NCBI GenBank assembly: GCA_028703305.1
Contig: JAQVNC010000001.1
Location: forward strand, 56,791 to 120,790
From: Patescibacteria group bacterium
GTDB lineage: Bacteria; Patescibacteriota; Patescibacteriia; Patescibacteriales; GWC2-42-12
Direction of reading: 5' to 3'
Length of the DNA stretch: 64,000 nucleotides
The translations under genes were made by a program, and so were the position numbers. How positions within the stretch are numbered: position 1 is the first letter of the stretch; each line of letters opens with the position of its first letter. This document shows positions 1-64,000 of this stretch, one piece after another. A model generated the notes under the pieces. That model was not told where the DNA came from, made no database searches, and worked only from the letters and a program-made list of their open reading frames with translations.

Positions 1-593
1 TGATTTTACTGCCATTATCCAAGCAATCTATAAAATCGCAAAAATCTTTGCAGGAATTACAGCCGAAAATAGATGAAATCAAGAAAAAATTCGCGGATAA
101 TAAAGAAGAGCAAGGCCGGGCCATGATGCAACTATACAAAGAAGAAAAAGTTAATCCATTTTCTTCTTGTTTGCCCTTATTAATCCAATTGCCCTTTTTA
201 TGGGCGGTTTTTATGGTTTTTAGAGCCGGGCTGAGCGGCCAATCGCTTAATCTGGTCTACTCTTTTATTTATCGGCCGGAATTTATTAATACCATGTCTT
301 TAGGCTTTATTGATTTGGCAAAGTCTAATATAATTTTGGCTGTTTTAGCCGGTTTGGCCCAATTTTGGCAGGCGAAAATGATGATTACCAAGCGGCCGGA
401 AGTTCGCGGCAACGGGGCTAAAGATGAAGATATGATGGCAATTATGAATAAGCAGATGCTTTATATCATGCCGGCCTTAACCGTTTTTATCGGCCTGTCT
501 TTCCCGGGCGGCCTAGCGCTTTATTGGCTGATTACCACTCTTTTAACCGCCCTGCAACAGCTGTATCTGTTTAAGCAGAAAGAGAAAATATAA
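1..593 (+). CDS. yidC: Membrane protein insertase YidC, C-terminal part; the reading frame is open to the window start, so the CDS is 5'-truncated
   Basis: Translation (…LLPLSKQSIKSQKSLQELQPKIDEIKKKF…, C-terminal TM helices) matches the YidC/Oxa1 conserved region; there is no stop between nt 3 and 47. Confidence 0.85.
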   Translation, partial: ILLPLSKQSIKSQKSLQELQPKIDEIKKKFADNKEEQGRAMMQLYKEEKVNPFSSCLPLLIQLPFLWAVFMVFRAGLSGQSLNLVYSFIYRPEFINTMSLGFIDLAKSNIILAVLAGLAQFWQAKMMITKRPEVRGNGAKDEDMMAIMNKQMLYIMPALTVFIGLSFPGGLALYWLITTLLTALQQLYLFKQKEKI

Positions 594-613
594 AAAATTT
601 AAGATATAAAAAA

Positions 614-643
614 TAGCTCCTTGTAGTAAGGGGCTATTTTTTA
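614..643 (+). terminator. Rho-independent terminator downstream of yidC
   Basis: Hairpin atagctcctt/aaggggctat followed by a T-run. Confidence 0.55.
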
Positions 644-1070
644 TATAAAACAGTTTATTTTCCGCTCCGCTCGGGACCGCTTTTTTAATAAAGCGGTGCA
701 AAAATCGCGAGCTGGAGAAAATTTAGGGAATTTTTAGGCTACGCTCGGGATAATTTATAACTCGCCTAGACGGCTCAAACATATAAATTATCTAATCTCG
801 CTTTCGCCTAAAAATTCCACTAAATTTTCTAGGCTCGCCTTTAAAATACAATTAAAAATCACCCGGGGGTTCGGGGGTTGGAGTTGGCGCCAAGGCTTAC
901 AGAGATTAGATAAATCTACGTGATAGCCAATCGGAAACCCCCCGAGACTTTTTGCTTACTTTTTAGTCATAAAAAGTAAGTCCTAGCGAAGCGTCACGAA
1001 TGCCTATCAGTTTAAAAAAGTTTGCTATATAAAAACAACCCCTATTTTAGAAGTTGTTTTTATGTTTATT

Positions 1071-1823
1071 TTAAAATTTTCTATTTTTCCCTATGATCAC
1101 GTTTAAATGTTTTTTAATAACCGTAATTTCGGCCGGCGCGCTTAACGGAATGGAACCGTCTAAAAGCAATTGATGCTTTAAATTATGAATTATAATTTTT
1201 TTAATTTTAAAAATTGATAAATGATGGTTTTGCTTGGCAAAAAATTTTTTATTGCCGCTGGTATTAATGACTAATTCTAAAAGCCCGTCGTCGGGCATAA
1301 ATTTTACTTTGGGCGGCAGCTTGATTTGTTCACCGATTAAATTAAAAATATAAATTAAGCCCTTTTCCGCGGTTTCAATAGTATAATTTTTATTCATGTC
1401 AATCACAGTGCCTTGATTATCAATGCTAATGTTAGATAAAAAATACGTTTGATTGGCTAAGCCCAAATCAAGCTTGGTTAGCAGTCTGGCTGATAAAATA
1501 TCACAAGCCTCTTCAATTGATTTAATGCCTAAGCTGGCGGCGATATCATTATTGTCTTCGCCGATCGGGATAATACCTAAAGGGACTTGGCTGCCGGCCA
1601 AAGAGTTCACAATTTGATTGATGGTTTTATTGTTGCCGACCGCGATAATGGTTTTTGCCCCCCTTCTAAGCTCATTGTCAATGGTCTCCGGAATATTTCT
1701 GGTTGGACTAAGCCTGGAGATTTTGCCGTTTAATCCTAAATCGGTGATTCTGGTCTCAATGCGCGCCAGCAAACGATCGTATTTTTTTTGATTCAAGAAA
1801 GAATCATAAATAAAAATGTTCAT
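1071..1823 (-). CDS. Diacylglycerol/lipid kinase catalytic-domain protein (YegS/DagK family)
   Basis: N-terminal MNIFIYDSFLNQKK…RGAKTIIAVGNNKTINQIVNSLAGSQVPLGIIPIGEDNNDIAASLGI matches the DAGK_cat signature. Confidence 0.75.
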   Translation of the reverse strand: MNIFIYDSFLNQKKYDRLLARIETRITDLGLNGKISRLSPTRNIPETIDNELRRGAKTIIAVGNNKTINQIVNSLAGSQVPLGIIPIGEDNNDIAASLGIKSIEEACDILSARLLTKLDLGLANQTYFLSNISIDNQGTVIDMNKNYTIETAEKGLIYIFNLIGEQIKLPPKVKFMPDDGLLELVINTSGNKKFFAKQNHHLSIFKIKKIIIHNLKHQLLLDGSIPLSAPAEITVIKKHLNVIIGKNRKF

Positions 1824-1853
1824 GGTAAAAAAATTATACCAAATTACTTGAGT

Positions 1854-2243
1854 TTATTTTTCTTTATTGTTTATTTTTTTTATTTCTTCAAGTCCGGTTG
1901 CCATAAGGCAGTTGCCGTTAAAAACAGCGCCGCGTTCAATTGATAAGCCGGAGGTTTCAATATCGCCGGAGATTTTGGCTGTTGCCGTAATTTCAAGAAA
2001 GCCTTTGATTTTTACATTGCCGGCAACCTGGCCGCCGATTTTTGCTTCTTTAGCTTCTACATTGGCGGTTATTTTGGCAGTCTTGCCCACTTCCAAATTG
2101 CCATTGGTTTTTAAACTGCCGTCAACCATGCCTTCCACGATAATATTGCCTTGGCCGTTAAAATCACCCTTAACCTTTACTGACGGTCCGATAACGGTTT
2201 CAAAATCATTAAAAACTTCTCCTTGGTCTTGTTTGTTGAACAT
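1854..2243 (-). CDS. Bactofilin (CcmA-like polymer-forming cytoskeletal protein)
   Basis: Repetitive beta-helical GDxxG/NVxAKEAKIGGQVAGNVKIKG pattern typical of the bactofilin domain. Confidence 0.8.
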   Translation of the reverse strand: MFNKQDQGEVFNDFETVIGPSVKVKGDFNGQGNIIVEGMVDGSLKTNGNLEVGKTAKITANVEAKEAKIGGQVAGNVKIKGFLEITATAKISGDIETSGLSIERGAVFNGNCLMATGLEEIKKINNKEK

Positions 2244-2482
2244 AAAGTGTATGTAAATTATAAGTTATTAAATAGACCGGTTTTATTAAATTAACTATAC
2301 TAATTCTAGGCAAGTCTGGCCGGTTTGTCAAAATAAAATATTTAAGTTATTATGATAAGAGTAAAATAGAACGCCGATAGCTGGTGTTATTTTTTTAGTG
2401 ATATATTATAATAAGTCCTGGGGGCAGCTTTAAAGCTTAGGAGAAAGCTGTCTATAGGGTTAAATAGTCCCGATTACTTACC

Positions 2483-2554
2483 GCCCTCGTAGTTCAATGG
2501 ATAGAACAAGGGACTCCTAAGCCCTAGATAGAGGTTCGATTCCTCTCGAGGGCA
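2483..2554 (+). tRNA. tRNA-Arg (anticodon CCT)
   Basis: Manual cloverleaf: acceptor gccctcg/cgagggc, D arm gttc/gaac, anticodon loop cuCCUaa, T arm agagg-ttcgatt-cctct; there is one A:G mismatch at the base of the anticodon stem. Confidence 0.7.
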
Positions 2555-2673
2555 CATTGTTTGAAATTTTAGCTAAAATTAGCATAAATATAGATATTTT
2601 GGCTAATATTAGTAGTTTTATAAAATTATTTTGCTAATATTAAAGTAAATATGTAATTATAATTTAATATTAT

Positions 2674-2746
2674 GGGCCATTAGCTCAGCTGGTAGAGCGC
2701 TTCCATGGCATGGAAGAGGTCAAGGGTTCAAGTCCCTTATGGTCCA
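2674..2746 (+). tRNA. tRNA-Ala (anticodon GGC)
   Basis: Cloverleaf gggccat…atggtcc with a G3:U70 wobble (the Ala identity element), anticodon loop atGGCat, T arm aggg-ttcaagt-ccct. Confidence 0.85.
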
Positions 2747-2793
2747 CTAACATTGAACGATTTTTCGTTCTATCAAAAACTCTACTTAAATAT

Positions 2794-3108
2794 ATGATAT
2801 TTAATAAAGATAATTTTAAGACAGAGGTTGAAGGCTTTGCCGGCCTAGTATTGGTTGATTTTTTCGCTCCATGGTGCGGCCCATGCCAAATGATGTCACC
2901 ACTAATAGATGAGCTAATTGCGGAGAATAAAGATAAAGATATTAAAATTGGAAAACTTGATATAGATGAAAGCCCGGAGATCGCTATTCAATATGGTATT
3001 ATGGGTGTCCCGACTTTTATAGTTTTTAAAAATGGCAAAGCAGTAGATAAAAAAACAAATTATTGCGACAAGGAAGAATTGAAACAACTAATCGCCAAAA
3101 ATAAATAG
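2794..3108 (+). CDS. trxA: Thioredoxin
   Basis: WCGPC active site with a thioredoxin fold; the ORF-track start at 2710 overlaps tRNA-Ala, so the internal ATG at 2794 (MIFNKDNF…) was chosen. Confidence 0.85.
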   Translation: MIFNKDNFKTEVEGFAGLVLVDFFAPWCGPCQMMSPLIDELIAENKDKDIKIGKLDIDESPEIAIQYGIMGVPTFIVFKNGKAVDKKTNYCDKEELKQLIAKNK

Positions 3109-3117
3109 TATATAATT

Positions 3118-3143
3118 TTAAGTCCACAAATTTGTGGACTTAA
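3118..3143. promoter_or_regulatory. Perfect 26-bp palindrome (copy 1) followed by a T-run; candidate trxA terminator and/or operator
   Basis: ttaagtccacaaatttgtggacttaa then tttttt. Confidence 0.5.
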
Positions 3144-3163
3144 GTTTTTTATAGCTAACGGGG

Positions 3164-3189
3164 ATAAGTCCACAAATTTGTGGACTTAA
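3164..3189. promoter_or_regulatory. Second identical palindrome (taagtccacaaatttgtggactta) 46 bp downstream of copy 1, upstream of trxB
   Basis: Exact repeat of the copy-1 palindrome core, with no T-run after it. Confidence 0.45.
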
Positions 3190-3275
3190 GTTTAATGAGA
3201 TAGCTAATATTAGCTAAATTTAATTAAGTGGATAAGTTGGGGGTAAATATTAATAATTTGTTAATTTTTAAATAT

Positions 3276-4193
3276 ATGTTTGATACAATAATCATTGGCG
3301 CCGGTCCGACAGGGATGTCGGCAGCTATATATGCCGCCAGAAGAATGATGAAAACATTGGTAATCTCTAAAAATATAGGCGGCCAGGTTATCTGGGCTTC
3401 TGATATAAAAAATTATCCTGGCATAGAGTTTATTAAAGGCTTTGATTTGATAACTAAAATGAGCCGACAGGTGAAAGATCTTGGGGTTGAGATTAAAGCT
3501 GATGAAGTAAAAAAGATCAGCAAAAATAGTGATAATAGCTTTTTAATTGAAGGCAATAAGGCCAGTTATACGGCTAAAACAATAATTATTGCCATGGGGC
3601 TGGCGCCCAGACAGCTTAATTTGGACAAAGAAAATGAGTTAACCGGCAGGGGAATAAGCTACTGCGCCAATTGTGATGGACCATTGTTCAAGGGTAAAAC
3701 TGTGGCTGTGGCTGGGGGCGGCAACGCGGCCTTGGACGCGGCTGAAGTTATGTCTAAAATTGCCAACAAGGTTTATTTGATTTATCGCAAGCCGCAACTA
3801 AAAGCTTTTGAAAGCTTGGTTTCAGCAGTTAAAGATAAAAGTAATGTGGAGATAATTTTAAGCAGTGAAATTTGCCAGATAATTGGCAGTGAAAAATTGG
3901 AAAAATTGAAAATAATTTCTAATATTAGCCAAGAATCAAGAGAATTAGCTGTGGATGGGCTGTTTGTTGAAATTGGCCATCAACCCAAAACAGAGGTGTT
4001 GGAAGGATTAGTGGAAAGAGATAGTTTAGGGCAGGTTGTTGTGGACTTAAGTGGTAAAACCAGCTGTGATGGAGTTTTCGCGGCCGGCGATGTTACTCAA
4101 AGCGAATTTAAGCAGATTGTTATAGGCTGCGGCCAAGGCGCGGTAGCCGCGTTGTCGGCTTATCAATACTTGCAGACAAGCAAACAAAGTTAA
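3276..4193 (+). CDS. trxB: Thioredoxin-disulfide reductase
   Basis: GAGPTG FAD motif, redox CANCDG, GGGNAA NADPH motif, C-terminal GVFAAGDV; an alternative GTG start lies at 3228. Confidence 0.85.
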   Translation: MFDTIIIGAGPTGMSAAIYAARRMMKTLVISKNIGGQVIWASDIKNYPGIEFIKGFDLITKMSRQVKDLGVEIKADEVKKISKNSDNSFLIEGNKASYTAKTIIIAMGLAPRQLNLDKENELTGRGISYCANCDGPLFKGKTVAVAGGGNAALDAAEVMSKIANKVYLIYRKPQLKAFESLVSAVKDKSNVEIILSSEICQIIGSEKLEKLKIISNISQESRELAVDGLFVEIGHQPKTEVLEGLVERDSLGQVVVDLSGKTSCDGVFAAGDVTQSEFKQIVIGCGQGAVAALSAYQYLQTSKQS

Positions 4194-4211
4194 GATAGAA
4201 ATTGCAGATGA

Positions 4212-4318
4212 AGATTGGGCTAAATTTATAAAATTTTCTACTGCGGAACTCGCCCCAACTTAGCGTCGGGGCTCAAACAGTCCTCGCACGAAAATTTTAC
4301 AAGATTTAGCCCAATCTT
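4212..4318 (+). repeat. About 107-nt long-hairpin palindromic element (copy 1; second copy at 9150..9249), possibly a structured RNA
   Basis: Arms gattgggctaaatttataaaatttt…aaaattttacaagatttagcccaatc with a central GC hairpin cccc…gggg; the copy at 9150 has compensatory changes in both outer and central stems. Confidence 0.6.
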
Positions 4319-4328
4319 ATTGCATTAT

Positions 4329-4937
4329 ATGCTAGATTTAACAGAAGAGAAAAAATTATTTTCTCAAGGCTATAAGATAATAGGCGCTTTAGATGAGGCT
4401 GGGCGCGGGCCTTTAGCCGGGCCGGTAGTGGCCGCCTGCGTTATTTTTAATGCTAATATTAGCATAAATAACGACTTAATCAAAGTTAATGACTCAAAAA
4501 AATTAAGCGAAAAAACCAGAGAGGATTTATTTGAGTTAATTAGAAAAAATTTTCTTGAAGTTGGCGTAGGTATATGCGACCATAAAACCATAGACAGAAT
4601 TAATATATTGCAAGCCACGTTTTTGGCCATGAAGAAGGCGATTAGCTCTGTAAAAATCAAGCCGGATTTTATTATAATTGACGGGTCAGCCAACTTACCT
4701 AATTATTCAACTCCGCAGCAAGCTTATATTAAAGGCGATGAAAGGCTTTTTACTGTCGCCGCGGCTTCAATTATCGCCAAAGTGACCAGAGACAGAATAA
4801 TGCGAGAAATGGATAAATTATATCCGGACTACGGTTTTAGCCGGCATAAAGGCTATGGCACTAAATTTCATCTGGAAAAATTAAGGCAATACGGCCCGTG
4901 CGCGATTCACCGTTTAAGTTTTAATAAGGTTAAATAA
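4329..4937 (+). CDS. rnhB: Ribonuclease HII
   Basis: GxDEAGRGPLAGPVVAA active-site region and RNase HII fold; a TTG alternative start lies at 4320. Confidence 0.85.
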   Translation: MLDLTEEKKLFSQGYKIIGALDEAGRGPLAGPVVAACVIFNANISINNDLIKVNDSKKLSEKTREDLFELIRKNFLEVGVGICDHKTIDRINILQATFLAMKKAISSVKIKPDFIIIDGSANLPNYSTPQQAYIKGDERLFTVAAASIIAKVTRDRIMREMDKLYPDYGFSRHKGYGTKFHLEKLRQYGPCAIHRLSFNKVK

Positions 4938-5017
4938 CGGATAGTATTTTAAAGCTTGTTTAAAAACAAAAATTATTTTATAATGAAAGATATAATCAGG
5001 AAATAATAATTTTTTAT

Positions 5018-5572
5018 ATGCCAGTATCAACAGGAGGCAACACGTTAATTGATGTTAATTTGCTTTTTAGCAAAGCTCAAATTGAAGAAAAAATGAAAGT
5101 CGCCGATTTAGGCTGCGGTTCTTCCGGTCATTTTGTTTTTCCCGCGGCTAAGTTAATCGGCAAAAAAGGAACTATGTACGCGGTTGATATTTTAAGAACT
5201 TCCTTGGAAACGATTAGCAAACGTGCTCGTGTTGAAAATTTGGCTAACATTAAAACAATTTGGAGTAATCTGGAAATATTCGGCGCTACTAAAATTGAAG
5301 CCGGCAGCTTGGACGTTGGCTTGTTAATCAATACTTTGTATCAATCTCATAAGCGAGCTGAAATTTTAAGAGAATCAATCAGGTTGTTGAAAAAAAATGG
5401 CAGGTTGGTTATTGTTGAATGGAAAAACGTTGCCGCGCCGTTCGGCCCGCCGGCGGAAGAAAGAGTAAAAAAAGCATTGGTTGATAACGCGGCTAAAAAA
5501 CTCGGGCTAAGGCCGGAGGATGAATTTGAAGCCGGGCCTTATCATTACGGGCTGATTTACGTAAAGTCATAA
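5018..5572 (+). CDS. Class I SAM-dependent methyltransferase
   Basis: DLGCGSSG motif I and Rossmann-like downstream motifs. Confidence 0.6.
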   Translation: MPVSTGGNTLIDVNLLFSKAQIEEKMKVADLGCGSSGHFVFPAAKLIGKKGTMYAVDILRTSLETISKRARVENLANIKTIWSNLEIFGATKIEAGSLDVGLLINTLYQSHKRAEILRESIRLLKKNGRLVIVEWKNVAAPFGPPAEERVKKALVDNAAKKLGLRPEDEFEAGPYHYGLIYVKS

Positions 5573-5589
5573 AAATTAATTTATTCATT

Positions 5590-5979
5590 ATGGGAAATTT
5601 TTTAACTTGGAATTTTTGGTTTAGCGCCAGGCCTGGCGCATTTACCGACCTTTCTCTTAAAATGGTTTTGGGCTTTATTTTTTTATTGATTATTTTGTCC
5701 ATTGCCAGCGGGGTTATTAAAAAAAGATGGCTTAAAAGTTTATATTTTTCTTTTTGGAGCGGTTTATACACTTTTTTTATTACCAATGCCATTATCGGCT
5801 TAGTGCTAACGTTTTTTAATTATGAAATGGTGCCGTTTTTATCCGCCCGGTTTTGGTTTCTGTTTTGGGCTATAGGCATGTTGGTTTGGCTGGTCTTTAT
5901 TTGCAGGCTTGCCATAAAAATACCGGAGAAAAAGGCGCAAATGGAAAAAGAAAAGGAGTTCAAAAAATATATTCCATAG
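5590..5979 (+). CDS. Hypothetical integral membrane protein (4 predicted TM segments)
   Basis: Hydrophobic segments; function unknown. Confidence 0.45.
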   Translation: MGNFLTWNFWFSARPGAFTDLSLKMVLGFIFLLIILSIASGVIKKRWLKSLYFSFWSGLYTFFITNAIIGLVLTFFNYEMVPFLSARFWFLFWAIGMLVWLVFICRLAIKIPEKKAQMEKEKEFKKYIP

Positions 5980-6031
5980 ATTGAAAATGATAATTTAAAT
6001 TTAGGGCTGTTCATCGGCCCTTTTTTGTTAT

Positions 6032-6391
6032 ATGACTCATAATCAAAGAATTGGAGAATTTGGTGAAACCTTAGCCAAAAATTATTTAATTAAACATGGC
6101 TATAAAATTATTGACGCTAATGTTAAATTAAGCTATCAAGAGCTTGATATTATAGCTTCGCGAGACGGCCAAATCGTTTTTGTGGAAGTAAAAACCAGAA
6201 TCAGCCAGTTTTATGGGCCGGCGGAAAATGCTTTTCAGTTTACTAAGCTTGAAAGATTTAGGCGGGGCATGGAAATGTATATTGGCAATAAAAATTTATA
6301 TGCCGAGGAGGTCAGGGCAGACTTAATTACTGTGGATATTGATCATATTAAAAAAACAGCCAAGATAAAGCATTATAAAGACGTAGTCTAA
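6032..6391 (+). CDS. yraN: YraN family (UPF0102) endonuclease
   Basis: GExGExLA…GYxIxxxNxRxxxGEIDIIA…VFVEVKTR pattern. Confidence 0.8.
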   Translation: MTHNQRIGEFGETLAKNYLIKHGYKIIDANVKLSYQELDIIASRDGQIVFVEVKTRISQFYGPAENAFQFTKLERFRRGMEMYIGNKNLYAEEVRADLITVDIDHIKKTAKIKHYKDVV

Positions 6392-6692
6392 ATTATTTTA
6401 ATGGTTTTTTGCAAAATGCTTTCAGTTTGTGCACTTGTTTATTAACAATTTATCAGCCTTTAATAACATTTTATCAACTCTTGGTGCACTTGACGCTCTT
6501 TAGCTCAGGCAGTTAAACTGAAGTCACCGCTAATATTTTTGTTTAAGTACGCGAGCGGTAATTTTTAAAAATTTTCTTATTAGGGCTAGAAGGACAAGTC
6601 GGCTTAGCTGATTTAATCCCTTTAGCCCTATAATAGAAAAATATTTTTTAGTATTTTAAGCAAGGGGGCTATAATAATAAATTTTCAACACC

Positions 6693-7886
6693 ATGAAAGC
6701 ATTAAAAAGTTTGTTAATTGTTAGCCTCGTTTTATTTTTTTCCGTAATTTTTTCAAATTATGCCTTGGCCGAAGAAACAGCGCCTATTTTAATTTCACCG
6801 GCGCCGTCCGCTGAAGTTAAAGTCGAGATTAAGCCATCACCGGCGCCGACATTAATCGCGCCTAACCAAACAACCATTACCGCTAAAGTAAAGCCGCTGA
6901 TTATCGGCTTAACTAAAAGCGGCAGCTTAGTTAAAATTTTTATTGACGGGGTTTATAACGGCAAGACGGAAATTTTAAACCATGAAAGCGGCACGGCCAA
7001 TTTTTCTTATACGCCATTTTTAAATTTAAGCCGCGGCTGGCACGAAGTTTATGCTATGGCCGAGAATAAAACCGGCGGAGCCAGCAAAAAATCGGCGGTT
7101 TTACGTTTTAATATTGAACTGCCCATGCCGGCGCCGACTATTTTCAAGCCGGTAGTTAATAAAGACACTTCTTCAAACCGGCCTTTTATCGTCGGTTTGG
7201 CGAAAAATGATTCTAAAATTAAAGTTTATATTGATAAAAAGCTAAACGGAGAATTTGAGGTTAAAAATCATCCGAGCGGCATTGCCAATTTTGCTTACAA
7301 GCCGGTTAAGCTATTGGAGCGAGGCAGCCATTTAGTTCACGCCGTGGCTGTAGATAAGCGCGGCAAACAAAGCAGTTGGTCAAATCCGGTTTATTTTTCA
7401 GTTAAGAATTCCGCTATCGCCCAATCAGCCGTTGAAGAAAAAAGTGATACGGTTGCCAGCATCAAAGAACCGGAAGCGACAGTTAAAGTAAATTCCGAAA
7501 CGCCGATTATTTCTAAGAGCTCCGGCGAGGTTGAAAAAAAATCAGATGAACTAACAGAGATTAAAACGGAGGCGGATAAGGCTATTAATAAATTAATCCG
7601 GCAGGATCAGGCCGGTTTGGATGAAATAAAAAGTTTAATTAGAGGCGATAAAGCGGAAAAAACTAGCGCCGGGCAAGGCATGATCAATGAAGGCAAATCA
7701 AACCAAGGGAAATTAAAATTAAGCCTGGTCTTGTTTATTCTCTTTTTGGTCGGCGTGGTGGCTTGGCTGTTATGGGTTAATCGCGAGCTGGTTAAAGAGC
7801 GCCGAGCGCAAAATGAAGCTGAAGAAAAAACCGATAAAGAAAAAGAGGATTTGACAAGCGGCGGACAAAAAGATAAGTTATTATAA
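6693..7886 (+). CDS. Cell-surface protein with a signal peptide, two tandem Ig-like repeats and a C-terminal TM anchor
   Basis: N-terminal signal peptide, an internal duplication (IFIDGVYNGKTEILNHESGTANFSY… / KVYIDKKLNGEFEVKNHPSGIANFAY…), and a C-terminal hydrophobic helix plus charged tail. Confidence 0.6.
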   Translation: MKALKSLLIVSLVLFFSVIFSNYALAEETAPILISPAPSAEVKVEIKPSPAPTLIAPNQTTITAKVKPLIIGLTKSGSLVKIFIDGVYNGKTEILNHESGTANFSYTPFLNLSRGWHEVYAMAENKTGGASKKSAVLRFNIELPMPAPTIFKPVVNKDTSSNRPFIVGLAKNDSKIKVYIDKKLNGEFEVKNHPSGIANFAYKPVKLLERGSHLVHAVAVDKRGKQSSWSNPVYFSVKNSAIAQSAVEEKSDTVASIKEPEATVKVNSETPIISKSSGEVEKKSDELTEIKTEADKAINKLIRQDQAGLDEIKSLIRGDKAEKTSAGQGMINEGKSNQGKLKLSLVLFILFLVGVVAWLLWVNRELVKERRAQNEAEEKTDKEKEDLTSGGQKDKLL

Positions 7887-7948
7887 TCAGACAGTTGTTG
7901 ATTAAGTTAAATATAATAGATGAATTTGTTCCCGGAACGGGCCCCTTC

Positions 7949-7990
7949 TACACCCCTCCCAGTTTAACTGGAGAGGGGTGTTGCCTTTAA
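7949..7990 (+). terminator. GC-rich hairpin terminator after the surface-protein gene
   Basis: acacccctcccag-tttaa-ctggagaggggtgt. Confidence 0.5.
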
Positions 7991-8068
7991 TTAGCGCCTG
8001 CCCGGCTTGACAAAAATAACAGGTATGGTATAATTTAGATAGTTGTCTAAATATCTAAATATTTTTAT

Positions 8069-8335
8069 ATGACTTTAAATATCACCCTGCAAGCTTTATC
8101 CGATCCGACCAGGCGCAAAATTTTAGAAATTTTAAAGAAAAAAGACCTGGCGGCCGGAGAGCTTGGCAAAAATTTTGATATGACTCTGCCCTCGCTGTCG
8201 CACCACTTAAATGTTTTAAAGCAGGCGGATTTAGTAACTAGCCGGCGCCGTGGCCAAGAAATTATTTATTCTTTAAATTTAAGCGTTTTTGAGGAAATCG
8301 CGGAAAAATTAATTAAATTTTTTAAAAAACTTTAA
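8069..8335 (+). CDS. ArsR/SmtB-family HTH transcriptional regulator (SdpR-like by context)
   Basis: LSDPTRRKILEIL…ELGKNFDMTLPSLSHHLNVLKQADLV winged-HTH; it lies upstream of an SdpI-family gene. Confidence 0.8.
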   Translation: MTLNITLQALSDPTRRKILEILKKKDLAAGELGKNFDMTLPSLSHHLNVLKQADLVTSRRRGQEIIYSLNLSVFEEIAEKLIKFFKKL

Positions 8336-8398
8336 AAACCTTTTTAGAAAAGGTTTTCCCTCAAGAGGATAAATAATATTTTCCAAAAATATAATGTA

Positions 8399-8453
8399 TC
8401 AAGTAAGAATTTAATAGCGGGCAAAGCCCTACGGCCATTAAATTCTTACTTGA
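8399..8453. promoter_or_regulatory. Perfect 17-bp inverted repeat with a 21-nt GC loop, immediately downstream of a TATAAT box and upstream of the sdpI-like gene; candidate operator or RNA hairpin
   Basis: tcaagtaagaatttaat-[agcgggcaaagccctacggcc]-attaaattcttacttga. Confidence 0.4.
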
Positions 8454-8463
8454 TGAAAAATCT

Positions 8464-9138
8464 ATGGCTAATCCAATCAAGCCAACAATTAAAACCGAAT
8501 TTATTCCCTTGCTTTTAATAATTTTAACCGCGGCCGCTTCGGTGTTTTTTTATAATAATCTGCCTGAACGCATCGCTACCCATTGGAATTTCGCCGGCCA
8601 GGTTGACGCTTATGGGTCGGGCAAAGCGCAAGCGGTTGCTTTGCCGTCAATGATTATTGGCATGTATTTGCTTTTTTTGGTATTCCCTTATCTGGATCCC
8701 AAAAAAGAGCGATACGAGCAGTTTAGCAAGGTATATCATATTTTTAAGGCCATAATTTTGGGACTTTTGGTTATTGTATATTTTATTGTCGGACTAAACG
8801 GTTTAGGCTATAATTTGCCCGTTGGCGTAATTATACCGTTTCTGATTGGTTTGTTATTCATCATCATCGGCAACTACATGGCTAAGATAAAAATGAATTG
8901 GTTTATGGGCATTCGCACGCCCTGGACGCTGTCTAGCGAAGAAATTTGGAATAAAACCCATCGTTTTGGTGGTAAAATATTTGTCTTGGCCGGCCTATTG
9001 ATGATGGCGGAGACTATTTTGCCATTGAGCTGGAAATTGCCGGTTTTTGTGTTTATGATAGCGGCTTTATTGTTCGGCACTATAGGTTATTCTTATATTA
9101 TTTTTCTTCTGGAAAAAAAGAAAAAAAAATTTAATTAA
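8464..9138 (+). CDS. SdpI/YhfL-family membrane protein (DUF1648 + SdpI immunity domain)
   Basis: IATHWNFAGQVDAYGSG (DUF1648) and NYMAKIKMNWFMGIRTPWTLSSEEIWNKTHRFGGK (SdpI motif), with 5-6 TM helices. Confidence 0.75.
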   Translation: MANPIKPTIKTEFIPLLLIILTAAASVFFYNNLPERIATHWNFAGQVDAYGSGKAQAVALPSMIIGMYLLFLVFPYLDPKKERYEQFSKVYHIFKAIILGLLVIVYFIVGLNGLGYNLPVGVIIPFLIGLLFIIIGNYMAKIKMNWFMGIRTPWTLSSEEIWNKTHRFGGKIFVLAGLLMMAETILPLSWKLPVFVFMIAALLFGTIGYSYIIFLLEKKKKKFN

Positions 9139-9149
9139 AACTACATTAA

Positions 9150-9249
9150 GCTTGGCCTAAATTTATAAAATTTTCTACTGCGGAACTCGGCCGCCTGCTG
9201 GCGGCCTCAAACAGTCCTCGCACGAAAATTTTACAAATTCAGCCCAAGC
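9150..9249 (+). repeat. Second copy of the long-hairpin element (see 4212..4318), with covarying stems
   Basis: gcttggcctaaatttataaaattttctactgcggaactcg-GCCGCCtgctGGCGGC-ctcaaacagtcctcgcacgaaaattttacaaattcagcccaagc. Confidence 0.6.
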
Positions 9250-9251
9250 AT

Positions 9252-10043
9252 TTGTTCTATATGTTAAGAAACATTGAAAGCCAGCATAATCCATTGATTA
9301 AAAATTTAATAAAGTTGCGCGAAGCCGGCCGGGAAAGAAAGCGACAAGGCTTGTTTTTAATTGAGGGTTGGCGTGAAATAAATTTGGCGCTAAAGGGCGG
9401 AGTGGAAATTGTTAATTTGTTTTATTGCCGAGATTATATTAAGCAAGAATTGGAATTTGATGAAGAAAAATTAATTGAAGTCTCAAAAAAAGTTTTTGCT
9501 AAAATATCTTATCGGGAAAATCCTGACGGTTTTTTGGCGGTAGCAAAGTTTAGGGAAATAAAATTAGAAAACATAGAATTAAGCCCCAAGCCGTTAATAA
9601 TTATTTTGGAAGCGGTGGAAAAACCGGGAAATTTAGGCGCGATTTTGCGCACGGCCGACGCGGCCGGAGCGGACGCCGTTATAATTAATGATCCTAAAAC
9701 CGATATTTATAATCCGAACGTAATCCGCGCCAGCCAAGGCACGGTTTTTACTGTGCCGGTAGTTTTAAATTCAATTGACGAAACAATTAATTTTTGCAAA
9801 AGCAAAAAAATAAAAATTTTAGCCACTACGCCGGACACGAAGAAAGAATATATTGAAGTTGATTATAATGGCGGCTGTGCTATAGTAATGGGCGCGGAAG
9901 ACAAGGGTTTAAGCGATGAATGGCTGGCATCGGCTAATGAAAAAATTAAAATAAAAATGAGGGGGATAATAGATTCATTAAACGTTTCGGTCAGTACAGC
10001 CATAATTTTGTTTGAAGCCGTAAGGCAGAGAAATAATAAATAA
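9252..10043 (+). CDS. TrmH/SpoU-family RNA 2'-O-methyltransferase (RlmB-like)
   Basis: SPOUT motifs LIIILEAVEKPGNLGAILRTADAAGADAVII…IVMGAEDKGLS; the start may be the ATG at 9261. Confidence 0.8.
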   Translation: MFYMLRNIESQHNPLIKNLIKLREAGRERKRQGLFLIEGWREINLALKGGVEIVNLFYCRDYIKQELEFDEEKLIEVSKKVFAKISYRENPDGFLAVAKFREIKLENIELSPKPLIIILEAVEKPGNLGAILRTADAAGADAVIINDPKTDIYNPNVIRASQGTVFTVPVVLNSIDETINFCKSKKIKILATTPDTKKEYIEVDYNGGCAIVMGAEDKGLSDEWLASANEKIKIKMRGIIDSLNVSVSTAIILFEAVRQRNNK

Positions 10044-10102
10044 AAAAGCGGAGAGTGTTCATTAAAATATATATTTTTGCCCAATAGGCGTGAAGGAGAT
10101 TT

Positions 10103-10897
10103 ATGAAGGAGAATAGAGAAGTGGTTGTAGAAGCGTTTGATGTTGCCGGCAGTTTTAATCTTGTGCTTTTGCGTTCCCAAATTGATGGGCGAGGAAGTGT
10201 ATTAGGGAGAAATCCTTTGATTTTGGGGTTTGCTGAAGAGCGCTATATGGCCGTATTTGATTATGGCTCGGTAGTTTTTTTTAATTTTTCCATTGAGGAG
10301 GCTAGAGTTTGGCTGAAAGAGCTAAAGGAGCTTTCATTCAGTCTTAACCGCAAGGAGTTCACCGACAGCTTCGCTCTTTATATTGGTGAAAATGGCCAGG
10401 AGCAAGCCACAACTGAACAGCTTTTGGTTAAGGAGTTAACCCGGGACGTAGTGAAGCTGGTGGCAATTGTTTTGTCCCGGTCAGTTGCCTTGGAGTATTA
10501 TGAGGATATGATTGAAGACAAGATGGATCATTTAGAAGGGCCGATAAGCTTATTGGCTAATAAAGGCAGGCTATATTGGAGTTCAGGCAAGTTCACTAAA
10601 AAGTTCGGCTCGGTATTAAGTATTAACTTGGAGTTAGTGCATAGTTTGCACCTTTTGGACGAGCCGGATATTGCCTGGGAGTCTGCGGAGATGCAGCGCA
10701 TTTATCGGCAATTAAACGAGGTATTTGATTTGGACAACCGCTCTCGGGCGGTTGGACAAAAGCTTAAGGTTATTAAGGAGTCATGCCAGTTTATTTTGGG
10801 GCTGCAGCATTTTCGTACCGACAGCGTTCTGGAGCTGGCGATCATAATTTTGTTTATCATTGATATTATTCTTCTGTTCTTCCCATTCAAGCTATAA
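10103..10897 (+). CDS. DUF155/RMD1-family protein with a C-terminal TM helix (tentative); noticeably GC-richer than its neighbours
   Basis: Overall architecture with the C-terminal helix LAIIILFIIDIILLFF, and a codon composition shift. Confidence 0.45.
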   Translation: MKENREVVVEAFDVAGSFNLVLLRSQIDGRGSVLGRNPLILGFAEERYMAVFDYGSVVFFNFSIEEARVWLKELKELSFSLNRKEFTDSFALYIGENGQEQATTEQLLVKELTRDVVKLVAIVLSRSVALEYYEDMIEDKMDHLEGPISLLANKGRLYWSSGKFTKKFGSVLSINLELVHSLHLLDEPDIAWESAEMQRIYRQLNEVFDLDNRSRAVGQKLKVIKESCQFILGLQHFRTDSVLELAIIILFIIDIILLFFPFKL

Positions 10898-10918
10898 AGG
10901 GAAGTTCGCGAGATATAA

Positions 10919-10949
10919 CCAACCCATCTTTTTCGGATGGGTTTTTTTA
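10919..10949 (+). terminator. Rho-independent terminator
   Basis: aacccatc-tttttcg-gatgggtt followed by tttttt. Confidence 0.65.
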
Positions 10950-10956
10950 TAATAAA

Positions 10957-10984
10957 TAAAACAATCCGGTTCTTGGATTGTTTT
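10957..10984 (-). terminator. Hairpin terminator for tRNA-Asp (minus strand)
   Basis: aaaacaatcc-ggttcttg-ggattgtttt followed by an A/T run on the minus strand. Confidence 0.5.
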
Positions 10985-10991
10985 ATTTTTG

Positions 10992-11065
10992 CGGGACGGA
11001 CGGGACTCGGACCCGCGACCTCTGCCGTGACAGGGCAGCGCTCTAACCAACTGAGCTACCGTCCC
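10992..11065 (-). tRNA. tRNA-Asp (anticodon GTC)
   Basis: The reverse complement folds into a cloverleaf: gggacgg…ccgtccc acceptor, D arm gctc/gagc, anticodon loop cuGUCac, T arm gcggg-tccgagt-cccgt, discriminator G. Confidence 0.85.
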
Positions 11066-11171
11066 AATGATAAACAAAAAGTCTCTGGCGAGACTAAAAT
11101 TATACTAACAAAAAAAGAGAAGTTAGTCAATTCCGGAATTATTTGTAAAATTATTAAATCTCTGCTAAATT

Positions 11172-11300
11172 CAAGATAGTTTAGCAAGGTAATGGATTCC
11201 CGCTTTCCCGCCAGAGGCGGACAAGCGCGGGAATGACAAATAGATTCAAGGTAGTTTATTAAGGTAATGGATTGCGGCTCGTAGGCCGCAATGACAAAAT
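11172..11300 (+). repeat. Tandem pair of short hairpin repeats (aaggtaatggattcccgc…gcgggaatgacaa and aaggtaatggattgcggc…gccgcaatgacaa) immediately upstream of the ychF start
   Basis: About 70-bp unit duplicated (tcaagRtagtttaNNaaggtaatggatt…aatgacaaa); both units end in the AATGACAA motif shared with other copies. Confidence 0.65.
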
Positions 11301-11308
11301 AAAAAATT

Positions 11309-12367
11309 ATGTCTTTATCAATCGGAATTGTCGGTTTGCCTAATGTCGGCAAATCAACTTTATTTAACGCTTTAACCAAGAAAAAAGTTGAAGCCTCCAA
11401 TTATCCGTTCTGCACCATTGATCCGAATGTGGGCGTGGTTAAAGTTCCGGACGAAAGGCTGGAAAAATTGGCGACTATTTCCAAGCCTAAAAAAATCATA
11501 CCGGCCTATATTGAATTTGTTGATATCGCCGGCCTGGTTAAGGGCGCGTCCCAAGGCGAAGGGCTGGGCAACCAGTTTTTGTCCCATATTAGAGAGTGCG
11601 ACGCTATTTTAGAAGTGGTGCGCGAATTTAAGGACGATAATATTATTCATGTTAACGGTAAAATTGATCCGGAGGGCGATAAGGAAACCATAAACCTTGA
11701 ATTAATTTTTGCCGACTTGGCCACGGTTGAAAAAAGATTGGATAAAGTCGCACGAGAAGCTAAAAGCGGCAATAAAGAGATGATTGCCTTAAAAGCGCTT
11801 TTGGAAAAATTAAAAATACAGCTTGAGGCCGGCAAGGCTGCGCGCGAGCTTGAGTTAACAGATGATGAAAGAAAAGAAATAAAAAATTTGGGATTGTTAA
11901 CGGTTAAGCCGATAATTTACGTCCTAAACTCCGAGGATAACGCCACTGAAAAATTAGATTGGGGCAGCGAGGTTATTAAAATTAACGCCAAGCTGGAAGA
12001 AGAAATTGCCAGCCTGTCGGAAGATGAGCAGATAGAATATATTAAAGAATTAGGCTTAGACCAAAGCGGTTTGGATAAATTAATTAAAGCTTCATATAAT
12101 GTTTTAGGTCTAATTACTTTTTTAACTACCGGAGCTGACGAAACTCGGGCTTGGACAGTTAAACAAAGCTCTAAAGCGCCGCAAGCGGCCGGCGTCATCC
12201 ATACGGATTTTACCAAAGGCTTTATCCGCGCTGAAATTATTAACTGGCAGAAATTCATTGAAGCCGGATCCGAGGCTAAAGCGCGCGAGCTGGGTTGGAT
12301 TAAAACCGAGGGCAAAGAATATATAATACAAGACGGAGACGTTTGCAATTTTTTAATAAATAATTGA
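11309..12367 (+). CDS. ychF: Ribosome-binding ATPase YchF
   Basis: GIVGLPNVGKSTLFNALT G1 motif, DIAGLVKGASQGEGLGNQFL, and a TGS C-terminal domain. Confidence 0.9.
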   Translation: MSLSIGIVGLPNVGKSTLFNALTKKKVEASNYPFCTIDPNVGVVKVPDERLEKLATISKPKKIIPAYIEFVDIAGLVKGASQGEGLGNQFLSHIRECDAILEVVREFKDDNIIHVNGKIDPEGDKETINLELIFADLATVEKRLDKVAREAKSGNKEMIALKALLEKLKIQLEAGKAARELELTDDERKEIKNLGLLTVKPIIYVLNSEDNATEKLDWGSEVIKINAKLEEEIASLSEDEQIEYIKELGLDQSGLDKLIKASYNVLGLITFLTTGADETRAWTVKQSSKAPQAAGVIHTDFTKGFIRAEIINWQKFIEAGSEAKARELGWIKTEGKEYIIQDGDVCNFLINN

Positions 12368-12390
12368 CAAAGTTTATAAAATTGCTATAT
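12363..12390 (+). promoter_or_regulatory. Near-consensus sigma70 promoter (TTGACA-16-TATATT) overlapping the ychF stop codon
   Basis: tTGAca contains the ychF TGA stop; spacer aagtttataaaattgc; -10 tatatt. Confidence 0.6.
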
Positions 12391-12396
12391 TAAAGG

Positions 12397-12645
12397 GCTA
12401 CATCACAGTTGCTCTTTTTTAATACGCGGGATTCATTGGCCTGCCGGGGCTAATGATGAAATTTTTGCTTAAGCCTTTAAAACCAGTCCGCTGGCCGAGG
12501 CCACCTCCTCCTACCGCAACGGACGGGGTTTTCGCAAAAGTTTGATTTCCCGCTTTAGGGGTTGGTCTGCTGTGCGGCGGAGTTGCCAACGACTGCTCCG
12601 CTTGACTAATGCATGCCACGGACCGCCCCTTTTTCTCTTTTTAAA
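12397..12645 (+). ncRNA. Candidate GC-rich structured ncRNA of unknown class, about 250 nt, bounded by a promoter and a terminator
   Basis: About 55% GC in a roughly 35% GC genome with no credible ORF in any frame; long-range stem aggggttggtc/gaccgcccct followed by ttttctcttttt; an internal gcggag…ctccgc hairpin. Confidence 0.4.
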
Positions 12646-12883
12646 AAGCATCAATTAAGATGCTTCTTTTTTTATAAAATTTGCCCAGATTATTTAATCT
12701 AAAATTTCATATTCCCAGCCCGGTTGCCAACCGGTCGCCAGGTCATTCTCATTATCAATCGTCGTGCCATGCACGAAGTAGGTTATTTTTACGGGCATAA
12801 TTAAGAGTAGATATTTTATTTAGTACAAAGTGTAAAAGAATTAGGGTATAAATGCTCCGGAGACAAGGCTTATTATTACATGA

Positions 12884-14137
12884 CTATGCGGCAAAAGCAA
12901 ACAATTGTTGCTGAATGCACACAGGCGTTTCCTCTTTTTCTTCTTCAATTTCACCGTTAAGCATTTTAATTATCATGTCGCCGATGTGATATCCGAGGTT
13001 TGCAGGTACAGCATTTCCTATTTGTTTATATTGTTGCGAAACGGATCCTGAAAATTTCCAACTATCTGGAAATGTTTGAATTCGCGCGTATTCGCGCACA
13101 GACAAAGGGCGCGTTTCATCTGGATGGCAACGTTCAGTTTGTTTTTGAGCCGGACTGCAAGTTAAGGTTAAAGATGGTTCGTCCCATGACAATCGTCTCG
13201 CCATGCCAGTTTTGCCGCCACCCATAAAATAACTTGCTCCCATGTATTCTTTTTGAAGATTTTCCGGAAGATCTCTCCAGTACCCGCCAGGAGGAATTAG
13301 TTCTAATATTTTTTTCTTTTTTTCGGGATATTCTTGGCCTTCAGATTTTGGGCATCTGTTGAATGCTTCACGCAGGGGAACGATATAATCTTTTTCCCTT
13401 GGAAATGAAATTGGAATATTTAAATCTTTTCTAACGCCAATAATTATAAGACGTTCTCTTTTTTGCGGAACATCCAAATATTGTGATCGTAGAATTTTAT
13501 ATTTAACTCGGTATCCAATTTCTTCTAAAACAGACACCATCGTTTTAATCGTTCTGCCATCGTTATGGTTTAGTAATCCTTTGACATTTTCTCCAATTGC
13601 AATTTTAGGCCTAACTTCCTTAACACATCTCGCGAACTCAAAAAATAATGTACCCCGTATATCTTCAAACCCCATTTTTCGACCAGCTTGCGAAAAAGTC
13701 TGGCAAGGGAAACCTCCTTGAACAATATCAGCCTGCCCTTTAAAAAATTTAAGCTCTCTTATATCTTTTTCCACAACATTCCAATTTGGCTTGTTGATTC
13801 GAAGTGTTTCACAGGCGTGTTTGTCATACTCGTTTAATAACACATGTTCAATTCCCGCGTTTTCCATCCCTAAAGCAGTGCCCCCTGCGCCAGCAAATAA
13901 CTCGATTGCTGTGTAGTTGGACATTCGATTATTCTTTAAAATTTTAAATTTGCTTTTTTTATCCCCATGAGTTTTATTTTGTATTCTCTTTATTTCTTCT
14001 AAACTAAATATACGATCGTTTTTTCCATCTCTAAAAGATTTAATTAATCCTTTTTTATCCCACCTCCTGATAGTATCAATTGAAATACCTAATTGACGAG
14101 CCGCCTCTCCAGCGGTTATGAATTGATTTTTTTTCAT
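12884..14137 (-). CDS. DNA (cytosine-5) methyltransferase with an N-terminal MerR/excisionase-type HTH domain
   Basis: N-terminal FITAGEAARQLGISIDTIRRWDKKGLI (HTH); ELFAGAGG (motif I); GFPCQTFSQAGRKMG (PC motif IV); ENV; and a C-terminal QIGNAVP. Confidence 0.85.
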   Translation of the reverse strand: MKKNQFITAGEAARQLGISIDTIRRWDKKGLIKSFRDGKNDRIFSLEEIKRIQNKTHGDKKSKFKILKNNRMSNYTAIELFAGAGGTALGMENAGIEHVLLNEYDKHACETLRINKPNWNVVEKDIRELKFFKGQADIVQGGFPCQTFSQAGRKMGFEDIRGTLFFEFARCVKEVRPKIAIGENVKGLLNHNDGRTIKTMVSVLEEIGYRVKYKILRSQYLDVPQKRERLIIIGVRKDLNIPISFPREKDYIVPLREAFNRCPKSEGQEYPEKKKKILELIPPGGYWRDLPENLQKEYMGASYFMGGGKTGMARRLSWDEPSLTLTCSPAQKQTERCHPDETRPLSVREYARIQTFPDSWKFSGSVSQQYKQIGNAVPANLGYHIGDMIIKMLNGEIEEEKEETPVCIQQQLFAFAA

Positions 14138-14198
14138 AAAAAATGATAGATTAATAATCTATCATAATTATATCAAATAACCTTTGCCTAGGCAATGG

Positions 14199-14906
14199 TT
14201 ATTTAGTGAGAAAAGCTAATTTAAATAATTCAAAATATTTCTTAGCTTCTTCTTTGCTTAATTTAAACTTGTATTTGTCTACTAAAATATGAGATAGTGC
14301 TTCAAATAGTTCCTGCAGGGCATATTTTCGTCCGGTTGCAAGAGCATAAAAGCTTATGCCATCAATTATTCTGATATTTTTTGCGCTCGGTCTTCTTTTT
14401 TGAGTCTTATTGTCTGATGGGGTAAAAGGTTTGTCGTATATGTTTTTTGCTTGAGGTATTATTTCTACATAATATCCAGTAAAGCGATGAAATTTTTCTG
14501 ATTTAAGTTTTGATTTTATAGCATCATATATTTCAACCTTATGATTTCCTTTTGTTGTATTGAATTTATTTTTTACTTCCGCGATAATTTTCATTTTATC
14601 ATTTGCAACATCCAAACCTCCACCAACGCCGAGATTTTTCCAGCCAGGGATTGCACCCAATACTTCTTGATGAAAATCACCAATGGCATTTTGCATTGTT
14701 TTTTGTGATTGTCTGGCCTTTTCTTGTTTTATCCATTCTTTATATGTTATCGCATGGGTGACCCCATGAAACAAGGCTGAAAAAGGATCAATAACATTTT
14801 TATGGAGATTACTACTGGCCTCACGTTCGGTCGTTTTGATTATTCTGACCACTTTTCCAACGGCAGAAATTAGGTTTTTGTCGGATATAAATTTTAGATA
14901 TGGCAT
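14199..14906 (-). CDS. Putative type II restriction endonuclease partnering the C5-MTase (tentatively Eco47II-like)
   Basis: Adjacent and co-directional with the C5-MTase, 235 aa, no housekeeping similarity; the family assignment is from memory only. Confidence 0.45.
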   Translation of the reverse strand: MPYLKFISDKNLISAVGKVVRIIKTTEREASSNLHKNVIDPFSALFHGVTHAITYKEWIKQEKARQSQKTMQNAIGDFHQEVLGAIPGWKNLGVGGGLDVANDKMKIIAEVKNKFNTTKGNHKVEIYDAIKSKLKSEKFHRFTGYYVEIIPQAKNIYDKPFTPSDNKTQKRRPSAKNIRIIDGISFYALATGRKYALQELFEALSHILVDKYKFKLSKEEAKKYFELFKLAFLTK

Positions 14907-14927
14907 AAATATTTTTAATAATTAATT

Positions 14928-15110
14928 AAATCGTTTTCGCGGCGGAGCGGTTTTGCTCAACGTCGGCGCATATAAGAAGAAATGCGAAACGAGTTGAGGT
15001 GGTACAATTTGTGCGGAGCACTACCACCGAAAACGAGTGTAGCATTTTTTGCGTGAACGAGCCATGCGAGTGAGCCTTATATGCGCTGTTATATGCTGTG
15101 CCAGCCTTAT
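14928..15110. repeat. GC-rich repeat A: the 3' half of the 66-bp core plus a variable hairpin module (gcgcatataag…cttatatgcgc)
   Basis: cgcggcggagcggttttgctcaacg matches the right half of the cores at 15731 and 18911; long-range cgttttcg/cgaaaacg pairing. Confidence 0.6.
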
Positions 15111-15111
15111 A

Positions 15112-15570
15112 CTAAAGCTGTTTTTTCATTAGTGTCATTGAACCTACATCACCAACAATTTCCTTTATTTTTTTATATCCTAACTTCTTATAAAAATTTA
15201 CTGCAAAGGGGCTTGCTTTAAGGGAGACGGAGCGAAAACCCCATTTTTTTGCGTCACTTTCTAAACGATTCATGAGCTCTCTACCAATGCCCTTACCATG
15301 ATAATTCGGATTAACAAACACAGCACGACCCCAATTATCGTTCAGTGTTAAATCTAAAGTAGCAGTACCAACAACTTTTCCATTTAATTCAGCAACATAG
15401 ATATTGAATCGTTTAGAATCCTTAATAAACTGACCAGGTGTAAAATGCTTGTAGAGGATCACAGTTTGCTTTTTAGTTATATCTTTACTGTTAATTAAAA
15501 CGATACATTTTCTGCTTAAATAAGAAAGTTTTCGCTCGTCTCCCTTTTTAAATTTTCGAATTTTAATCAT
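15112..15570 (-). CDS. GNAT-family N-acetyltransferase
   Basis: Acetyl-CoA motif VGTATL…RAVFVNPNYHGKGIGRELM; start taken at MIKIRKF (15570), because the ORF-track N-extension runs into the GC repeat. Confidence 0.75.
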   Translation of the reverse strand: MIKIRKFKKGDERKLSYLSRKCIVLINSKDITKKQTVILYKHFTPGQFIKDSKRFNIYVAELNGKVVGTATLDLTLNDNWGRAVFVNPNYHGKGIGRELMNRLESDAKKWGFRSVSLKASPFAVNFYKKLGYKKIKEIVGDVGSMTLMKKQL

Positions 15571-15574
15571 AAGT

Positions 15575-15900
15575 TTAAGGCTGACATGGCATATAACGCG
15601 CGCGGGATATGCGATGCGCCTGGAGGCCAGTACTCTGGCCGCAAGGCGTTTCGCATATCCCGAGTTGGGCGATGCCGCTCCGCCTTGCCCGTAGGGCGGG
15701 CGAGCGGCGAGTCCAACGAGGGCCTGCCCGCGCGCGTTGAGCAAAACCGCGAGCACCGAGCGTTAGCGAGGGCGGAGCGGTTTTGCTCAACGTATCGGCA
15801 TATCTGATGTTTGCCGTAGCGTAGCGGAGGCAAATATGGGTGGAGGCTTTTGTATAAAAGCCGTAACCAGATATGCCGTGTTATGTGATGTGCATGTTTT
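15575..15900. repeat. GC-rich repeat B: hairpin cgggatatgcga…tcgcatatcccg, then the 66-bp core (15731..15796), then a variable hairpin module (ggcatatctg…cagatatgcc)
   Basis: The core cgcgcGTTGAGCaaaaccgc…gcggttttGCTCAACgtatc is identical to 18911..18976. Confidence 0.7.
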
Positions 15901-16016
15901 ACTTTAATCCCGATAGCAATCGGGATTGCTCTAAAAAAGAATTTTAATTTTGTTTTTTTTGTTTTGAAAAAATGAAAGAGGGGTTAGGGGTGAATTCCAT
16001 TTTTCAAAACTCCTTA

Positions 16017-16754
16017 TTATTTACTACGTTGTTTTTTATAAGCCTCAATAATTTTATTTGCCAATTCATTAGATTTAGATTCGTATTTTACAAATTCATC
16101 AATATTATCTTGTTTAACATGTAGCTGCCCTTCTCCGGTGTTGCCTCTGTGCTGTCCTTTTGAATAGTATTTATTTTGCTCAACTTCTTTTGAAGCAAGT
16201 ACCCAATATTTAATCGTGTCTCGCCAAACTCCAACCCAAACAAAAACATCGCAACATTTAGGCTTTACTTGTTGAAAATTCATATCAAATGGTAGTCCTG
16301 ATTCCCATGCTAACGCTTTAACATAAAGTGCTTCTTGACTGTTAAAATCGACAGCTCTTGAGGCTTTAACTTCTATTTTAATCATTTCTCCATTCGTTAG
16401 CGGATATAAAAAGTCGTATTCTCCAGAATAATTTTCTTCAAGTTTCTTTGTTGGCTTAATAAGTTCAGGAGCAAGCTCTTTTAGGTGTCCCTGTGCCCAT
16501 TGTTCTCCAAACCCACGTGGTGCAGAAATTTCAAATATGTAGAGATACATATTTCTAGCAATATACTCATCTCTAATTTCTAGATAATCGTCTAAAGTGA
16601 TTTTATCTAGACCTAACAAAGTTGAAATTATGTATTCATATTCATTAAATGGATACACCGAAATTAAATTTTCGAGCCTTGTTTTAAGTCCGTCGCCCTC
16701 TTGTTTTGAAAGAGAGTCTATCATCTTTTCGAGTTTTTTCTTTAGAATTTCCAT
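16017..16754 (-). CDS. Hypothetical protein with a PD-(D/E)xK-like motif; putative restriction endonuclease of the second R-M module
   Basis: …EYDFLYPLTNGEMIKIEVKASRA… (D…ExK arrangement); 4 bp downstream of and co-directional with the N6A-MTase. Confidence 0.4.
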   Translation of the reverse strand: MEILKKKLEKMIDSLSKQEGDGLKTRLENLISVYPFNEYEYIISTLLGLDKITLDDYLEIRDEYIARNMYLYIFEISAPRGFGEQWAQGHLKELAPELIKPTKKLEENYSGEYDFLYPLTNGEMIKIEVKASRAVDFNSQEALYVKALAWESGLPFDMNFQQVKPKCCDVFVWVGVWRDTIKYWVLASKEVEQNKYYSKGQHRGNTGEGQLHVKQDNIDEFVKYESKSNELANKIIEAYKKQRSK

Positions 16755-16758
16755 AGGA

Positions 16759-18723
16759 TTATTTAATGTTAAAATTTTTAATATGTTTTTTTTCTTTTTC
16801 TGTAAGACTAAATTGATCCATTATATAATTATCCAATTCTTCATATTTGTCTTTTTTGGCTATTATATCATCTACTAATTTCATAATTATTTCAAAAATT
16901 TCTTTATTCCATAAAGGTAAAGGCATTTGTTCAATATGATTTCTCAAAACTTTTATACTCGAAAACTTTTTTTGAAAAATAAACTGATAAGGAGATGAGT
17001 TTAATAAAGCAACGATAACCTTAATTGGATAGTTTGGGATTTTGGGAATTACAATATTTGCACTATTTAAAGTTAATTTTTGCTTGTCATCATATGCAAA
17101 TATCAAATACTTTGAAATGAAGCGATAAATTAATTTTTCTTTAGCTCTATATTTTTCGATAGGAGCAACTTGTTGAAATTTTTCGGGAGTAAATTGTATG
17201 TAATTTGACGGATTACTTAAAATAAATTTATCAACTTCTTTTCCTTTATATATTTCTTCAAGTCCTTCTTTTTTTTCGCTCGTTATATATGCTTTGTTAT
17301 TGCCAGTAACAATACCAAGTGCCCAATCTGCTTGATTTGATAATGTTGTGTGCTGAATATCAAAAATTTTATCAATTATGCTTGTATCAAAGCCATTTGC
17401 ATGTATGTCAAAAACAAAGTCAATATTATTTTTCCACTTAGATTGTTCAATGAAATATTTTTCATTTTCTTTAAAAATTTCAATCTGTGTGTTTTCTATT
17501 CTGTTTTTTTCTAAATCAAGTCTGATAACTGGAGTAAATACATTTTTAAACACACGATTCAAACAAGAGACTTTTTTTATATGAGTATTTTTCAAAATAA
17601 TTTCTCGTATATCTTTGTGTGTTTTTACATTCAAAATTGATTCAGGCAAGATAAATGAAATAAATCCTCCGTCTTTTAGCAAATCAATACTCTTTTTTAA
17701 GAAATAAGAGAAAGATTCTAAAGATGTTATTTCAGGATAGGTTGTTTTTAATTTTTCTGTATCTAATTTTGAAAAATGAACACCCCAAGGTGGATTTGTC
17801 GCAATTACATCAAAATCTCTAATATTCTCGTCATTCAAACTAAATAAATCATAACTTCCAATTTCAAAAAGTGTATTTTTACAAACAATATTTGGTGCGA
17901 AGTTTTGATCTTTATATTTCATCAAGATATTTAATCTTGCGATTCTCACAGCTATTTCGTCTATATCAACTCCGTAAATATTTTTTGGATTTTCAACTGT
18001 ATCAGCAAATGCTAATAAAAATTGACCTGTTCCACAACAAGGGTCTAAAACTTTAGAATCTGTTTTTACATAATCCTTAATTATTTCATTAACGATTGTT
18101 TCTGGCGTATAATAAGAGCCTCCTTGTGATTTTTCCCCCTCAAGTAATAGTGATTGATAAAAAAATCCCAAAGTATCACGTTGTCTGGGGATAGAACAAT
18201 TTAACAAAAAGGAATATTCATCTTTAACATTATCAACACCAATATCTGATAACCATGCTTTGATTTCTTCTGAGATTTGTTTGTTGGTGGAAGATAAATT
18301 TTGTGTGATTAAATTTTGAATTGTAATATTTGAAAATATTTTTTCTTTTTGAAGTAAGTTAAGACTTAATAATAATAAAGAAAGTGAAGTATTAATATTA
18401 TTTTTTGAAACAAAGTCTAAAATTTTATTTATGTCATCAATACTAATCCCATCTTTTAAATATTCATCTGGAATAAAAGTCCTCTCTGCTTTAGATTTAT
18501 TTGCCCTTCCATTTAATTTGTCAAAATCACCATTTACTATGTTAGATTTGATATTTTCAATATCGGATAAACTAAAAGAATATCGTCTTTCATTGTTATA
18601 TGTTTTTAGATGACCGCATTTAACCCAATTTCTTACGGTCGCAGTTGAAATACCTAAAAAAGACGACGCTTTTTCAATGTCTATGATATTTTTTGCCTTA
18701 TTTGTAATAGTTAATTCCTGCAT
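16759..18723 (-). CDS. Gamma-class N6-adenine DNA methyltransferase with an N-terminal HTH and a C-terminal target-recognition domain
   Basis: N-terminal ASSFLGISTATVRNWVKCGHL (HTH); VLDPCCGTGQFLL (motif I) precedes DVIATNPPWG (motif IV); start taken at MQELTIT (18723), so the ORF-track N-extension is untranslated leader. Confidence 0.8.
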   Translation of the reverse strand: MQELTITNKAKNIIDIEKASSFLGISTATVRNWVKCGHLKTYNNERRYSFSLSDIENIKSNIVNGDFDKLNGRANKSKAERTFIPDEYLKDGISIDDINKILDFVSKNNINTSLSLLLLSLNLLQKEKIFSNITIQNLITQNLSSTNKQISEEIKAWLSDIGVDNVKDEYSFLLNCSIPRQRDTLGFFYQSLLLEGEKSQGGSYYTPETIVNEIIKDYVKTDSKVLDPCCGTGQFLLAFADTVENPKNIYGVDIDEIAVRIARLNILMKYKDQNFAPNIVCKNTLFEIGSYDLFSLNDENIRDFDVIATNPPWGVHFSKLDTEKLKTTYPEITSLESFSYFLKKSIDLLKDGGFISFILPESILNVKTHKDIREIILKNTHIKKVSCLNRVFKNVFTPVIRLDLEKNRIENTQIEIFKENEKYFIEQSKWKNNIDFVFDIHANGFDTSIIDKIFDIQHTTLSNQADWALGIVTGNNKAYITSEKKEGLEEIYKGKEVDKFILSNPSNYIQFTPEKFQQVAPIEKYRAKEKLIYRFISKYLIFAYDDKQKLTLNSANIVIPKIPNYPIKVIVALLNSSPYQFIFQKKFSSIKVLRNHIEQMPLPLWNKEIFEIIMKLVDDIIAKKDKYEELDNYIMDQFSLTEKEKKHIKNFNIK

Positions 18724-18771
18724 GGTAATTTGTCTTTTATAGTGTAATTGTATCTTGTTTTCAAAAATATT

Positions 18772-18806
18772 AAAATCGTTTTCGGAGCGATAGCGGAGAA
18801 AACACC
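18772..18806. repeat. Degenerate partial copy (D) of the GC-rich repeat in the 5' leader of the N6A-MTase
   Basis: aaaatcgttttcggagcgatagcggagaaaacacc versus repeat A aaatcgttttcgcggcggagcgg. Confidence 0.45.
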
Positions 18807-18879
18807 TTATACCCCCCTCTTTAAAAATTAAAAAAATCAAATTCCTTGTTTCTTAAAGCCCACCAAAAACATTTAAAAA

Positions 18880-19140
18880 AACAAATTTTTCAAAAATATG
18901 TCGCCTAACGCGCGCGTTGAGCAAAACCGCGAGCACCGAGCGTTAGCGAGGGCGGAGCGGTTTTGCTCAACGTATCCGAATATACGAAGTTCTAATTTTT
19001 TTCTGTGTTATAATTGTGCGGACACGCCAACGCAGAAAAAAATTAGAATTTAGGCGGAGATAAAATTCAACTCATTAATGTAATGTAAAAAGGAATTTTA
19101 TCGGAGCCGTATATTCGGTGTTATCGGATGTAAAATTTAT
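18880..19140. repeat. GC-rich repeat C: GCCTAAC-gcgcgc then the 66-bp core (18911..18976) then a variable module (cgaatatacg…cgtatattcg, with a nested ttctaatttttttctg…cagaaaaaaattagaa hairpin)
   Basis: 66-bp perfect identity with 15731..15796; the flanking stems covary around a central ATAT. Confidence 0.7.
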
Positions 19141-19152
19141 TAGCGGGCTTAT

Positions 19153-19482
19153 TTAAACGAAAATTTGAATAATATAATAATAAATGACACTTAAAACAAG
19201 TATTAAACTTGTTGCTTTGATAAATTGATTTTTTATTAATATCGAAAATTTGATTAAAAAGAACGTTAATGCCAAAAATATTATTAGCGGATAAATGCTC
19301 ATTATAACAAAAGCAGTGCCTCCAAAAACGGCTTGAATGCTTTCGTTGAAATCAGAAGGGTAGCCGTTTATTTTTGGAATTATAAATAAGTAACATGCTG
19401 ATAAAAATAATGAGCTTACAAAAAGAAGCGGAATTAATAAAAAATCAAATTTTTGGGGTCTTAAGATTTGTAGTGGTTTCAT
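19153..19482 (-). CDS. Hypothetical small membrane protein (3 TM segments)
   Basis: Hydrophobic profile only. Confidence 0.45.
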   Translation of the reverse strand: MKPLQILRPQKFDFLLIPLLFVSSLFLSACYLFIIPKINGYPSDFNESIQAVFGGTAFVIMSIYPLIIFLALTFFLIKFSILIKNQFIKATSLILVLSVIYYYIIQIFV

Positions 19483-19597
19483 TGTTATATTGTTAAAAAT
19501 TAGAAAGCTAATAAATTTTATTTCCGATAACTAGTTATATATGAACTTAATTATATTTTATTTAATTTTACAATAAAAATCAAATAAGGTTTTGGGT

Positions 19598-19634
19598 TTT
19601 TTTCTGGATTCCCGCCTGTGCGGGAATGACAAGC
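19598..19634 (+). repeat. Short hairpin repeat ttttctggattcccgcctgtgcgggaatgacaa (S2)
   Basis: Same consensus as the copies at 20845, 50640, 11187 and 62333. Confidence 0.65.
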
Positions 19635-19638
19635 GGGA

Positions 19639-20814
19639 TTATTTTTCCAATATAACTATCTCCCGCCAAACCTTTTGCCCGTCGCGGCCGTAGATAATAC
19701 TGTCGCGGTTGGTTATTTTTAGAAAAATATTTTTTTTCAGGTTGGCCGGTATAGAGCCAATAATTTTATAACCATCTATGTTAGGGTAGATAAAAGTTGA
19801 AAGTTTTCCCTGAAACACGGGCCAAATCATCACGATTTTACCACCGGGTTTTAAAATTTTTTTAAATTCTCTTAAACTTTCGGAATATAATTTTTCCAGT
19901 TCAGTTTTTATTTTATTAATCGGCGTATTGCCTCTTTGCGGGCCTAAATACGGTTCGGTAATAATAAAATCTATTGAATTCGGCGCAATGTGTTTTGAAA
20001 TTTGCGCGGCGTCAGAATGAAAAAGCTTAAAATTTAAAGCTTCAAGTTTAAAATTAGATTGAACCCAGGCGAGATTATTTTTTGTGTCTCCGAGAGCCCT
20101 GTCGGATATATCAGAACCGGTTATTTTTTTATAGCCCATTAAAGCCGCTTCGGTAATAATCGTGCCAGAACCGCAAAATGGATCTAAAATAGCCGCGCCT
20201 AAATCCGCGCCAGCTAAATTTATCATAATCTGCGCCAGCTTGGGCGGCAACATGCCGGAATAATCGTCGCGCGCCGGCCGGCCGTAATCTCTAAATGACA
20301 ATTCTTTAAACGGCTGGACGGCCAGGGTTTTTCCTAAAAGTAATTTTTTATTAAATTCAATAATAACGATTTCCACGCCTTTGTCCGTAACTAATTTGTT
20401 CTGCTCCACCACTACGCTTGATAAAGTCGGTTCCCGGCTTATAACCCAGCGGCTATTTATGCCTGACTCTTTAAGTAATTTTTTAAATTCCATGCCTAAA
20501 ACTTTTAAGTTAATTTTACTTTTACCATAATAAGAAATGCCAAAATTAAATTTTGAATCACTTTTTTCCGGTTTGGCGAAGCTGGTAGCTGATTTTAAAA
20601 TGTCTTTAACAGCAATTGAAGCTGGCTCGCCATGAATTAGGCCGAATTTAACGGTGCCGCCGATTTTTTTAATAATATTAGCCTTTATTTCTTCGTTAGT
20701 TTCTAAAATCGCGATATTTTTTTGAATTAAAGAAAATTGGCCATGATTAAAAACGGCCGTTAGTTCGGCTAAGGATAAAGTCGGGTTGGTGCCCAGAATG
20801 AAGAAATAACGCAT
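19639..20814 (-). CDS. THUMP-domain RNA methyltransferase (RlmL/Trm-G10-like, UPF0020)
   Basis: N-terminal THUMP-like region plus DPFCGSGTIITEAALMGYKKITGSDIS…, a SAM-binding methylase core. Confidence 0.7.
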   Translation of the reverse strand: MRYFFILGTNPTLSLAELTAVFNHGQFSLIQKNIAILETNEEIKANIIKKIGGTVKFGLIHGEPASIAVKDILKSATSFAKPEKSDSKFNFGISYYGKSKINLKVLGMEFKKLLKESGINSRWVISREPTLSSVVVEQNKLVTDKGVEIVIIEFNKKLLLGKTLAVQPFKELSFRDYGRPARDDYSGMLPPKLAQIMINLAGADLGAAILDPFCGSGTIITEAALMGYKKITGSDISDRALGDTKNNLAWVQSNFKLEALNFKLFHSDAAQISKHIAPNSIDFIITEPYLGPQRGNTPINKIKTELEKLYSESLREFKKILKPGGKIVMIWPVFQGKLSTFIYPNIDGYKIIGSIPANLKKNIFLKITNRDSIIYGRDGQKVWREIVILEK

Positions 20815-20844
20815 ATTTTTAGTAAATTGATTTTGCTGATGATT

Positions 20845-20877
20845 TTTTCTGGATTCCCGCTTTCGCGGGAATGACGA
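20845..20877 (+). repeat. Short hairpin repeat ttttctggattcccgctttcgcgggaatgacgaa (S3)
   Basis: Consensus family member; lies in the THUMP-MTase upstream region. Confidence 0.6.
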
Positions 20878-21114
20878 AGGTAATTTAATTAAACCTTAGC
20901 ATAAGAATATGGCTCTTGCAATTTATTTTTGGCTGTGGTAATGTATGAATACAATTTAATTTAACCTTTCCCATATTTAACTGCTAGTGCTGTTAAATAG
21001 CCTGGCGCAAAGCCAGACTAAAGGTATTCTCAAGTAATCCCATGATTGGCAATTCAAGCCGCGAGAATATCTTGGGATTTTTGTTAATAAGGCAAAAATT
21101 AACCAATTAAAATT

Positions 21115-21606
21115 ATGTCCAGAACAAAATCCAGCGAAATTCCCCATTACGAATTGCTTTACTTAATCTCCAATAAGTTCAGCGAAGATGAGGTAAAACC
21201 AATCGTGGAAAAAGTAAATTCTTTGATTGTAAGCAATCAGGGTAAAATAACCTTGGCCGAAGATTTAGGCAAAAAGAGGTTGGCTTATCCGATAAAAGGC
21301 TTTCGTTACGGCTATTATGATTTAGCCGAGTTTGATATGCCGGGAGAAAATTTAATCAATCTTGATCGCGCTTTGCGCATGATGAATGAAGTTTTAAGGC
21401 ATCAAATCGTTACCAAAATCGTAAAAACCGCCGAGCAGATAGCCGAAGACAAAAAAATCGCCGAGAAAATCGCGGCTCGCAACGACAAAGCGGAAAAAGA
21501 AGAAGAGAAAAAAGAAAAAGCCAAAGAAGCCGATAAAGAAAAAGTTGATTTAAAAGATTTGGACGAAAAGCTAGATAAAATTTTAGAAACCAACGATTTG
21601 CTATAA
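21115..21606 (+). CDS. rpsF: 30S ribosomal protein S6 with a Lys/Glu-rich C-terminal tail
   Basis: HYELLYLISNKFSEDEVKPIVEKV… is an S6-like N-terminus; part of the conserved rpsF-ssb-rpsR gene order. Confidence 0.85.
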   Translation: MSRTKSSEIPHYELLYLISNKFSEDEVKPIVEKVNSLIVSNQGKITLAEDLGKKRLAYPIKGFRYGYYDLAEFDMPGENLINLDRALRMMNEVLRHQIVTKIVKTAEQIAEDKKIAEKIAARNDKAEKEEEKKEKAKEADKEKVDLKDLDEKLDKILETNDLL

Positions 21607-21643
21607 TTATTATAAAATTTAATTTATAAATAAACTCAAATTT

Positions 21644-22114
21644 ATGAATTTGAACAAAGCCATGATCATTGGCAATTTGACTCGAGACCCGGAAATAAGG
21701 ACTACGCCAACCGGGCAGACAGTAGCTTCATTCTCGGTCGCGACCAATTACGTTTGGACCGACCAATCAGGCCAGAAAAGAGACAAAGCTGAATTCCATA
21801 ACATTGTCGCTTGGAGGCGGTTAGCGGAAATTTGCGGCCAATACTTAAAGAAGGGGTCAAAAATTTATATTGAAGGCAGGATGCAGACTCGCGACTGGGT
21901 CGGCCAGGACGGAGTCAAGCGCTATCGCACGGAAATTATCGCTGAAAATATGATCATGTTAGATCGCGCCGGCGCCGGTACAGGCGGGTCATTTAGCCGC
22001 CCGGAAGAGCCGCCGATGCCAAGCGAACCGGTGATTGACGTTGAAGAAGCGGTCGGTATGGGCGATGGCGGCGTGAGCGAAGAAGAAATCAGAGTTGAAA
22101 ATATACCATTTTAA
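21644..22114 (+). CDS. ssb: Single-stranded DNA-binding protein
   Basis: MNLNKAMIIGNLTRDPEIRTTPTGQTVASFSVATN OB-fold N-terminus and an acidic C-terminal tip (EEEIRVENIPF). Confidence 0.9.
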   Translation: MNLNKAMIIGNLTRDPEIRTTPTGQTVASFSVATNYVWTDQSGQKRDKAEFHNIVAWRRLAEICGQYLKKGSKIYIEGRMQTRDWVGQDGVKRYRTEIIAENMIMLDRAGAGTGGSFSRPEEPPMPSEPVIDVEEAVGMGDGGVSEEEIRVENIPF

Positions 22115-22121
22115 ATACTTA

Positions 22122-22234
22122 GTCATTGCGAGCGAACGGAGTGAGCGAAGCAATCTCACGTATGAGAAGTTTAAATTATAATTTTTACTTCGTGGGATTG
22201 CTTCGTCGCCTATTACGGCTCCTCGCAATAACAA
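22122..22234. repeat. Nested palindromic repeat L1 (gtcattgcgag…gaagcaatctcac…gtgggattgcttc…ctcgcaataacaa), intercistronic between ssb and rpsR
   Basis: Outer and inner inverted blocks shared with five other copies. Confidence 0.75.
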
Positions 22235-22245
22235 TTCATATTACT

Positions 22246-22467
22246 ATGGAAGAAACAATTAAAAAAGAAAAACGATGCCATTTTTGCGTTGAGAACTTAA
22301 AAGACATTGATTACAAAGACGCTAATTTACTGCGCCGGTTTATAAATTCTTACGGCAAGATTTTACCCAAGAAAAGAACCGGCACCTGCGCGAAACATCA
22401 GCGCAAGCTGGCGGCTTCAATTAAGCGCGCTCGAGTGATGGCTATTTTGCCGTTCACCAATAAATAA
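22246..22467 (+). CDS. rpsR: 30S ribosomal protein S18
   Basis: Translation from the ATG at 22246 ([70 protein letters not shown]); the ORF-track N-extension is repeat-derived. Confidence 0.85.
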
Positions 22468-22487
22468 TCTTCATAAGCAAATATAAT

Positions 22488-23045
22488 ATGTTAAGTTTAA
22501 GCGAAATTAAAATTGGCGCTTTGTTAAAAATTGCCGGCGAACCTTACGCGGTGATTAAAGCCGACCATCATAAAATGGGGCGCGGCGGAGCGGTTCTAAA
22601 AACCAAATTAAAAAATTTAATTAACGGCAATATTTTGGAGCAAACTTTCCAGGGTTCTGATAAAGCCGAAGAAGCCGAAACCGATACCCAGAAAGCCAAT
22701 TATTTATATAAGACTGACAGCGAGGCCAGTTTTATGAATAATGAAAGCTATGAGCAATTTAGCTTGCCTTTAGAGCAGATCGGCGATATGTTGAAATTTT
22801 TAAAAGAAGGCACGGATATAGATGTTTTATATTTTCAAGGCAATCCGGTAGCCTTAAAATTGCCGATTAAAATCGCTTTAAAAGTTGTTAGCGCCCCCCC
22901 TGGAGTTAAAGGCAACTCGGCCGGCAATGTTACCAAGGCGGTTGAGCTGGAAACCGGAACGCAATTAAATGTGCCCATGTTTATTAACGAAGGCGATATA
23001 GTAATCGTCAATACCGATACGGGTGAATATGTCAGCCGGGCGTAG
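22488..23045 (+). CDS. efp: Elongation factor P
   Basis: KIGALLKIAGEPYAVIKADHHKMGRGGAVLKTKLKNL (KOW) with OB domains II and III. Confidence 0.9.
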   Translation: MLSLSEIKIGALLKIAGEPYAVIKADHHKMGRGGAVLKTKLKNLINGNILEQTFQGSDKAEEAETDTQKANYLYKTDSEASFMNNESYEQFSLPLEQIGDMLKFLKEGTDIDVLYFQGNPVALKLPIKIALKVVSAPPGVKGNSAGNVTKAVELETGTQLNVPMFINEGDIVIVNTDTGEYVSRA

Positions 23046-23107
23046 ATAAAAAATAAATTTGCATAAATAAAAAACAGAGGCTAAATTGCCTCTGTTTTTT
23101 TTAAATT

Positions 23108-23245
23108 GTCATTGCGAGCGTTAGCGAAGCAATCTCACGAACAATTTAAATAGAATAAATTTTTATTGCAGTGATAATCTATGATTTTAATAAATAGTAT
23201 GTGAGATTGCTTCGTCGCACGAGTACGTACTCCTCGCAATGACAA
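23108..23245. repeat. Nested palindromic repeat L2, between the efp and recA 3' ends
   Basis: gtcattgcgagcgttagcgaagcaatctcac…gtgagattgcttcgtcgcacgagtacgtactcctcgcaatgacaa. Confidence 0.75.
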
Positions 23246-23252
23246 ACCGAGA

Positions 23253-24290
23253 TTAGGCTTCAACTTCCTTTGCTTCCACTTCCGAGAGAATCCTTTTTCT
23301 GATTTCTTTCATTAATTTTTTATCGGCGCGCAGAAATCTTTTGGCGTTTTCCCGGCCTACGCCCAATTTTATATCGCCGAAGCTATAGGAGTTGCCGGAT
23401 TTGCTGACCACGCCATTAGCTACACCGGTATCTAATAAATCGCCGGAGATAGAAATGCCTTCATTATACATAATATCAAACTCGCAAGCCCGAAACGGCG
23501 CTGCCACTTTATTCTTAACCACTTTGGCTTTAACGCGGTTGCCGATAATTTTGTCGCCTTGTTTAATTTGGGCTGCTCTTCTCACTTCAATTCTGACCGA
23601 AGCATAAAATTTCAAGGCTGTGCCGCCGGTAGTGGTTTCCGGGTTGCCGAAGAAGACACCGATTTTCATCCTAATCTGATTTATGAAAATAACCACGGTT
23701 TTAGTTTTGGCAATAGTGCCGGTTAGCTTTCTTAAGGCTTGGCTCATGAGCCGCGCCTGGAGCCCCATATGAGAATCTCCCATGTCGCCTTCAATTTCTT
23801 TTTGCGGCACCAGCGCGGCTACCGAGTCAACCACCACCACATCAACCGCGTTGGAACGGACCAAAGTTTCCAATATTTCCAAGGCTTGCTCGCCGGTGTC
23901 AGGCTGGCTGATCAGCATTTCTTTGACGTTAATGCCTATTTTTTCCGCGTATTCAGGATCTAAAGCATGTTCGGCGTCAATAAAAGCGGCAATACCTCCC
24001 ATTTTTTGCACCTCGCTGATAATATGCTGGGCCAAGGTGGTTTTACCGCTGGCTTCCGGGCCGAAAATTTCTATAATGCGGCCGCGCGGCACGCCGTTTA
24101 TGCCTAAAGCGATATCTAAGGATAAGCAGCCGGTCGGCACGGCGTCAACGTCTGATTTCTTAGCATCGCCGAACCTCATAATCGCGCCTTCGCCGTATTT
24201 TTCCTTAATTTGTTCTATGGCCGATTGAGCCGCCTGCATTTTTTCGTCGGATTCGCTTCTCTCTTTATTAGCCTTTATTTTAGTGTCCAT
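23253..24290 (-). CDS. recA: Recombinase RecA
   Basis: [13 protein letters not shown] Walker A, L1/L2 loops and overall RecA length. Confidence 0.95.
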
Positions 24291-24388
24291 ATTATATAAT
24301 TTAATAAATTAAAAAAGGGTATAACAACCCCCTTGTTATTTATATAATAGACTATTTTAAAATTATTGGCAATTAAACAATATAACCT

Positions 24389-25063
24389 TTATTCTTTAAC
24401 TAAAATTTGTCTAACGACCGTATTGCCGCGGCTATGCTTTTTATTGGCGGTTATGGTTATGATATTTATGCCGTTTTTAAGGCTGATAGTCTGGGAAAAA
24501 TCGCCGTTTTTATCGGTTAAAACGGTTTGGCCGTTAATTATCAAGCTGGCTTCGGCTTCAGTATGCCCGCTTACTTCCAAAGAAGTCTGGCTGGTAGTTA
24601 AGTTGGCGGCCGGGCTGTTTATAATCAGTAGTGGCGGCGAAATTATTTTATTGACGCGATAGCCTAGATATATAAAACAGACGCAGATAATTAAAAAAAT
24701 TATGACATTTTTTAAAATTTTCGGCATGGCTAAAAGGTAGCGTTTTTTTACAACTTGTTTGGAAAATATTTCTTTATTTCTTTTAGGCTCCAAGACATTA
24801 ATTTCGGCTTCAAAATCAGCGGCCAGTTTTTTATAGTCCAAACCTAAAAAAAGCGCGTATTCGCGCAAAAAGTTTTTTCCGTAGACTCCATGGGGCAGTT
24901 TTTCGTATTCGCCTTTTTCCAAAGCTATTAAGTATTTTTCGTTGATGTTTAGTTTTTTGGCGATTTGAGAAAGCTTTAGTTTTTTCTCTTGCCTTCTGCT
25001 CCTAAGTTGCTCGGAAACCGTCTCGGAGTCTAAATAAATTTTATTGGATTTAAATAAATTCAT
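24389..25063 (-). CDS. RodZ-like cytoskeleton protein (XRE-type HTH + TM + C-terminal domain)
   Basis: N-terminal LRSRRQEKKLKLSQIAKKLNINEKYLIALEKGEYEKLP (HTH), a single TM helix and an extracytoplasmic C-terminus. Confidence 0.6.
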   Translation of the reverse strand: MNLFKSNKIYLDSETVSEQLRSRRQEKKLKLSQIAKKLNINEKYLIALEKGEYEKLPHGVYGKNFLREYALFLGLDYKKLAADFEAEINVLEPKRNKEIFSKQVVKKRYLLAMPKILKNVIIFLIICVCFIYLGYRVNKIISPPLLIINSPAANLTTSQTSLEVSGHTEAEASLIINGQTVLTDKNGDFSQTISLKNGINIITITANKKHSRGNTVVRQILVKE

Positions 25064-25066
25064 TGA

Positions 25067-25501
25067 TTATTTATTAAACCAAGTTGAGGTTGCCCAATTG
25101 CCGCTAATGCCTAAAGAAGTAAAGACTAATTGGATTATCATGTAGCTGGTAAAAACAATAACCAAGCCGACAACCGCGCCGATTAAAGTTTGCTTGCCGC
25201 GTGTTACCCATTCCGGATTGCCGGCCGACAGCATCATCATTAAGCCGCCGGCCACGAAAGCCAATAAGGCTAAGGAGCCGACAATGCCGAGAATAATTTT
25301 AGTGGCATTAATAGCTATCCTGGTAAAATCATTTAATTCGCATGTGCCGGTAGTCATGCAGGCGCTTTTAGCATTTAATGCCATATCGCTGTTTTCTGTG
25401 GGGTCATTAAGCAATGGAGCCGCCTTTACCGTCAAAATACCAATAGCAAAAACATTAATCAAGAGAAAAAGTATGATTGAAAATTTTATAATGTTTTTCA
25501 T
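25067..25501 (-). CDS. TrbC/VirB2-family pilin-like protein
   Basis: Signal peptide plus two hydrophobic helices around GGLMMMLSAGNPEWVTRGKQTLIGAVVGLVIVF. Confidence 0.5.
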   Translation of the reverse strand: MKNIIKFSIILFLLINVFAIGILTVKAAPLLNDPTENSDMALNAKSACMTTGTCELNDFTRIAINATKIILGIVGSLALLAFVAGGLMMMLSAGNPEWVTRGKQTLIGAVVGLVIVFTSYMIIQLVFTSLGISGNWATSTWFNK

Positions 25502-25514
25502 TTGATTTATTTTA

Positions 25515-26921
25515 TTACTGGTTTAAATTAACCGTCTGCTGGACTTTTTGCGCCGCTAAATTAATGACGCTTTCCATTTTATCTTGGGCTAAAATCGCGC
25601 TATCAATCATTTCGGCGAATATTTTTTCCATAGCGTTTGAATCCGCGCCATGGTACCAGCTTTTAGCCGTTAAAACCTGGCTGGCGAAAACGCCAATGTC
25701 TAGATCATCAATTTGTTCGTTAACCAAAGAACGCAGAGCCGTCGGCCTTTTGGATTTTGCTAAATAAGTTTTAGCTTGATCGGCTTTAGTTTCAAATTGG
25801 ATAAAATCCCAAGCCTCATTGGCATATTTGCTTTTGTTGGAAACGGTTTCCAGCCAATAATTGGCGAAATTAATCGGCGTGTTGCCTTCAATCTGCGGCA
25901 TTTTCGTTATGCCGAAATTAAGCTTGGGCGCTTGCGCTTTGATAACCGGTAAATGATAGGCGTAGCCGAACATAACGCCTAATTTCCCTTGAGCGAACAT
26001 ATTTGAAGAAATTTCCAGATCTTTATTCCAGGCATAAACTTCTTTGGCCGGGTTGGCGAAATCAGAATAAAAGCGCAAGGCTTCCAGGCCGGGATTATAT
26101 TTTTGATCTTGGAAAGCCGCCGGGATCCTATTAAATAAAACTTGGCCGTTGTCGTCCATCATGACCGAGCCGTTTTGCATCATTAAAGCCGACAAAATAT
26201 CGCTATAACGTTCAATGTTGGTAGTGCCGCCAAGAGCCGCGCCTGATTGGATAATTTCGCCTTTGTCGTTTTGCTTGGTCATTTTTTTTACGTCTTGTTG
26301 GAATTCAGCATTCCAGTAAGCCGGCGGCTGGGCGATGCCGGCGTTGTTAAACAGATCTTTGTTATAATACATGGCTAGAGTGTCAACCGATAAGGGCAGG
26401 CCGTAGACTTTATCCTCATATTGCTTGGTTTTTTCATTAAAAGTCGGGATAATCACGTCTTGATAAACCGCATCAACGAAATTATTTTTTATGTCATTCA
26501 AGCTCAGGCTTTTAGCAGTTCTTAATTCAGGGATGACTTCTTTTTTAATGGTGCCTTTGGTTATCGGATAAGCCATGGTAATAGTCGCGGGCATAGGCGT
26601 TATTTTGCTCGCGTATTTTTTTGTCCAAGTATTATGGATGGAAAAAATATCCGGTCCGCGATCCTCGGCCAAGGCGTTTATCAGTTCGCTTTCATATTCA
26701 CTATATCGCAATTTACGGTAATTTATGGTAATAAAAGGGTGCAGCGCTTTATAGGCGGCTAAAATTTCTTCAAAAGCGTCTTCGCCGTCATAAACTCGCC
26801 AATAAGTAAGCGTAATCGGCTTCATGGCGTCTTGGGTTTTTTTGTCAACCAGCTTGCAGCCGAAGCCGGAGGTCAGAATGATAATAAAGAGTAGTGATAA
26901 GATTATTATGCGGTTTTTCAT
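25515..26921 (-). CDS. ABC transporter extracellular solute-binding protein (family 1, sugar type), a lipoprotein
   Basis: Lipobox …LTSGFGC and the SBP_bac_1 fold pattern. Confidence 0.75.
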   Translation of the reverse strand: MKNRIIILSLLFIIILTSGFGCKLVDKKTQDAMKPITLTYWRVYDGEDAFEEILAAYKALHPFITINYRKLRYSEYESELINALAEDRGPDIFSIHNTWTKKYASKITPMPATITMAYPITKGTIKKEVIPELRTAKSLSLNDIKNNFVDAVYQDVIIPTFNEKTKQYEDKVYGLPLSVDTLAMYYNKDLFNNAGIAQPPAYWNAEFQQDVKKMTKQNDKGEIIQSGAALGGTTNIERYSDILSALMMQNGSVMMDDNGQVLFNRIPAAFQDQKYNPGLEALRFYSDFANPAKEVYAWNKDLEISSNMFAQGKLGVMFGYAYHLPVIKAQAPKLNFGITKMPQIEGNTPINFANYWLETVSNKSKYANEAWDFIQFETKADQAKTYLAKSKRPTALRSLVNEQIDDLDIGVFASQVLTAKSWYHGADSNAMEKIFAEMIDSAILAQDKMESVINLAAQKVQQTVNLNQ

Positions 26922-27083
26922 AGATAATTAATTTTTGAATTTTTAATTTTGCCCCCATCCGGGGATAAATAATTTTTAAATAATGACTAAATTTTTAATG
27001 TTTAAAAATTGGAAATTAAAAATTGTTAGGTTATTACCTGATAATATTATAACATAAATTAAAAGGTAATAAAAATCGGTGTC

Positions 27084-28601
27084 TTATTCTATCCTCGGCC
27101 GATACTGTAGGGCTTCGGCGATATGAGGCGTTAAAATAGCTTCTTCGCCGGCCAAGTCAGCGATAGTGCGAGCCAGTTTAAGGATGCGAAAATAGCCTCT
27201 GGCCGATAGATGCATTTGATCCACGGCTTGATGCAGTAAATTAGTTGAGATATTGTCAACGCGGCAGAAACGTTTAATGGCTTCAGGCGACATTTCCGAG
27301 TTGGTTATAAAATTAGTGCCGATGAAACGTTCGGTTTGCCTGCTTCTGGCGCTTTCCACCCGTTTTTTTATTTCTTCTGATTTTTCACTATTCGCGGTCG
27401 CGGCCAGTTTATCAAATTTTATTCTCGGCACTTCAATATGCAGGTCAATCCGATCTAAAATCGGGCCGGAGATTTTTTTCTTGTAATTCATAATTTGCGT
27501 TGAAGAACAAACGCAATTTTTTTCCCGATCGCCCAAGTAGCCGCAAGGGCAGGGGTTGGAGGCGGCCACTAAAATGAATTTGGCTGGAAAGCTTAAATTG
27601 CTGGCGGCTCGGCTGATATGAATTACGCCGTCCTCTAAAGGCTGTCTTAAGTTTTCCAGAACCTGGCGTGTGAATTCAGCGAATTCATCCAAAAATAAAA
27701 CACCGCGATGGGCCAAAGAAATTTCTCCGGGCTTTGGCCAGGTGCCGCCGCCGACTAAAGACACGCCAGAGGCTGTATGATGGGGCGACCTAAAGGGACG
27801 CGAAGTCATTAATGGCGTCTCGGCCGGCAATTCTCCGGCCACGCTGTAAATTTTGGTTATTTCCAAAGCTTCTTTTAAAGATAAATTAGGTAAAATTGAC
27901 GGCATAGTGCGGGCAATCAAAGTTTTACCTGATCCTGGCGGGCCGCTCATTAAAACATTATGGGCGCCGGCGGCCGCGATTTCCATGGCTCGCTTAACAT
28001 GCTCTTGGCCTTTAATATAGGCCATGTCAAATTCAACAGTGGCGTTGGTGAAATTAAATTCCGTGTAAGGCGCGCCGGCTATGATTTGGCGGTTTTCCAG
28101 GTGAGCGACCAGTTCAACTAAATTATTAACCGGTATGACTTCAAGGTCATTAACCAGTTTAGCTTCGCAAGCATTGGCCGCCGGCACGAAGATGGCGGTT
28201 AAGCCTTTATTTTTAGCTTTGATGGCAATAGGCAGAACGCCGTTAACCGGCCTAAGTTCGCCGTTTAGAGCCAGTTCGCCGACGAATAAAAAGCGGGAAA
28301 AATCTTCGCAGTTTATTTTTTTAGTCGCGGCTAAAATACTGATGGCGATCGGCAGGTCGTAGCTTGGGCCTTGCTTTCTTAAATCAGCCGGCGCCAGATT
28401 AACCGTGACTTTTCTTTTGGGAAAATAAAGTCCGGAATTTTTTACCGCGCTTCTGACCCGTTCCCTTGATTCCGAAACCGCGGCATCAGGCAGGCCGACA
28501 ATAATAAAAGCGCCTAGAGGGTTATTGGAGATATCAGCTTCAACCTGAACCAGCTCGGCATCCAGCCCGACTACGGCGGCGGAGATAATTTTTGAAGACA
28601 T
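27084..28601 (-). CDS. comM: YifB/ComM-family Mg-chelatase-like AAA+ ATPase
   Basis: N-terminal Lon-like SSKIISAAVVGLDAELVQVEADIS, Walker A GPPGSGKT and a C-terminal Mg-chelatase region. Confidence 0.85.
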   Translation of the reverse strand: MSSKIISAAVVGLDAELVQVEADISNNPLGAFIIVGLPDAAVSESRERVRSAVKNSGLYFPKRKVTVNLAPADLRKQGPSYDLPIAISILAATKKINCEDFSRFLFVGELALNGELRPVNGVLPIAIKAKNKGLTAIFVPAANACEAKLVNDLEVIPVNNLVELVAHLENRQIIAGAPYTEFNFTNATVEFDMAYIKGQEHVKRAMEIAAAGAHNVLMSGPPGSGKTLIARTMPSILPNLSLKEALEITKIYSVAGELPAETPLMTSRPFRSPHHTASGVSLVGGGTWPKPGEISLAHRGVLFLDEFAEFTRQVLENLRQPLEDGVIHISRAASNLSFPAKFILVAASNPCPCGYLGDREKNCVCSSTQIMNYKKKISGPILDRIDLHIEVPRIKFDKLAATANSEKSEEIKKRVESARSRQTERFIGTNFITNSEMSPEAIKRFCRVDNISTNLLHQAVDQMHLSARGYFRILKLARTIADLAGEEAILTPHIAEALQYRPRIE

Positions 28602-28631
28602 AAATTATAATGTCATGGCGATAATAAAAGA

Positions 28632-31286
28632 CTAACTTCTTACCACCTTGGCGGCTTCATCCAATTTGATGCTTAAGAGTTTGGAAACGCCGCTTTCTTC
28701 CATGGTAACGCCGTAAAGAATATTGGCGCGGCGCATGGAGGCGCGGTTATGAGTAATGACAATAAATTGAGTTTTATGCGATAGATCGTCTAAAATTTTT
28801 GCCAGGCGCTCGGAATTGGCTTCGTCTAGCGAAGCGTCAACTTCGTCTAAAACCACGAACGGCGAAGGATTACAGCTAATAATAGCGCAAATTAGCCCAA
28901 TAGCGGTTAAAGCTCTTTCGCCGCCGGAGAGCATGGTGATGGCTTTTATTTTTTTACCCGGGGGCGTAGCTAAAATTTCAATGCCGGCCAAGCCGGTGGC
29001 ATTATATTTTTGCAAGTATTTTATCCGTTTTAAGTTAGCCGCGAATTTATCTTCCAGCGCCTGGTCTTCAGCCGCCGGTTTAATTATGTCAGTTTCATTT
29101 TTTTCCTCTTTTTTGTTTTCAGGCAATTCTTCAGTTAAAACTTTAACGATTTTGGCCGAGCCGCCGTTAAATAAAATTTTAAAATACTCTTCAAACTTAA
29201 GGGAAATATTTTTAAATTCTTTATCAAACCTTTCCTTGATTATGGCATCAAGCTCTTTAATTATTTTTTCCAGGGATCCAACGGCTTCATTTAAATCATG
29301 AGTTTGATTTTCAAGGTAATCAAAGCGCTCTTTAGTTTCAAAATATTCTTTTTCAATTTCCGGATCAATGCCGCCAATTTGATCAATTTGCCGCTTCAGC
29401 GAATTAATTTTTTCCAAAGCCGCTTCCGCGTCAATCGGCTCTTCCACAATTTTATCCATGACTTCTTTTAGGTTGCCATAGTTATTTCTGATTTCAATTT
29501 CCAAATCTTCCAGCCTGGTTTCAAATCTGGTGGAATTTATTTTTAATTCATTTAATTCGCGGCTTAAATCGTTTATTTCGCTTTGCAGAGAAGAGAGATT
29601 TTTTTGCAGAGAAAAAAGTTTGGCTCTTTGCTCATTTTCTTTGGCGTTAAACGAATTTAATTTTTCTTTAATAGCGCTGATTTTCAGATTAAATTCTTCA
29701 ATTTTACTTTTTATATCAGTTTGCTCTTTTTTGTTGCCATTTAAATCGGCCATCCCCTTATTAGCCTTCAGTTTATTAGCAATATTGTTAAGCTCTGTTT
29801 CTAGCTGTTCTTTTCTTTCTTTAATCAATTTAACTCTTTCCGATCTGGCGGAAATGCGGAAACTGCTTTCGTTAATTTTTGCCATAATCGCCTCTTTTTC
29901 ATAAGTTAGAGCCATTAAATTTTTTTGCGCCTGTTCTAAATTTTCTTTTTCCAGAGCGTCGGAAGAAAGACCTAAAATTAGTTTAATTTTTTCCCTGATT
30001 TTAGCTATTATTATTTTAATTTCGGCTAAATTTTCAGTATTATCAATTTCCTCGGATAAGCTTTTCAAGTTTTTTAATTCCAGGTTGATTTTTTCCATGC
30101 CTTCGCCGCTAAGGCTTGAGCCATGCCGCAAAAGTTCGTCATTTAAGCGGCTAACTTTTAAGTTAATGGCCTCTTTATCTTTTTCCAAGTTGACTAAAAT
30201 TAGCTTTTCCTGTTCAATATTTTTTTCCAAGCCTTCAGCTTCTTCGCTTAATTTTTTAATTTCTTTTTCAATCTCCGAACTTTTATTGACGAGCCAGGAC
30301 AAATCAAATTGGCCGCTAGCCTCAAGCTTAACTTCAAGTTCTGCTTCCAATTTGGCTAATTGTTTAGTTAAAACTTCTTTTTTGCTTAAGAATTCATTTA
30401 ATTCTTTCTGCCAGCCGTTAAATTCATCGCTGTTCTGATTTTGTTTTTCAAGCTGACCCAGTTCACGGCTTAAAAGAGCGCTTTTCTTTTCTTTTTCCAG
30501 CTTAACGCGCTCTAAATTTAAAAATTTTTTATTAAAATCAGTGAATTTACCGTTAATTTCGTGCCAAATTTTACTATAATAATTTTTCTGCAAATCTTTT
30601 AATTCGGCTTCAACCTCGCCGCGTTTTTTTAATTTATTTACCTGCCTGGTTAAGCTTTTTAAGCGTGGCTCAATTTCCGTTAACAGCATTGAAGCCTGGT
30701 TTAAGTTTTCGTAACTCCTAATTAATTTATTAAGCGAGTCGTCGCGTTTGATTTGAAATTGCTTAACGCCGGTGGCCTCATCAAAAAATTCTTTTCTTTC
30801 GGAAAGCGTGGTGTTTAAAAAACCTTCAACCATGCCCTGGCCGATGACGCTATAGGTTTTTTGGCCGAAATTTGATTTGGCTAAGAGTATCTGCACATCG
30901 CTTAAGCGGACGCGGTTTTGATTGATTAAATATTCGCTTTCGCCGTCGCGGTAGATGCGGCGGGTTAAGATTACCTGTGAATAATCAATGGCGGCTTTAT
31001 GGTCTTCGTTATTTAAGTAAAGCGAAACTTCGGCCATACTTAGCTTTCCCTTCTTATCCGAGCCGGAAAAGATAATATCTTCGCTTTTTTTGCCGCGCAA
31101 GGTTTTCATGCTTTGCTCGCCCAAAGCCCAGCGCACGGCGTCGGCGATATTGGACTTGCCCGAACCGTTAGGGCCGACGATAGAAGTAATGCCGCGCTGG
31201 TTGCCGGTCAGCATGCCGGGAAAAATCAAAGTATTTTTATTGGCAAAAGATTTAAAGCCTTGGATTTCCAGTTTTTCTAAATACAT
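28632..31286 (-). CDS. smc: Chromosome segregation protein SMC (short form, 884 aa)
   Basis: N-terminal FKSF…GPNGSGKSNIADAVRWALGEQS, long coiled coils, and a C-terminal LSGGERALTAIGL…DEVDASLD signature. Confidence 0.85.
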   Translation of the reverse strand: MYLEKLEIQGFKSFANKNTLIFPGMLTGNQRGITSIVGPNGSGKSNIADAVRWALGEQSMKTLRGKKSEDIIFSGSDKKGKLSMAEVSLYLNNEDHKAAIDYSQVILTRRIYRDGESEYLINQNRVRLSDVQILLAKSNFGQKTYSVIGQGMVEGFLNTTLSERKEFFDEATGVKQFQIKRDDSLNKLIRSYENLNQASMLLTEIEPRLKSLTRQVNKLKKRGEVEAELKDLQKNYYSKIWHEINGKFTDFNKKFLNLERVKLEKEKKSALLSRELGQLEKQNQNSDEFNGWQKELNEFLSKKEVLTKQLAKLEAELEVKLEASGQFDLSWLVNKSSEIEKEIKKLSEEAEGLEKNIEQEKLILVNLEKDKEAINLKVSRLNDELLRHGSSLSGEGMEKINLELKNLKSLSEEIDNTENLAEIKIIIAKIREKIKLILGLSSDALEKENLEQAQKNLMALTYEKEAIMAKINESSFRISARSERVKLIKERKEQLETELNNIANKLKANKGMADLNGNKKEQTDIKSKIEEFNLKISAIKEKLNSFNAKENEQRAKLFSLQKNLSSLQSEINDLSRELNELKINSTRFETRLEDLEIEIRNNYGNLKEVMDKIVEEPIDAEAALEKINSLKRQIDQIGGIDPEIEKEYFETKERFDYLENQTHDLNEAVGSLEKIIKELDAIIKERFDKEFKNISLKFEEYFKILFNGGSAKIVKVLTEELPENKKEEKNETDIIKPAAEDQALEDKFAANLKRIKYLQKYNATGLAGIEILATPPGKKIKAITMLSGGERALTAIGLICAIISCNPSPFVVLDEVDASLDEANSERLAKILDDLSHKTQFIVITHNRASMRRANILYGVTMEESGVSKLLSIKLDEAAKVVRS

Positions 31287-31489
31287 AATATTTTAAAGCC
31301 CTCTTTTAAAAGAGGGATGAGGTTTGTTGCTAGATTTATTATACAATATTTTGTTTAAATAAAAAAGCCGGCAGATGTTTTTGTCTCTGCCGGGTGAACA
31401 TTGTTGAAGAGCGAAGTCGCCGCGCATGGCTTAGATTTGCCTTTTAAGGGCAGGCCGGCCGCGGCCAAGGGTTTTAGGATCACCTCACT

Positions 31490-31939
31490 TTACCCATACC
31501 TTCGCCTATTCGGTTGAATCTGAAACACTTTCGATTTATTAGTGTTCATATTCACACCTCCTTTCGTCTGGCGATGGGCAGGTTCAATGCTTGGGGTATA
31601 GCTCAACCCGCCGAACTGCATAGTCAATTCAATTTTTCCGTCAATAATCATCTGGTGCGCGGCGCGTATTTCCCTGATGCGCCATTTCATCTTTTTCCCC
31701 AGAAGCAGAATTTGTAAAAATAGTATAGCTTCGCTTGGAGTTAAATTACCGAACAGCTGATGAAAGCACCAGTGAATAATGCCGTTGAAGCGTTTGAGGT
31801 TGCCAGAATTTTTGCCACCCCCTCTTTTTTCTGAAATTAGATGGTGGTCTTCGAAGTTACCCCAATTTTTCCAGGGGCGAGATTTATTTTCATGAGATTC
31901 TTTTTTTTCCACCCCTTTTTTCTTGGCTTTTCTGGACAT
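31490..31939 (-). CDS. Small HNH endonuclease-domain protein
   Basis: EDHHLISEKRGGGKNSGNLKRFNGIIHWCFHQLF follows the HH…GG…NL…H spacing of an HNH motif. Confidence 0.5.
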   Translation of the reverse strand: MSRKAKKKGVEKKESHENKSRPWKNWGNFEDHHLISEKRGGGKNSGNLKRFNGIIHWCFHQLFGNLTPSEAILFLQILLLGKKMKWRIREIRAAHQMIIDGKIELTMQFGGLSYTPSIEPAHRQTKGGVNMNTNKSKVFQIQPNRRRYG

Positions 31940-32295
31940 ATTTCCCCCTTTCCGGTTTTTGGCAAAATATTAATGAAAAGTTCTGTGTATAATAATTTTA
32001 CCATTATTTAAAAAATAATAAAAGATAAATTAAAAACACCGCCTTTGGAGTCCTGGCGGTGTTTTTTCCCATGCTCGCCTTATCATGACGATAATTGATA
32101 AAGCAGGAAAGGGAGCTGTGTTAATCAGGCAGTATTTCCGTTAACCATTTTTTTATTTTTGGTTTTTTATTGTCTTGGCTGTTTAATTAACACAGCTTCT
32201 TCATATGTTTTTATGACATATGCTAAATTTATTTTTTAGCCCTCCTTTTTACTTATTCATTTTTCAAGGTGCGATGTCCGCGGCATTTATTTGTT

Positions 32296-32589
32296 TTAAC
32301 CGCGATATATATTTATATATAATGATAAATTTATCTGGCCGGATCTTTCCAAATAATAAATATTTTCATTAACCAGCCCTTGGTTTTGCCGTCCCGCTTC
32401 TATTGAATTAAAAATAAAGCTAAGAAATAAAGCGCTGGTTATTACAATAAAAAAAGCAATGGACAAGCTTACTAAGAGTCCAGACCAGCTGAACTCCTGC
32501 TCCACTGCTTTTTTCTTTATCGTATTGTAATATTTCCAACCGATATTCCCTAAATTAAAATAATCGGCTTGATTTTTTGCTAATGACAT
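32296..32589 (-). CDS. Hypothetical small membrane protein
   Basis: Single TM helix; its start lies 95 bp downstream of the glgA stop on the same (minus) strand; weak support. Confidence 0.3.
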   Translation of the reverse strand: MSLAKNQADYFNLGNIGWKYYNTIKKKAVEQEFSWSGLLVSLSIAFFIVITSALFLSFIFNSIEAGRQNQGLVNENIYYLERSGQINLSLYINIYRG

Positions 32590-32684
32590 TTGTTTTGATT
32601 TTTGTTTTTTATAGATAATATAATTTTGTATTATCTAATATCATTTTAGCAAAAATTTTGTATTTTGTCAATGTGGATAAAAAA

Positions 32685-34097
32685 TTATTTTTTTAATTTT
32701 TTGTAAAGTTTTAAATATTCATGAGCCGGCTTATTCCAGGAAAAATCTTGCTTTAGGCCGTTAAGCTGAAGCCGGCGCCAGAATTTTTTATTTTTATAAA
32801 AAACAGTTAAAGCCTTATCTATGGTTTTATATAATTCTTGGCCGGAATATTTTTTAAAAGCAAAACCAACTTTATGGTTGACCGTATCGGCCAGTCCGCC
32901 GGTTTTTCTGACTAGCGGTACGCTGCCATAGCGCATGGCGATTATCTGGCCCAGACCGCAGGGTTCAAAACGGGACGGCATTAAGAAAATATCGGCGCCG
33001 GCGTAAATTTGATGCGCCAGTTTTTCGTCAAATTTAATTAGCGCGCTGAATTGGCGCGGAAATTTTTTAGATAAGCTTAAAAGCTGCTGCTCGTATTCTT
33101 TTTGGCCGGTGCCCAAAAAGACAAACTGGCAGTTAAGCTGGCTAAAGTTTTCCGTAATTAAATTCAGGCCCTTTTGCCAAACTAAACGAGAAATTAAACC
33201 GACCAAAGCCATATTTTTATCTAGGGGCAAGCCTAATTGCTTCTGTAAAGCCAGTTTATTGGCGGTTTTTTTCTCTAAATTTTTAAACGAATATTTTTGG
33301 CTGATTAAATTATCAGTAGCTGGGTTAAAAAAGCCGGTATCAATGCCGTTTAGTATGCCGTAAAGATCCTTTTTTCTTTTTTTAAGGATTTTTTCAAGAT
33401 TAGCGCCATATTCTTTGGTTAAAATTTCTTTAGCATAAGTCGGGCTGACCGTATTAATTAAATCGGCGTTTAAGATACCATCGGCCAGGTAATTATTGTT
33501 TTTATTTATGCCTTGGTTAGCCAAATTATGGATGGTTAGGAGAGTTTTGGTTTTAGCGAAGAAATTATCTTGTTGATTTAATGTTTTAATAAAACCGGCG
33601 ACCGGAGCCGTATGCCAATCATTTAAATGCATGACGTCAGGCTTGAAATTTAATTTTTTTGCCACGGCCAGGGCGGCGCGGCTAAAAAAGGCAAATCTTT
33701 TTAAATCATCTGGCTGTCTGGTATATTTTCCGTTTAATATTAATCGCGGGCCGGAGTAGATTTCGCTGGAGCTAAAAAATTTATGCTCAATTAAATAAAC
33801 GGGAATTTTTGTTCCCGGCAGATTAGTTTTATAGACATCAATAATTTTGTCTTTATCGCCCGTTGTCACGGCCAGGCGGCTGATAATTTTTTCAGCCGGA
33901 TATTTTCTTTTATCAATCAAGCCGTAAAAGGGCAGGCAGATTCTAATATCTATCCCTAGCCCAGCCAGAGCTTTAGGCAAGCTGCCAGCTACGTCGCCCA
34001 AGCCGCCGACTTTAGCTAAAGGCGCGACCTCGGCCGAGAGAAATAAAACTTTAATTTTAGGTTTGTTTGGCATAATTTTTATCTTTCTTTTATCCAT
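32685..34097 (-). CDS. glgA: Glycogen/starch synthase (ADP-glucose type, GT5)
   Basis: KVGGLGDVAGSLPKAL N-terminal motif and a GT-B C-terminal domain. Confidence 0.85.
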   Translation of the reverse strand: MDKRKIKIMPNKPKIKVLFLSAEVAPLAKVGGLGDVAGSLPKALAGLGIDIRICLPFYGLIDKRKYPAEKIISRLAVTTGDKDKIIDVYKTNLPGTKIPVYLIEHKFFSSSEIYSGPRLILNGKYTRQPDDLKRFAFFSRAALAVAKKLNFKPDVMHLNDWHTAPVAGFIKTLNQQDNFFAKTKTLLTIHNLANQGINKNNNYLADGILNADLINTVSPTYAKEILTKEYGANLEKILKKRKKDLYGILNGIDTGFFNPATDNLISQKYSFKNLEKKTANKLALQKQLGLPLDKNMALVGLISRLVWQKGLNLITENFSQLNCQFVFLGTGQKEYEQQLLSLSKKFPRQFSALIKFDEKLAHQIYAGADIFLMPSRFEPCGLGQIIAMRYGSVPLVRKTGGLADTVNHKVGFAFKKYSGQELYKTIDKALTVFYKNKKFWRRLQLNGLKQDFSWNKPAHEYLKLYKKLKK

Positions 34098-34651
34098 TTA
34101 AGTATTTGTTCGGTTAAATTATTATCCGGCAGTTTTTCAGTTTCAATTATTAAATAAGGCAGAGTCGTTTTTTTAATTTCTTTAAGATATTCTTGCTGTT
34201 GCTTAATATACCAATCCGGCCGGCGCAAGATTCTTTCATAATGCGGGTAAAGTTTTAGCCGGTCGTTAATTCTGGCTTGGATTATTTTTTTGTCCGGCGG
34301 TAAAGTTATTAAAATTATTTTAAAGCCCAGTTTTTTTAAATGTTGCTCCGTCTTTTTATAATTTATTTCTTTGTGGCGGTGCAGGCGGCTATAGATAATA
34401 TCGGATAAATAAAATTTTTCCACCAAGAGATTGCTGTTTTTTAATTCAGTAAAAATTTTTAAATAAGATTCTATAACCGGCCGGCCATGCTTGGTGCCGT
34501 AGACGCCGATATCACAGTTAAACCAGTGGCAGCCGTCAAGCAGATAGCCGCTTTTATTATATTTTGGCTCTAACTGGTCGTAAATTCGCGACATCAGCCA
34601 GCTTTTGCCGGCCAGCTCCGCCCCTTCAAAAATTAGATGGTGTATTTTCAT
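34079..34651 (-). CDS. P-loop nucleoside/nucleotide kinase-like protein (dNK/thymidylate-kinase fold, tentative)
   Basis: FEGAELAGKS Walker A and a DIIYSR motif. Confidence 0.4.
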   Translation of the reverse strand: MKIHHLIFEGAELAGKSWLMSRIYDQLEPKYNKSGYLLDGCHWFNCDIGVYGTKHGRPVIESYLKIFTELKNSNLLVEKFYLSDIIYSRLHRHKEINYKKTEQHLKKLGFKIILITLPPDKKIIQARINDRLKLYPHYERILRRPDWYIKQQQEYLKEIKKTTLPYLIIETEKLPDNNLTEQILKWIKER

Positions 34652-34655
34652 TTGA

Positions 34656-35519
34656 TTAGCCGATTATTTTTTTAATATCGGTTAAATAATCAGAGTCAAT
34701 TCTAAAATAATCATAGCAGTTATTTAGGCCGTCCGAGGTTGGTTCAAAACGGTGAAAATCAGAGCCGCCGGCCATAATTAATTTATATTCTCGGGCCAGG
34801 CGCCGGGTGTACATAATCGCGCCAAGGGAATGATGGGGCGAAATAACTTCCAGGCCGTCTATGCCAAGTTTTTTAAGGCTGGCGATGAATTTTTTATCAA
34901 GATGATTATGCTTGCCCGGATGGTTTAGAATCAGCTGGCCGTTAATTTTTTTCTTTAATTTTATAATTTGCTTTAGGCTAATATAGCTTTCGCTGATTTT
35001 AACAAAGGCCGGGTTTTTAAAAATTTTCATCAAGATTTCGTCTTGGCCGGGTTTGGCTGTTTTTAATTTTTTTACGATTATTTTTTTATTGGCCGGTATT
35101 TTATAAATATGGTCAATCAGATGATTAAGCGGAATATAATGGTTAAATTTATCCAACAGGCGGTTTTCGTTAATTTTAAAGCCGTGTTGCTTTAATTTAA
35201 TTAAAGCGTTTCTAATCTGGCGCCGGCGCCTGGTTTGGCTGGCCCTTAAAAGATTATGAAGTTCCGGGTCGCGCGAGTCAAAATTGTACCATAAGAGATT
35301 GAATTTTCTATGGCCGAGCTTTGCGTAAAGCTCCAAGCCGTTAATGGCTTTAATGTTTTTCTTTTGGCAGGCCAGTTTAAATTCTTCAAGCCCGCCGACC
35401 GTGTTATGGTCGGTTAGGGCGGCGATTTTTATATTACTTTCTGACAAAAAATCAGCCAATTGGCTAGGCGTTAGGTAGCCGTCGGAATAAATTGAATGAA
35501 GCTGCAAATCAATTAACAT
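34656..35519 (-). CDS. PHP-domain phosphoesterase
   Basis: DLQLHSIYSDGYLTP…ALTDHNTV PHP motifs. Confidence 0.7.
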   Translation of the reverse strand: MLIDLQLHSIYSDGYLTPSQLADFLSESNIKIAALTDHNTVGGLEEFKLACQKKNIKAINGLELYAKLGHRKFNLLWYNFDSRDPELHNLLRASQTRRRRQIRNALIKLKQHGFKINENRLLDKFNHYIPLNHLIDHIYKIPANKKIIVKKLKTAKPGQDEILMKIFKNPAFVKISESYISLKQIIKLKKKINGQLILNHPGKHNHLDKKFIASLKKLGIDGLEVISPHHSLGAIMYTRRLAREYKLIMAGGSDFHRFEPTSDGLNNCYDYFRIDSDYLTDIKKIIG

Positions 35520-35523
35520 AATT

Positions 35524-36561
35524 TTATATATTGATGTCCAATTTTAAATTTTGGCTGATTTGGATTAAGAGGCCATGCGCTCTCTCCGGCTCGGCTTTAT
35601 CTTTTAAGAGGAAAAAAATAGCGGTGCGCAGAGCTGTCCAGTTATAGTAATTATCAATTCTTTTATTTAGATTATCATCTAAAGTTATTTTGGCGTTTTT
35701 AAGGTAGCTTTTTAAAAAAAGCTGCTTTATTTTTTTTACCTCCTCTTGGTCGTTGATTTTACGAAGCATCATAAATTCCAGCTGCTGTAAAAAGGCGCCT
35801 AAATCCCGGGCGTAATCCGCCAAGCAAATATCGGTAAAATCTATGACGCCGATTTTATTTTTATCAATAATAATGACATTCTCCGGATGGGCGTCGCCAT
35901 GAATCAACCAGCGTTCTTCGGTTGAAGAGAGAAAGTTTTTTTCTTCTTGATTTATCCTTTCATAGGCGTGTCGGCAAACTTCAAAATAGCGCGGCTCGCT
36001 GTCCCGCACTTTGGTCAGGGCTTGAGCCATGCCCGGAATAACAGTTTCAATCCGGCTGTTTAAAGGGTTAAAATTTTTGGCCGTTTCGGCCACGGCGCTA
36101 AGATGATGCAATTTGGCGAACCAAGCGGCCGCTTTAACCACAACCGATTCTACGGTCTTTATGTCTCCGCGGCGGATATATTGATAAAGATTTTCGCCGC
36201 TAATGCCTTGATAAAAAAAAGCGTTAAAATCAGGCGAATAAAATAGCGGCCTGGGTATGGTCAAATTGCCTTTATTAAATCCGTTTTGCCAAAGAAAAGT
36301 TAAAGCTTCAAAAGAATTAAGGCGCGGTTCATCGCTATGAGCCGTAGCGTAAATTAATAGAGTCTGCGGTTTATTTTCCGAAGCTACAAAAGTAGTTTGA
36401 TATTCAATTACCACATGATAAGTGGAAACCCAAATATTGTCTTTTATCAAGCGAGTTTTTATCTCTTTAATATCGGAAAACTCGGGATATTCGGGCAAGA
36501 TTTCTTTTTTAAATAAAGCTAAAACGAATTTTTGGTCTAGTAAATTATTGATTTTGTTCAT
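35524..36561 (-). CDS. APH/choline-kinase-fold phosphotransferase (possibly maltokinase-like, by context)
   Basis: HGDAHPENVIII…IDFTD catalytic loop (Brenner and DFG-like motifs). Confidence 0.6.
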   Translation of the reverse strand: MNKINNLLDQKFVLALFKKEILPEYPEFSDIKEIKTRLIKDNIWVSTYHVVIEYQTTFVASENKPQTLLIYATAHSDEPRLNSFEALTFLWQNGFNKGNLTIPRPLFYSPDFNAFFYQGISGENLYQYIRRGDIKTVESVVVKAAAWFAKLHHLSAVAETAKNFNPLNSRIETVIPGMAQALTKVRDSEPRYFEVCRHAYERINQEEKNFLSSTEERWLIHGDAHPENVIIIDKNKIGVIDFTDICLADYARDLGAFLQQLEFMMLRKINDQEEVKKIKQLFLKSYLKNAKITLDDNLNKRIDNYYNWTALRTAIFFLLKDKAEPERAHGLLIQISQNLKLDINI

Positions 36562-36562
36562 A

Positions 36563-37732
36563 TTATTTCAGCCAAAAGCGATGCCAATGCTTATGCCAAA
36601 TTAGTTGTTTTATTTTTATGTATAATTTTTCCGCCTTGATTTTAGCCTGCCTGGTTTTCGGATCGGCTAAGGCGCGGATGCTTCTAATTAATTCATTTAC
36701 GCCTTTTTCCGTTTCATCCGGATTCCAGGCAATCGGCCCGTAAAGCTTAAAGTCATGGGCGCTGGCCCACCAAAAAGTGCAGCTGGCTAAGCCTTTGTCC
36801 AGATGCTGTCTGGCCCAAAAATAATTTTGGTCTTTGGCGTATTTATTAACGTTGGCGATAGCGGCGCCGGCTAATTGCCACAGCAGGGTTTGAATTTTAT
36901 TTTTTTTATTTTGCCAGAGAAAATAGGGCAAATTATTTTTTAATTCTTTTTCGGTTGATTCCCAGGATGAGGCTCGCAAGGCGATTTTTTCAGGCTGGCT
37001 TAATCCGCTTAAATATTCGCCGGCCGTCAAGGTTTTAACTTCAGGGCAATGCAACAGCTTTTCAAAAGCATAGCTAAAATCTTTATGCCTTAAGCCGTAA
37101 AGTTCGGCGTCGGTTGCCGTAACAACAATTTCATTTTTTGGTTTTTCCATCAATTTAAAAATTACTTGCGGCGCGTATTTTTTTGAATTTTGCCTTTGGC
37201 GAAAAAGTATTTTAAGGCCGGAATTTTTATCAAGGTAAAGGCGGGAAAAATTAAGCCGGCTCGGCTTTTTTGCGGCGCTTATTTCATCAAGCATAATCCA
37301 GCGATAATTTAACTTTTTTATTATTTTAGCCAGCCTAATCCCGTAAGCCGCTTCGGGAATAAAAAAGCCCGAAGCCTTAAATTTCGGGCCGAAATATTTT
37401 TTTAAAATTTCCTCGTTAAGTTTAATCTGCCTGATAATTTCTTTGTCGGGCAGTAAGGCAAGTAATGGATGAAAAGCGGCCGAGCCGGTTAGTTCTATCT
37501 GCCCGCTAGCCACTAGCGCTTTTAAGTCGTTAATTAATTCTTTGTAGCCTAAAATTTCCAGTCTTTCCAAAAGGCAGCCGGTTAGATTAAGGGTGAATTT
37601 AATTTGCCGGTTTCGTTTTAAGGCGCTAATGATTCTTTTATAGCTTTTTTCAACCGCCTCAACAATAGTTTCGCCGGCCGCGGTCGGCGGCTGATAAAAG
37701 TGAAGAAAATTAACCCAAGTGATTTTAGGCAT
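36563..37732 (-). CDS. Glycoside hydrolase family 57 protein
   Basis: N-terminal VNFLHFYQPP (the HxHQP-type GH57 signature). Confidence 0.7.
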   Translation of the reverse strand: MPKITWVNFLHFYQPPTAAGETIVEAVEKSYKRIISALKRNRQIKFTLNLTGCLLERLEILGYKELINDLKALVASGQIELTGSAAFHPLLALLPDKEIIRQIKLNEEILKKYFGPKFKASGFFIPEAAYGIRLAKIIKKLNYRWIMLDEISAAKKPSRLNFSRLYLDKNSGLKILFRQRQNSKKYAPQVIFKLMEKPKNEIVVTATDAELYGLRHKDFSYAFEKLLHCPEVKTLTAGEYLSGLSQPEKIALRASSWESTEKELKNNLPYFLWQNKKNKIQTLLWQLAGAAIANVNKYAKDQNYFWARQHLDKGLASCTFWWASAHDFKLYGPIAWNPDETEKGVNELIRSIRALADPKTRQAKIKAEKLYIKIKQLIWHKHWHRFWLK

Positions 37733-37743
37733 ACTATAATTTT

Positions 37744-37845
37744 GTCATTGCGAGGAGCCACGTACTCGTGGCGACGCGGCAATCTCTGGTTGAGCTCCGA
37801 GTATGTGAGATTGCTTCGCTTCCTTTGGTCGCTCGCAATGACAAT
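37744..37845. repeat. Nested palindromic repeat L3
   Basis: gtcattgcgaggagccacgtactcgtggcgacgcggcaatctctg…gtgagattgcttcgcttcctttggtcgctcgcaatgacaa; near-identical to L6. Confidence 0.75.
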
Positions 37846-37854
37846 CGTAAAAAG

Positions 37855-39324
37855 TTATTCGTTGTTTTTTAACGCTTTTCTATATAAAGCGACGTATTTT
37901 TTGGCCGGTATTTCCCAGCTATTGGATTCTTCCATCGCTCGCACAATCAATGCACGCCAAATATTTTTATATTGGCGGGTTTCCAAAGCTCTGATAATGG
38001 CGGCAAAAAGCGAATATTTGTCAAAACCGGTAAAGTTAAAGCCGGTGCCGCGGTTGGTTCGGGGATTATAATTAGTAACAGTATCATAAAGGCCGCCGAC
38101 TTTTCTAACCACCGGGATGCAGCCATAGCGCATGGCGATTAATTGGTTGATGCCGCAAGGCTCATGGTGCGATGGCAGAAGAAAAATATCAGCGCCGGCG
38201 TAAATTAAAGTTTCCATGGCTTGGTTTTCCTTAAATGACAGCCAGATGATTTTTTTTGGGTATTTTTTATTATATTTTTTAAGTTCGGCGATATAGCTTT
38301 TATCGCCATCGCCCATAATTATAATTTGTATATCCAATTTAGCCAATGGCTCCATTATTTCCAAGACTAAATCCATGCCTTTTTGGAAAGTAACCCTTGA
38401 AGTTAAAGCGATAATCGGCATTTCCCGGTCAACCGGCAGGCCGATTTTTTTCTGCAGATATTCTTTATTTAATTTTTTGCGGTGGATTTTTTTGTAATTA
38501 TAGTTTTTAAATAAGCCTTTGTCATTATCCGGATTGTAAGTTTTGTAGTCAATGCCGTTTATAATGCCGTAAAGCTTGTCTTGGCGGTTACCGAGGATCC
38601 GATGCAAGTCTTGGCCGAATTTTTTTGTTAAAATTTCTTCGCGGTATTGCTCGCTGACCGTATTTATAATATCGGCCGAGAGAATGGCCCGTTTGGCGAA
38701 ATTAATATTTTCCATTCTAGGGTCGTCTTGATGCGGCAGGCGGCTGCGGCCGTAGTCTTTATCTTTATTGGGTATTTCCCACCAGCTGTGGCCGAGCTGA
38801 AACACCAAATTATGGATAGTAAAAATTGTTTTGGCTTTTTTCAGGGTGTCTGAATACTGGAAATCAGTTTTTAAATAATAGGGAATTAAACCGGTATGCC
38901 AGTCATGGCAATGCACGATGTCAGCCTCAAATTTTAAAAAAGAAATGAGTTTTAACGCCGCCACGTCAAAGGCTAAAAAGCGCGCGTTTTCATGCGATGA
39001 GCCGTAAATGGTTTTTCTGGCGGAGAAATATTTTTTATTTTCAATAAAATAGACCGGCAGATTTTTCATCAAGTAGCCTCGCCAGAAATTAACTTGGATT
39101 TTATCAACCGAATTTAAATAGACGCTTGCATTTTCTTTGATTAATTTTAAATTATGCTGTTTAACATCAATGGTTTGGCCGTAAAGCGGAGTAATAATAA
39201 TGATTTCATGGCCCAATCTTTTAAGGGCCTTAGGCAGGCTTTTAGCCACGTCAGCCAGCCCGCCGGTTTTGGAAAACGGGGCGACTTCGGCCGCGATGGA
39301 AACTATTTTTAAGGGCTTAGACAT
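37855..39324 (-). CDS. Second glycogen synthase-like glycosyltransferase (GT5/GT4)
   Basis: KTGGLADVAKSLPKAL; start taken at MSKPLKIV (39324). Confidence 0.75.
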   Translation of the reverse strand: MSKPLKIVSIAAEVAPFSKTGGLADVAKSLPKALKRLGHEIIIITPLYGQTIDVKQHNLKLIKENASVYLNSVDKIQVNFWRGYLMKNLPVYFIENKKYFSARKTIYGSSHENARFLAFDVAALKLISFLKFEADIVHCHDWHTGLIPYYLKTDFQYSDTLKKAKTIFTIHNLVFQLGHSWWEIPNKDKDYGRSRLPHQDDPRMENINFAKRAILSADIINTVSEQYREEILTKKFGQDLHRILGNRQDKLYGIINGIDYKTYNPDNDKGLFKNYNYKKIHRKKLNKEYLQKKIGLPVDREMPIIALTSRVTFQKGMDLVLEIMEPLAKLDIQIIIMGDGDKSYIAELKKYNKKYPKKIIWLSFKENQAMETLIYAGADIFLLPSHHEPCGINQLIAMRYGCIPVVRKVGGLYDTVTNYNPRTNRGTGFNFTGFDKYSLFAAIIRALETRQYKNIWRALIVRAMEESNSWEIPAKKYVALYRKALKNNE

Positions 39325-39334
39325 AGAAATAAAA

Positions 39335-39811
39335 TTAAATACTATTACCGGCGCAAATCGCGATCGCCAGCGCGTCGGCCGCGTCATCAGGTCTGGGCAG
39401 TTCTTTAAGATTTAAAATAATTTTGACCATTCTTTGCACCTGGTCTTTTCTGGCGTGGCCATAAGTGGAAACGGCTTGTTTTACTTGATACGGCGTGAAT
39501 TCCACGCTGTTAATTTTATTTAGCTTGGCCGTTAAGACAACCACGCCCCTGGCTTGGCCGACGATCAGCGCGGTTTTTACGTTGTTGCCGAAAAATAATT
39601 CTTCAATGGCAATTAAATCCGGCTTATATTTTTTAATTAGTTTGGTGAGCTCTGAATTTATTATTTCCAGCCGATCGGCCAGGTTAAGCTTGGCCGAAGT
39701 TTTTATTGAGCCATAGCCAAGGCAGGTTAATTTATTGTTATCAATTTTAACAATGCCAAAGCCGGTATCGGCGATGCCCGGGTCAATGCCCAGAATCGTT
39801 TTTATAGCCAT
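39335..39811 (-). CDS. ruvC: Holliday junction resolvase RuvC
   Basis: ILGIDPGIADTGFGIV and catalytic D/E positions. Confidence 0.85.
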   Translation of the reverse strand: MAIKTILGIDPGIADTGFGIVKIDNNKLTCLGYGSIKTSAKLNLADRLEIINSELTKLIKKYKPDLIAIEELFFGNNVKTALIVGQARGVVVLTAKLNKINSVEFTPYQVKQAVSTYGHARKDQVQRMVKIILNLKELPRPDDAADALAIAICAGNSI

Positions 39812-39816
39812 TTAAT

Positions 39817-40539
39817 TTATAAATTAGCGTTTGTATAGTAATCCGAGACATCTTCATTATTATCTAGCTCTTCAATGAATTTTTCCACTTGATTTTTTTC
39901 TTCTTCGCTTAAATCGGCCGGCTCTTTGGCGACGTATTCAACTTCAGCCGACGCGGTTTTAATATTTTTATTTTCTAAAAATTGTTTGGCTTTTTGCAGA
40001 TCCGCAGGCGCGGTATAAATAGTCATGCCTTCAGCTTCTCTTTTAATATCTTCGGCGCCGGCGTCAATCAATTCCAACTCAAAATTTTCATCGGTTAATT
40101 TTTTGCTGTTAATCTCCTCGCTTTCAATCATAATTACCCCGCGCTGGGAGAAATTCCACATAACCGATCCCAAGGCGCCGCCATGCTTGGAAAATAAATG
40201 GCGGATTTCCGAAGCGGTGCGGTTTTTATTATCGCTTAAGCATTTAACGATAAATTGCGTCTTAACCGGCCCGATGCCTTCATAAGTAAGCTCTTCAATC
40301 TGCGCTCCGCCGGCTTCACCGGTGCCGCGCTTAACGGCGCGATCAATATTGTCTTTAGGCATATTAACGGCGCGCCCTTTATCCATGGCCATGCGCAAGC
40401 TAAAATTAACGTCTGGGTCGCCGCCTTTTCGCGCCGCTATAGTAATCAGCTTGGCGATTTTAGTAAAAATCGCTCCTTTTTTAGCGTCCACTACGGCTTT
40501 TTGCCTTTTAGTTGTCGCCCATTTTGAGTGTCCGGACAT
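39817..40539 (-). CDS. yebC: YebC/PmpR-family transcriptional regulator
   Basis: MSGHSKWATTKRQKAVVDAKKG N-terminus. Confidence 0.85.
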   Translation of the reverse strand: MSGHSKWATTKRQKAVVDAKKGAIFTKIAKLITIAARKGGDPDVNFSLRMAMDKGRAVNMPKDNIDRAVKRGTGEAGGAQIEELTYEGIGPVKTQFIVKCLSDNKNRTASEIRHLFSKHGGALGSVMWNFSQRGVIMIESEEINSKKLTDENFELELIDAGAEDIKREAEGMTIYTAPADLQKAKQFLENKNIKTASAEVEYVAKEPADLSEEEKNQVEKFIEELDNNEDVSDYYTNANL

Positions 40540-40662
40540 ATGATTCAATTATAAATTTTAAATTAATATATTTATTTAAAATCAGCTTATAGCTGATGGA
40601 GTAAATTTAACAGAAGTTTAGACAAAAATCAAGGTTATGATATAATAAAATTATCATAAAAT

Positions 40663-41316
40663 ATGGCGCTTAAAACCGCGCTGATTAATAATTTAACGAA
40701 TAAAATTATGAATATTGATTTTAAAAATGTTTTAAAGCATTACGCGGCGCGAACCCATGAAAAAATGAAAGAAGTTTTAATGGATCCGGCCGGAGCCGGT
40801 CCGGCTATTCATTATTATATGATTAGAGGCGGAGTTAACCAAAGGAATATTACCGTTTGGGAGCCCGGCACAATTTCAGGGGAATATATTAAAACCTACG
40901 GCCATTATCATGTGGGCGAGTTGAGCGAGACTTATGAAATTATTTATGGCCAGGGGGTGGCACTGCTGCAAAAATTAGCCGAAGATGAAAATGGAAATAT
41001 AATTGTTGATGAGGTTGAAGAATTTAAAGCCATTTCGGTTAAGGCGGGCCAGGTTGTATTTATGCCGCCTAAATGGGGCCATTTGGTAGTTAATGCCGGA
41101 AAGACATATTTTGCCACAGCTGATGACAGCCCGGTGGATTTTGAAGACCGCGACCCGGCCAGTTTTCCCGGGCATGCGGACTATGAACTGGTGAAAAAAA
41201 TGAGGGGCTTCGCTTACTATGTGGTTGAGCATGGCGGCCAGCCGGCGCTTAAGAAGAACCCGCTTTATAAAATAATTAAAAAACAAGATTTGGGCGGTTT
41301 GCCGGTAATAAAATAA
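40663..41316 (+). CDS. Cupin-type glucose-6-phosphate isomerase (cPGI), tentative
   Basis: TYGHYH…E motif region and a cupin fold. Confidence 0.5.
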   Translation: MALKTALINNLTNKIMNIDFKNVLKHYAARTHEKMKEVLMDPAGAGPAIHYYMIRGGVNQRNITVWEPGTISGEYIKTYGHYHVGELSETYEIIYGQGVALLQKLAEDENGNIIVDEVEEFKAISVKAGQVVFMPPKWGHLVVNAGKTYFATADDSPVDFEDRDPASFPGHADYELVKKMRGFAYYVVEHGGQPALKKNPLYKIIKKQDLGGLPVIK

Positions 41317-41535
41317 ATGAATTTAATTCATAAATATAAATTTATGTTCATCCCCTGGCTATTGATTATTTTAGGATTTATTTTCCTTTTGGAAAATCTT
41401 AATCTCCTGCCTTGGTTAAATTGGTCTGTGATTTGGCCGGTGATTTTAATTTTAGCCGGATTGTATATGATGAAAAAGAAAGGCGGCGATAATTGCTGCG
41501 GCTGGCTAAGCGGGAAGAAAGAAGGAGAAAAATAA
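41317..41535 (+). CDS. Small membrane protein (2 TM)
   Basis: Hydrophobicity; start adjacent to the upstream gene's stop. Confidence 0.4.
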   Translation: MNLIHKYKFMFIPWLLIILGFIFLLENLNLLPWLNWSVIWPVILILAGLYMMKKKGGDNCCGWLSGKKEGEK

Positions 41536-41564
41536 GCAGGTGATTTGCTAAATAAGTGTGTTTA

Positions 41565-41593
41565 TTGACTAAAAGTAAGTTTTAGTTTATAAT
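41565..41593 (+). promoter_or_regulatory. Consensus sigma70 promoter (TTGACT-17-TATAAT) for tRNA-Glu
   Basis: ttgact aaaagtaagttttagtt tataat, about 37 nt upstream of the tRNA. Confidence 0.6.
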
Positions 41594-41629
41594 TTTTTTA
41601 GTCTTGCGAAAGGCTATTTATTTTTACTC

Positions 41630-41701
41630 GGCCCCTTCGTCTAGTGGTTAGGACACCAGGTTTTCATCCTGGTAACAGGAGTTCGATTCTCCTAGGGGCT
41701 A
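41630..41701 (+). tRNA. tRNA-Glu (anticodon TTC)
   Basis: Cloverleaf ggcccct…aggggct, anticodon stem-loop ccagg-ttTTCat-cctgg, T arm aggag-ttcgatt-ctcct. Confidence 0.85.
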
Positions 41702-41709
41702 CAATTAAA

Positions 41710-41735
41710 AAAACCGGCAGTTGCCGGTTTTTATT
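41710..41735 (+). terminator. Rho-independent terminator after tRNA-Glu
   Basis: aaccggcag-ttgccggtt plus ttttt. Confidence 0.65.
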
Positions 41736-41754
41736 TTGTTAAATTATGTAATCT

Positions 41755-42693
41755 TTAAAAGAAAATAAATTTTTTTATGGCGCTTCTGTAAACCCGGTAA
41801 GGCTTGGGGCCGACAAAAACTTGGCCGTTTATAAAAATCGTGGGCGTGCCGTAAAGTTTGGTTTTTTGCAGTTCTTTAAATTGATTTTTAATAATATTTT
41901 TAGCGCTAGGCTCGCCTAAGCATTTATTGATGCCGGACGCGTTAAAGCCAAATTCATCTAAGGCTTGATTGATAAAAGCCGTATCGGACAATTTTGTTTT
42001 GTCGGCGGTGAATAAATAATCGTTTAAGGCCCAAAATTTTTCTTGGTCTTGGCTATAAGCGCAATAAGCGATGTCTGATAAATAACCGGTGTTGGCTACG
42101 GCCGGATAATGGGCGAAAATTAAATTAGTTTTTTCCGTTTTAGCCAGCCGGCGAATTTCCGGATAGGCCTTGCGGCTGTAATCGCATTCATAGCAGCCGA
42201 TAAAAACAATGGTATTTTTTGAATCGGCGGTTATTTTTGGAAAGCTTGATAAATCAACGCCAGAAAGCGTTAAATCTTTTTCGCTTTGCCCTTTGGCGCT
42301 GCAGCTGCCGGCCGTATTTAGCTGCGTTATTTTATTGTTTTCTCCGCTCGGGTCAAAAGCGCAAAAGCCGGATTGATTTAAGCCATTGCAGCTGCCGTAA
42401 AAATAATAATTGTAGCCGCCTTTAACTATATAAAAAGTGCTGGCCACCATTAAAATAAAGAAAATCCAGGAAAGAAGCTCAAAATGTTTATTGAACATTC
42501 GCGCGGCCAAGTCAGAGCGGTTTAACAGTTTAGCCAAGATTTTATTTTTTATCTTTTCTTTAAAGTCCATTTTACAGGGGCGGAAAGTTACTCTTCTAAA
42601 AACGCAATCCAGGGCTTCTAAGGCTAAAGCGCGGTGCGTGGCGCTAAATATGCCTAAGATTGAAAAAATGATTAAAGCGATGACACAGAACAT
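41755..42693 (-). CDS. Membrane-anchored DsbA-like thiol:disulfide oxidoreductase
   Basis: N-terminal TM helix, CYEC CxxC motif and a thioredoxin-like C-terminus. Confidence 0.55.
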   Translation of the reverse strand: MFCVIALIIFSILGIFSATHRALALEALDCVFRRVTFRPCKMDFKEKIKNKILAKLLNRSDLAARMFNKHFELLSWIFFILMVASTFYIVKGGYNYYFYGSCNGLNQSGFCAFDPSGENNKITQLNTAGSCSAKGQSEKDLTLSGVDLSSFPKITADSKNTIVFIGCYECDYSRKAYPEIRRLAKTEKTNLIFAHYPAVANTGYLSDIAYCAYSQDQEKFWALNDYLFTADKTKLSDTAFINQALDEFGFNASGINKCLGEPSAKNIIKNQFKELQKTKLYGTPTIFINGQVFVGPKPYRVYRSAIKKFIFF

Positions 42694-42696
42694 AAA

Positions 42697-43911
42697 TTAT
42701 AATATTTTAATTATTTTATTTAAACCGTTGATAAATATTTCCGCCTCGGCCATGGTGTTATAAAAATAAAGAGAGGCGCGAGCTGAAGTTTTTATATTAT
42801 GGGCATCAAACCAACTGTGAACGCAGTGCTGGCCCGAACGGATCATAATATTGGAAGTTTCATCCAGCAGCATGGCGATTTGGTTTGAATCCATGCTTTC
42901 AATATAGAATGATACAATGCCGCCTCTTAGGCTCGGGTTAATCGGACCGATTATTTTTGCTTGGGGAATTTTTAAAATTTCTTCGGTGAGATATTCATTT
43001 AACTTGTATTCCTGCTCGGCGATATTTTCATAGCCGATTTTTTTTAAATAATCAACGGCTTCACCTAAGCCGATAATGCCGGCATAATCCTGCAGTCCGG
43101 CTTCAAATTTTTCCGGCAGGGGTAATAATTTATGGCCAGAGTAAGTTGAATATTCAACCGTTTCGCCGCCGGTTAAGAACGGGTCAAGATTTTCCAGTAA
43201 ATATTTTTTGCCGTATAAGACGCCAGTACCGGTCGGCCCAAGCATTTTATGCCCGGAAAACGCCAGAAAATCAACGTCCAAATCGGTTACGTTAATTTTT
43301 TTATGCGGCGCTGATTGAGCCGCGTCTAAAAGTACCAAGGCTCCATGCTGATGCGCTATGTTAATTATTTCTTTGGCCGGAATACTGACGCCGTCAAGAT
43401 TTGAAGTCTGGACCATGGCGACTAATTTTACCTGCCCACTCATCATGCTCTCAAATTTTTCCAGGTCAAAAGTATTGTCCGGTTTTGAAGGAACGATTTT
43501 ATGAATTACGTTGATTTTTTTTGTCAGAATCTGCCAGGGTATTAGATTGGAATTATGTTCTTTGTCAGTAGTTAAAATTATGTCGCCCGGGCTTAATTTT
43601 AGGCTGTGGGCGATTAAGTTTATGCCTTCAGTGGTGTTGCGGGTAAAAATTATTTCCTCCGTATGTTTTGCATTGATAAATTCGGCTATGGTTTTCCTGG
43701 CCTCAGCCACTTTTTTAGTTACCATATCCGCCAGCTTATGTCCGCTTCGTCCGGCGCAAGCCGGGTAATCATTATAATACTCATTTATGGCTTTAATCAC
43801 GGGTAATGGCTTTAAGCTCATACAGGCATTATCAAAATAAACCGGCGGCTGGCCGTTGATTGTTTTTTGGAATAAGGCGAAATCTTGCCGGATTTTTTCC
43901 AGATTTATCAT
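42697..43911 (-). CDS. Cysteine desulfurase (class V aminotransferase, SufS/NifS-like)
   Basis: PLP lysine context AFSGHKMLGPTGTGVLYGKK and a C-terminal catalytic-Cys region. Confidence 0.8.
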   Translation of the reverse strand: MINLEKIRQDFALFQKTINGQPPVYFDNACMSLKPLPVIKAINEYYNDYPACAGRSGHKLADMVTKKVAEARKTIAEFINAKHTEEIIFTRNTTEGINLIAHSLKLSPGDIILTTDKEHNSNLIPWQILTKKINVIHKIVPSKPDNTFDLEKFESMMSGQVKLVAMVQTSNLDGVSIPAKEIINIAHQHGALVLLDAAQSAPHKKINVTDLDVDFLAFSGHKMLGPTGTGVLYGKKYLLENLDPFLTGGETVEYSTYSGHKLLPLPEKFEAGLQDYAGIIGLGEAVDYLKKIGYENIAEQEYKLNEYLTEEILKIPQAKIIGPINPSLRGGIVSFYIESMDSNQIAMLLDETSNIMIRSGQHCVHSWFDAHNIKTSARASLYFYNTMAEAEIFINGLNKIIKIL

Positions 43912-43935
43912 ATCTAGTATTATAGCTGATTAATT

Positions 43936-44889
43936 TTAATAAACAAGATTAAATAAATAACCGATAAAAATAATTCCCAGAGCCACCGTGCTAAAAAATA
44001 TCGCCAAAAGCTTCATGGTCATAACTTTTTTAAGCATGATCGCTTCAGGCAGTGACAGCCCGGCAATAGCCATCATGAAAGCCAGCGCGGTTCCCAGGGG
44101 AATACCTTGGACGGTTAGGGCAAAAATTATCGGCACTAGCATTGAACAGCCGGCATAAATCGGAATTCCGATTAAAGTGGCGATGGGAACGGCCAGAATT
44201 GAATTAACGCTAAGATATTTTTGAAAAAAATCAGTTGGAATATAGCCGTGGATTATGGCGCCGACGCCCACGCCGATAATGATAACCAGCCAAAGTTTTT
44301 TAAAAGTGATAAAGCTTTCATTTAGCGAATATTGAATTTTTCCCTCAAGGCTTTTAGGCAGATAGTTAAGGTTTAAATTCTCCCCATTATCGCCGTTAAA
44401 TTTTAAAATTATTTCTTTATCCAGTTTCATCTTTCCGATTATTAAACCGACAACAACGCCTAAAATAATACCGGTCAGAGCGTAAAGAGCGGCGATTTTC
44501 CAGCCAAAGGTTCCGCCCATTAGCACAAAAACAACTTCATTTACCAAAGGAGAGGTAATAATAAAAGAAAAAGCGACTCCCAGAGGCATCTCCGCTTTTA
44601 TAAATCCAATAAAAATTGGTATGGACGAGCAAGAACAAAAAGGCGTAACCGCTCCGAGCATTGAAGCGGAAAGATTGCCTAGGCCGAATTTTTGTTTAGA
44701 GAAGGTTTCTTTTAATTTATGGGGAGGCAGAAAGGTCCGAATAAAAGCGATAACCGCGATAATAATCAGGATTAGAAAATAAATTTTAACCGTGTCATAA
44801 ACAAAAAAGTTTAGGCTGCCGCCTATTTTTGAAGCGGAGTCAAAATTTAAAAGAGAAAAAATAAGCCAGTCGGCGAATATTTTAATCAT
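43936..44889 (-). CDS. Permease (UPF0718-type, 8-9 TM)
   Basis: Polytopic membrane protein with conserved Cys pairs (PFCSCSS). Confidence 0.6.
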   Translation of the reverse strand: MIKIFADWLIFSLLNFDSASKIGGSLNFFVYDTVKIYFLILIIIAVIAFIRTFLPPHKLKETFSKQKFGLGNLSASMLGAVTPFCSCSSIPIFIGFIKAEMPLGVAFSFIITSPLVNEVVFVLMGGTFGWKIAALYALTGIILGVVVGLIIGKMKLDKEIILKFNGDNGENLNLNYLPKSLEGKIQYSLNESFITFKKLWLVIIIGVGVGAIIHGYIPTDFFQKYLSVNSILAVPIATLIGIPIYAGCSMLVPIIFALTVQGIPLGTALAFMMAIAGLSLPEAIMLKKVMTMKLLAIFFSTVALGIIFIGYLFNLVY

Positions 44890-44908
44890 AATTTTAATTC
44901 ATTATTTT

Positions 44909-45208
44909 TTAGCCGCAGCAGCCGCAGCCATCATTTTTGCCGCTATGGCTAGTATTATTATTTTTTGTTTCGTTCACGCGGCAATCTTCGCTGCCAATAT
45001 TTTTATCGCAACAACAATCGTCGGTTTTGCCATAGGCCTTAAAGATATTTTTGATAAAATTAGCCGCGGAAAATTCCGGTCTGATATTTTTTGATCGGCA
45101 TTTTGGGCAAACGAATTTTTCGCTTTTGCCTTCTTCTTTTTCTCGGATTGCCGCTTTAATCTCAAAGGCATTGCCGCAATCAGCGCATTTATAAGCGTAA
45201 GTCGCCAT
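44909..45208 (-). CDS. Zinc-ribbon (FmdB-like) protein with a Cys-rich C-terminal tail
   Basis: CADCG…CPKC ribbon and a DDCCCD…GCGCCG tail. Confidence 0.5.
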   Translation of the reverse strand: MATYAYKCADCGNAFEIKAAIREKEEGKSEKFVCPKCRSKNIRPEFSAANFIKNIFKAYGKTDDCCCDKNIGSEDCRVNETKNNNTSHSGKNDGCGCCG

Positions 45209-45239
45209 AGATTTTAAAATTAATAAGTTAAATTATTTT

Positions 45240-45509
45240 TTAATGCAAAATTTTTTCTAAAGTTTTTTTTAATTCCGCCAGAGTTTTTTTATTTAAGGAA
45301 TAGTACACCCGTTTGCCGTCTTTACGGTCCGAGATCACTTTATTTTCTCGCAAGATTCCTAGGTGATGCGAAGTAAGATTTTGCGGTAAATTAAATTTTT
45401 TAAAAATATTACAAACGCACTTTTCTTCGGAAGCCAAATAATTAACGATATTGAAACGTATGTCATTCCCTAAAATATTAAACAGCTTGTATGTTTTTTT
45501 TATTGCCAT
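45240..45509 (-). CDS. ArsR-family metalloregulator
   Basis: ILGNDIRFNIVNYLASEEKCVCNIFKKFNLPQNLTSHHLGILRENKVI, including a CVC metal site. Confidence 0.8.
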   Translation of the reverse strand: MAIKKTYKLFNILGNDIRFNIVNYLASEEKCVCNIFKKFNLPQNLTSHHLGILRENKVISDRKDGKRVYYSLNKKTLAELKKTLEKILH

Positions 45510-45511
45510 AG

Positions 45512-45539
45512 TATCATATCAATATATATTGATATGATA
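45512..45539. promoter_or_regulatory. Perfect 28-bp palindrome immediately upstream of arsR; a probable ArsR operator
   Basis: tatcatatcaatatatattgatatgata. Confidence 0.6.
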
Positions 45540-45573
45540 ACGCATAAAAAAAATATAGTCAAACGGCTATATT

Positions 45574-46038
45574 TTATTTTAAGTTATTAAGGCAACTATT
45601 TTGCCGGTAGAGCCGGTGCATAGAGCAGCCCCGGCGAGAAAAGGCGTCGTTTAAGCCTGAGGCGTCAACCAACCAACCGGCGATGATTATGGCGGCAACG
45701 AAGCCGATGATGATTATTTTAAAATTAATTTTATAAGAAAAATCATATTGGCGGATCAGCCAAACCCCGATAATCAGGCCTGAAATTGCCAGAATTATCG
45801 CCCACCAGGGAAAGCTTTCTATGAGTTGGGCAAAACGGTACTCGCCCATAGGTCCATGGGTGCGCAAAGAAAATCTGATTAAGCCGACTAGAAAAACTGA
45901 GCTGATAACGGAAAAGACTAAACCGATTAAAATCAGGCTTGAACCAATAATAAAATAAAACCGCGGGCGCATCTTTAATTTGCTCTCATGGATTTCGCGC
46001 ATGACGCTGTCGGCGATATTTTTTATTTCTTTTGGCAT
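45574..46038 (-). CDS. Membrane protein, a probable anti-sigma factor overlapping the ECF sigma gene by 16 nt
   Basis: Overlapping arrangement with the sigma gene; 3 TM segments. Confidence 0.45.
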   Translation of the reverse strand: MPKEIKNIADSVMREIHESKLKMRPRFYFIIGSSLILIGLVFSVISSVFLVGLIRFSLRTHGPMGEYRFAQLIESFPWWAIILAISGLIIGVWLIRQYDFSYKINFKIIIIGFVAAIIIAGWLVDASGLNDAFSRRGCSMHRLYRQNSCLNNLK

Positions 46039-46565
46039 ATGTGTTTTAATAATATTTTTGCCCGGCTAATGCGGGTGGCGACCGTACCTATCGGCAATCT
46101 TAAAATGTCACTGATTTCTTCGTAAGACTGCTCGTCAATATAATGTAGCCTTAATGGCTCGGCGTAAAGCAGCGGCATTTCATTGAAACATTTTTCAATG
46201 TTTTCGGCGATTTCTTGGCGCTCAAAATTTATTTCAATATTCTCCCCGCTTTTAAAATCAACTTTATCTAAAATTGGGGTTTCTTTTTGGTATTTTTTAA
46301 TAATATTTAAGGCTTCATTATGGACAATGCGGTAGATCCAGCTGGAAAATTTCTTTTTAACGTTAAAGCCTTTTAAATTGATGAAAGCTTTAATGAAAGC
46401 GGTTTGGACGATATCGGCGGCACTGGCTTCGTTTTTAGTTAAATTAACGGCATAGCGCAAAAGTTTGTCCTGATAGCGGCTGATTATGACGGCATAAAGC
46501 TCCTGGTCTTCTGACCGGACTTTTTCAATCATGGCTTCGTCAGAAAACTCTTTATATTCTTTCAT
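46023..46565 (-). CDS. ECF-type RNA polymerase sigma-70 factor
   Basis: Region 2 (SSWIYRIVHNEALN) and region 4 HTH (LPIGTVATRISRAK). Confidence 0.85.
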   Translation of the reverse strand: MKEYKEFSDEAMIEKVRSEDQELYAVIISRYQDKLLRYAVNLTKNEASAADIVQTAFIKAFINLKGFNVKKKFSSWIYRIVHNEALNIIKKYQKETPILDKVDFKSGENIEINFERQEIAENIEKCFNEMPLLYAEPLRLHYIDEQSYEEISDILRLPIGTVATRISRAKILLKHICQKK

Positions 46566-46650
46566 AATAGAATTATATCAAATCCTTTTAAACAATACAC
46601 TAAGCCCCGAACTAGCTAGGGCTTAGTGTATTAAATAGGTTCGCGTTTAA

Positions 46651-47040
46651 TTATCGGTTTAAGCCGCGCCCCATGCCTCGGCCGCCGCCGTTTAGTCCGC
46701 AGCCCGCGCCGTTATTTAGGCCTAGGCCAAGTTCCTGGCGAAGCTTTTGCGCTTCAGCGGTTTTGCCCTGAACGGCCAAGTTATGGGCTTCGGCGAATTT
46801 AGCGAAATTATCCTGATTGATAACTTGCGTAACCCGCCCCCGTCCGGCCATCAAATTTTTCCAGGCGTTATAATCTTTATTTAAGAAAGCCTGCTCCATA
46901 GCCGCGTGGCGCTCGGCCGTATAGTTTGGCCCTTTAACCGTTGGGTCGCCCTGATAAGCGTAAACCGAACTGGCGTAGAGGCCGGCGCTGCCAAAGATGA
47001 TCAGCGCCAATAATCCCAATCCCAAAGTAATTTTTTTCAT
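46651..47040 (-). CDS. Secreted protein with a Gly-rich C-terminus (Spy/ZraP-like envelope-stress protein?)
   Basis: Signal peptide; sits next to the ECF sigma module. Confidence 0.4.
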   Translation of the reverse strand: MKKITLGLGLLALIIFGSAGLYASSVYAYQGDPTVKGPNYTAERHAAMEQAFLNKDYNAWKNLMAGRGRVTQVINQDNFAKFAEAHNLAVQGKTAEAQKLRQELGLGLNNGAGCGLNGGGRGMGRGLNR

Positions 47041-47174
47041 AAGGTTAAATTGTTAGTTTATTATTTATTCCGACCTTTGCTTCTACTACAATACTAGAGG
47101 TGGTTTTCTTTCATGGCCGGGCATTAAATTAATTTTTTTTTGACTAATTTTAGTGGGCGAATTAGAATATAGGC

Positions 47175-47954
47175 ATGAATAAGCTATTTATTAAAAATCG
47201 TAAAGGTCAGAATATGGCGGTAGTTATAGAAGAAGCTGACAACCCCAAAGGCTTGGCGTTTGTCATGCATGGCAATGCCAGCAATAAAGACTTGGTGCAG
47301 ATAAAAACTTTTGCCAGGGTATTTTTGGATAATGGCTACACGGTCGTCAGGTTTGACACCACCAATTCTTCGGGCGAAAGCGATGGCCAGCTGGAAGATG
47401 CCACACTGACTAATTATTATGAAGATTTGGAAGATGTAATTAGTTGGGCCAGCAGGCAAAGTTTTTATAAGGAACCGTTTATTTTATGCGGCCACAGTCT
47501 GGGCGGCATGGCCGTGGCGTTGTTCGCGGAAAAATATCCGGAAAAAATTAAAGCCTTGGCGCCAATTTCCGTTGTGATATCAGGAGAATTATCGGAGCAG
47601 ACCCAGGAATTTAAAGAAATAGGGCTAGCCTGGAAAGAAAAAGGTATAAGAGAGTGGCCGAGTGTCAGCATGCCAGGGATGATGAAAAGATTGAAATGGA
47701 ATCATGTAGTGGACAAAAGAAAATATGATATACTGCCCGAGGCGAATAAATTAACCATGCCAGTACTGATGATAGTAGGAGAATTAGACGACGTTACTCC
47801 GCTGGAACACCAAAAATTACTCTACGAAAAACTGCCGGGGGAAAAAGAACTTCATGTCATCAAAGGCTCCGGCCATTCTTTCATCAAGCAGGGGCATTTG
47901 GATGAAATAAAAGAGATTATGGGGAGGTGGGCGGTAAAAATTATAAATTTATGA
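47175..47954 (+). CDS. Alpha/beta-fold hydrolase
   Basis: GHSLGG nucleophile elbow with Asp/His downstream. Confidence 0.75.
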   Translation: MNKLFIKNRKGQNMAVVIEEADNPKGLAFVMHGNASNKDLVQIKTFARVFLDNGYTVVRFDTTNSSGESDGQLEDATLTNYYEDLEDVISWASRQSFYKEPFILCGHSLGGMAVALFAEKYPEKIKALAPISVVISGELSEQTQEFKEIGLAWKEKGIREWPSVSMPGMMKRLKWNHVVDKRKYDILPEANKLTMPVLMIVGELDDVTPLEHQKLLYEKLPGEKELHVIKGSGHSFIKQGHLDEIKEIMGRWAVKIINL

Positions 47955-48988
47955 TTATCTTAGGTATTGAAACATCTTGCGATGAAACCGCGGCTACGGT
48001 TTTACACGGGGCTGGTAATAAAATAAAAGTTTTATCCAACGTGGTGTCATCGCAAATTGAGATACATAAAAAATACGGCGGCGTGGTGCCGGAAGTGGCG
48101 GCTAGGGAGCATGTTTTAAATATTTTGCCGGTAGTAAATGAAGCTTTGAGAAAGGCTAAAATCCTCCTAGCCCCCTTTGTTAAAGGGGGTAAAAAAATTG
48201 ACGCCATCGCGGTAACAATTGGGCCGGGTCTAATTACTTCTTTGTTGGTGGGCGTGGAAACGGCCAAGACTTTAGCCTATGCCTGGGGCGTACCGGCGGT
48301 GGCGGTCAATCACATTGAAGGCCATATCTATGCCAATTTTATAAATAACCAGCCAAAATTTCCCGCCTTGATTTTAACCGTTAGCGGCGGGCATACCATG
48401 CTTATTTTAATGAGCGGGCATGGAAAATATAAAGTTTTGGGCGAAACGCGGGACGACGCGGCCGGTGAAGCGTTTGATAAAGCGGCGCAATTACTGGGGT
48501 TGGGATATCCGGGCGGTCCGATAATCGCCGCCGAAGCGCTTAAGGCAAAAAATAAAAATTTGAGCTTGCCTAGGCCAATGCTTAATTCTGGCGATTTTGA
48601 TTTTTCTTTTTCCGGGCTTAAAACCGCGCTATTATATGAAATACAGAAAGATAAAAATTGGCGGAAAAGAATACCGGATTATGCTTATGAATTTGAACAG
48701 GCCGTGGCGGATGTATTAGTGAGTAAAACCATTAAAGCGGCTTTAAAATATAAGGTAAAAAACATAATGTTGTCCGGTGGTGTGGCCGCGAACCTAGAGC
48801 TGAGAAGCCAACTGGATCAAGCTGTGAAAAATAAATTAACTGGCGCGAAATTAATTATTCCGGAATTTAAATATTGTACTGATAACGCGGCCATGATTGC
48901 CGTGGCCGGCTACTTTCGAGCTAAAAGAAAAGATTTTACGCCGTGGCAAAAGCTAAAAGCGGATGCGAATTTAGAATTGACAAAATAA
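47951..48988 (+). CDS. tsaD: tRNA N6-adenosine threonylcarbamoyltransferase TsaD
   Basis: MIILGIETSCDETAATV…, HxxGH metal site; ATGA overlap with the upstream gene. Confidence 0.85.
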   Translation: MIILGIETSCDETAATVLHGAGNKIKVLSNVVSSQIEIHKKYGGVVPEVAAREHVLNILPVVNEALRKAKILLAPFVKGGKKIDAIAVTIGPGLITSLLVGVETAKTLAYAWGVPAVAVNHIEGHIYANFINNQPKFPALILTVSGGHTMLILMSGHGKYKVLGETRDDAAGEAFDKAAQLLGLGYPGGPIIAAEALKAKNKNLSLPRPMLNSGDFDFSFSGLKTALLYEIQKDKNWRKRIPDYAYEFEQAVADVLVSKTIKAALKYKVKNIMLSGGVAANLELRSQLDQAVKNKLTGAKLIIPEFKYCTDNAAMIAVAGYFRAKRKDFTPWQKLKADANLELTK

Positions 48989-49004
48989 TTATATTTGCTA
49001 TACT
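48977..49004 (+). promoter_or_regulatory. Consensus sigma70 promoter (TTGACA-16-TATACT) overlapping the tsaD stop
   Basis: ttgaca aaataattatatttgc tatact. Confidence 0.6.
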
Positions 49005-49011
49005 GATTTTA

Positions 49012-49296
49012 GAACTTAACAATCATAAAACCCGTTCGGATCCCGAGTAATCGGGATTGGGTCTGAACATAAAGGGTGGTTTCTGCATTAGTGGAAACCC
49101 GGCTTCCTCCGTAACCATAGGATAATTGATGTCTTCTGCCTTTGGGCAGAGTATGAGTCAATGAGCGGAAACAAAGCGCTCAAAAGCGTTTTTTTGTTTT
49201 CGGAATAAGGGTGGCAACACGTAAAGTTAAAGGCTTTTCGTCCCTTAAGCATAGTTTGGCTATGTTTAAGAGAGGGGAAGCTTTTTTGTTTTTTTA
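49012..49296 (+). promoter_or_regulatory. Candidate T-box riboswitch leader with a Trp (UGG) specifier
   Basis: AAUAAGGGUGGCAACACG (T-box-like; AAGGG…CCCUU antiterminator with a UGGC bulge) lies about 60 nt upstream of an alternative terminator hairpin plus UUUUUUGUUUUUUU; an agUGGAaa specifier candidate in a 5' stem; a GUAA-tetraloop hairpin. Confidence 0.45.
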
Positions 49297-49329
49297 AATT
49301 GAACATTATAAATTAAGGAGGGAAAAATT

Positions 49330-49503
49330 ATGAAATGCGGTAAACATCCGGATGTGAAAATGGTAGTTAAGGAAATGGCGGTTGGCTGGGGCAATGAAAG
49401 CAAATTAGTTTGCCCAAAATGCGAAGAGGAAGCAAAAGCGTCGGCTGATAAAACAATTGGTTCTCAGGCGGTTTTTTCAGTAGGAGGGCATGGCGGCTGG
49501 TAA
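49330..49503 (+). CDS. Small (57 aa) zinc-ribbon protein; not in the ORF track because it is under 60 aa
   Basis: Strong SD (aaggaggg) 6 nt before the ATG; MKCGKH…CPKCEEE. Confidence 0.5.
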   Translation: MKCGKHPDVKMVVKEMAVGWGNESKLVCPKCEEEAKASADKTIGSQAVFSVGGHGGW

Positions 49504-49597
49504 TAGCCAAAACGCGGGGAACGAAATTATCTTTCGTTGCCCGCTCTTTTTTAAAATTAAACTTTACAAATTAACCAAATAAATATAGAATAAAACC

Positions 49598-50626
49598 ATG
49601 GAATTAAATAAAAACAACAATAAACCAACTGTTTTTTCCGGAGTTCAGCCTTCGGGCGTTTTGCATTTGGGCAATTATCTGGGTGCTTTGGCCCAATGGG
49701 TGGAAATGCAGAATCAATTTAACTGCATTTTTTGCGTGGTGGATTACCATGCCATTACGGTTAAACAGGAGGCTAAAAATTTATCTGAGAATATTTTAAA
49801 TGTGGTAAAAGCATATCTGGCTTCCGGCATCAACCCGGAAAGATCCGTAATTTTTCAGCAATCGGATATTACGGCGCATACGGAGTTGGCTTGGATTTTA
49901 AATTGCGTGGCCAGAATGTCGGATTTAAATAAGATGACGCAATTTAAGGAAAAAGGTCTGGGCAAAGAATCGGTCGGCGTGGGGCTTTTTGATTATCCGG
50001 TTTTAATGGCGGCCGATATTTTACTCTATAATACCGATGCCGTGCCGGTCGGCGAAGATCAAGTCCAGCATGTGGAATTAACCCGCACGCTGGCAAAAAG
50101 ATTTAATAATGAATATGGCAATGTGTTTAAAATTCCCGAAGTAACGGTCAGGAAACAAGGCGCGCGCATTATGGGGCTTGACGATCCAACGAAAAAAATG
50201 AGCAAAAGCGCGGCTTCGGCGGCCAATTATATTTCTTTATTAGACAGGCCGGAAGCGGCGGCCAAGAAAATTACGCGGGCGGTAACCGACTCGGGCTCGG
50301 AAATAAAATATGACGCGAAGAAAAAGCCGGCCATTGCCAATTTAATGACGATTTATTCATTGTTGTCCAATACGAGTATTAAAGAGCTGGAGGCGAAGTA
50401 TGAAGATAAAGGTCCCGCCTACGCTAAAGCTTCGGCGGGCAAGTATGGTGATTTTAAAAAAGATTTAGCTGGGGTGGTCGTAGAGTTTTTAAATGAATTT
50501 CAAATTAAATATAATAGTTTTAGCGATAAAGAAGTAAAGCAAATTCTAAAAGACGGCGCGGAAAAAGTCAGGCCGATAGCCGAAGCGACATTAAAAAATG
50601 TAAAAAATAATTTAGGCATTAACTAA
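49598..50626 (+). CDS. trpS: Tryptophan--tRNA ligase
   Basis: PSGVLHLGNYLGA (HIGH-type) and KMSKS. Confidence 0.9.
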   Translation: MELNKNNNKPTVFSGVQPSGVLHLGNYLGALAQWVEMQNQFNCIFCVVDYHAITVKQEAKNLSENILNVVKAYLASGINPERSVIFQQSDITAHTELAWILNCVARMSDLNKMTQFKEKGLGKESVGVGLFDYPVLMAADILLYNTDAVPVGEDQVQHVELTRTLAKRFNNEYGNVFKIPEVTVRKQGARIMGLDDPTKKMSKSAASAANYISLLDRPEAAAKKITRAVTDSGSEIKYDAKKKPAIANLMTIYSLLSNTSIKELEAKYEDKGPAYAKASAGKYGDFKKDLAGVVVEFLNEFQIKYNSFSDKEVKQILKDGAEKVRPIAEATLKNVKNNLGIN

Positions 50627-50629
50627 ATT

Positions 50630-50700
50630 GTTATTGCGAAAAATTTCTGGATTCCCGCCTGCGCGGGAATGACAAATTGGAGATTGGTCGCAATGACATT
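50630..50700 (+). repeat. Short hairpin repeat S4 (tttctggattcccgcctgcgcgggaatgacaa) nested inside a minimal gttattgcgaa…gtcgcaatgaca frame; it supplies ATGs upstream of gdh
   Basis: Shares the consensus of the other S copies; the flanks resemble the termini of the L family. Confidence 0.65.
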
Positions 50701-51946
50701 TAAATTTATGGCAGACCAATTTAAAGGAGTTATCAATCAGTTAAATAAAACAGCGGCTATCATGAAGATTGAACATGATGAATTGGAAATTTTAAGAAAA
50801 CCCGACCGGATAATAGAAGTCTCTTTGCCCGTGCTAATGGATGACGGCCATATCAAAGTTTTTACCGGCTACCGAGTGCAGTATAATAACATTCGCGGGC
50901 CGTATAAAGGCGGAATTCGCTATCATCCTAAAGTTAATTTAGACGAGGTCAAGACCTTGGCTTTTTGGATGACCATAAAATGCGCTGTGGCCGACATACC
51001 TTACGGCGGCGGCAAAGGCGGCGTTTCCGTTGACGTAAAAAAATTAAGTTCCGGAGAGCTTGAGCGCTTAACGCGCGCTTATACCCGGGGCTTTGCCGAT
51101 TTTATCGGTCCGACTAAAGATGTGCCGGCGCCTGACGTTTATACCAATCCGCAAATTATGGCTTGGCTGATGGACGAATATAGCCATATTAAGGGCGAAA
51201 ATACGCCGGCGGTCGTAACCGGCAAACCGGTGGAAATCGGCGGCTCGCTCGGTCGCGGCACGGCAACCAGCTTAGGCGGGTTTTATGTTTTTGAAGAGGT
51301 TCTCGCCAAAATGAAAATGCCGAAAAAGAAAATCAGCCTGGCGGTCCAGGGCTTTGGCAACGTCGGCATGAATTTCGCGGTTATCGCTTACGCGGCCGGC
51401 TATAAGATCGTGGCCGTGTCTGATTCAAGCGGGGCGATATATGATAAAAACGGCTTAAATATAGATAAGGTTTTGTCTCATAAACAGGCTACCGGCTCGG
51501 TCATTAATTTTATTGGCGCGAAAAATATTACCAATGAGCAATTATTGGAATTGCCGGTTGACGTAGTCGTGCCGGCGGCCTTGGAAAATGTCATCACTGA
51601 AAAAAACGCCGGCCGGGTAAAAGCCAAAGTAATTTTTGAGATGGGCAACGGCCCGACCACGGCCGAGGCTGAAGTCAAGCTTAATAAAAAAGGCGTGTTA
51701 ATCGTGCCGGATGTTTTAGCCAATTCCGGCGGCGTGATCGTTTCTTATTTTGAATGGGTGCAGAATTTAAGGCATTTCTATTGGGATCAAGCCAAGGTTG
51801 AATCCCATTTGAAAAGGCAGATTATCAATGCCTTTGATAAGGTTTGGCAGACCATGGAGAGCCAAGGCAACCGGGAGATGAGGACCGCGGCCTATATAGT
51901 CGCGGTGGAAAGATTGGTTAAAGCGCTTAAAGTAAGAGGAATTTAA
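50693..51946 (+). CDS. Glutamate dehydrogenase
   Basis: [14 protein letters not shown], and a Rossmann GFGNVG; start ambiguous (50669, 50693 or 50708). Confidence 0.85.
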
Positions 51947-51955
51947 GATAATATT

Positions 51956-52064
51956 GTCATTGCGAGCTTCTGAAAGAAGCGAAGCAATCTCACGAATGGC
52001 AAGTTTGGGTAAAAAATTGTTGTCCGTGAGATTGTTTCGTCGCTGAAGCTCCTCGCAATGACAG
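51956..52064. repeat. Nested palindromic repeat L4
   Basis: gtcattgcgagcttctgaaagaagcgaagcaatctcac…gtgagattgtttcgtcgctgaagctcctcgcaatgaca. Confidence 0.75.
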
Positions 52065-52070
52065 AATAAT

Positions 52071-52367
52071 ATGGATATCCAAGAACTTTTAGCTTCGGCT
52101 AAAACGCAAACCTTTGACCGGTTCGCGCAAAAGCTAAATACTTTAGTCAGAGAAAATTACCGCTTTAGCAATTTGGACGAAGCTAACAGGAAAATTGTTT
52201 TAGATATAATTAAGAAGCATTTAGGCGATATCCATCGCGGCCAGGGCATCTCTTCGGTGGTTTTAGAGCGGGAAAGTTATAATTTGTACCAAAATCGAGA
52301 GAAGCTGAAATTGACCGAAGAAGATTTGAAAGACATTAAGGAGATATTGAGATTATTTAAAAAATAG
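52071..52367 (+). CDS. Hypothetical protein (98 aa)
   Basis: An ORF with plausible start context; no recognisable family. Confidence 0.4.
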   Translation: MDIQELLASAKTQTFDRFAQKLNTLVRENYRFSNLDEANRKIVLDIIKKHLGDIHRGQGISSVVLERESYNLYQNREKLKLTEEDLKDIKEILRLFKK

Positions 52368-52423
52368 AAGACAAATAAAAAAGCCGAGGCGATAACAGCC
52401 TCGGCTTTTTTATATGAAAAATT

Positions 52424-53761
52424 TTAATTCTCTCGGATTAATTTTAATAATTCGTTTTTTTTGTTTTCCATCAATTCCTTGGTCTTTGCTTCTAAGTTAA
52501 GCCGTAGAACCGGTTCAGTATTTGATTTTCTAATATTAAACCACCATTCGGGGTACTCAACCGTTATTCCATCAAGGTTGGAAATTTTCCCATTTTTATA
52601 TTTTCTTTTTATCTCTTTTAATTTAGCGTCTTTGTTTTTAACTTCACTGTTAGTTTCTTCAATTTGGAAGTATTTAATATAATCTTTTATCATTCCCGAA
52701 AAGTTTTTTTTGCTTTCGGAAAGTATCTGGGTAATAATTACCGCCGTTATCATGGCGCTGTCGGCTCGGTAGTTATCGCGGAAATAGTAATGGCCGGACA
52801 GCTCGCCTCCAAAAACCGCCTTAGTTTGCTTCATTAATTTTTTTATAAAGCTATGGCCAACTCTGGAAATTAAAGGTTGTCCGCCGTTGGCCTTAATTAA
52901 TTCCGGAATAAGGCGGCTACAGCGCAAATCATAAATTATTTTTTCTCCTTTATGCCGGCTTAAAAAATATTTTGCCAGAATGGCAACGATAGAGGCGCCA
53001 TTTATTAGATTGCTTTTTTCATCAACAAAAAATACCCTGTCAGCGTCGCCGTCAAAAGCCATGCCGAAATCAGCTTTCGTTTGTCTAACTTTTTTTTGCA
53101 GCTGAACCATGTTTTTGCCTTCAATCGGGCTTGGCTGATGGTTAGGAAAAGAGCCGTCTAGCTTAAAATATAGAGGTATGATTTTGCAAGGAAGTTCCGC
53201 ATAAATTTTTGATAAAATTTTTCCGCCCATGCCATTGCCGGCGTCAGCAACTATTTTTAGCTTTTTTATTTTATTTTTGTCAATAAAGCTTAAGACATTC
53301 TTATTGTAATTTGGCAGGATATTATTTTTTTTTATTTTTTGTTTGGCGTTTTTTATATTTATTTTGTGTTTTATGACTGCTTGCCTAAGTTTTTTTATAT
53401 CATTTTCGCCAAAAGGAACGGCTCCTTCTTTAGTTAATTTAAAACCGTTCCATTCTTTAGGATTATGAGAAGCCGTTATCATTATGGCGGCTAAGTTTAA
53501 TTTGCCTGACGCGAAATAAGTTACATCGGTAGATACCAAGCCGATATCAATTACTTCCGAGCCGGCTTGATTTATGCCTTTAGCCAAAGCATCAAATATT
53601 GGCTTGGAAGAAAGCCGCATATCTCTGCCAACAATAATCTTTTTAGCTTGATTTAATCTGGCAAAACAAAAGCCAATCGCCTGCGCCGTTTCTTCATTTA
53701 ATTGATTCGGATAAATTCCCCGGATATCATAGGCTTTAAAGATGCTTGGATTAACTTGCAT
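52424..53761 (-). CDS. Phosphoglucosamine mutase / phosphomannomutase (alpha-D-phosphohexomutase)
   Basis: Active-site TASHNP and GDGDADR metal loop. Confidence 0.85.
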   Translation of the reverse strand: MQVNPSIFKAYDIRGIYPNQLNEETAQAIGFCFARLNQAKKIIVGRDMRLSSKPIFDALAKGINQAGSEVIDIGLVSTDVTYFASGKLNLAAIMITASHNPKEWNGFKLTKEGAVPFGENDIKKLRQAVIKHKINIKNAKQKIKKNNILPNYNKNVLSFIDKNKIKKLKIVADAGNGMGGKILSKIYAELPCKIIPLYFKLDGSFPNHQPSPIEGKNMVQLQKKVRQTKADFGMAFDGDADRVFFVDEKSNLINGASIVAILAKYFLSRHKGEKIIYDLRCSRLIPELIKANGGQPLISRVGHSFIKKLMKQTKAVFGGELSGHYYFRDNYRADSAMITAVIITQILSESKKNFSGMIKDYIKYFQIEETNSEVKNKDAKLKEIKRKYKNGKISNLDGITVEYPEWWFNIRKSNTEPVLRLNLEAKTKELMENKKNELLKLIREN

Positions 53762-53835
53762 ATTTATCGGTTATTTTATAAAAAAGGCGATAGATTTTAC
53801 CGCCTTTTTTATTCTAACAAAGTATATTATTTTTG

Positions 53836-54972
53836 TTAAGCTTTCTTAAATGACAGCATAATTCCGCCCAAGCCCCAGAGCATGGCCAGCAGCGCCACAA
53901 TCCAGCCGATAAACGGCAAAGCGAAAATCAAATAGGCTACTATAATGCCAACTACCATGGCTAAAATCAAGGAATCTTTTTGCTTGGCCCAATAATTATT
54001 TAAGAGGCTTCGGCCGATTAAAATGCCGACCAAAATTTTACTTAGGTAAATCGCGATTAGCCAGAGGCCCAGCGTAATAAAAGCCAGAGGCAAGCCGATA
54101 ATAGTAATAAGTAAAACTATAAATATTAAAGGCGTTAAGAATAAAGCTAAAACTCCCCAGCCCAAAGCCGGGCCGACTTTAGCCAGCATTAAGTCCGTGG
54201 TTTTAATTATCTGTTCGCGCCAGAAACTGATTATAACCAAGCCGATGACTAAAGCGGAAAAAATGGAAATTAATTTTCCCCACCACCAGCCCAAATTAGC
54301 CGCGTTTGATTTTTTATTAACCACGGCCGGGAAATTATGGATAGTTTCACCTTTTATTACCGCGCCGGCATCAACGGCCGCGTCTTTACCAGATTTATAG
54401 GTTACATTGCCGTTAATTTTGGCCGTGTTGGCGATTACTAATGGTTTATCATAGTTGTTCTGCGAGCCAAAATTAAGATTAAGATTTTTTCCGATTTGTC
54501 CGGCCACGTTAACTTTGCCGGCGCTGCCGTAGAAATCGCGGCCGATATTGCCCCTTAGTTCAAAAATATTGCCTAACACCAATAAGTCCCAGCCGATGGT
54601 TGAGCTGGCCGAGGTAACGACGGTTGCGCCAACGGTTATGCCGTTGCGCGCCACTTGGCCGTTAAAATTAACCGTATTGCCAACCACGCGCAGATTGCCG
54701 CCGATTTTGCCGTTAATGCTAATGGATTGTCCGGCGCAAATCACATCGCCGGCCACGTCGCCATTGATGTTGACGGATTGTCCGGCGCAAATCACATCGC
54801 CGGTAACTTTGCCTTCAATGGTTAAATTAGAACCGACCGCGTAAAGGTTGCCCTCAATTACTTCCTCTTTAGGCACATAAATAGAGTCGCCTTTTTTAAC
54901 GCTGTAAGCTGAGGCCGCTAAAGGAAGGAGCAGGACGGCCAAACAGGCCACCAGAAGAGTTGTTTTTTTCAT
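53836..54972 (-). CDS. Membrane-anchored bactofilin-like repeat protein
   Basis: Signal/TM at the N-terminus, GDVICAGQSVNINGDVAGDVICAGQSISINGKIGGNL bactofilin-like repeats, and a multi-TM C-terminus; start taken at MKKTTLL (54972). Confidence 0.55.
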   Translation of the reverse strand: MKKTTLLVACLAVLLLPLAASAYSVKKGDSIYVPKEEVIEGNLYAVGSNLTIEGKVTGDVICAGQSVNINGDVAGDVICAGQSISINGKIGGNLRVVGNTVNFNGQVARNGITVGATVVTSASSTIGWDLLVLGNIFELRGNIGRDFYGSAGKVNVAGQIGKNLNLNFGSQNNYDKPLVIANTAKINGNVTYKSGKDAAVDAGAVIKGETIHNFPAVVNKKSNAANLGWWWGKLISIFSALVIGLVIISFWREQIIKTTDLMLAKVGPALGWGVLALFLTPLIFIVLLITIIGLPLAFITLGLWLIAIYLSKILVGILIGRSLLNNYWAKQKDSLILAMVVGIIVAYLIFALPFIGWIVALLAMLWGLGGIMLSFKKA

Positions 54973-55019
54973 ATAATTGTGTTTTAATAATATATACTCT
55001 AATAATAACATTTAAGGTA

Positions 55020-56624
55020 ATGGCTATCAAGCAAAAGCAAAACAGAAAAAACGCTATCGGCGAATTATTAAACAGTAAGATTAAGTCGCGCGTTGAGTTA
55101 ATGGCGATTAAAAGAAAACTGGCTAAAAAATACGGCGAGAAAATTTTGTCGCACTCGGAAATTTTAAAAGAATATAGAAATAAGTTGAGTACAACAACGA
55201 TTAAGCGGCAAGCCGAGCTGGAAAAAGTTTTGCGCAAGCGTTCGGTCAGGACCATGTCCGGCATCGCGCCGGTAGCGGTTTTAACCAAGACCTACCCCTG
55301 CCCGGGTAAATGCGCTTATTGCCCGACTGAAAAAGATGTGCCGCAAAGTTATTTGTCCAATGAGCCGGCGGTCATGCGCGCTATCCGCTGTGGCTATGAT
55401 CCGTATAAGCAGGTTCAACTGCGCTTGCGCGCCCTAGAAGCTAATGGGCATGAACCGACCAAAATTGAATTGATTGTCATCGGCGGAACCTGGTCGGTTT
55501 TACCGGAGAATTATAAATATTGGTATATTATGGAGTGTTTTAGGGCGGCAAATGAACATGGCGTTAAAAGCCAAAAACACAGTTCAAAATTAAAAATTGC
55601 TAAATTAAAAAATAATTTAAATTTAGAGCAGAAAAAAAACGAAAGCGCTAAATATAAAATTATCGGCATAACTTTGGAAACCAGACCGGATTATATTAAT
55701 AAAAAAGAGCTGTTAGAGATGCGCGAGCTGGGCTGTACCAGGGTTGAATTAGGCGTGCAGGCGATTGACGATAAAATTTTAAAATTAAATAAGCGCGGCC
55801 ATGGCGTGGCAGAGGTGGCGCAGGCTACCAAGTTACTAAAAAATTATGGTTTTAAAGTAACTTATCATATCATGCCGGGGCTGCCCGGGGCGACGGCCAA
55901 AAAAGATTTGGCCATGTTTAAAAAATTATTTACAAACGAACGTTTTCAGCCGGATCAGCTTAAATTTTATCCGACCGTGGTAACGCGCGGCAGTTTATTA
56001 TATAAATGGTGGCGCGCCGGGAAATATAAGCCGTATTCGGATAAGGTTCTCAAAGACTTGATTATGAAATGCAAAAAAGTCGTGCCGCCATACGTGCGCA
56101 TTATCCGCCTTATCCGTGATATTCCCGGCGAATCAATTATGGCCGGAAATTTAATAACCAATCTAAGGCAGGTCATGAAAGATCAAGGCGTGGTTTGCAG
56201 GTGCATAAGATGCCGGGAAGCCAAAGAGCAAAAGTTTAAAGTTGAAAGTTTAAAGTTGAAAGTTATTAGATATAAAGCTTCCGGCGGGGTAGAATATTTT
56301 TTAAGTTATGAATCTAAAGATGGAAAAGTTTTATATGGGTTTTGCAGGTTAAGGCTTGTTAATGCAAAATCCCCCTTGCCCCCTTTGCTAAAGGGGGCTG
56401 GATTGATTCGTGAATTACATGTTTATGGCGAGTTGGTTTCGGTGGGTAAATTAAAAAAAGTCCAGCATGCGGGACTGGGAAAAATGTTAATGCAAGAAGC
56501 GGAAAAAATAACGCGCGAGCAAGGTTATAAAAAAATAGCCGTGATTGCCGGCGTGGGCGTGCGCGGCTATTATCGGAAGTTAGGATATCGCCTGGAAGAT
56601 AGTTATATGGTTAATAGCTGGTAA
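55020..56624 (+). CDS. Elp3-like radical-SAM plus GNAT acetyltransferase (tRNA wobble-uridine modification homologue)
   Basis: CPGKCAYCP radical-SAM cluster motif and a C-terminal GNAT region (GLGKMLMQEAE); start at the ATG at 55020. Confidence 0.75.
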   Translation: MAIKQKQNRKNAIGELLNSKIKSRVELMAIKRKLAKKYGEKILSHSEILKEYRNKLSTTTIKRQAELEKVLRKRSVRTMSGIAPVAVLTKTYPCPGKCAYCPTEKDVPQSYLSNEPAVMRAIRCGYDPYKQVQLRLRALEANGHEPTKIELIVIGGTWSVLPENYKYWYIMECFRAANEHGVKSQKHSSKLKIAKLKNNLNLEQKKNESAKYKIIGITLETRPDYINKKELLEMRELGCTRVELGVQAIDDKILKLNKRGHGVAEVAQATKLLKNYGFKVTYHIMPGLPGATAKKDLAMFKKLFTNERFQPDQLKFYPTVVTRGSLLYKWWRAGKYKPYSDKVLKDLIMKCKKVVPPYVRIIRLIRDIPGESIMAGNLITNLRQVMKDQGVVCRCIRCREAKEQKFKVESLKLKVIRYKASGGVEYFLSYESKDGKVLYGFCRLRLVNAKSPLPPLLKGAGLIRELHVYGELVSVGKLKKVQHAGLGKMLMQEAEKITREQGYKKIAVIAGVGVRGYYRKLGYRLEDSYMVNSW

Positions 56625-57480
56625 TTTCTTTTAGCAGTTGGTTAACATAATCCAGAGATGAATCATTTAAAATAGTAATATCAAATTTTTTCTTAAACTG
56701 TTTTAAGTTTTCTTTTTCGTCATGATTATAAAAGCCGATTTTAATTAAATGGTCGTAATTAAAGCCGGTTACCATATCAACATCGCCCAGCCGGTCGCCC
56801 AACAGGATAACATTTTTTCTTTTTTTCATTTTCCGCCAGATGACCGGAAAATTTTTTATTTTCGCTTCATCTTTATTGGCGCTATGGATAATAGGCTTTT
56901 TAAAGCCAATCATCCGCCCTTTTTTATCCCAGATTAAAGTATTGGAAATTATATAAATATTGTTTGATTGGATTTTGCTTTGGCGCAGGCTGGCCTTGAC
57001 CGACTCATCGCCCAGACCGCTGGCCGACATGATAACTAAAGGTATTTTATTAATTCTAAGAAGTTTAAAAAAATCAACGCCGCCGTCTCTTAAGCGGATA
57101 TTATCAGACTTAACTGCCCGGGCGATATCTTTTTTGGTCAGGTCGGATTCAATTAGGAGTTTGAAATGTTTAGACCACCATTCATTCATGGCGCGTTTTT
57201 TTTTGGTCGGGGAAACTTTATAGCTGTCTTCTATGGGGTGGTATTTGTAGTAAAGGGCGTAGGATTTTTCCGGGTAATCAGGGGTCAGATATTTTTCATC
57301 GCGCAATACTGAAATTAGGGAATTTACTTTTTTGCCATTAACATAGGCTTTAGTTAAAGTATTGTCAAAATCAGCCAGAACATGAATTTTGCGCGCGCCA
57401 GTGCGCGCTAAAGCGGCAATAGTTTTTTTCAGCTTTTTAGGGCTGGTAATTATTATATTTTTAGGCGTTATTTTAGACAT
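56611..57480 (-). CDS. HAD-superfamily hydrolase, pyrimidine-5'-nucleotidase (UMPH-1)-like
   Basis: HVLADFDNTLT motif I, and a downstream Lys and DD motif. Confidence 0.55.
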   Translation of the reverse strand: MSKITPKNIIITSPKKLKKTIAALARTGARKIHVLADFDNTLTKAYVNGKKVNSLISVLRDEKYLTPDYPEKSYALYYKYHPIEDSYKVSPTKKKRAMNEWWSKHFKLLIESDLTKKDIARAVKSDNIRLRDGGVDFFKLLRINKIPLVIMSASGLGDESVKASLRQSKIQSNNIYIISNTLIWDKKGRMIGFKKPIIHSANKDEAKIKNFPVIWRKMKKRKNVILLGDRLGDVDMVTGFNYDHLIKIGFYNHDEKENLKQFKKKFDITILNDSSLDYVNQLLKEITSY

Positions 57481-57620
57481 ATTTTTATGGTAGCAAGTTT
57501 ATTTATTTTTGTCATGCCAGCCGTAGCCTGCCCCCTTTCTTTTGACAAAAAGAGTGGAAAAAACTACTATTAAGATAAAGATTTTGTATTATCGTAGACA
57601 GTATTTATTAAATTATGAGT

Positions 57621-57662
57621 GTGTGAGATTGCTTCGTCGCTGGAGCTCCTCGCAATGACAAT
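57621..57662. repeat. Right half of nested palindromic repeat L5 (a possible degenerate left arm lies near 57513)
   Basis: gtgtgagattgcttcgtcgctggagctcctcgcaatgacaa. Confidence 0.6.
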
Positions 57663-57671
57663 TTTAAATAT

Positions 57672-58919
57672 ATGTTAAATTATAAAATTTTAAATGAGCA
57701 GGATGCTGAAGTTATGGCCGCGGTTAAACGGGAAATGGCCAGGCAGGCCGAGGAAATGGAATTAATCGCTTCGGAAAATTATACTTCTAAAGCCGTGCTG
57801 GAAGCCATGGCGACCGTCTTGACCAATAAATATTCCGAGGGCACGCCAGGCCACCGTTATTACGGCGGCAATAAATTCGTGGATGAAGTGGAAACTATCG
57901 CGGTAGAGCGGGCAAAAAAATTATTCTCGGCTGAGCATGTTAATGTCCAGCCTCTTTCCGGTTCGCCGGCTAACGCGGCCGTGTATATGGCATTTATTAA
58001 GCCGGGTGATAAAGTTTTAGGCTTGCGCTTAGACCATGGCGGGCATTTATCGCATGGTCATCCGGTTAATTTTTCCGGCATGCTGTATAATTTTACCCAA
58101 TATGAAGTTGACGCCGAAACCGGTAAAATTGATATGGAGAAAGTTAGGGAAGTCGCTTTGCGGGAAAAGCCGAAAATGATCGTGGCCGGCTATAGCGCTT
58201 ATTCACGGGAAATAGAATGGCAAAAATTTAAAGATATCGCGGACGAAGTAGGCGCGTTCACTTTCGCGGATATAGCTCATACGGCAGGACTGATCGCGGC
58301 CGGCGAGATGAATAATCCGGTGTTGATTTTTGACGTGGTTTCCACGACCACTCATAAAACTTTACGCGGCCCGCGCGGCGCCATGATAATGTGCAAAGAG
58401 CAGTTTGCCAAGCAGGTTGACCGGGCGGTTTTTCCCGGCATGCAGGGCGGGCCGCATGACCATATCACCGCGGCTAAAGCCGTGGCTTTCGGCGAAGCTT
58501 TGCGCCCGGAATTTAAAGAGTATGCCAAGCAAGTAACCTTGAACGCCAAACTTATGGCCGAGGAATTTATAAGGCTGGGCTATCGGGTAATTTCTAACGG
58601 CACGGACAACCATTTAATGGTGGTTGATATGACCTCTAAAGGTTTATCGGGCAAAGAAGCTGAAATTATTTTAGATAAATGCGGTATTTCGGTTTCCCGC
58701 TCCACAATTCCGAACGACCCTAATCCGCCCATGAACCCATCGGGCGTGCGCTTTGGCACTCCGGCTATTACCACCCGCGGCATGAAAGAGGAAGAAATTA
58801 AAAAAATCGTCGGCTGGATTAATGCCGCGATTGAACAAAAAGACGAGGCGGAAATGCTTGATAATATTAAGAAGCAAGTTAAAGAAATGTGCTTGGAATT
58901 TCCGATACCTTCAATATGA
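57672..58919 (+). CDS. glyA: Serine hydroxymethyltransferase
   Basis: PLP site …STTTHKTLRGPRGAMI… and overall SHMT conservation. Confidence 0.95.
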   Translation: MLNYKILNEQDAEVMAAVKREMARQAEEMELIASENYTSKAVLEAMATVLTNKYSEGTPGHRYYGGNKFVDEVETIAVERAKKLFSAEHVNVQPLSGSPANAAVYMAFIKPGDKVLGLRLDHGGHLSHGHPVNFSGMLYNFTQYEVDAETGKIDMEKVREVALREKPKMIVAGYSAYSREIEWQKFKDIADEVGAFTFADIAHTAGLIAAGEMNNPVLIFDVVSTTTHKTLRGPRGAMIMCKEQFAKQVDRAVFPGMQGGPHDHITAAKAVAFGEALRPEFKEYAKQVTLNAKLMAEEFIRLGYRVISNGTDNHLMVVDMTSKGLSGKEAEIILDKCGISVSRSTIPNDPNPPMNPSGVRFGTPAITTRGMKEEEIKKIVGWINAAIEQKDEAEMLDNIKKQVKEMCLEFPIPSI

Positions 58920-58920
58920 T

Positions 58921-59013
58921 GTCATTGCGAGGAGCGCTAGCGACGAAGCAATCTCTGGTTAATATCCGAGTACGTGAGATTGCTTCGCTCCTTTCAGTCG
59001 CTCGCAATGACAC
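58921..59013. repeat. Nested palindromic repeat L6, abutting the glyA stop
   Basis: gtcattgcgaggagcgctagcgacgaagcaatctctg…gtgagattgcttcgctcctttcagtcgctcgcaatgaca. Confidence 0.75.
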
Positions 59014-59021
59014 TATTTTTT

Positions 59022-59870
59022 ATGTCTAAAATTATTGACGGCAAAATTTTGGCGGAAAAAATCAAAGATAAAATCGCCAAAGAAATATATGATTTAAAAG
59101 GGCCAAGGCCGAATTTGGCCATTATTTTAATCGGCCAGCGTCCGGATTCGCAGTTGTATGTAAATTTAAAAGAAAGAGAGGCTAAAAAAGTCGGCATTGA
59201 TACCCATCTCTATAAATGCCCGGAGAATATCAGCGAGCTGGAAATTTTAGAAATGATAAAATGCTTAAATGAAGATAAAACCATTGACGCGATTTTAGTG
59301 CAGCTGCCCATGCCGGTAGAAATTGATACGGACACGATTATTATGGCGCTTGATCCGGTAAAAGACGTTGACGGTTTTCATCCGGATAATTTGGAAAAAA
59401 TTTTAAAAGACTGCGGTTCATCTTATTTAATGCCGCCGGTTTATGCCACGGTTTTAGAGATGCTAAACAGCATAAATTATGAAATAAAAGATAAACAAGT
59501 TTGTGTAATTTCCAATGCTGATATTTTCGGTCAGACTTTAGCCCATGTTTTAAAATGCCAAGGCGCCAAAGCGGAGATGGCTAAAGCGGATGATAAAAAT
59601 TTAGCCGAAAAAACCGGCCAAGCCGACGTTTTAATCACGGCCGCTGGCAGACCGGAATTTATCAAGAAGCGGATGATAAAACAAGGTGCCGTCATTATAG
59701 ATATTGGCATTAATCAGAAAGGCGATAAAGTCGTGGGTGATGTTGATTTTAATAATGTAAAAGACAAAGCCGGCTATATTACTCCGGTACCCGGCGGGGT
59801 CGGCCCCATGACTATCGCCATGGCGTTTAAAAATACACTGGAGATTTTTAAGAAAAGGCATAAAAAATAA
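59022..59870 (+). CDS. folD: Bifunctional methylenetetrahydrofolate dehydrogenase/cyclohydrolase
   Basis: KIIDGKILAEKIK…, YxxxK active site and a PGGVGPMT C-terminal motif; start at the ATG at 59022. Confidence 0.9.
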   Translation: MSKIIDGKILAEKIKDKIAKEIYDLKGPRPNLAIILIGQRPDSQLYVNLKEREAKKVGIDTHLYKCPENISELEILEMIKCLNEDKTIDAILVQLPMPVEIDTDTIIMALDPVKDVDGFHPDNLEKILKDCGSSYLMPPVYATVLEMLNSINYEIKDKQVCVISNADIFGQTLAHVLKCQGAKAEMAKADDKNLAEKTGQADVLITAAGRPEFIKKRMIKQGAVIIDIGINQKGDKVVGDVDFNNVKDKAGYITPVPGGVGPMTIAMAFKNTLEIFKKRHKK

Positions 59871-59970
59871 AGTGAATGATTGAATAAAAAATACCGGAGT
59901 CATTTCTGGCTCCGGTTTTTGCTTGAATTTTTCCGTTATGTTAATCTTAAGTTAGTTTATTTATTACGTC

Positions 59971-60008
59971 AAGGAAATGGATCCCGGGTCAAGTCCGCAA
60001 TGACAATA
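59971..60008 (+). repeat. Degenerate short hairpin repeat S6 (aaggaaatggatcccgggtcaagtccgcaatgacaa) overlapping the recQ start
   Basis: Matches the aaggtaatggattcccgc…gcaatgacaa family; its aATGacaa provides the recQ ATG. Confidence 0.5.
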
Positions 60009-62072
60009 CAAAATATGGAAAATAAAAAACAAGAGCTCTTAGAGCTTTTAAAAATACACTATGGTTTTAATTCGTTTCGGCCGGGCCAAGAAAAAGTTAT
60101 AGATAATATCCTGGCCGGCCGTTCTACCGTAGTTATTATGCCGACCGGCGGCGGCAAGTCTTTATGCTACCAGCTGCCGGCTTTGGTTTTGGACGGCGTT
60201 ACTTTAGTAATTTCGCCTTTAATCGCTTTAATGAAAGATCAGGTTGACGGCCTTTTAAAAATCGGTCTGCCGGCTACTTTTATTAACTCTTCTATTAGCC
60301 AGGCTGAAACTTTAAACAGAATAGAAGCGGTTAAAGCCGGCCAATATAAATTACTCTATATCGCGCCGGAAAGATTTTATAGCGCCGATTTTATGGCTGC
60401 TTTAAGCCAGATTAAAGTTAGTTTGTTCGCGGTTGACGAAGCGCATTGCATTAGCCAATGGGGGCATGATTTTCGCCCCAGCTACATAAAATTAAGAAGC
60501 GCCATTGAAGTATTGGGCAAGCCTACGGTGGTGGCCTTAACCGCTACGGCCACGTTGGAAGTCAGGGACGATATCATTAAGCAATTAGGCTTAATTGATC
60601 CAGCCTTAGTTATTACCGGTTTTGCCAGGCCTAATTTGCAGTTTGGCGTAATTAACACCCAAGATTCGCGCAAGCCGCAATTTGTTTTAGACGCGATTTC
60701 TAGCGCGCCGGACGGCACCGGCATAATTTACGTTGGCACGCGATCGCGCGCCGACGAACTCTTGCAGGTATTACTCGGCAATAATATTGAAGCGGTGAGT
60801 TATCATGCCGGCATGGATATAGAAGACCGGAAATGGGTGCAGGAAAATTTTATGAAAGGCAAAGCTAAAGTTATTGTGGCCACTAACGCCTTTGGGCTGG
60901 GCATTGATAAGCGAGACATCAGGTTTGTTATTCATTATGACATGCCGGGCACGATTGAAGCCTATTATCAGGAAGCCGGCCGAGCCGGCCGCGACGGCAA
61001 ACAAAGTTTTTGCCTGCTTTTATATAGTCCGCGCGACCGCTATCTTCAGGAATTTTTTATCAAAGGCGATAATCCGCCGCCGGAAATGATTTTGGAAATT
61101 TATGAAATTTTAAAAAATTACGAAACCGACACGATTTTAATCACTTACGCGGAAATTGCCGAAATGCTGTCCGATAAAGTTCCGGAAATGGCTATTGGTA
61201 CGGCCATAAAAGTTTTGGAACGCGAAGGCTATATCACGCGTTCGCATGACCGGGTGGGGCAGGCGTATCTCAAAGCTCATAACTCAAAACTCGCAACTCA
61301 AAACTTAAAGAGTAAAAGCCAGCGTGAAAATTTGGAGCGCCTGCTTAATAAATACGGCAGCGAGCTGGAAGCCGGCATGTACGCCGACTTAGAAGAAGTG
61401 GCGGATGTTTTAGGCATAAAAAAAGATACTTTAGCGCGCCTAATTAAAAAATTAAAAGATCTGGATTTAGTTGATTATGTGCCGCCGTTTCGGGGCACGG
61501 AATTAAAAATATTAAAACGAGTTGATGGCAATGATGTTAAGCTTGACTTCGCGGCTTTAAAATATAAATTAAAGCATGCTTACAATAAATTGGATCTAAT
61601 GGAAAATTATATTTATCATAATACTTGCAGACAAAAATATATTCTTGATTATTTTGGCGACTTGGAGTCGCAAAAATGCGCCAAGTGCGATAATTGCCTG
61701 GTCGGCAATATGGATGAGGTGGAAAAAGTTCAAGTTGAAGCCAAACATAAAAAGAAAACTTCAAGCCTGTCAACCAAGCTAACGCAGCTGGAAACTTTGG
61801 AATTATGGAATAAGGGATTTAGTTTGGAAAAAATCGCCCAGGCGCGAGAGTTGGCCGTCGGCACGATTATCGGCCATTTGTGTTTTTTAGCCGAAAAAGG
61901 CTTAGGCGTTAATATTGATAAGCTGGTTAAGCCGGAACGGCAGAAAAGAATAATGGAAGTTGTAAAGAAAATTGGCGCGGATAAGCTAACGCCGATTCGC
62001 GAGGCGCTAGGCGAGGAATTTAGCTGGGACGAGATAAAATTGGTATTGGCGAAGATGAAAAGTAAAAAATAA
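60000..62072 (+). CDS. recQ: ATP-dependent DNA helicase RecQ
   Basis: [15 protein letters not shown] (motif I), [14 protein letters not shown] (DEAH), Zn-binding and HRDC-like C-terminus. Confidence 0.85.
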
Positions 62073-62074
62073 AC

Positions 62075-62785
62075 ATGGATAAACAAACGCAGAAAAATTT
62101 ATTAGAGCTGGTAAAAAAAAATTACGAGGAAATCGCGGAGAATTTTGATATAACCAGAAAAAAACAGTTATGGCCGGAGCTTTTGAAATTGGCCGAAATG
62201 GTGAAAGATGGAGATAGAATTTTAGATGTTGGCTGTGGCAACGGTAGATTGATAGAAGCGTTTGGCGAAAAGAAAATAGAATATCTGGGAGTGGATAGTA
62301 GTGAGAAACTGGTTGAAACGGCGAAGAAGAATCTGGGCTCCCGCCTGCGCGGGCATGACAAATTGGCGGTCGGTGATATTTTAAAATTGGATAAATTGCC
62401 GGAGAAAGATTTTAATTATGTTTTTTGCATTGCCGTCTTGCACCATCTGCCGGGCGAAGATTTAAGGCTGGAAGCTTTAAAGCAGATGAAAAATAAAATA
62501 AATAGTAACGGCAAAATTATAATCACGGTTTGGAATTTATGGAGCCGGTGGAAATTTATAAAATTGATTTTTAAGTACGGTTGGTTTAAGTCAGCCGGCA
62601 AAAACCAGATGGACTTCGGCGATATTTTGTTTGATTGGAAAAATAATAAGGGCGAGCGGATTAGCCGGCGGTATTACCATGCCTTTACCAAAAATGAATT
62701 AAAAAAACTGTCTGTCCGCGCGGGGTTTAAAGCGGAGAAAATATATAAAGATAAATATAATTATTACGCGATTTTAACCAAATAG
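62075..62785 (+). CDS. Class I SAM-dependent methyltransferase carrying an in-frame repeat-derived insertion
   Basis: LDVGCGNGRL motif I; residues …LGSRLRGHDKLAVGD… are encoded by an S-type repeat. Confidence 0.65.
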   Translation: MDKQTQKNLLELVKKNYEEIAENFDITRKKQLWPELLKLAEMVKDGDRILDVGCGNGRLIEAFGEKKIEYLGVDSSEKLVETAKKNLGSRLRGHDKLAVGDILKLDKLPEKDFNYVFCIAVLHHLPGEDLRLEALKQMKNKINSNGKIIITVWNLWSRWKFIKLIFKYGWFKSAGKNQMDFGDILFDWKNNKGERISRRYYHAFTKNELKKLSVRAGFKAEKIYKDKYNYYAILTK

Positions 62786-62867
62786 CCTTGATTTATTAAA
62801 GGTGTTATGTTATTTTAAAATAGACTCCGAGCTAAGGAGTTTTTTGCTATAATATAATTAAGCATTA

Positions 62868-62941
62868 GCACCCGTAGCTCAATTGGATAGAGTACTTGGC
62901 TTCGGACCAAGGGGTTGTAGGTTCAAATCCTGCCGGGTGCA
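62868..62941 (+). tRNA. tRNA-Arg (anticodon TCG)
   Basis: Cloverleaf gcacccg…cgggtgc; anticodon stem-loop cttgg-ctTCGga-ccaag; T arm gtagg-ttcaaat-cctgc. Confidence 0.75.
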
Positions 62942-63061
62942 CAAAGTAAATTTGAAAATTTGGCTGGGTAGCTTCCGCCTACGCCAAGGCTTCGACGGAC
63001 AAGCGCATTAGAGATATGTTTATGTCTTTATGGCTTGCCCTACGAAGCTTTAGCGAAGTAG

Positions 63062-63138
63062 GGCTGGGTAGCTCAGTTGGTTAGAGCGTGGCACTCATAA
63101 CGCCAAGGTCGAGAGTTCAAGCCTCTCCCCAGCCACCA
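63062..63138 (+). tRNA. tRNA-Met/Ile2 (anticodon CAT); CCA is encoded
   Basis: Acceptor ggctggg/cccagcc, D arm gctc/gagc, anticodon loop ctCATaa, T arm gagag-ttcaagc-ctctc. Confidence 0.8.
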
Positions 63139-63146
63139 AAATTCAA

Positions 63147-63222
63147 GCGCTGTTAGCTCAGCTGGTAGAGCAGATCCCTCTTAAGGATAAGGTCACAGGT
63201 TCGAATCCTGTACAGCGCACCA
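63147..63222 (+). tRNA. tRNA-Lys (anticodon CTT); CCA is encoded
   Basis: Acceptor gcgctgt/acagcgc, anticodon loop ctCTTaa, T arm acagg-ttcgaat-cctgt. Confidence 0.8.
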
Positions 63223-63225
63223 AAT

Positions 63226-63256
63226 AAAAAAGAAGGCTTTTAGAGCCTTCTTTTGT
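63226..63256 (+). terminator. Terminator after the tRNA cluster
   Basis: agaaggct-tttag-agccttct followed by ttttg. Confidence 0.6.
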
Positions 63257-63269
63257 TGTCGGTAATTTT

Positions 63270-63551
63270 TTATTTTCCCTTTAGCGCGTCTTTCAAAGTT
63301 TTTCCGGTTTTAAATTTAGCTACCGTGACCTGCGGGATCTGGATTCTTTCTGATGGCCTTTGTGGATTAACGCCGCCTCGGGCATGGCGCGACTTTGCCA
63401 TAAATGTGCCGAAGCCGGTTATAGTAACTTCGTTGCCGGCTTTAAGCTCGGAGATAATGGTCGAGACCAAAGCTTCAACCATGTCTTCGGCCTGTTTTTT
63501 TGTTACCGCCACTTCAGCGGCGATTTTTTCTATTAAGCCTGCTTTGTTCAT
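63270..63551 (-). CDS. HU-family nucleoid-associated DNA-binding protein
   Basis: MNKAGLIEKIA…GFGTF…R..R.GRNP arm. Confidence 0.9.
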   Translation of the reverse strand: MNKAGLIEKIAAEVAVTKKQAEDMVEALVSTIISELKAGNEVTITGFGTFMAKSRHARGGVNPQRPSERIQIPQVTVAKFKTGKTLKDALKGK

Positions 63552-63561
63552 AGATTTAAAG

Positions 63562-64000
63562 TTATTTTATATTAATATATTTTATGATTGGTTTTATACT
63601 TTTGGCTTTTTTGGTTTTCGGATCAATCGTTAATAAGACGGCGCTGAAAATGGCGCGCCCGGTTTCCGGTATAATATGGGTGGTTTTAATTTGCGTTAGA
63701 AAAGTTTTAATAATGCCTGCTTTATCTACACCGATAACTCCGTCAGCCAAGCCGGTCATGCCCACGTCAGAAATCGCGGCCGTGCCTGATTCTGAAATTC
63801 GCGCGTCAGCCGTCATAATATGAGTATGCGTTCCTAAAATCGCGCTTACTCTACCGTCCAGGTAATGGGCCAAAGCGATTTTTTCCGAAGTGGCTTCAGC
63901 ATGCATATCAATTATTATAGCAGATAGGTTATTATTGGCAAGATTAGATAAAATTTCGTCGGCTTTATGGAAAGGATTATTATGATCCATGGACATAAAA
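63562..64000 (-). CDS. YmdB-like metallophosphoesterase (TIGR00282), truncated by the window edge
   Basis: DMHAEATSEKIALAHYLDGRVSAILGTHTHIMTADARI matches the C-terminal half of YmdB; the N-terminus lies beyond the window. Confidence 0.75.
   Translation of the reverse strand, partial: FMSMDHNNPFHKADEILSNLANNNLSAIIIDMHAEATSEKIALAHYLDGRVSAILGTHTHIMTADARISESGTAAISDVGMTGLADGVIGVDKAGIIKTFLTQIKTTHIIPETGRAIFSAVLLTIDPKTKKAKSIKPIIKYINIK

Follow-up and report, generated by a model that had tools for sequence, protein, structure and literature searches.

The window analysed here is a 64-kb stretch of DNA, part of a 164-kb contig of a tiny, uncultured Patescibacteria bacterium. Within it, the interval beside ychF that extends from a THUMP methylase gene to a small-RNA gene is occupied by a succession of minus-strand units, here called cassettes. 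An earlier note on this DNA had named ychF and a THUMP methylase gene as the flanks, and Pfam bears this out (ychF on one side, a THUMP/UPF0020 methylase on the other). The five genes listed in that note are all real, with Pfam domains for both methylases, the GNAT and the Eco47II-family nuclease, and with a PD-(D/E)xK nuclease as the fifth. The three units into which they had been sorted, however, understate the array, which holds at least six cassettes (two without an ORF, one with a membrane-protein ORF and two with defence genes among them), and both the array head (19520-19547) and the cassette of a 109-aa ORF (19153-19482) fall beyond the segment 12397-19140 covered at the time. Along the minus strand, a dif-like head site is followed by the membrane-protein cassette, a 62-nt ORF-less cassette, an N6A restriction-modification cassette, one or two further ORF-less cassettes, a GNAT cassette and an Eco47II-type restriction-modification cassette, and all ORFs of the array are co-oriented. 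The features of the locus are the following.

19520-19547, minus strand: array head, a double-stranded 11-6-11 dif-like site (plus strand ATTTCCGATAA ctagtt ATATATGAACT)
18971-19530, minus strand: cassette 1, with ORF 19153-19482 encoding a 109-aa predicted membrane protein
18965-19126, minus strand: hairpin site C, CGATAAC a CCGAATATACG...CGTATATTCGG atac GTTGAGC
18909-18970, minus strand: ORF-less mini-cassette, a 15-bp hairpin TTGAGCAAAACCGC...GCGGTTTTGCTCAAC, then GCGCGCG
15791-18908, minus strand: cassette 3, type II restriction-modification pair (HTH-N6A methylase and PD-(D/E)xK nuclease)
15785-15886, minus strand: hairpin site B, ACATAAC a CGGCATATCTG...CAGATATGCCG atac GTTGAGC
15597-15790, minus strand: ORF-less cassette or cassettes, with hairpins at 15736-15791 and 15664-15717 and site B'
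15591-15670, minus strand: hairpin site B', GCCCAAC t CGGGATATGCG...CGCATATCCCG cgcgc GTTATAT
14961-15596, minus strand: GNAT cassette, ORF 15112-15570 (GNAT, Pfam)
14955-15094, minus strand: hairpin site A, ATATAAC a GCGCATATAAG...CTTATATGCGC cgac GTTGAGC
12884-14960, minus strand: last cassette, type II restriction-modification pair (Eco47II-family nuclease and HTH-C5 methylase)
12750-12789, minus strand: possible decayed terminal site, AAATAAC ct ACTTCGTGCAT GGCACGACG, weak and read by eye
12364-12672, plus strand: small-RNA gene, outside the array, with its own promoter (TTGACA-16-TGnTATATT) and terminator

Four of the cassettes terminate in a hairpin site, which reads xxxxAAC, 1 nt, a stem of 11-12 bp in which TAT is invariant, a loop that varies, the second strand of the stem, 4-5 nt and GTTxxxx. 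The left part of a site consists of an 11-nt arm ending in AAC and a 6-nt centre, and the putative crossover is marked G|TT. The inner stem is without a bulge, the spacer measures 1 nt on one strand and 3-5 nt on the other with four of its positions paired, and the loop carries a conserved motif, CACCCAAATTGC. Left half-sites follow an exact 11-6-11 spacing, whereas right half-sites have centres of 8-10 nt (11-(8-10)-11), and the 6-nt centres differ from site to site (CACCGA, CACGGC, CAGCGC and CTCGGG). A structure scan of the whole window for the AAC-stem...stem-GTT arrangement, with a minimum stem of 10 bp, returned four sites, all within the 4.2 kb of the array, on the gene strand and with one spacer geometry, where shuffles lead one to expect 0.17 per 64 kb; 1.9 Mb of control DNA gave 18. 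Likewise, all five copies of the 15-mer GTTGAGCAAAACCGC in the window lie within the array locus. Site B' was also considered as an inverted copy flanking the GNAT gene, as in a transposon or an invertible segment, and this was dropped on finding the same spacer asymmetry on one strand in all four sites.

Nine sites from four genomes, 78-162 nt long, have the consensus RYAYAAC and GTTRNRY; the AAC and GTT ends are invariant in 9/9, and the TAT core is kept. In this set, which was partly picked by a pairing-based scan and therefore gives optimistic statistics, seven of the 11 inner-stem pairs have compensatory changes and the paired share of cells is 96%, as against 16-46% in shifted stem registers. 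Among the spacers, those at 15575-15900 and 18880-19140 do share a core as the earlier note had held, of 68 identical bases (83 nt at 94%); the one at 14928-15110, said to have it too, has just 23 bases in common, and the block at 12397-12645 no more than nine with any array spacer. This last block, which had been taken to close the array, belongs to the separate, promoter-driven small-RNA gene, which is conserved in sibling genomes. The four blocks measure 51%, 49%, 59% and 39% GC, not 55-65%, and the window has 39.3%, not about 35%; the cassette genes, at 26-38% against that 39.3%, have a foreign composition. On the minus strand, moreover, every hairpin site goes with the ORF lying upstream, so that the former assignment of spacers to units was wrong.

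The first cassette begins at a G|TT within the head site (minus strand, base 19530). A scan for dif-like sites found 19520-19547 as the sole match in the window, a result that is not significant because shuffles give 2.3 matches. An orthologue of the head site is present at the related locus L136 (16018-16045), and an analogous site (6185-6213) heads the array of another, L256. Judged by sequence, the arms of the sites resemble XerC/D half-sites: ACTTCGTATAT matches the Acinetobacter baumannii XerC arm ACTTCGTATAA at 10/11 positions, and TTATGCGAAAT matches a published Xer arm at 11/11 (PMC7399989, Table 1). The head site was also considered as the chromosomal dif, a reading rejected because GC skew does not switch within the window and the siblings L138 and L141 lack the site.

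The ends of the cassettes carry a further signature. The opening bases of a cassette are complementary to those that precede its own AAC and not to those of the neighbouring site, as expected for a circular intermediate. Own ends match at a mean of 12.5 of 22 positions and other ends at 7.0 (permutation p about 5e-5), values that are optimistic, as complementarity had served to place two of the ten cassette starts. With neighbouring sites in the window, cassette starts match at 0-1/4 only. The start-to-end pairing is long (13-26 nt), and the inverted repeats differ between cassettes while matching within a cassette.

Cassette 1 has terminal inverted repeats that match at 23/25 bases, and its 109-aa ORF has no match in Pfam or NCBIfam. 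In the mini-cassette at 18909-18970, identity to the copy at 15729-15791 ends exactly at a G|TTAGGC junction, and between the B and C copies identity breaks off exactly at a G|TT. Cassette 3 encodes a methylase (16759-18723, minus strand) with HTH_17, N6_Mtase, Eco57I and TaqI_C domains (Pfam) and, as its partner, a 245-aa nuclease (16017-16754, minus strand), in which the proposed PD-(D/E)xK fold was recognised; it has a leader at about 18770-18830 in common with L136, a 3' hairpin at 15906-15927, and a start that matches its own 3' end weakly. Its two genes form a conserved unit, found at 76-92% identity in several phyla and varied contexts and kept together at L261 and L263; in the other genomes examined, no hairpin sites accompany the pair. 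A 250-aa ORF of L138, considered as a homologue of the nuclease, was rejected, since it proved not homologous when tested. The GNAT cassette has a 26-nt inverted repeat (22/26 matching) that abuts both ORF ends. In the last cassette, the other putative nuclease (14199-14906, minus strand) is RE_Eco47II (E 7e-50, Pfam), the gene at 12884-14137 on the same strand combines a MerR-type HTH with a C-5 DNA methylase (E 1e-82, Pfam), and the space between these genes contains a palindrome and a promoter-like site (14167-14204). No clear terminal site was found for this cassette; the candidate at 12750-12789 was detected by none of the scans. With an HTH-fused methylase each, both restriction-modification pairs are type II systems of the standard kind.

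The same family of sites recurs in other Patescibacteria, beside unrelated genes. All sequences compared are metagenome assemblies, in which repeats can mis-order contigs. Siblings whose YchF is 88-90% identical carry other genes in the interval between ychF and the THUMP methylase, which is the comparison that the earlier note had called for. L136 has the head site and the leader in common with the window, together with a hairpin site of its own; in the alignment of the window and L136 at the junction, a random-deletion control did not discriminate. A site of L138 that follows the unrelated 250-aa ORF between recA and efp, an ORF missing from the window and from L141, has 85% identity to site B over 175 nt. 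The GNAT cassettes of the window and of L256 are 74% identical over 502 nt (15587-15087), and this homology starts within 10 nt of the G|TT and stops at the AAC, while the flanking cassettes differ. By this sequence comparison, the GNAT cassette appears to move as a unit between genomes; its hairpin is not conserved between the window and L256, which the integron model does not predict. Searches further afield gave no further members: with GTTGRGCNNNNCCGCTCCGCC, a poor pattern, genome contigs yielded at least 135 loci, of which the 25 lowest in GC were all chance matches; a metagenome scan with a gapped pattern, also poor, gave three chance matches and no further copies; scans of viral sequences gave chance matches or none; and BLAST against phages and plasmids gave no match.

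With this anatomy, covariation and circular-permutation signature, and with sites of one family spread over further genes, loci and genomes, the stretch from the THUMP methylase gene to the small-RNA gene is probably a mobile gene-cassette array built on the minus strand by site-specific recombination. The array is also likely to be integron-like (CALIN-like), with non-canonical, dif-like hairpin sites. In this the core of the earlier note stands, that is, a same-orientation cassette array of the integron/CALIN type with no integrase in the window; its label of a 'defence-cassette array' holds as to the array and is too narrow as to defence, because just two cassettes carry defence genes.

No HxLRH tyrosine-recombinase box occurs in the six frames of the window, none of the window proteins inspected resembles a recombinase, and no recombinase Pfam domain is annotated at the related loci. 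The sites could be served by a Xer/IntI-clade tyrosine recombinase whose gene lies elsewhere in the genome. Such an enzyme would bind a hairpin site in its folded, single-stranded form and carry out a one-strand exchange at G|TT, the partner being the head site or a second hairpin site; the resulting junction would be resolved by replication, as happens when integron cassettes are inserted or CTX phage integrates. A more tentative proposal, possible though on balance doubtful, is that the array is a counterpart of the integron without an integrase, in which folded hairpins mimic dif and the cassettes are inserted at a dif-like head site by the host's own Xer.

It is unlikely that the array is instead a double-stranded dif-module system, with host Xer acting on ordinary 11-6-11 sites and the hairpin a mere by-product of inverted arms. 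Gene modules with inward-facing 'R' arms would then alternate with short palindromic modules with 'L' arms, as in Acinetobacter pdif, and C and D modules do alternate in pdif plasmids (PMC13141974). The exact 11-6-11 spacing of the head site and of the left half of every hairpin site would follow, as would the likeness of the arms to XerC/D half-sites (PMC7399989), and the end of the GNAT homology at the AAC, with the hairpin excluded, fits the exchange of a single module. Nevertheless, the centres of the right half-sites measure 8-10 nt and not 6, central regions differ within one array although a complete double-stranded Xer exchange needs identical spacers, and stem pairs within the central region covary. 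The inverted repeats, moreover, reach 23-26 nt, far past the 11-nt arms, and the genes all have one orientation, whereas dif modules invert freely.

Three further explanations are less likely still. That the hairpin units are selfish repeats of the MITE/REP type, lodged in the intergenic spaces of a horizontally acquired island and without a part in gene movement, is distinctly improbable: the units are indeed GC-rich, palindromic and intergenic, two copies are 94% identical, and the genome has other REP-like and MITE-like repeats, but no copies occur elsewhere in the 64 kb, target-site duplications are absent, all copies share one polarity, each against an ORF end, the inverted repeats are cassette-specific and not family-wide, and, from one genome to another, the GNAT gene keeps its cassette boundaries. 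A role in RNA, as 3'-UTR stabilisers, terminators or processing sites, with the repeats as shared regulatory modules, is very improbable. The hairpins sit on the coding strand, 3' to ORFs, with strong folding (z scores -7.6 and -11.3), and attC sites are likewise transcribed; yet no U-tracts are found at the array hairpins, neither the hairpins nor the small RNA match Rfam, which lacks an attC family, at gathering and E-value thresholds, and such a role leaves unexplained the invariant AAC/GTT ends, the complementarity of cassette starts and ends, the ORF-less units and the insertion polymorphisms between genomes. Scarcely credible, finally, is a chimeric assembly or binning artefact in which repeats joined unrelated metagenome fragments. 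The window does come from a metagenome-assembled genome, and exact repeats of 68 nt could mis-join short-read contigs, but the methylase-nuclease junction recurs in Logan SRR22315506, an independent run, four sibling assemblies have syntenic flanks, and the site family is found in independent assemblies from other studies.

The integron-like reading of the array invites comparison with several known systems. A canonical attC site is about 57-141 nt long and is bounded by two outer boxes, R'' (RYYYAAC) and R' (GTTRRRY), whose AAC and GTT are invariant and stand at the crossover; its L box carries extrahelical bases, and a central spacer of some 5 nt stays unpaired on both strands. An integron cassette usually carries one promoterless, co-oriented ORF. 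As in integrons and CALINs, the cassettes of the array stand in tandem and point the same way, and each closes with an imperfect palindrome that has ...AAC and GTT... as its borders and keeps its structure while its sequence varies; some cassettes lack an ORF, the starts are complementary to the cassette's own inverse core, and a double-stranded site stands at the head. The invariant AAC and GTT agree with the outer boxes of attC, and one site of the array exceeds the canonical length. The sites are nevertheless not canonical attC, since the stem has no extrahelical bases and takes its asymmetry from a 1-nt versus 4-5-nt internal loop, the arms are dif-like and of 11 nt as opposed to 7-nt boxes, and long start-end pairing, the inner-stem TAT and the loop motif are added. 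Multi-kb two-gene operons with their own promoters are unusual among integron cassettes, and it counts against the integron-like reading that two cassettes here are restriction-modification operons of 2-3 kb with their own promoter-like and operator-like sites. Type II restriction-modification systems are a further comparison as mobile units; the N6A pair lies here inside the cassette array, and in the other genomes examined it is without hairpin sites. A complete integron has intI, a tyrosine-recombinase gene with the I2 insertion, next to attI and Pc; the array has no intI in the window, and a CALIN is defined as a cluster of attC sites with no integrase in cis (PMC9024848, PMC4792948). No report of integrons in Patescibacteria was found in the searchable literature.

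The array further differs from Acinetobacter pdif modules in being chromosomal, in a CPR bacterium, with co-oriented genes, and in having junctions that are hairpin composites with unequal centres (6 versus 8-10 nt) and non-identical spacers. Recombining pdif sites share identical or near-identical 6-bp spacers. Each pdif module is bounded by 28-bp XerC/D sites of the 11-6-11 form in alternating orientation, a spacing that the array shows at its head site and in its left half-sites. Like the array, pdif plasmids carry modules of accessory genes, those for defence and toxins among them, with XerC/D-like sites, two alternating module types and no dedicated recombinase (PMC6449649, PMC13141974, PMC7399989).

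If the more tentative proposal made above is true, the array would represent, within the reduced Patescibacteria genomes, a living intermediate that stands between Xer/dif, IMEX of the CTX type (integrative mobile elements exploiting Xer) and integrons. Current thinking derives integron integrases from Xer-like recombinases, and an attC architecture with dif-type arms and no dedicated integrase in cis would be the kind of intermediate predicted by a Xer origin of integrons. Patescibacteria genomes are of about 1 Mb, with few classical mobile elements, and such arrays would also explain how these bacteria exchange defence and accessory genes at fixed hotspots. Standard attC models are expected to miss these sites, so that a dedicated site model could reveal a hidden cassette pool in candidate-phyla genomes. 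The only known reaction akin to cassette insertion is the integration of CTX phage by host XerCD (PMC4792948). The array, like IMEX elements of the CTX type, is without a recombinase of its own, and its folded single-stranded hairpin would mimic dif with Xer-type arms; CTX-type integration involves the exchange of a single strand, after which the junction is resolved by replication (PMC3442271, PMC4792948). Unlike these elements, the array does not lie at the chromosomal dif or terminus, and its units are single accessory genes and not phages, with one hairpin site for each cassette.

Read on the minus strand, which is that of the genes, the spacers of the array hold four sites of one architecture (A, B, B' and C), described here, as is everything that follows, from metagenome assemblies and comparative sequence analysis. 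Each site begins with a 7-mer with a terminal AAC, followed by 1 nt and a perfect stem of 11-12 bp with ATAT at mid-stem; the two strands of the stem enclose a loop that varies from 40 to 120 nt, and after 4-5 nt more the site closes with a 7-mer opening with GTT. A scan of the whole window on both strands for the pattern AAC-(0-3 nt)-stem...stem-(3-7 nt)-GTT returned these four sites and two unrelated hairpins on the opposite strand; for stems of 10 bp or more, block-shuffled windows gave 0.17 matches. Control DNA totalling 1.9 Mb gave 18. Site B' (15591-15670) was considered as an inverted copy and rejected, since its spacer asymmetry equals that of the others on the same strand, so that all four sites share the polarity of the genes. 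The hairpin family recurs in two loci of sibling genomes (L136 and L138) and in a locus of another Patescibacteria contig (L256). In an alignment of nine sites, drawn from four genomes, AAC, GTT and a TAT core are invariant, both partners have changed in seven of the 11 stem pairs, and the share of paired cells is 96% at the true register vs 16-46% at shifted registers; since a scan for pairing supplied part of the site set, the paired fraction is inflated, while the compensatory pattern is unaffected. The loops of window site B and of sites of L138, L136 and L256 (L256_0 and L256_1) have a conserved motif in common, (C)CACCCAAATT(T)GC, after which come CGCAAC and the inner arm. Found in distant genomes at 29% and 39% GC, it may be the binding site of an accessory protein.

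The arms of these sites are dif-like. On the left of every site, 11-nt arms ACATCNCATAA and (A/G)TATNNGGTT... are separated by 6 nt, and on the right, 11-nt arms ACTTCNNATAT and TT... by 8-10 nt. The inner arm of site C, ACTTCGTATAT, matches the XerC arm of A. baumannii, ACTTCGTATAA, at 10 of 11 positions, and the start of one L256 cassette, TTATGCGAAAT, is a published Xer arm (both PMC7399989, Table 1). Folding would turn a site into a dif-like duplex in which the centre is 6 bp and one strand bulges by 3 nt. Counted from its head, the array is ordered as follows.

Elements of the array, in order.
Element 1, 19520-19547, minus strand: head site
Element 2, minus strand: cassette of a predicted 109-aa membrane protein, with site C at its end
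Element 3, minus strand: 62-nt ORF-less cassette (mini-cassette)
Element 4, minus strand: N6A restriction-modification cassette, with site B at its end
Element 5, minus strand: ORF-less cassette(s), with site B' at the end
Element 6, minus strand: GNAT cassette, with site A at its end
Element 7, minus strand: Eco47II/C5 restriction-modification cassette, its terminal site at best decayed (12750-12789)

A plain double-stranded 11-6(7)-11 site opens each array (window 19520-19547; L136 16018-16045; L256 6185-6213). In DNA this AT-rich, dif-like sites are no more numerous than chance would give, and the case for the head sites lies in their place at the array heads, not in their count. The head site is not a chromosomal dif: the GC skew does not switch anywhere in the window, and neither L138 nor L141, a third sibling locus, has the site. 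Just upstream of it, and pointing into the array, is a promoter-like TTGATT-17-TAAAAT (19555-19583, minus strand) on a flank conserved in L138; by analogy, it could be the counterpart of the integron Pc promoter.

If cassettes moved in circular form, with the cut at G|TT (the proposed crossover point, at the cassette start), the first bases of a cassette would pair with those before its own AAC, and not with the upstream site.

Matches between the start of a cassette and its own 3' end.
GNAT cassette: 22/26
109-aa ORF cassette: 23/25
Mini-cassette: 15/15
L136 64-aa ORF cassette: 12/13
L256 111-aa ORF cassette: 21/23

Over ten cassettes, two with starts placed by seeking complementarity and the rest with starts set by the preceding site, own ends score higher than non-own ends (permutation p ~5e-5); neighbouring sites in the window give 0-1 of 4 matches past GTT. 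The GNAT homology between window and L256 (74% over 502 nt) runs from at most 10 nt off G|TT to AAC, the 68 nt identical in the B and C regions stop precisely at a G|TTAGGC junction, and, with the first two cassettes left out, the window aligns to L136 across ...ATATAACTAG|TT... at 77%, an alignment with a weak control. All three fit the circular-cassette model.

The five-gene annotation of the earlier note was upheld by gene calls and domain matches, with one protein lacking a family match.

Genes of the array.
12884-14137: MerR-HTH and C5 methylase
14199-14906: Eco47II-family nuclease
15112-15570: GNAT
16017-16754: 245-aa protein with no family match
16759-18723: HTH_17 and N6A methylase with TaqI_C domain

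No Pfam or NCBIfam model matches the 16017-16754 protein, which has more than 4,700 homologues. The best 120 of these (P0145-P0264) show 76-92% identity and represent six or more phyla or candidate divisions, those named being Patescibacteria lineages, Omnitrophota and Elusimicrobia; for a restriction enzyme, such conservation is unusually high. Two other genomes, one of Patescibacteria and one of Elusimicrobia (four near-identical contigs), encode a homologue of this protein 4 nt behind a methylase of 655-658 aa that has the core domains of the window's enzyme. On these grounds the protein is the nuclease of a type II pair that has travelled widely. A palindrome with perfect ends (AAATAACCTTTGCCTAGGCAATGGTTATTT, 14167-14204), situated between the genes of the Eco47II-type nuclease and its HTH-methylase, overlaps a promoter-like site and is probably the operator of the methylase's HTH domain. 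The methylation motif to be expected of the Eco47II-type pair is GGNCC. A leader, ...GGTGTTTTCTCCGCT..CGCTCCGAAAACGATTT..., is common to window 18770-18830, window 14913-14944 and L136 15890-15950, in each case before the first ORF of a different cassette, and either belongs to the platform or acts as a portable promoter or operator, both being possibilities only.

Comparison with siblings, proposed in the earlier note, revealed that gene content between ychF and the THUMP methylase gene differs among genomes with 88-90% identical YchF: L136 carries KilA-N and unknown ORFs, L138 a cation ATPase, and L141 NUDIX-DHH, His_Phos and DUF333 genes. The interval from ychF and a small RNA to the THUMP methylase is hypervariable. 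Within it, downstream of the KilA-N gene, L136 has a site that shares the geometry and the GCATAT core. The L138 site is 85% identical to window site B over 175 nt, including the 3' hairpin upstream of the site, and comes after an unrelated 250-aa ORF without family match, inserted after the recA stop codon and ahead of the shared recA/efp terminator, and absent from the window and L141; together (17638-18555) they look like a solo cassette insertion outside any array. L256, on the 29%-GC contig PWIL01000127.1, has five consecutive co-oriented genes, namely a 111-aa ORF, an aminotransferase, two GNATs and a racemase, with a GNAT 74% identical to that of the window. Each of the first four is followed by a site of the hairpin family, the fourth atypical; no site follows the racemase, which therefore may not be a cassette.

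The window, part of a metagenome-assembled Patescibacteria (CPR) genome, has a GC content of 39.3%, and its closest relatives are labelled Falkowbacteria. The earlier description of the spacers as GC-rich repeats with one identical core stands in part: two share 68 identical bases, but the third shares only 23 and the block at 12397-12645 none, and the GC values were overstated, the four blocks measuring 51%, 49%, 59% and 39%. The block at 12397-12645, formerly counted as an array repeat, belongs to a conserved, promoter-driven gene.

12364-12672, plus strand: small-RNA gene of about 275 nt with near-consensus promoter and intrinsic terminator

The best promoter match of the region (TTGACA-16-TGnTATATT, 12364-12391) lies ahead of the block and an intrinsic terminator (12646-12665) behind it; folding against shuffles gives z -4.0 for the plus strand and z -0.3 for the minus strand, and no Rfam family matches. 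Gene and promoter are kept downstream of ychF in L141 and L136, not in L138. The block is a resident small-RNA gene of no assigned family, and bounds the variable interval on its far side rather than being an array repeat. Other repeats in the window include REP-like hairpins (GGATTCCCGC nnnn GCGGGAATGAC; 11180-11300, 19598-19633, 20843-20878 and 50649-50673), which flank several genes, the THUMP methylase gene on both sides, and a MITE-like insert of ~150 nt in the recA-efp gap (about 23100-23250), with inverted ends GTCATTGCGAG...CTCGCAATGAC and absent from L141. A 13-mer, TCGCTAACGCTCG, is common to this insert and the loop of the array's 15-bp hairpin.

As noted earlier for integrases, no recombinase was found in the window, and none is annotated in L136, L138, L141 or L256. 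The enzyme at work may be a distant IntI-like one or the host's Xer. A route of the integron/CTX type is favoured (PMC4792948, PMC3442271), in which a folded single strand would be the substrate, one strand would be exchanged at G|TT and replicative resolution would follow; in support of it, central regions differ between sites within one array, stem pairs inside these regions covary, and the centres on the right measure 8-10 nt. A dif-module route, with double-stranded sites and alternating modules (PMC13141974), is possible and would account for the hairpin of the GNAT cassette not being conserved between genomes. The searchable literature, to which any claim of novelty is limited, yielded no report of an integron or an attC array from Patescibacteria or CPR. 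The array behaves like the cassette array of an integron and, in formal terms, fits the definition of a CALIN (PMC9024848); its sites differ from canonical attC in having neither extrahelical bases nor a two-sided unpaired spacer, and they bear Xer-type arms.

What the first reader, a model, noticed from the sequence alone, without database searches (positions are those of the whole stretch)
12884..18723. Both methyltransferases (C5 and N6A) carry an N-terminal MerR/excisionase-like HTH domain
The C5-MTase begins MKKNQFITAGEAARQLGISIDTIRRWDKKGLI… before motif I. The N6A-MTase begins MQELTITNKAKNIIDIEKASSFLGISTATVRNWVKCGHL… before its motif I.

N-terminal HTH fusions are known for a few MTases, for example the M.SsoII/M.Ecl18kI type, where they autoregulate R-M expression. 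Finding the same HTH type on two unrelated MTase classes in adjacent cassettes suggests a shared regulatory logic. One possibility is binding to the GC-rich repeat fragments, which sit 25-50 nt upstream of the REase1 and MTase2 start codons (repeats A and D).
Basis: partly seen in the sequence, partly recalled or inferred. Interest (0 to 1): 0.55.

Follow-up and report, generated by a model that had tools for sequence, protein, structure and literature searches.

The report
DNA methylases with fused MerR-type HTH
Both restriction-modification methylases really do start with a small MerR/excisionase-type DNA-binding domain; the cytosine methylase very probably uses it to shut off its own promoter at a conserved 24-bp palindrome, not at the GC-rich repeats, so this is a variant of a known self-regulating design.

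Summary
M1 (C5-MTase, 14137..12884) and M2 (N6A-MTase, 18726..16759) each begin with a MerR-superfamily winged helix-turn-helix (wHTH). Pfam, profile-profile comparison, PDB profile hits and AlphaFold/Foldseek all agree. Each domain is kept in 118 of 119 family members, so the two fusions are old and independent. The two cassettes never occur together in the other loci examined.

M1 has a strong operator candidate. A 24/25-bp palindrome (half-site TAACCWTTGCMT; window 14178-14201) lies upstream of all 25 M1 genes examined that carry the DTIRRW recognition helix. It always sits 3-6 nt before a TATAAT, and its TTGC supplies the -35. It is absent from HTH-less and HTH-divergent relatives. The likely function is autorepression of the MTase promoter, a MerR-type, tandem R->M variant of SsoII/EcoRII-like regulatory MTases.

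M2 has no conserved operator, although its recognition helix is nearly invariant. One relative also carries a C-protein-like gene. Its target is unknown.

They are attC-like cassette-boundary elements of an integron-type array and are absent from all related R-M loci.

The finding is of moderate interest: a new variant of a known kind.

The parts
12884..14137 (-). M1: C5 cytosine DNA methyltransferase, 417 aa, with an N-terminal wHTH
   Evidence: Pfam DNA_methylase 9.6e-83 for residues 76-391, plus MerR for residues 8-43. More than 120 homolog clusters share the MerR+DNA_methylase architecture.
13964..14122 (-). M1 N-terminal MerR-type winged HTH (residues 6-58). It is followed by a Lys-rich linker (59-75) before motif I.
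   Evidence: The domain is 75% conserved and present in 118/119 homologs.
14178..14201 (.). O1: 24-bp palindrome TAACCATTGCCTAGGCAAAGGTTA, the candidate operator of the M1 HTH. Its first 3 nt are the R1 stop codon.
   Evidence: It occurs once in the 64-kb window. It is present upstream of M1 in 24/24 related loci, and in 0 of 29 other loci. The half-site consensus is TAACCWTTGCMT. Position 6 is unpaired in 13/19 sequences, so what is conserved is the sequence, not a hairpin.
14167..14195 (-). Predicted M1 promoter: -35 TTGCCT (14195-14190, inside O1), 17-nt spacer, extended -10 TGnTATAAT (-10 at 14172-14167)
   Evidence: 10/12 match with TG, joint best of 30 promoter-like sites in the region. 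The TATAAT is kept at 3-6 nt from O1 in all loci, while the distance from -10 to ATG varies from 6 to about 35 nt.
14143..14165 (-). Second perfect palindrome ATGATAGATTA-T-TAATCTATCAT followed by T5 and the ATG. It is either a 5'-UTR hairpin or a second operator.
   Evidence: RNA fold -8.6 kcal/mol, z -2.4. It is present only in the closest 18-19 loci, and covariation is not significant.
14199..14906 (-). R1: Eco47II-family restriction endonuclease, upstream of M1 and co-directional with it
   Evidence: Pfam RE_Eco47II 7e-50; PADLOC REase_II 1.5e-52. An R1 homolog lies upstream of M1 and co-directional in 21 of 24 loci, with at most about 76 nt between them in 19; in L020 and L023 the R1-like match ends about 140-260 nt upstream.
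16759..18726 (-). M2: gamma-class N6-adenine DNA methyltransferase (N6_Mtase/Eco57I + TaqI_C target-recognition domain), 655 aa, with an N-terminal wHTH
18556..18690 (-). M2 N-terminal excisionase/RacA-like winged HTH (residues 13-57)
   Evidence: The motif STATVRNWVKCG is nearly invariant.
18457..18555 (-). Conserved helix and the KLNxRANKxKAxRTFxPDEY motif after the M2 HTH (residues 58-90); function unknown
   Evidence: There are invariant columns in A2 and 74% mean identity. The model shows a long helix 52-82 at low pLDDT.
16017..16754 (-). R2: type II restriction endonuclease, starting 4 nt after the M2 stop
   Evidence: PADLOC REase_II PDLC03414 1.4e-73; no Pfam hit. A 241-246-aa ORF follows M2 directly in most related loci; it is confirmed as an R2 homolog only in L031-L033. 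It is split or shortened in L035 and L044-L046.
18736..18764 (-). M2 upstream promoter-like block: TTGAAA-17-TATAAA (18764-18736), overlapping TACAAT (18752-18747). The pair TAYAAT-N6-YATAAA is the only block kept in the M2 subclades that can be aligned.
   Evidence: Read. No palindrome is conserved.
18778..18820 (-). The 5' cassette element AGAGGGG..GGTGTTTTC-[GC-rich loop]-GAAAAC (the conserved CGATTTTA tail runs on to about 18770).
   Evidence: It is conserved in L031/32/34/39/44/43 with a loop of 8-20 nt. The same design lies upstream of R1 in L003 and L001. It resembles the central hairpin of the attC sites. The RNA fold is not better than shuffles.
18909..18991 (.). GC-rich 83-nt repeat, copy 1. 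It comprises the end of an attC-like site plus the hairpin GTTGAGCAAAACCGC..GCGGTTTTGCTCAAC, and lies immediately outside the M2 cassette start G|TTAGGC.
15729..15811 (.). GC-rich 83-nt repeat, copy 2, between the M2-R2 cassette's attC-like site and the GNAT gene
14941..14979 (.).
   Evidence: 82-87% identity over 39 nt. It is absent upstream of R1 in all 18 related loci.

Best explanation
Each methyltransferase is a two-part protein. A small MerR-superfamily winged HTH, lacking the coiled-coil and effector domains of canonical MerR regulators, is joined by a short linker to a complete MTase. Each fusion was inherited with its own R-M module and was not created at this locus.

**M1** belongs to an Eco47II-family system with R1 upstream of M1 in tandem. 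The HTH most likely works as an autorepressor:
- Two M1 molecules bind the 24-bp palindrome O1 (half-site TAACCWTTGCMT), whose left half supplies the -35 of the MTase's own promoter (TTGCCT-17-TGnTATAAT).
- RNA polymerase is occluded once enough MTase has accumulated.
- The 17-bp spacer argues for repression rather than MerR-style activation by DNA untwisting.

What is shown: the domain, its conservation, the palindrome, its fixed position relative to the -10, and its co-occurrence with this HTH. What is inferred: binding, dimer stoichiometry and repression.

**M2** (M2 then R2, an operon-like pair with a 4-nt gap) may work the same way by analogy, but no conserved operator exists. Its DNA target is therefore unknown.

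**The GC-rich repeats** are integron-type cassette junctions (attC-like sites plus a small hairpin unit), not binding sites for these domains.
For: **Domain identity:**

**Conservation and correct starts:**

**Operator O1**
- TAACC-N14/15-GGTTA is found at the expected place in 24/24 loci encoding M1 homologs with the DTIRRW helix (67-95% aa identity), plus the window.
- Half-site positions 1-5, 8, 9, 10 and 12 are invariant or nearly so in 50 half-sites.
- It is retained in L018, L019 and L022, which have no R1 homolog anywhere in the locus, and in L020 and L023, whose flanking DNA is otherwise unalignable.
- It is absent from three HTH-less epsilonproteobacterial (Sulfurovum-type) homologs (L026, L027, L029). 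It is also absent from homologs with a divergent HTH: L025 and the Psychrobacter, Bacteroides and Vibrio plasmids.
- There is only one chance match to the looser pattern in about 360 kb of loci.
- The promoter scan finds TTGCCT-17-TATAAT with TG at 14195-14167.
- The O1-to--10 distance is constant while the -10-to-ATG distance varies.
- Mismatches in the palindrome are not compensated, which points to protein recognition rather than a hairpin.

**Precedent:** regulatory MTases with a fused N-terminal HTH repress their own promoters (PMC3978073, PMC2760811, PMC12707154).

**GC repeats as cassette junctions:**
Against: - No experiment supports binding; O1-HTH binding is inferred from co-occurrence only.
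- As RNA, O1 also folds into a stable hairpin (-13.6 kcal/mol, z -4.3) that starts at the R1 stop codon. It could therefore double as, or be primarily, an R1 3' structure.
- The minimal wHTH has no obvious dimerisation element, so a dimer on a palindrome needs DNA- or MTase-mediated cooperativity.
- The second palindrome (14143-14165) is unexplained.
- For M2 there is no conserved palindrome or motif upstream or within the cassette across 12 non-redundant loci, although the recognition helix is nearly invariant. One relative (L047) has a separate Xre-type C-protein-like gene 3 nt upstream. Both facts weaken the autoregulation reading for M2.
Confidence: 0.6

Rival explanations
1. Both HTH domains bind the GC-rich repeat fragments upstream of R1 and M2 (repeats A and D), giving the two adjacent cassettes a common regulatory circuit.
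For: - A shared motif CGAAAACGATTT(T)AAT lies 25-60 nt upstream of both R1 and M2 in the window (D8).
- The motif is conserved upstream of M2 homologs (L031/32/34/37/39/44) and upstream of R1 in L001/L003/L004/L006.
- RacA, the closest structural match of the M2 HTH, binds GC-rich repeats. This last point is from my own knowledge and was not tested here.
Against: - The 83-nt GC-rich repeat is absent from the 33 related loci searched (L001-L033) and lies outside the M2 cassette border.
- Repeat A is absent from all 18 related R1 upstream regions.
- The GTTTTC/GAAAAC arms of repeat D have a spacer varying from 8 to 20 nt. That is incompatible with a fixed dimer site.
- The element resembles the central hairpin of the attC sites.
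- M2 relatives in other subclades keep the HTH unchanged but lack the element altogether.
- M1's HTH has a far better candidate operator elsewhere.
- The two recognition helices differ.
Confidence: 0.06
2. The HTH domains are not transcription regulators. They are accessory DNA-binding modules that tether the MTase to DNA or help substrate search. O1 is merely the 3' hairpin or terminator of the R1 transcript next to an ordinary promoter.
For: - O1 folds well as RNA and begins at the R1 stop codon.
- M2 has an invariant HTH but no conserved operator.
- L047 has its own C-protein-like regulator.
- A conserved motif (KLNxRANK..PDEY) directly follows the M2 HTH, suggesting integration with the enzyme.
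Against: - O1 persists, with invariant TAACC/GGTTA, in L018, L019 and L022, which have no R1 homolog in the locus, and in leaderless-type arrangements.
- Its variable positions break pairing instead of co-varying: 13/19 are unpaired at position 6.
- It has no U-tract and was not called as a terminator.
- It co-occurs strictly with one HTH sequence type.
- A sequence-specific 24-bp site occurring once per genome window is not what a general tether would need.
Confidence: 0.2
3. The domains act as excisionase-like recombination directionality factors, or as attC/structured-DNA binders, linked to the mobility of the integron-type cassettes that carry these R-M systems.
For: - The domains match excisionase-family models (TIGR01764 at 28.8 bits; Xis 4j2n; IS607 transposase N-terminus).
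- Both cassettes sit in an attC-bounded array.
Against: - The same fusions occur outside any visible cassette array: Psychrobacter, Bacteroides and Vibrio plasmids, and chromosomal contexts such as downstream of nrdR.
- O1 is promoter-associated, not junction-associated.
- No attC-like sequence is conserved with M1.
Confidence: 0.04

Closest known systems
SsoII/Ecl18kI-type regulatory C5-MTases
   Same: A complete C5-MTase is preceded by a ~55-70-residue HTH domain and a flexible linker. There is a palindromic operator in the MTase promoter, and the expected outcome is MTase autorepression (PMC3978073, PMC2760811, PMC12707154).
   Different: - The HTH here is a MerR/excisionase-type winged HTH (PF00376/PF13411), not the Xre/C-protein-like type described for SsoII.
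- The genes are tandem R->M, not divergent, so the promoter-competition mechanism that activates the REase gene in Ecl18kI is unlikely.
- The operator is 24 bp and centred at about -29.5.
- Nothing has been tested experimentally.
M.EcoRII, M.MspI, M.ScrFIA, M1.LlaJI (MTases that repress only their own gene)
   Same: The likely functional outcome for M1 is the same: the MTase represses its own promoter without directly touching the REase promoter (PMC3978073 introduction; PMC12707154).
   Different: Sequence relationship of the N-terminal regions was not examined here. The gene order and the operator differ.
Minimal MerR-like DNA binders (BldC, RacA DNA-binding domain, GlnR/TnrA, phage Xis)
   Same: They share the same fold and size, and lack an effector domain and the long coiled coil. 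They are the best structural and sequence matches.
   Different: Those are free-standing proteins, whereas here the domain is fused to an enzyme. BldC and Xis bind direct repeats head-to-tail (my own knowledge), whereas O1 is an inverted repeat.
C (controller) proteins of R-M systems
   Same: A small HTH regulator is dedicated to timing or limiting R-M expression. One M2 relative (L047) has such a gene as well.
   Different: C proteins are separate Xre-type proteins that bind C-boxes. Neither cassette in the window has a C gene.
MADS (methylation-associated defence system) MAD1 HTH + MAD2 MTase
   Same: A MerR/Xis-like HTH is associated with an Eco57I-like N6A MTase. There are weak hits of the M2 N-terminus to MAD1 and of its catalytic domain to MAD2.
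   Different: The scores are far below the model cut-offs (16.6 vs 80 bits; 64.6 vs 720 bits). The HTH is fused rather than separate. The partner is a single type II REase, and no other MADS genes are present.

Membership tests
MerR-superfamily winged HTH (Pfam MerR/MerR_1/HTH_17; excisionase-type) | Sequence match to the family models at or above the curated threshold | tested here: met
   M1 scores MerR 39.8 bits (GA 28.2) and MerR_1 34.8 bits (GA 21.6). M2 as a single sequence scores only 25.0 bits for HTH_17 (GA 27). Its family profile matches the M1 profile at 96.9% probability and hits Xis and RacA in the PDB.
MerR-superfamily winged HTH (Pfam MerR/MerR_1/HTH_17; excisionase-type) | Fold: beta1-alpha1-alpha2 (recognition helix)-beta hairpin wing-alpha3 | tested here: met
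   The AlphaFold models (pLDDT 86 for M1; 68 overall and about 70-83 across the core for M2) show this order of elements. Foldseek top hits are BldC, NmlR, SoxR, RacA, Xis and GlnR. These are predictions, not solved structures.
Canonical MerR-family transcription activators | A long C-terminal coiled-coil dimerisation helix and an effector-binding domain; an operator inside a 19-20-bp promoter spacer | tested here: not met
   In M1 the HTH is followed by a 17-residue Lys-rich linker and MTase motif I. The promoter spacer is 17 bp, and O1 overlaps the -35 rather than lying between the hexamers.
Regulatory (HTH-fused) DNA methyltransferases, SsoII-like | An N-terminal HTH domain fused to a complete MTase and conserved in the family | tested here: met
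Regulatory (HTH-fused) DNA methyltransferases, SsoII-like | An HTH of the Xre/C-protein-like class | tested here: not met
   There is no HTH_3 hit; the matches are to MerR/HTH_17.
Regulatory (HTH-fused) DNA methyltransferases, SsoII-like | A specific operator (inverted repeat) in the MTase promoter region | tested here: inconclusive
   For M1 there is a strongly conserved, promoter-overlapping palindrome, but binding is untested. For M2 none was found.
Regulatory (HTH-fused) DNA methyltransferases, SsoII-like | Divergent R and M genes with competing promoters | tested here: not met
   R1->M1 and M2->R2 are tandem. A divergent arrangement exists in a distant relative on Psychrobacter plasmid pA15P1.
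Regulatory (HTH-fused) DNA methyltransferases, SsoII-like | Demonstrated HTH-dependent repression of the MTase gene | not testable with these tools
   This needs EMSA or footprinting and reporter assays.
MADS defence system | MAD1 and MAD2 matches above the model cut-offs, plus further mad genes | tested here: not met
   MAD1 scores 16.6 bits (cut-off 80) and MAD2 64.6 bits (cut-off 720). The only neighbour is a type II REase.
Integron gene cassette (context of the GC-rich repeats) | A cassette bounded by G|TTRRRY and ending in an imperfect inverted repeat RYYYAAC...GTTRRRY; the same cassette found in different flanking contexts | tested here: met
   The M2-R2 cassette starts at GTTAGGC in the window, L031 and L032, with unrelated DNA upstream. 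L031 and L032 end in GCCTAAC...GTTA. The window's site after R2 is nearly identical to that of L034. It folds as ssDNA with z -4.2 and -5.2. No attC covariance model was run.
Integron gene cassette (context of the GC-rich repeats) | An adjacent integron integrase (IntI) | tested here: inconclusive
   None is found in the window. L034 has a divergent, partial tyrosine recombinase that scores 152 bits on the integron-integrase model and 174 bits on a Xer/integron-integrase model, both below cut-off because the protein is truncated.

The most novel reading that the evidence does not exclude
MerR/excisionase-type HTH-MTase fusions may be a widespread, uncharacterised design for self-contained R-M modules. 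The module would consist of promoter, operator, regulator and enzyme, without a C gene. Such a design would suit modules that travel as integron cassettes in Patescibacteria.

Within it, the M2-type domain has a nearly invariant recognition helix but no conserved operator. It may therefore recognise something other than its own promoter, for example structured cassette-junction DNA or a genome-wide site. That would be a new role for an HTH on a methyltransferase.
Probability: 0.15. Interest if true: 0.65.

Novelty: new variant of a known kind. Interest (0 to 1): 0.38.

Why it matters
R-M systems must make enough methylase before the nuclease acts, and then hold methylase levels down. Fusing the regulator to the methylase is one known solution, studied almost only in the SsoII/EcoRII group.

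This locus shows a second HTH class, the MerR/excisionase type, recruited for what appears to be the same job. The fusion is seen in hundreds of metagenomic relatives and in some plasmids of cultured bacteria. It comes with a precise, testable operator prediction (TAACCWTTGCMT inverted repeat at the -35).

It also shows that the same domain on an N6A methylase need not follow the same logic.

The context is a side result of some interest for defence-island biology: complete, self-regulated R-M systems packaged as integron-type cassettes in ultra-small Patescibacteria genomes.

Tried and rejected
1. **Looking for the GC-rich repeat in related loci.** There were no blastn-short hits in L001-L033, so it was rejected as a cassette-linked operator.
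2. **Searching for an M2 operator.**
   - I aligned the upstream regions.
   - I counted shared gapped inverted and direct repeats and k-mers in 12 non-redundant upstream regions and across whole cassettes.
   - Only AT-rich trivial repeats and the core promoter block came out.
3. **Testing O1 and the second palindrome for RNA-type covariation.** Nothing exceeded the shuffles, so neither can be called an RNA structure. For O1 the unpaired variable position argues the other way.
4. **RNA fold of the M2 leader.** It was no better than shuffles.
5. **Metagenome scan for M2 relatives.** It gave only 3 near-identical loci, so I used exact-protein look-ups instead.
6. **Whole-library profile search with the joint HTH profile.**
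   - There were 4425 clusters at E<=1e-3.
   - The top 150 are dominated by proteins with 2-8 tandem copies of the domain, and only one has an MTase motif.
   - The search did not tell how many other MTase classes carry this HTH, and I did not pursue it.
7. **Literature searches for MerR-type or HTH_17-MTase fusions and for Eco47II regulation.** Nothing relevant was found in the held library.
8. **A GGNCC site-avoidance test.** It timed out and was dropped as not essential.
9. **Rfam at gathering threshold.** It found only tRNAs in the window.

Full report
**1. What is there**

All genes lie on the minus strand of 12.8-19.0 kb:
- M2, an N6A-MTase (N6_Mtase/Eco57I + TaqI_C), at 18726..16759.
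- R2, a type II REase (PADLOC 1.4e-73), at 16754..16017, 4 nt after M2.
- A GNAT acetyltransferase at 15570..15112.
- R1, an Eco47II-family REase (Pfam 7e-50), at 14906..14199.
- M1, a C5-MTase (DNA_methylase 9.6e-83), at 14137..12884.

Source names of identical or near-identical proteins say the organism is a Patescibacteria (CPR) MAG.

**2.

*M1.*
- Residues 8-43 pass Pfam's own thresholds for MerR, and residues 8-53 those for MerR_1.
- The NCBIfam excisionase domain model is reached exactly, at 28.8 bits, when the N-terminus is scanned alone.
- The AlphaFold model of residues 1-70 has pLDDT 86 and beta1-alpha1-alpha2-wing-alpha3 topology.
- Its best Foldseek matches are all MerR-superfamily wHTHs: BldC, NmlR, SoxR, RacA, GlnR, CarH and Xis.

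*M2.*
- Residues 16-57 score 25 bits for HTH_17, just below the gathering score of 27.
- A family profile hits mycobacteriophage Pukovnik Xis and RacA.
- The model has the same topology.
- Foldseek puts RacA first at 31-33% identity and probability 1.0.

*The two domains compared.* They are homologous:
- BLASTP gives 39% identity over 49 aa, E 2e-7.
- hhalign gives 96.9% probability, E 1.7e-10.

*Starts and conservation.*
- Homologs have the same lengths and cover the N-terminus.
- The HTH is present in 118/119 homologs of each family and is about as conserved as the enzymes.
- The extra 38 codons that a TTG at 18840 would add to M2 are non-coding leader in relatives.

**3. Two independent, old fusions**

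- R1-M1 (R then M) recurs in 21 of the 24 loci recovered from species-representative genomes.
- M2-R2 (M then R) recurs in the 19 loci recovered for M2.
- The two modules are never together elsewhere.
- HTH-bearing C5-MTases with more divergent N-termini, next to Eco47II-family REases, also occur on plasmids of Psychrobacter (divergent genes) and Bacteroides. A similar HTH-bearing C5-MTase sits on a large Vibrio replicon, next to an unannotated gene.
- An M2-like enzyme sits on an Acetobacter plasmid.
- A PADLOC/REBASE-derived type II MTase model (PDLC03272) aligns from residue 7 of M1, so the architecture is already in the databases.

**4. The M1 operator candidate**

*Presence.*
- The R1-M1 spacer contains a 24-bp palindrome, TAACCATTGCCTAGGCAAAGGTTA (14178-14201), and a second perfect 23-bp palindrome (14143-14165).
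- In every one of the 24 related loci whose MTase has the DTIRRW recognition helix, a TAACC-N14/15-GGTTA palindrome lies 12-42 nt upstream of the ATG called (the 12-nt value, L015, is a mis-called start; the true range is about 15-42 nt).
- The 50 half-sites give TAACCWTTGCMT, with positions 1-5 and 10 invariant and positions 8, 9 and 12 nearly so.

*Link to the promoter.*
- The palindrome is always 3-6 nt upstream of a TATAAT-like hexamer, often TGnTATAAT.
- Its TTGC provides a -35 (TTGCCT) at a 17-nt spacing. The promoter scan ranks this site joint first in the region.
- The distance from the -10 to the ATG varies. It is 6 nt (leaderless-type) in L019, L022 and L023, and 8 nt in L017. It is about 29-31 nt in the close clade, which inserted the second palindrome plus a U-run.
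- The element is therefore tied to the promoter, not to the ORF.

*Independence from R1.* It is kept in L018, L019 and L022, which have no R1 homolog in the locus, and in L020 and L023, where the surrounding DNA cannot be aligned.

*Absences.*
- It is absent from the HTH-less epsilonproteobacterial (Sulfurovum-type) homologs.
- It is absent from the HTH-divergent L025.
- It is absent from the plasmid relatives.
- It is absent from all M2 loci: 0 of 29 loci.

*Sequence versus structure.*
- Within the palindrome, variable positions break pairing rather than co-vary.
- Position 6 is unpaired in 13 of 19 sequences.
- This fits two independently read half-sites better than a hairpin.

**5. Mechanism proposed for M1**

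- M1 would be made from a good promoter, accumulate, and then bind O1 through its wHTH.
- Two molecules would bind, one per half-site.
- Binding would block the -35 and spacer, which is negative autoregulation as in M.EcoRII, M.MspI and M.ScrFIA and the repressing half of the SsoII/Ecl18kI circuit (PMC3978073, PMC2760811, PMC12707154).
- The spacer is 17 bp and the site is centred near -29.5, so MerR-style activation by promoter remodelling is unlikely.
- R1 lies upstream and co-directional, so the promoter-competition activation of the REase gene seen in Ecl18kI is unlikely.
- Bound M1 could at most hinder read-through from the R1 promoter.
- All binding steps are inferred.
- O1 also folds as RNA (z -4.3), so a secondary role at the R1 3' end is not excluded.

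**6. M2 is different**

- The recognition helix (STATVRNWVKCG) is almost invariant, but the upstream DNA is not.
- One subclade (the window, L031/32/34/37/39/43/44) shares two features. The first is a 5' element, AGAGGGG..GGTGTTTTC-loop-GAAAACGATTT. The second is a promoter-like block, TAYAAT-N6-YATAAA.
- Other subclades have unrelated leaders. One sits 36 nt after nrdR (L049). One follows a Lactamase_B gene (L045). One follows a 70-aa Xre-type C-protein-like gene by 3 nt (L047).
- No shared palindrome or motif emerged upstream or inside the cassette.
- Autoregulation of an M2-R2 operon remains possible, but I rate it no better than about one in three.
- The invariant motif KLNxRANKxKAxRTFxPDEY after the HTH hints at integration with the enzyme.

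**7. The GC-rich repeats**

*The 83-nt repeat.*
- It occurs only in this island: two full copies and one partial copy.
- It occurs in none of the 33 related loci held at that point, L001-L033.

*The cassette boundary.*
- The M2-R2 cassette begins at GTTAGGC (18909-18903) in the window, L031 and L032. The DNA upstream of that point is unrelated in the three.
- In L031 and L032 the cassette ends in GCCTAAC...GTTA, an imperfect inverted repeat with classical integron core sites.
- The window's element after R2 (about 15887-15785) is nearly identical to the one after R2 in L034. It folds as ssDNA with z -4.2 and -5.2.

*The L034 context.*
- L034 has a divergent tyrosine recombinase scoring on integron-integrase models.
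- It also has further ORF-plus-inverted-repeat units.

*Reading.*
L034 has a unit of the same design.
- 'Repeat D' inside the M2 leader resembles the central hairpin of these sites and has a variable loop. I read it as a relic junction, not an operator.

**8. Comparison and verdict**

- This works like the known regulatory MTases but is not an SsoII-family member. The HTH class, the gene order and the operator all differ.
- It is not a canonical MerR regulator either, because it has no coiled coil, no effector domain and a 17-bp spacer.
- I found no paper on MerR-type HTH-MTase fusions in the held library. The architecture is, however, abundant in the databases.
It is a new variant of a known kind, of moderate interest, with one sharp testable prediction (O1).

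Noticed in passing
window about 12650-19500 (minus strand); attC-like sites about 18965-19126 and 15785-15887; cassette start GTTAGGC at 18909-18903: The R-M cassettes, the GNAT gene and a 109-aa membrane ORF (19482..19153) form an integron-type cassette array with no integrase in the window (CALIN-like). The M2-R2 cassette, with a nearly identical attC-like site, recurs in L034 next to a divergent tyrosine recombinase. This would mean complete R-M systems carried as integron cassettes in Patescibacteria.
   Followed up: partly
window 18903-18971 and 15729-15791; L034 about 5440-5560: A small GC-rich hairpin unit (GTTGAGC-AAAACCGC...GCGGTTTT-GCTCAAC-GCGCGC-G|TT) sits exactly at the G|TT crossover after two attC-like sites. 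L034 has a unit of the same design with a different sequence. It may be an ORF-less mini-cassette or a MITE that targets attC sites.
   Followed up: partly
window 18778-18820; L003 3122-3216 (upstream of its R1): The same 5' element (AGAGGGG..G(G/A)TGTTTTC-GC-rich loop-(G/A)AAAAC(G/A)ATTTAAT) precedes two unrelated R-M modules: M2 in the window and R1 in L003 and L001. It may be a relic attC, a shared promoter/insulator module, or something else.
   Followed up: partly
window 14143-14165: A perfect 23-bp palindrome plus T5 lies directly before the M1 ATG and would form the whole 5'-UTR. It is present only in the closest 18-19 relatives, while more distant ones look leaderless (-10 six nt from the ATG). 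It could be an attenuator, an mRNA-stability hairpin or a second operator; this is undecided.
   Followed up: partly
window 15088-15113 and 15572-15597; 15603-15662: The GNAT gene is flanked by 26-nt inverted repeats (GTTATATGCC... / ...GGCACAGCATATAAC). It is preceded by about 160 nt of very GC-rich DNA containing a 28-nt inverted repeat.
   Followed up: no
window 12419-12640 (minus strand): A GC-rich (>55%) non-coding stretch in an AT-rich genome, next to ychF, looks like a structured RNA gene. There is no Rfam hit at gathering threshold and no tmRNA call.
   Followed up: no
window 12694-12798 (minus strand): A 34-codon ORF (MPVKITYFVHGTTIDNENDLATGWQPGWEYEILD) just after M1 looks like the truncated 5' end of a gene, possibly the disrupted insertion site of the array.
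   Followed up: no
L047 1285-1497: One M2 relative has a 70-aa Xre-type (HTH_3/HTH_19) C-protein-like gene 3 nt upstream of the HTH-bearing MTase. That is two HTH regulators in one R-M module.
   Followed up: no
L039 5209-6962; L040-L042 (downstream of R2 homologs): Some M2-R2 modules are followed directly by SMODS (nucleotidyltransferase) + SLATT genes (with an AGS_C domain in L039). The R-M module is thus embedded in mixed defence islands.
   Followed up: no
proteins P0241-P0390: The closest relatives of the joint HTH profile in the 1.84-billion-protein library are mostly proteins with 2-8 tandem copies of this wHTH, 50 to 4430 aa long. Their nature was not examined.
   Followed up: no

Follow-up and report, generated by a model that had tools for sequence, protein, structure and literature searches.

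What are the hairpin modules that lie between the genes in one low-GC segment of a Patescibacteria (CPR) chromosome? In the window analysed here (the whole stretch of DNA, 64 kb long), GC content is 0.27–0.33 across 14–20 kb and ~0.40 elsewhere. Within this segment the initial annotation described three modules bounded by inverted repeats that differ in sequence and keep their complementarity, and took them for attC-type or other structure-recognised recombination sites, or for a structured RNA family. We consider it probable, though not settled, that they are attC-type, structure-recognised recombination sites bounding an integron-like array at ~14.96–19.53 kb, a reading supported by covariation, cassette anatomy, the AAC/GTT ends, cassettes shared between arrays and a bottom-strand bias in folding.

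The architecture of the junctions can be read directly from the DNA (Table 1). The three modules exist and their outer inverted repeats are exact, but the arm coordinates first given were 1–8 nt off; J3 ends at 19118 and not at 19125, so that its length is ~143 nt and not 149. The count of three was incomplete as well, a fourth module of like design, J_B (15603-15662), having been overlooked on the opposite side of the second core. The inner hairpins reported earlier (ggtggta/taccacc, tttgcc/ggcaaa and ttctaattttttt.../...aaaaaaattagaa) all appear in DNA folds of the modules, which have z-scores of -2.9 to -7.4. The interior had been called free sequence, whereas most modules have in common a three-way junction in which two inner hairpins flank a conserved TTTGGGYGRRG. 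A central ATAT in the arms holds within this window and fails in relatives (ACAT/ATGT, GTAT/ATAC, ATAA/TTAT); the L-arm pattern conserved across sites is nnGnnTATnnG.

Table 1. Parts of the array and its surroundings, in window coordinates.
Feature	Position	Strand	Description and basis
Module-less array end	19532..19560	(-)	Plus-strand reading CCGATAAC-ta-GTTATATATGAAC; direct reading
Cassette delta	18972..19531	(-)	Start GTTATCGGAAAT... (reverse complement of 19508-19531); R'' extension and core 19120-19143; ends in J3
109-aa membrane-protein ORF	19153-19482	(-)	Delta cargo
attC-like site J3	18972..19127	(-)	Spacer 18972-18975; L boxes 18976-18986 (CCGAATATACG) and 19108-19118 (CGTATATTCGG); three-way interior; R'' core CCGATAAC = reverse complement of 19120-19127
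Hairpin-only, ORF-less mini-cassette (third full core)	18916..18971	(-)	GTTGAGCAAAACCGC...GCGGTTTTGCTCAAC; 16-bp perfect inverted repeat
Module-less junction, mini-cassette/methylase cassette	18907..18918	.	AAC-gcgcgc-GTT; direct reading
Cassette gamma	15792..18909	(-)	Pfam and site geometry
N6-adenine methyltransferase with TaqI_C domain	16759-18723	(-)	Gamma cargo; Pfam
245-aa unknown protein	16017-16754	(-)	Gamma cargo
Conserved 68-nt hairpin	15955-16022		In gamma
attC-like site J2	15792-15887	(-)	L boxes 15796-15806 (CGGCATATCTG) and 15868-15878 (CAGATATGCCG)
ORF-less cassette (complete form of the core)	15598..15791	(-)	Core hairpin 15735-15792, 18-nt linker, core' hairpin 15664-15720, site J_B
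attC-like site J_B of ORF-less cassette	15603-15662	(-)	L boxes 15603-15614 and 15651-15662; CGGGATATGCGA / TCGCATATCCCG
GNAT acetyltransferase cassette	14962..15597	(-)	Start GTTATATGCCATGTCAGCCTTA (reverse complement of 15576-15597); ORF 15112-15570; Pfam
R'' extension and core of GNAT cassette	15088-15109	(-)	
attC-like site J1	14962-15095	(-)	L boxes 14966-14976 (GCGCATATAAG) and 15076-15086 (CTTATATGCGC)
Distal unit	12884..14961	(-)	Begins with 21-nt remnant of ORF-less cassette start (14941-14961)
R.Eco47II	14199-14906	(-)	Distal unit
HTH-fused C5 cytosine methylase	12884-14137	(-)	Distal unit

On the gene strand, a junction runs CNNNNAAC, 1 nt, an 11-bp L'' arm, a variable three-way structure, the L' arm, nnAC and GTTNNNNG. 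All 12 sites compared, from this and related contigs, have AAC, 1 nt, L'' arm, a loop of 36–203 nt, L', 4–5 nt and GTT. The L'' arm is 9 nt long in one L037 site and 11–12 nt in the others, the 4–5-nt spacer ends in AC (GC in three J_B copies), and AAC and GTT are 66–230 nt apart at most junctions. A strict pattern scan of the window (AAC, 0–7 nt, an exact 9-mer, a loop, its reverse complement, 0–7 nt, GTT) returned six matches, where 50 shuffles averaged 1.2 and never exceeded 4; the modules account for four of the six, with constant spacers of 4–5 nt and 1 nt.

The modules had been regarded as appendages 3' of a repeated core. Each is instead the 3' end of the neighbouring minus-strand gene cassette, and the supposed repeat unit is a cassette that lacks an ORF and has a site of its own. 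The core copy noted at 14941-14961 is present, but only as the last 21 nt of the core. The third full copy is hairpin-only (fold of an identical copy, -23.4 kcal/mol, z -4.9), and the module-less junction beside it looks like a deletion derivative, an inference from the gcgcgc that flanks core' and J_B in the full version. The delta ORF has no match in Pfam, and the 245-aa unknown in gamma may be the nuclease. No attC-like site was found at the 3' end of the distal unit; whether its restriction-modification (R-M) pair is a true cassette, with the array possibly reaching down to 12.9 kb, remains open. On the gene strand, the module-less end at 19532..19560 lies upstream of the first cassette and is putatively an attI-like primary site, its function being inferred; positions 19496-19565 are 78% identical to L001 1944-2009, and a junction similar to this array end, AGTTCGTATAATAATGA|GTTATGCG, sits before the first L037 cassette.

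Covariation in further copies (12 sites on four CPR contigs), which the initial annotation had singled out as the decisive test, is strongly positive. Both sides have changed in 27 of 33 pairs, and 86.4% of cells are paired, against 60.1% when shuffled (0 of 500 shuffles reach the observed value) and 26–43% when slid. The L box is 97.7% paired, with compensatory changes in 9 of its 11 pairs. Stems decaying independently, or modules turning out to be ordinary terminators, would have refuted the initial proposal; neither is seen as a rule, one decayed site in L046 notwithstanding. The alignment itself was made to follow the register of the structure, a source of bias, and only five arrays were found, in one narrow lineage, so that few independent events lie behind the covariation.

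Complementarity also spans whole cassettes. In each, the first ~24 nt can pair with the final ~24 nt of the same cassette, those preceding AAC, across hundreds to thousands of nucleotides. Beyond GTT, cognate starts and ends pair at a mean of 13.9 of 21 positions, compared with 6.1 ± 2.5 for non-cognate pairs, and a mismatch at positions 10–11 is conserved. In the window, the two ends of delta can pair at 22 of 24 positions, those of the GNAT cassette at 20 of 24 and those of gamma at only 11 of 24, so that the 5' end of gamma has probably been rearranged.

Cassettes and site types are demonstrably shared between arrays, with boundaries at GTT. The ORF-less cassette with J_B recurs in the window, in L001 (twice), in L024 and in L046, among different neighbours; its J_B side is constant, while the site on the other side differs each time. 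Within this lineage the cassette, which is the core of the initial annotation, has spread. The GNAT cassette has three contexts (the window, L037 and L044), where homology begins exactly at CGTT and the upstream DNA is unrelated. The window protein is 74% identical in amino acids to its ortholog in L037 and 81% to that in L044, and the R and L boxes of this cassette have diverged with their complementarity kept. More distant GNAT relatives (57–70% identity; L038-L043) lie in ordinary loci that have no such sites. A single R/L-box type (GTTATCGG / CCGAATATACG, the J3 boxes) carries three unrelated cargos, those in L024 and L046 among them. Much of the cargo is typical of cassettes, with R-M systems and GNAT in the window (by Pfam) and HicA toxin-antitoxin pairs in L046.

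The two strands of the sites are not equivalent. The strand antisense to the genes, which is G- and purine-rich, gives the more stable fold in 12 of 14 sites, with a mean advantage of 3.0 kcal/mol; better folding has been reported as a property of attC bottom strands (PMC5027507). A cassette runs from the TT of GTTNNNNG through the cargo to CNNNNAAC, the 1-nt spacer, L'' arm, interior, L' arm and nnAC-G. A single strand, once folded, stacks three helices, the L box, a 9-bp R box and a cargo-specific extension of at least 13 bp past the conserved 2-nt mismatch, with R and L boxes parted by an unpaired spacer of 1 x 4–5 nt. In the mechanism we propose, this folded strand, most likely the gene-antisense one, would be bound by a tyrosine recombinase whose gene lies elsewhere in the genome, with strand exchange at the invariant AAC/GTT; cassettes would leave as circles and reinsert, the probable target being the module-less ATAAC-ta-GTTAT at the array head. 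Single-stranded recombination, the crossover point, the recombinase and present-day activity are all inferred, and no data show excision or insertion directly.

The gene-like ORFs of at least 100 aa in the 64-kb window yielded neither a tyrosine or serine recombinase nor a transposase, in a scan that left out long ORFs inside or opposite identified genes. No recombinase was found on L037 or L046, nor on L001 and L024, which were read as raw ORFs only. A covariance model from eight class-1 attC sites matched no module at E <= 10; this home-made model also misses canonical sites of 95–127 nt. With no extrahelical bases, a differing spacer geometry, no integrase and no canonical-model match, formal IntI/attC family membership is not established.

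Could pairing have been kept for RNA function instead? A structured RNA family (for example small regulatory RNAs, processing sites or 3'-UTR stabilisers), transcribed in either direction relative to the island genes, would suit the strong pair covariation, the position of the modules directly 3' of ORFs and the single-stranded TTTGGGYGRRG, which would be more at home in an RNA or protein-binding element than in the free terminal structure of attC. The antisense bias in folding, however, disfavours a sense 3'-UTR element, an Rfam match to the modules is absent, and RNA function explains neither the complementarity between the first and last 24 nt of cassettes, up to several kilobases apart, nor the invariant AAC/GTT and the exchange between genomes exactly at GTT. 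We regard this as unlikely, although the RNA and recombination-site readings are compatible. If the modules were ordinary terminators, or palindromes arising by chance in AT-rich intergenic DNA, they would likewise lie downstream of genes, but no module coincides with a terminator-like site (GC stem plus T run); together with the enrichment over shuffles, the covariation and a single geometry common to modules on five contigs, this effectively refutes that reading.

Two further readings were considered. Acinetobacter plasmid pdif modules are discrete, include toxin-antitoxin pairs, and have inverted-repeat ends and no adjoining dedicated recombinase gene. The array units resemble them in being discrete gene modules with inverted-repeat ends and no dedicated recombinase gene adjoining. 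The junctions could be double-stranded sites for a housekeeping Xer-type recombinase, with incidental hairpins; no array has a dedicated integrase nearby, and ATAAC-ta-GTTAT and AAC-gcgcgc-GTT resemble two inverted half-sites with a short spacer. Yet most junctions put 66–230 nt between AAC and GTT and do not form an 11-6-11 site, and pdif sites are conserved 28-bp duplexes whereas here long hairpins that covary form the junctions. From one junction to the next the arms beside the crossover are different, matching only within a cassette, so that an enzyme reading duplex DNA would be offered no common site, and L boxes and strand-specific folding would have no role. This reading seems to us quite improbable. 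Slightly less credible still are selfish palindromic repeats (REP/BIME- or MITE-like, served by a RAYT/HUH or other transposase) inserted between genes of a horizontally acquired island, with the cassette appearance a by-product. Many other intergenic hairpin repeats of a kind typical of CPR genomes lie in the window, the ORF-less core unit is GC-rich and occurs repeatedly, some arms contain small GC-rich insertions, and REPs too are intergenic imperfect palindromes, sometimes clustered. REPs, however, are sequence-conserved, genome-wide and RAYT-linked, and ends recognised by a transposase keep their sequence, whereas the modules vary yet stay complementary, are confined to the array and mark the limits of mobile gene units. 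The window yielded no Y1/RAYT or other transposase, and insertion would neither give cargo-specific 24-nt complementarity at block ends nor move a GNAT gene with exact GTT boundaries.

The attC-type reading is best judged against sedentary chromosomal integrons such as the Vibrio VCR cassettes. Shared with these are co-oriented cassettes each with a terminal imperfect palindrome, AAC/GTT as the only invariant sequence beside R and L boxes that vary with pairing kept, an unpaired spacer between boxes, a variable terminal structure, first bases complementary to the cassette's own R'', and a G-rich, better-folding bottom strand. As in integron arrays, a lineage uses a single site type again and again for many cargos, and there are ORF-less cassettes and toxin-antitoxin and R-M cargo. 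The array sites differ from attC in lacking extrahelical bases in the L box, which is 11 bp with a conserved TAT core; in a spacer of 1 x 4–5 nt against the canonical 5 x 6; in an R consensus of GTTRTNNG against GTTRRRY; and in a three-way interior with TTTGGGYGRRG that can house a whole toxin-antitoxin operon. Past the R box and a fixed 2-nt mismatch, cargo-specific complementarity goes on for at least 13 bp; to our knowledge, such long cargo-specific complementarity outside the R box has not been described for attC. Unlike integrons, these arrays have no intI nearby and reside in a CPR host.

Clusters of attC sites lacking an integron integrase (CALINs, an IntegronFinder category) are common, more widespread than complete integrons, and thought possibly to be mobilised in trans. 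The array resembles a CALIN in having several attC-like sites within a few kilobases and no integrase in the neighbourhood, but that category rests on the IntegronFinder attC covariance model, and our small canonical model misses the array sites. Archaeal integrons, cassette arrays that are mostly CALINs in MAGs of lineages previously without known ones, offer a precedent for arrays in unexpected lineages; they were found by standard attC models and IntI profiles and reported as canonical (Ghaly et al. 2022, PMC9668308), whereas the site geometry here deviates. If the attC-type reading is right, an ultra-small "candidate phyla radiation" bacterium would carry an integrase-less, integron-like array of swappable cassettes whose sites are of unusual build.

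The hairpin modules at ~14.96–19.53 kb are best read as attC-type, structure-recognised recombination sites, deviant in design, that bound the cassettes of an integron-like array in a bacterium of the candidate phyla radiation (CPR); no recombinase was identified. The initial annotation, which had raised such a reading, was essentially right. The window has typical CPR chromosome content (ychF, recA, ruvC, ssb, rpsF, efp, SMC, aminoacyl-tRNA synthetases and seven tRNAs). The array lies in an AT-rich island between ychF (11309–12367, plus strand) and a UPF0020-type methyltransferase gene (19639–20814, minus strand), with a GC content of 0.27–0.33 over 14–20 kb compared with ~0.40 elsewhere in the window. 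Every island gene is on the minus strand. The 245-aa protein is probably the cognate restriction endonuclease of the N6-adenine methylase. A 3′ site was looked for but not found for the unit formed by the Eco47II-type endonuclease and the C5 methylase.

Coordinates of modules and island genes, and provenance of related loci
Feature	Position	Strand	Remarks
J1	14966–14976; 15076–15086		left arm; right arm
J2	15796–15806; 15868–15878		left arm; right arm
J3	18976–18986; 19108–19118		left arm; right arm
HTH-fused C5 methylase	12884–14137	minus	
Eco47II-type endonuclease	14199–14906	minus	
GNAT acetyltransferase	15112–15570	minus	
245-aa unknown protein	16017–16754	minus	no Pfam match; directly downstream of the N6-adenine methylase, same cassette
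N6-adenine methylase	16759–18723	minus	with TaqI_C domain
109-aa membrane protein	19153–19482	minus	
L001			Falkowbacteria MAG; genome scan with the core 20-mer
L024			JGI metagenome contig; degenerate 21-mer
L037			GCA_003560455.1; via GNAT homologue
L044			ENA contig, 785 bp, carrying an 81%-identical GNAT; via GNAT homologue; third cassette context
L046			ENA contig; protein-collection search with a spurious ORF translated across the ORF-less cassette

Several smaller elements accompany the island. The two restriction-modification (R-M) units have in common a motif, GCTCCG...GAAAACGATTT(T)AAT, immediately upstream of the minus-strand gene that opens each unit (14925–14940 and 18775–18790), possibly a shared promoter or leader. 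A GC-rich stretch amid AT-rich DNA (12419–12620), located between ychF and the island, holds a 66-aa ORF without a Pfam match; the stretch itself has no Rfam match and could be either a relic or an RNA not yet described. Short intergenic hairpin repeats occur in the window as two families, TCTGGATTCCCGCCTGCGCGGGAATGACA (11210, 19603, 20848, 50646 and 62332) and GTCATTGCGAGC...GCGAAGCAATCTCAC (22122, 23186, 37771, 51956, 57608 and 58940), and the copy at 19603 falls between the array head and the neighbouring gene.

The three modules first described (J1, J2 and J3) exist, with exact 11-nt inverted repeats as arms; their location stood, and their arm coordinates had been 1–8 nt off. The set was incomplete, a fourth module, J_B (15603–15614 / 15651–15662), which lies on the other side of the second copy of the repeated ‘core’ element, having been overlooked. 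Inner hairpins listed for the modules are seen in DNA folds. The central ATAT proved to be a local special case, as the centres in relatives are ACAT, GTAT and ATAA, and the interior, taken to be free sequence, is not: most sites other than J_B share a three-way junction made of the L stem, hairpin 1, the conserved bottom-strand motif TTTGGGYGRRG and hairpin 2. Read on the gene (minus) strand, a junction consists of an outer box CNNNNAAC (R″), 1 nt (a/t), an inner L″ arm of 11–12 nt with the consensus nnGnnTATnnG, a loop of 36–203 nt, the L′ arm, 4–5 nt ending in AC (GC in J_B) and the partner box GTTNNNNG (R′). The local consensus of the R box is GTTRTNNG, with GTTATNN or GTTGTGN in most sites. 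AAC and GTT triplets stand at the ends of 12/12 sites, where the corresponding alignment columns (22–24 and 57–59) are invariant. A strict pattern scan gave six matches in the window against a mean of 1.2 in shuffles, and the true sites have a single spacer geometry.

Two HicA/DUF7387 toxin-antitoxin operons on the related contig L046 (1834–2391 and ~3790–4336) lie inside hairpin 1, between the L arms of attC-like sites, and are bounded by an inverted repeat of their own, TTGACTTATTTTT / AAAAATAAGTCAA; genes can therefore occupy the site interior as well as the cassette body. The same contig carries a decayed site (3143–3312), its interior homologous throughout to L001 sites and its L arms (GGCATCATGCG / CCGCTTATCCC) unpaired, and one junction that lacks its site.

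The initial annotation had called for a covariation test, and when this was run on 12 sites, the R and L boxes were found to differ in sequence while keeping their complementarity. Each site was rebuilt by joining a cassette's R″ extension, its L boxes and its own start, and pairs were then counted. Standard pairs fill 86.4% of cells (60.1% in shuffled alignments and 26%–43% when slid by 1–3 columns), 27 of 33 pairs are changed on both sides (19.1 shuffled, 12–17 slid), and the covariation score is 0.676 (0.184 shuffled, 0.10–0.18 slid). None of 500 shuffles reached any of these observed values. Pairing is highest in the L box (97.7%, with compensatory pairs at 9/11 positions), followed by the R core (89.8%, 5/9 pairs changed on both sides) and the outer extension (74.4%). 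These figures rest on a small set of related sequences, to which one cassette contributes three copies as rows, and the structure guided the choice of register. When the sites are folded as DNA, the antisense strand relative to the genes is the more stable one in 12 of 14, by a mean difference of −3.0 kcal/mol, and it is G- and purine-rich, with positive GC skew, likewise in 12/14. This is the asymmetry reported for attC bottom strands, which fold more stably and are purine- and G-rich (Nivina et al., PMC5027507).

Complementarity extends to the cassette ends. Counted from GTT, the opening 24 nt of a gene block can pair with the 24 nt that precede its AAC, at 20/24 positions in the GNAT block and 22/24 in both the 109-aa block and the L001 blocks. 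Beyond GTT, cognate ends pair at a mean of 13.9 of 21 positions, compared with 6.1 ± 2.5 for non-cognate pairs. Positions 10–11 form a conserved mismatch, with ...G-A-AA-T at the start against ...G-A-TG-T in the reverse-complemented end. Each block is therefore like a linearised circle whose single long palindrome has been cut at AC|GTT, and such behaviour is, by analogy, the logic of integron cassettes.

The complete ‘core’ is an ORF-less cassette of 194 bp (15598–15791) comprising two hairpins, GTTGAGCAAAACCGC...GCGGTTTTGCTCAAC and the core′ hairpin GTTGGGCG...CCAAC, and its own site, J_B. Its first 21 nt are 81% paired with the 21 nt before its AAC, and the R boxes of its variants (GTTGAGC, GTTGTGC or GTTATGC) each match their own partner. 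Of the other copies, that at 18916–18971 retains the first hairpin only and is followed by a module-less junction, AAC-gcgcgc-GTT; that at 14941–14961 is a remnant of 21 nt. J_B always stands on the same side of the ORF-less cassette, and five different L boxes are found on the other side. As in integrons, then, a site is part of the cassette that lies upstream of it on the gene strand. Assigning each module to the cassette on its low-coordinate side was rejected, J_B being constant beside the ORF-less cassette and the module on the other side variable. As far as the sequences allow, the expectation that the site would form the 3′ end of each cassette, with exchange at G|TT, is borne out; the crossover can be placed within ACGTT but no more precisely.

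Two further sequences recur among the cassettes. A GC-rich motif, GAGCG(N)TAGCGAG, is found repeatedly in the loops of ORF-less cassettes and also as 35–50-nt GC-rich insertions that break the R″ extensions of several cassettes (window 15757–15772, 18937–18952 and 18783–18800; L024; L037 8790–8840; L046 2400–2440 and 3680–3700); it is possibly a very small element that is mobile or binds protein. A 68-nt non-coding hairpin (gttttgaaaaaatgaa...ttccatttttcaaaac) at 15955–16022 is 91% identical to L001 379–444, and in both genomes it directly follows the 3′ end of a cassette ORF and precedes the R″ extension; the two ORFs are unrelated.

The core 20-mer matched one genome in the genome collection, the degenerate 21-mer gave 35 metagenome loci of which 34 were chance matches in GC-rich DNA and L024 alone was real, and scans of viral contigs gave no match. 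Across the three different settings in which the GNAT cassette is found, homology begins exactly at CGTT, with unrelated DNA upstream, and downstream continues through the R″ extension before breaking down within the site. The R and L boxes of these cassettes are altered yet still complementary (CATATAAC/GTTATATG vs. CACACAAC/GTTGTGGT; GCGCATATAAG vs. AACACTATG). A single type of site, with GTTATCGG/CCGATAAC as R box and CCGAATATACG as L box, is found in the window, on L024 and on L046 with three cargos that are unrelated and have outer complementary extensions of their own. GNAT relatives at 57%–70% identity (P0005, P0006, P0010 and P0011) occupy ordinary loci without sites. The first cassette of L001 (1640–1850) encodes a 43-aa ORF that is opposite in orientation to the other cassette genes and has its own near-consensus promoter, TTGACA-17-TATACT.

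How far these sites depart from canonical ones was judged against eight class-1 attC sites from four plasmids, all eight of which have an R box of 6–7 bp, a spacer of 5 × 6 nt and an L box of 3 bp plus a bulged base plus 6 bp. The CPR sites share with attC sites the invariant AAC/GTT ends and R and L inverted repeats that vary but remain complementary; in attC, the AAC triplet is the only conserved stretch (PMC5027507). The attC R consensus (RYYYAAC / GTTRRRY) fits only GTTGAGC, GTTGGGC and GTTAGGT/GTTAGGC among the CPR sites. The unpaired features described for attC are extrahelical bases, an unpaired central spacer and a variable terminal structure (PMC5027507). In the CPR sites, by contrast, extrahelical bases near L″ are absent, the L boxes being perfect duplexes of 11–12 bp (9 bp in one L037 site); the unpaired spacer is 1 vs. 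4–5 nt rather than the 5 vs. 6 nt of class-1 sites; and there is an extra outer helix that the class-1 sites lack. A covariance model built from the eight class-1 sites found canonical attCs of 60–72 nt, including one on which it was not trained (35 bits), but missed canonical sites of 95–127 nt. It gave no match to the CPR modules at E ≤ 10; this counts as a true negative where the 82-nt J_B sites are concerned and is uninformative for the long ones.

A complete integron has an adjacent intI, encoding a tyrosine recombinase with an IntI-specific insertion and divergent from the array, together with attI and a Pc promoter at the array head. No recombinase or transposase was identified by Pfam among gene-like ORFs of at least 100 aa in the window (long ORFs inside or opposite identified genes were left out), nor was a recombinase found on L037 or L046. 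An L001 ORF beside the array end (2053–2268, ‘...IRNFSPKTIQAYVYYNK’), at first sight suggestive of the N-terminus of a tyrosine recombinase, was rejected as an integrase remnant: the protein collection contains no homologue, and the ORF has no Pfam or NCBIfam match, only chance-level PDB matches and no counterpart in the window. With no recombinase found, the arrays are therefore integrase-less, like CALINs (clusters of attC sites lacking an integron integrase), which occur commonly and can be acted on in trans. At the array head is a module-less junction, CCGATAAC-ta-GTTATATATGAAC (ATAAC-ta-GTTAT; 19524–19546), conserved in L001 and with a similar one in L037, which we infer to be an attI-like site. 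There is a consensus-level promoter match at 19583–19555 on the minus strand; promoter matches are not enriched over shuffles.

Hairpins between genes could also be intrinsic terminators or RNA elements. The former reading is excluded, as none of the four terminator-like sites (GC-rich stem plus T run) in 12300–19800 overlaps a module. A known RNA family is excluded as well: Rfam returned only tRNAs over the whole window at gathering score, and nothing credible by E-value in 14800–19300 and 12340–12900. The better folding of the antisense strand speaks against an element in the sense-strand RNA. That the conserved junction motif works in an antisense RNA cannot be excluded, and this could go together with recombination.

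Among mobile repeats, REP/BIME elements are sequence-conserved palindromes with a conserved 5′ tetranucleotide and a RAYT gene. This description does not apply here, the module arms differing in sequence and no Y1 transposase having been found among the window ORFs scanned, and REP- or MITE-like repeats would leave both the covariation and the pairing of cassette ends unexplained. Modules of the Xer/dif (pdif) type carry a conserved 11-6-11 duplex site at each junction. Two module-less junctions do resemble such a short inverted pair, but only these two; AAC–GTT junctions span 66–230 nt with non-conserved arms, which a duplex Xer/pdif site does not fit. A Xer-type enzyme that works on the folded strand is still a possibility.

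Judged from sequence alone, the known kind to which these elements would belong is the integron attC site, and what appears new is the non-canonical design and the CPR host. In the literature that could be searched, integrons are described from several phyla of Bacteria and, more recently, from Archaea; for CPR/Patescibacteria we found no account of either integrons or attC sites. A fuller proposal, which we regard as possible but somewhat doubtful as a whole, is that CPR bacteria have a non-canonical integron of their own. Its chromosomal cassette arrays would have sites built of three helices, namely an extension specific to the cargo, an R box of 9 bp and an L box of 11 bp that lacks extrahelical bases, and a conserved three-way interior able to host genes. 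The recombinase would work in trans and would not be a classical adjacent IntI, being possibly the cell's Xer-type enzyme, and the cargo-specific complementarity at both cassette ends may be the footprint of new-cassette formation.

Cassette genesis is an open problem for integrons, and three features bear on it: the inner site is reused for unrelated cargos, cargos have complementary ends of their own, and the 57%–70% GNAT relatives are ordinary genes. Integrons are also the main known system in which folded single-stranded DNA serves as the recombination site. The deviant sites, which lack extrahelical bases and have an asymmetric spacer, a conserved junction motif and a long additional helix that contains a fixed mismatch, offer natural variants for probing what a structure-specific recombinase needs. 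If standard attC models miss these sites as our home-made model did, metagenome surveys of integrons may under-count such systems. If the array is indeed an integron-like platform, it would show how tiny, host-dependent CPR bacteria trade defence systems (R-M and toxin-antitoxin) and accessory genes despite their reduced genomes.
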